IMG/VR virus record: IMGVR_UViG_2609459852_000001
Direction: 5' to 3' (one strand)
Length of the DNA stretch: 9,265 nt
Origin: a virus
Lineage: Monodnaviria > Loebvirae > Hofneiviricota > Faserviricetes > Tubulavirales > Inoviridae
Both the position numbers and the translations under genes were made by a program. The notes under the pieces were generated by a model, which worked only from the letters and a program-made list of their open reading frames with translations, was not told where the DNA came from and did not search any database. How positions within the stretch are numbered: the first letter of the stretch is position 1; each line of letters begins with the position of its first letter. Positions 1-9,265 of this stretch are shown in pieces.

Positions 1-686
<686 letters not shown>

Positions 687-687
687 C

Positions 688-2125
<1,438 letters not shown>

Positions 2126-2151
2126 TCATGAAGATATTCCGCTTCCTCGAC

Positions 2152-2197
2152 CACTCGCTCACTACGTTCGGTCGCTGGGTCTGCGGCGAGCGGAGTG
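2152..2197 (-). promoter_or_regulatory. Imperfect inverted repeat in the 111-nt pI-pIV spacer
   Basis: CACTCGCTC (2152..2160) pairs with GAGCGGAGTG (2188..2197), giving 9 bp with one bulged G (2192) and a 27-nt loop. No U-tract follows on the minus strand, so this is not a classical terminator. It sits in the only sizeable intergenic gap inside the phage block. Confidence 0.3.
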
Positions 2198-2206
2198 TCC
2201 TCTGTC

Positions 2207-3421
<1,215 letters not shown>

Positions 3422-3434
3422 TTACCCCGCAAAA

Positions 3435-3794
3435 TTACTTGCCAATATTAAGTCCATTTGATTTAAATAAATCATAAACCAATCGATACACTCTATCCTT
3501 ATAAAGATATATGTATGAAATAAATTGAACATGGAGGATAATATTAAAGCAGTCCTGAATATTTAAAGGCAGGTAACTGAATGCAACTATAATAACATCG
3601 AGTTTATTAACATCGGAGATTTGACGAATAATAAAATTAACGGCAGATACAAGAGCATAATATGAAGTGTAGCAAAGACCAAGATAAGAAAGGAGCTTAG
3701 CCCATGCAACAGCTTTATCACCGATAACTCCTGCAATGAAACGTAGTGATTTTAAAACAACATCAACAAAAAAAGCACCTAAAATGGCCCACAT
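3435..3794 (-). CDS. pVI-like minor coat / virion-tip membrane protein (positional call)
   Basis: 119 aa and hydrophobic, with several predicted helices. Its ATG (3794..3792) overlaps the pIII stop (TGA 3796..3794) as TGATG. Size and position match Ff gene VI. The gene is very AT-rich: I hand-counted 16/60 G+C in 3481..3540. Confidence 0.75.
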   Translation of the reverse strand: MWAILGAFFVDVVLKSLRFIAGVIGDKAVAWAKLLSYLGLCYTSYYALVSAVNFIIRQISDVNKLDVIIVAFSYLPLNIQDCFNIILHVQFISYIYLYKDRVYRLVYDLFKSNGLNIGK

Positions 3795-5203
3795 CAGAGT
3801 TTTACCTCACGTTCAAATAATGTACGACGAGAAATAACAAAAACGCGTAACATGGTTATCATATAAATAGCATACTCAAGAACAGAACGAACATAATCGT
3901 CATAAGCTTTTGCAAAATGGCTTGTATCAATCTTGAAATTAATCGCGCCAGTCAACGGAAGATTAAAGCTAAATTGTAAAGTAAAAGGAAGAGCAGTTCC
4001 ATTATTTGTATTTACCAGTTTGTCAATATTAACTGTAAGCCAATTGTTATTATCATGACTCTCACTTCCCTGTCCTGGCAAGTAATGCGAAAGCTCCCCT
4101 AAAGGGAAATCCCCATCAGGCAAAGAAGAAGCTATATTCTGACTAATATCTTTAATACCATTGTCCAGTGAATTTAATGCATTATTCATATCAGTCTGAG
4201 AAACAGAAAAAGCATTATTTAAATCATTCACTGACACCCATATTGTTTTTAACCAGCCCAAAATACCATCAAGCCAGCCATTGTCATCGCCGGATGAGCC
4301 ACCGGAGCCTGAACTACCGCTACCGGATGAACCGCCGGAGCCCGAGCCGGAGCCACCGCTACCGGATGAACCACCGGAGCCTGAACCTGAACCACCACTG
4401 CCCGATGAGCCGCCGGAACCCGAGCCGGAGCCACCGCTACCGGATGAACCACCGGAGCCAGAACCTGAACCACCACTGCCGGATGAGCCGCCGGAACCCG
4501 AGCCGGAGCCACCACTGCCGGATGAACCGCCAGAGCCTGTCGTATTATCGCAATTGTCGTCGTCACAACCAGAGCCACTCCCTGTATTGTCGTCAGGATT
4601 TTTATTGGCGGCAGCCACGCCAACAGAACGCATACTCTGAGCGATACAATTCCCGTCGTCATCACACTCGTTAAAATCAATCAAATAACGACAGCCATTA
4701 ATTTCCAGGGACTGAGATTCCTGCCCGTTACCCGTATCAACCCAGACAACATCACCAAGAGAATATGAAAAGTCCTTAATTACCGGACGGGAAAGACAAT
4801 TTTCTTCGGTAACCGGCTTATTATATTCAGGTGTCAAATCACCCTCACCTCCCTGAAAAGCAAGGGTGCAGGTTTCCCACTCTTGCTTGTCTAAATCCCA
4901 GACTTTATATGCATGCCATTTGGCAGAAACAAAATTCCCAACGGTAGAAGGTGCGGCAGAAACCTTTGAAGGATTGTCGCCGCAATAATGAATTATTCCG
5001 GAACATGCATCAACACTGGCCCAGCCACAAAAAATATGACCAGCCCCCCTGGCTAATTTAATCGACGTCCCCGCGTCCGAATAAGCTGTCCTGCAGGATA
5101 AACGGCCTGCACACTGAACAAGTGCATCCGGATTTTCTTTCCCCTCAGCAAAAGAAAACGAGGAAAAGAACAAAAACAGAAACGGAAAAATAAGACGAAT
5201 CAA
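3794..5203 (-). CDS. pIII-like adsorption / minor coat protein
   Basis: 469 aa. The start is TTG (5203..5201), preceded by AGGAG with a 7-nt spacer. The protein has a signal peptide (MIRLIFPFLFLFFSSFSFA|EG), a Cys-containing N-terminal domain, an 83-residue pure Gly/Ser linker, a C-terminal domain and a hydrophobic anchor (YAIYMITMLRVFVI). This is the same domain logic as M13 g3p. Confidence 0.88.
   Translation of the reverse strand: MIRLIFPFLFLFFSSFSFAEGKENPDALVQCAGRLSCRTAYSDAGTSIKLARGAGHIFCGWASVDACSGIIHYCGDNPSKVSAAPSTVGNFVSAKWHAYKVWDLDKQEWETCTLAFQGGEGDLTPEYNKPVTEENCLSRPVIKDFSYSLGDVVWVDTGNGQESQSLEINGCRYLIDFNECDDDGNCIAQSMRSVGVAAANKNPDDNTGSGSGCDDDNCDNTTGSGGSSGSGGSGSGSGGSSGSGGSGSGSGGSSGSGGSGSGSGGSSGSGGSGSGSGGSSGSGGSGSGSGGSSGSGSSGSGGSSGDDNGWLDGILGWLKTIWVSVNDLNNAFSVSQTDMNNALNSLDNGIKDISQNIASSLPDGDFPLGELSHYLPGQGSESHDNNNWLTVNIDKLVNTNNGTALPFTLQFSFNLPLTGAINFKIDTSHFAKAYDDYVRSVLEYAIYMITMLRVFVISRRTLFEREVKL
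4289..4537 (-). repeat. In-frame 39-nt tandem repeat (78-nt super-period) encoding the (GGSSGSGGSGSGS)n linker
   Basis: The stretch is 83 consecutive Gly/Ser codons. It contains five perfect 13-aa units plus partial copies. At DNA level two synonymous 39-nt variants alternate (A-B-A'-B'), with only 1-3 differences between super-repeats. Confidence 0.95.
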
Positions 5204-5223
5204 GCAAAAACTCCTGAAATGAT

Positions 5224-5247
5224 TAAAAAAGCGCCCCGAAGGGCGCT
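5224..5247 (-). terminator. Rho-independent terminator immediately after the major coat gene
   Basis: The minus strand reads AGCGCCC-UUCG-GGGCGCU followed by UUUUU. This is a 7-bp GC-rich stem (5230..5236 / 5241..5247), a UUCG tetraloop and a T-tract (5224..5229). It starts 16 nt after the coat stop, the same placement as the terminator after gene VIII in Ff phages. Confidence 0.85.
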
Positions 5248-5262
5248 GTCGTTAAATAACTA

Positions 5263-5523
<261 letters not shown>

Positions 5524-5529
5524 TTAAAA

Positions 5530-5700
5530 TTAATTAACAGCATCGCTGAACATCCGGCAGACCAGAGTGAAAATAACACCAAGGCCAAAGCCAAGAAGCC
5601 AGCAGACAATCCAGACATACAGAACGGCCCAGTAAAGCTCTCCGTCCTGTACGCCAGAATTCAGTGCGGATAAAACACCGCTGAAATCAAATTCAGTCAT
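5530..5700 (-). CDS. Small single-TM protein (gIX-position minor coat candidate)
   Basis: The track start at 5733 is GTG with no SD. An ATG at 5700..5698 overlaps the upstream ORF's stop (ATGACTGA), which suggests coupling. This gives a 56-aa protein with one TM segment (YWAVLYVWIVCWLLGFGLGVIFTLV). The function is called from position only. Confidence 0.6.
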   Translation of the reverse strand: MTEFDFSGVLSALNSGVQDGELYWAVLYVWIVCWLLGFGLGVIFTLVCRMFSDAVN

Positions 5701-5833
5701 AATAACGCTGAACAGTAATGCTTTGTGAGTCACAGGCGCGAATCAGTTTTATTCCGATGCCAAAACCTGAAGAAAATAAAATCATTGCAGGAGCAGCAAA
5801 TAAAACAAAGTTCAGAAAATCAGCGTCAGACAT
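5693..5833 (-). CDS. Small single-TM protein (gVII-position minor coat candidate)
   Basis: The track start at 5887 is TTG and would overlap the upstream gene by 50 nt. An ATG at 5833..5831 lies 4 nt after that gene's stop (TGATGATATG) with AAGG upstream. This gives a 46-aa protein with one TM segment (FLNFVLFAAPAMILFSSGFGIGI). The function is called from position only. Confidence 0.6.
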   Translation of the reverse strand: MSDADFLNFVLFAAPAMILFSSGFGIGIKLIRACDSQSITVQRYYD

Positions 5834-5837
5834 ATCA

Positions 5838-6263
5838 TCAGCCTTTTTCTTTACCAGCGGGCAGTGCACCCAGCGGCTGACCGTCAAAACGTTTCATGGA
5901 GCCGGAAATAAAACGATACCAGACACCATGACGTTCAGAGCCTGTCGACCATGAGTTAACATCCACCGTGAGATAAACAGGTTTGCCCTGCAAATCAGGA
6001 CATGAATTAAAAAATTTAAAATCCTCCTCAGTACAGGAAAAGCGCTCATGCTCCTCACGGCGGACTTTTAATTTTCGGTCCTCATACGGATAGGCAATAA
6101 CAATGGCATATTTGGGTTTGGCCTCAGGGTTATAATGAGAACCCGTGGGTTTTAACTCCTCATCATTTATGACAGTGGCGTGAATAAAATATCCCGCCAT
6201 TGTCATACCTGCGGTAAAACCCTCAGGGGAAGGAAACGGAAAACTGTCATAAATTTGATTCAT
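5838..6263 (-). CDS. Hypothetical protein in the gene V position (candidate ssDNA-binding protein)
   Basis: 141 aa and soluble, with no TM segment. It has the strongest SD in the window (GAGGAG at 6272..6277, 8-nt spacer), consistent with high expression. It lies directly after Rep, as gene V does in Ff, and its size resembles the Pf1-type gene V protein. I recognise no sequence motif, so the function is positional inference only. Confidence 0.5.
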   Translation of the reverse strand: MNQIYDSFPFPSPEGFTAGMTMAGYFIHATVINDEELKPTGSHYNPEAKPKYAIVIAYPYEDRKLKVRREEHERFSCTEEDFKFFNSCPDLQGKPVYLTVDVNSWSTGSERHGVWYRFISGSMKRFDGQPLGALPAGKEKG

Positions 6264-6293
6264 AAATCAGACTCCTCAATGTTAAAAATTCAG

Positions 6294-9265
<2,972 letters not shown>

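Follow-up and report, generated by a model that had tools for sequence, protein, structure and literature searches.

In this uncharacterised filamentous prophage of E. coli, in which every gene lies on the (-) strand, pVI and the C-terminal domain of pIII are encoded by one AT-rich block, and there is strong support for the conclusion that the two are swapped as one unit among related E. coli prophages. We consider it likely that they make up a replaceable virion-cap cassette, exchanged by homologous recombination, and that a low G+C content (GC) is a standing property of this cassette. The low GC does not point to recent foreign origin, since every version of the pair has it. The features of the window, that is, the whole 9,265-nt stretch of DNA analysed, on which the argument is built are as follows:

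2207..3418, (-) strand: gene for pI, a Zot-family assembly ATPase (GC 0.49; PF05707, E=3e-9); conserved left flank of the cassette.
3419..3434, (-) strand: pVI-pI spacer, with a length of 16 nt (class 1) or 2-3 nt (classes 2 and 3).
3435..3794, (-) strand: pVI gene, an ORF of 119 aa, cassette class 1 (GC 0.32, GC3 0.23).
3797..4195, (-) strand: variable part of the predicted pIII C-terminal domain, class 1, including the membrane anchor (GC 0.35, GC3 0.26).
4196..4288, (-) strand: conserved island, made up of the initial ~31 codons of the predicted C domain (DDNGWLDGILGWLKTIW.SVNDLN..FSVSQ); right-hand joint relative to L007-type relatives.
4289..4537, (-) strand: Gly/Ser linker, a tandem repeat of a 39-nt unit x 6 (GSGGSSGSGGSGS; GC 0.69); alternative recombination joint.
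4544..4798, (-) strand: second pIII domain, class X; reassorts against the cassette.
4799..5203, (-) strand: distal N-terminal pIII domain with the signal sequence; its class is A, in a subtype specific to the window that shares 75-79% identity with other A types.
5230..5247, (-) strand: terminator-like hairpin between the pVIII and pIII genes; the right boundary of whole-gene-III replacement (5225) lies just downstream.

Both homology and the size and position of a hydrophobic protein identify the product of 3435..3794 as an inovirus pVI (G6P). Its gene sits between gene III and gene I, as in all relatives, overlapping the pIII stop by 1 nt and ending 16 nt upstream of pI. A profile built from six pVI alleles matches f1 G6P (8b3o/8ixk/8jwx) with E=5.7e-4, residues 17-110 of the profile aligning with chain residues 11-108, and pVI of the window matches phrog_1944 ('minor head protein', E=3e-4). 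A Pfam search gave no match for pVI or pIII of the window. pIII (469 aa) is encoded after gene VIII and the terminator, and has the expected architecture: a signal-like N terminus, receptor-side domains, a Gly-rich linker consisting of the 39-nt x 6 Gly/Ser repeat, and a C domain of ~150 aa that ends in a hydrophobic anchor and basic residues. Pfam PF05357 (Phage_Coat_A) is found in the alternative class of second domain, Y, which is similar to the TolA-binding domain of f1. The assignment of the putative C domain is suggested by its position, by this architecture and by weak profile matches. The variable part matches phrog_17820 (E=6.7e-7), hhalign against the C domains of f1, IKe and If1 aligned the last ~60 residues only (E=0.0019, probability 14%), a weak match to the anchor of Ff pIII, and a PDB sequence search with the C domain gave no significant match. 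An AlphaFold2 model of the domain is poor (pLDDT 42), with its predicted elements (helices, a strand pair and a long C-terminal helix) in an order like that described for f1.

The five G+C counts per 60 nt made by hand in the sequence-only reading (31, 16, 18, 17 and 25) were all exact on recount, and 200-nt windows have a GC of 0.31-0.37 from 3401 to 4300, compared with 0.45-0.56 in pI and pIV, 0.45-0.48 in the N-terminal part of pIII and 0.63-0.68 in the Gly/Ser linker. The GC of 3435-4288 is 0.338 versus 0.488 for the phage part, with flanks at ~0.50; a GC this low occurs in only 2.8% of all 854-nt windows, each of them in a separate AT-rich region (1-800). When two boundaries were searched for without constraint from pI to pIII, the low block came out at 3430-4252 (GC 0.33 vs 0.50, z = 8.4), in agreement with the borders first proposed, the pVI stop at 3435 and ~4289. 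Synonymous sites share the dip, GC3 being 71/281 in the cassette versus 87/220 in the N-terminal part of pIII (Fisher p = 7e-4) and 182/404 in pI (Fisher p = 1.5e-7). A regulatory role of the AT-rich block, as an internal promoter or in silencing, was rejected: a promoter scan returned 8 promoter-like sites against 4.1 +/- 2.0 expected (~2 SD), which is not a significant excess, and nothing in the scan was specific to the block.

The phage has no close named relative in the phage collection searched (0 matches by megablast and blastn with the phage or the cassette); by tblastn, pI is at most 35% identical to proteins of Vibrio fs2/VFJ, a Ralstonia phage and f1. A scan of the GTDB species-representative genomes with pI, as a single sequence or as an alignment, returned nothing either way. 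Only ~23 complete-genome records of E. coli match the phage genes, which suggests a family rarer than, and different from, CUS-1/Ypf-phi; it is also distinct from UP-phi (Lineavirus-like). The replication protein is a 667-aa endonuclease of the P2 gpA type. An Rfam search of the window and of the related locus L001 found no RNA family, no dif-like XerCD site is present within the window, and folding of a ColE1-like 70-mer gave nothing distinctive (z = -0.8 to -0.9).

The evidence for exchange comes from 34 related loci that were typed by domain and are not independent, several being near-identical copies; in many family members from draft genomes of E. coli, gene III is broken at the repeat. 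At all 34, the class of the pIII C domain is the class of pVI (1/1, 2/2, 3/3, and likewise for the sub-lineages), a linkage that represents only eight or nine different combinations of domains. The pair falls into three or more classes, which are deeply diverged (29-50% aa identity). The second domain and the cassette occur in all four combinations X1, X2, Y1 and Y2, and also as Y3, Yb-1b, Yb-3b and Z-1b; pI of clade alpha is found with classes 1, 2 and 3, and that of clade beta with 1b and 3b. The pair reassorts freely against the pI/pIV backbone as well as against the receptor-side domains. The identity matrices of the C domain and pVI are always congruent and those of the N domain are incongruent with them, as predicted by the sequence-only reading, which had proposed that pVI and the C domain are exchanged as a unit and that the receptor-side N domain has a separate ancestry; both proposals are borne out. 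In relatives carrying other cassettes, pI is 97-100% identical at the amino acid level beside a pVI that is only 29-32% identical, and neighbouring genes are 97-99% identical where the cassettes are only 46-53% identical. Compared with L004, the window has nucleotide identities of 98.8% in pI and 99.1% in pIV, versus 48.7% in pVI and 52.0% in the variable C part. The nearest relatives with a different cassette (L007 and L009) are 97% identical over 887-3437 and 95% over 4188-8291, with the gap unmatched, and relatives of class 2 or 3 show no resemblance in DNA to the variable C part (3797..4195). Different cassettes on the same backbone are saturated, with 41-47% identity at third positions. 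Different classes also reside together: E. coli 700481 carries a prophage of the window type (H4) and a dif-integrated tandem relative with class 3.

Breakpoints, read from the ends of blastn segments and from 30-nt identity blocks, place the left joint ~10 nt upstream of the ATG of pI. On the right there are two alternatives, the conserved ~95-nt island and the Gly/Ser repeat. The repeat had been put forward as the joint, and this holds for L006-type pIII, a chimera whose linker has the L004-type unit for its first 22 codons and the window-type unit after that; relative to the nearest relatives with a different cassette, however, the crossover falls at 4188-4195, outside the repeat, at the end of the island and ~95 nt inside the C domain. 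The island is 67-100% identical in DNA across all cassette classes (30-nt blocks), and in P0008 and P0012 the island of one class is joined to the C domain of another. A further break in DNA homology lies at 4782 in the second pIII domain, on a conserved CLSRP motif.

We propose that 3435-4288 codes for the cap at the pIII end of the virion, that is, for pVI and the virion-embedded C domain of pIII, and that homologous recombination between related phage genomes sharing one cell would swap this cassette, using conserved DNA on its left, where pI begins, and on its right, in the first ~95 nt of the C domain or in the Gly/Ser repeat. pVI and the C domain stay linked because the classes share no DNA inside the cassette, and the linkage could be purely mechanical, arising from this absence of internal homology. 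By analogy with f1, the two proteins may pack together and so would probably have to match. In the f1 tip, five copies of pVI intertwine with the C domains of five pIII, at 12 hydrogen bonds and a salt bridge per pIII, and the C domain, in complex with pVI, is needed for virion release and stability (PMC10175506). Co-adaptation as the cause of the linkage is suggested by this analogy, and it is the perfect co-inheritance of the C domain and pVI that points to a physical complex here.

The low GC itself can be decomposed. The codon usage of pI, pIV and pII would give pVI a GC of 0.41 and the C domain one of 0.45, and the observed values are 0.32 and 0.35; amino acid content alone lowers the expectation from ~0.52 to 0.41-0.45. 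GC3 in the cassette is 0.23-0.27 versus 0.49-0.51 expected, and T3, at 0.53-0.55, is like that of the genes of f1 and IKe, whose pVI has nearly the same base composition as that of the window (T 0.42-0.43). About half of the dip is amino acid content and about half T-ending codons like those of f1 and IKe. The first half reflects a hydrophobic pVI and a C domain rich in Asn, Asp, Ser, Ile and Leu, the other a codon choice that inovirus structural genes typically show. What makes the dip conspicuous is that pI, pIV and pII are near the 50% GC of the host in this family; it is not universal in the Inoviridae, since f1, IKe and If1 show none against genomes of ~41% GC, and pVI of fs2 has a GC of 0.50.

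Could the cassette instead have been imported recently from a lower-GC relative, its composition being a donor signature not yet ameliorated? This was the origin favoured by the sequence-only reading, and a cassette GC3 of 0.25, significantly below that of all neighbours, together with a history that clearly differs from that of the flanks, would suit it. However, low GC is found in every cassette class (1, 1b, 1c, 2, 3, 3b and 3c; 0.30-0.37 in pVI and 0.35-0.37 in the C domain), and the dip is present even in L052, a more distant member of the family with a pVI only 40% identical. Class 1 pVI kept a GC of 0.32-0.34 while the flanking pI and pIV, at ~50% GC, diverged to 87% and 73-79% identity, and the dip is also seen in lineages at 85%, at 73% and further away. 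Polarised substitutions are balanced (55 AT->GC vs 47 GC->AT); the slight AT->GC excess at third positions (38 vs 22) could hint at slow amelioration, but parsimony with a saturated outgroup is biased in the same direction. A lower-GC donor was not found either, and no donor lineage can be named because protein searches with pVI, the C domain of pIII and its N domain returned E. coli proteins only. We regard recent import as improbable, and the claim is weakened by an observation that its own proposal had named as refuting it, a dip common to all relatives and classes. The opposite explanation, in which membrane-protein amino acid usage causes the dip under vertical descent and exchange plays no part, draws on the shift that amino acid content imposes on the expected GC, on the composition of pVI in f1 and IKe and on the retention of the dip in all relatives. 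As a complete explanation it is refuted, and we give it almost no credence, since nearly identical pI genes stand beside strongly diverged pVI genes, all four combinations of second domain and cassette are seen and half of the dip is synonymous; it survives only for the amino acid half.

Alternatively, the cassette classes may be an old balanced polymorphism in which frequency-dependent or diversifying selection maintains several cap types in each phage lineage, for example through recognition of the tip by host defences or immunity, or through interference between co-resident phages, with AT-richness as the usual state of long-lived hypervariable loci. Classes 1 and 3 occur on both alpha and beta backbones, the divergence of a class between backbones is similar to that of pI/pIV (78-86% vs 87-88% nt identity), saturation is seen among classes that share a backbone, lower GC goes with higher variability across genes, and one strain is a polylysogen with different classes, all of which would fit. 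Yet repeated exchange within separate alpha and beta pools could give the same pattern, dN/dS values between classes have reached saturation, no agent of selection is known and pVI of f1 is largely buried (PMC10175506); as the explanation of the block, balanced selection seems to us unlikely. A bolder proposal, which we regard as possible and offer tentatively, takes the cap classes to be orthogonal, mutually incompatible tip complexes that persist over long times as a balanced polymorphism in each lineage of the family, under selection by interference between co-resident filamentous phages or by host recognition of the tip, with the island and the Gly/Ser repeat as built-in joints that reassort host range and cap type. 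The reading that we prefer remains that of a replaceable cap cassette with a standing low GC.

The likeness to the Ff phages (f1, M13 and fd; 8b3o) extends to gene order (VIII-III-VI-I-IV), to the terminator that follows gene VIII, to a pIII made of N-terminal domains, Gly-rich linker, C domain and C-terminal anchor, and to the size, hydrophobicity, full-length profile match and base composition (T 0.42, GC 0.32-0.39) of pVI. In contrast, sequence identity is very low, the window phage has one long Gly/Ser linker where Ff has two Gly-rich linkers and a P2 gpA-type endonuclease where Ff has pII, and the Ff genome is uniformly ~41% GC, hence without a dip. Swaps of the receptor-binding domains of M13 g3p have been engineered at the glycine-rich linker (PMC12477597, which also cites If1/Pf1 chimeras). 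There, too, the N-terminal receptor part is exchanged at a Gly-rich joint and the capsid-integrating C domain is kept, but here the exchange is natural and at the population level, the unit is the C domain plus pVI, and the island provides a second joint. In mosaic inoviruses, recombination between co-infecting or tandem-integrated phages yields modules with different nearest relatives (VFJ-phi, PMC3731265; UP-phi/Ypf-phi, PMC7307601). In these phages g3p is likewise the most variable protein and its Gly-rich repeat varies, but the reports concern whole-gene or multi-gene modules or repeat number, and they describe no breakpoint inside gene III that leaves its 3' third linked to gene VI. The O-antigen clusters of enterobacteria are hypervariable, AT-rich allelic cassettes between conserved genes, with a GC well below the genome average in all alleles. 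They resemble the present cassette in their discrete, deeply diverged alleles and in conserved flanks that serve as recombination anchors; the cassette, however, encodes a viral two-protein structural complex and is not a biosynthetic locus.

For genome scans these results carry a caution: the sharp GC dip marks a real cassette here, yet it is no evidence of the direction or recency of transfer. Naturally matched, possibly orthogonal pairs of pIII C domain and pVI may be of use in phage display and in engineered filamentous phages, and the pattern of exchange marks residues that would have to co-vary between the two proteins. The family offers a natural, population-level case of a phage gene recombining at a domain linker, an instance of intragenic module shuffling that is not categorically new. 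The virion-embedded part of the adsorption protein travels with its partner pVI while the receptor-side domains travel separately, which lends evolutionary support to the structural picture of the pIII/pVI tip.

The window matches, at 100% identity, a segment of the chromosome of E. coli O166:H15 JNE070796 in the ybiB-hcxB interval. It is a filamentous prophage, with every gene on the minus strand:

1-660, minus strand: DUF2726 gene, AT-rich
887-2095, minus strand: pIV secretin
2207-3418, minus strand: pI/Zot
3435-3794, minus strand: pVI
3794-5203, minus strand: pIII
5230-5247, minus strand: strong terminator-like hairpin, AGCGCCCTTCGGGGCGCT followed by a T run, between pVIII and pIII
5263-5505, minus strand: pVIII
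5530-5700 and 5693-5833, minus strand: two small ORFs
5838-6263, minus strand: pV-like protein
6294-8297, minus strand: replication endonuclease of the P2 gpA type, 667 aa
8300-9265, minus strand: IS110-family transposase, adjoining the replication gene

The Ff phages likewise have a terminator-like hairpin between pVIII and pIII. The phage collection holds no close relative (no DNA matches), and the best pI identities there are at most 35% (fs2, VFJ, a Ralstonia phage and f1). Assignment of pVI is supported by a match to f1 G6P over its full length (E = 5.7e-4) and by one to phrog_1944. The pIII C domain is assigned from where the gene lies and how the protein is built, together with a PHROG match to the C-terminal portion of a phage protein family of 442 aa and weak profile similarity to the Ff C-terminal anchor; the AlphaFold model of this domain was too poor in quality for use. 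In the f1 tip, five copies of the pIII C domain are interwoven with five of pVI, each pIII having 12 hydrogen bonds and one salt bridge (PMC10175506), and because of this arrangement we infer by analogy that the pIII C domain and pVI probably must match each other.

Homology between the window and related prophages, as detected by blastn, is sharply segmented. Loci L007 (E. coli 600029) and L009 (a Citrobacter plasmid) are 97% identical to the window over 887-3437 and 95% over 4188-8291, with no match in the gap between; homology is lost over 3428-4781 in L004 and L005, and over 3428-5224 in L002, L003 and L008. L006 keeps the pIII-C/pVI cassette at 97.6% and is divergent over 4537-4782. Between the window and L004, nucleotide identity is 98.8% in pI and 99.1% in pIV, but drops to 48.7% for pVI and 52.0% for the variable part of the C domain. 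For typing, pIII was divided into N1 (the distal domain), N2 (the second one), the linker and the C domain, and 34 loci were classified, drawn from IMG/VR, metagenomes and both complete and draft genomes. The class of the C domain is that of pVI in 34/34 loci (1/1, as in the window, 1b/1b, 1c/1c, 2/2, 3/3 and 3b/3b), while the N2 classes X, Y, Yb and Z combine freely with the cassette (X1, X2, Y1, Y2, Y3, Yb-1b, Yb-3b and Z-1b in the 34 loci). Classes 1, 2 and 3 are found on the alpha clade of pI, and 1b and 3b on the beta clade. The sequence-only reading held that the C domain and pVI had moved as one unit; the incongruence test that it suggested, with matched C/pVI classes and discordant flanks, favours such an exchange. 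Comparison with relatives independently confirms modular exchange of pIII-C together with pVI, refined by two kinds of joint and further modules.

On the left, homology common to all classes restarts some 10 nt ahead of the start codon of pI; the spacer before pI is 16 nt in class 1, which has its own, and 2-3 nt in classes 2 and 3. On the right, joints are of two kinds. The linker repeat had been proposed as the joint, and in L006-type pIII, which is L004-like over nt 1-696 and window-like over nt 654-1356, the crossover does lie inside the Gly/Ser repeat (22 codons of a GGGSS/GGGNS unit, then a GSGGSSGSGGSGS unit). The window and L007, however, switch at 4188-4195, the end of a conserved island (4196-4288) formed by the C domain's first ~31 codons, where DNA identity is 67-100% (30-nt blocks) in all classes; the database proteins P0008 and P0012 have the island of one class fused to the C domain of another. 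Further joints lie at ~4782, at the conserved CLSRP motif on the N1/N2 border, and at ~5225, just downstream of the terminator hairpin, the right limit of whole-gene-III replacements.

N1 (4799-5203) is of a subtype of the window's own: at 99-100% identity it recurs only in copies of the same phage, and N1 of relatives that are otherwise 95-97% identical matches it at 75-79%. The receptor-side tip is therefore a further hot spot, whether of replacement or of rapid evolution. Variability is also unusually high in pVIII (5263-5505; 82-88% aa identity). The pVI gene of L008 (E. coli Z1323CEC0015, 4054-4412) is split by a frameshift and unannotated; either the prophage is decaying or the sequence contains an error.

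The five G+C counts made by hand in the sequence-only reading are all exact, and the low-GC block is real and no product of chance: an unconstrained search returned 3430-4252 (GC 0.33 vs 0.50, z = 8.4), and GC of 3435-4288 is 0.338 vs 0.488 for the phage part of the window. At third codon positions, GC is 0.25 within the block, 0.40 in the N part of pIII (Fisher p = 7e-4) and 0.45 in pI (p = 1.5e-7). When pVI and the C domain are recoded using codon frequencies from pI, pIV and pII, their expected GC is 0.41 and 0.45, against observed values of 0.32 and 0.35. Since these expectations are midway between the observed values and the ~0.52 of the pI, pIV and pII genes, the dip is roughly half due to amino-acid content and half synonymous, the latter being a strong bias to T-ending codons (T3 0.53-0.55, C3 + G3 ~0.25). 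Essentially all genes of f1 and IKe share this codon profile, and their pVI has almost the base composition of the window's (T 0.42-0.43); what differs is the background, with pII, pI and pIV at 0.49-0.55 in the window's family. GC is uniform in f1, IKe and If1 (about 0.40-0.44) and pVI of fs2 is at 0.50, so the dip is not universal among inoviruses.

Import of the block from a lower-GC relative, as had been proposed from its composition, is not supported. The dip is present in every cassette class (pVI 0.30-0.37, C domain 0.35-0.37). Class 1 also occurs on a beta backbone (L010) and a more distant one (L014), with whole-segment DNA identities to the window of 85% and 72-73%, and there pVI, at 0.32-0.34, lies next to pI and pIV at 0.48-0.54; in L052, a further member of the family with pVI only 40% identical, pIII-C and pVI are low-GC as well. 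Changes in the cassette, polarised by parsimony with L014 as outgroup, number 55 AT->GC and 47 GC->AT, which indicates a near-stationary composition; at third positions the figures lean toward GC (38 AT->GC vs 22), but this is the direction in which a saturated outgroup biases parsimony. No lower-GC donor was found, the homologues recovered for pVI, pIII-C and pIII-N all coming from E. coli-type sequences. The dip is therefore a standing, family-wide feature, and its conservation in relatives, which the sequence-only reading had itself named as evidence against exchange, refutes composition as a sign of import.

The cassette classes look like an old polymorphism kept in both the alpha and the beta lineages. 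Alpha and beta versions of classes 1 and 3 are 78-86% identical in nucleotides, a divergence similar to that of pI and pIV (87-88%), and different classes on one backbone are saturated, with third-position identity of 41-47%. Across genes, lower GC accompanies higher variability, GC declining in the order pII > pI and pIV > pIII N domains > C domain and pVI. Balanced polymorphism of cap types is a possible, though not the likeliest, reading; the divergence of the classes could also result from exchange limited to each lineage's own pool.

The DUF2726 gene, the phage, the IS110-family transposase and ~175 nt of non-coding DNA past the right end of the window form a unit inserted, relative to K-12, exactly between ybiB and hcxB. 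In two other strains the same right end (...AAACACACCAGG), for which no Rfam family was matched, adjoins different genes, hcaR and yoaA, and lies just 5' of a gene start in both cases, and relatives without the transposase form tandem arrays beside hipBA, in the dif region. This pattern (window 8300-9265 and beyond, L001 5942-15440, and the right ends of L004 and L005) suggests an inovirus integrating by an IS110-type recombinase, as is known for Neisseria filamentous prophages. The DUF2726 gene (E=3e-26) lies in a second AT-rich block (1-800) of even lower GC (0.26-0.32), which varies in length among the IS110-type relatives and is absent from dif-type ones; the gene looks like accessory cargo. 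Between pI and pIV, 70 nt (2137-2206) are 92-95% identical to hundreds of ColE1-type plasmids of 1.5-3 kb. The segment resembles the pBR322 region holding a primosome assembly site, and by this likeness may be a complementary-strand origin; its DNA folding is not distinctive. L006, L007 and L009 have two copies of it flanking a ~0.6-kb insert in the pIV-pI gap, and L052 has three (7600-8250).

Mosaicism of filamentous phages and variability of g3p are documented (PMC3731265; PMC7307601), and engineered receptor-binding swaps at the glycine-rich linker, with the M13 C domain retained, are routine (PMC12477597). Open-access text yielded no description of a natural joint within gene III by which its 3' third and gene VI form one allelic cassette. 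The dif array of E. coli 700481 (L031, 12910-17158) also holds an unrelated Ff/IKe-like inovirus (Phage_CRI replication protein, Phage_DNA_bind), making three filamentous prophage types in that strain. The other two are a window-type prophage at 99.9% identity (H4) and, in the tandem array at dif beside hipBA, a class 3 relative with flanks 94-97% identical; their presence in one strain provides an opportunity for recombination. Exchange of pIII-C together with pVI belongs with the known modular recombination of phages.
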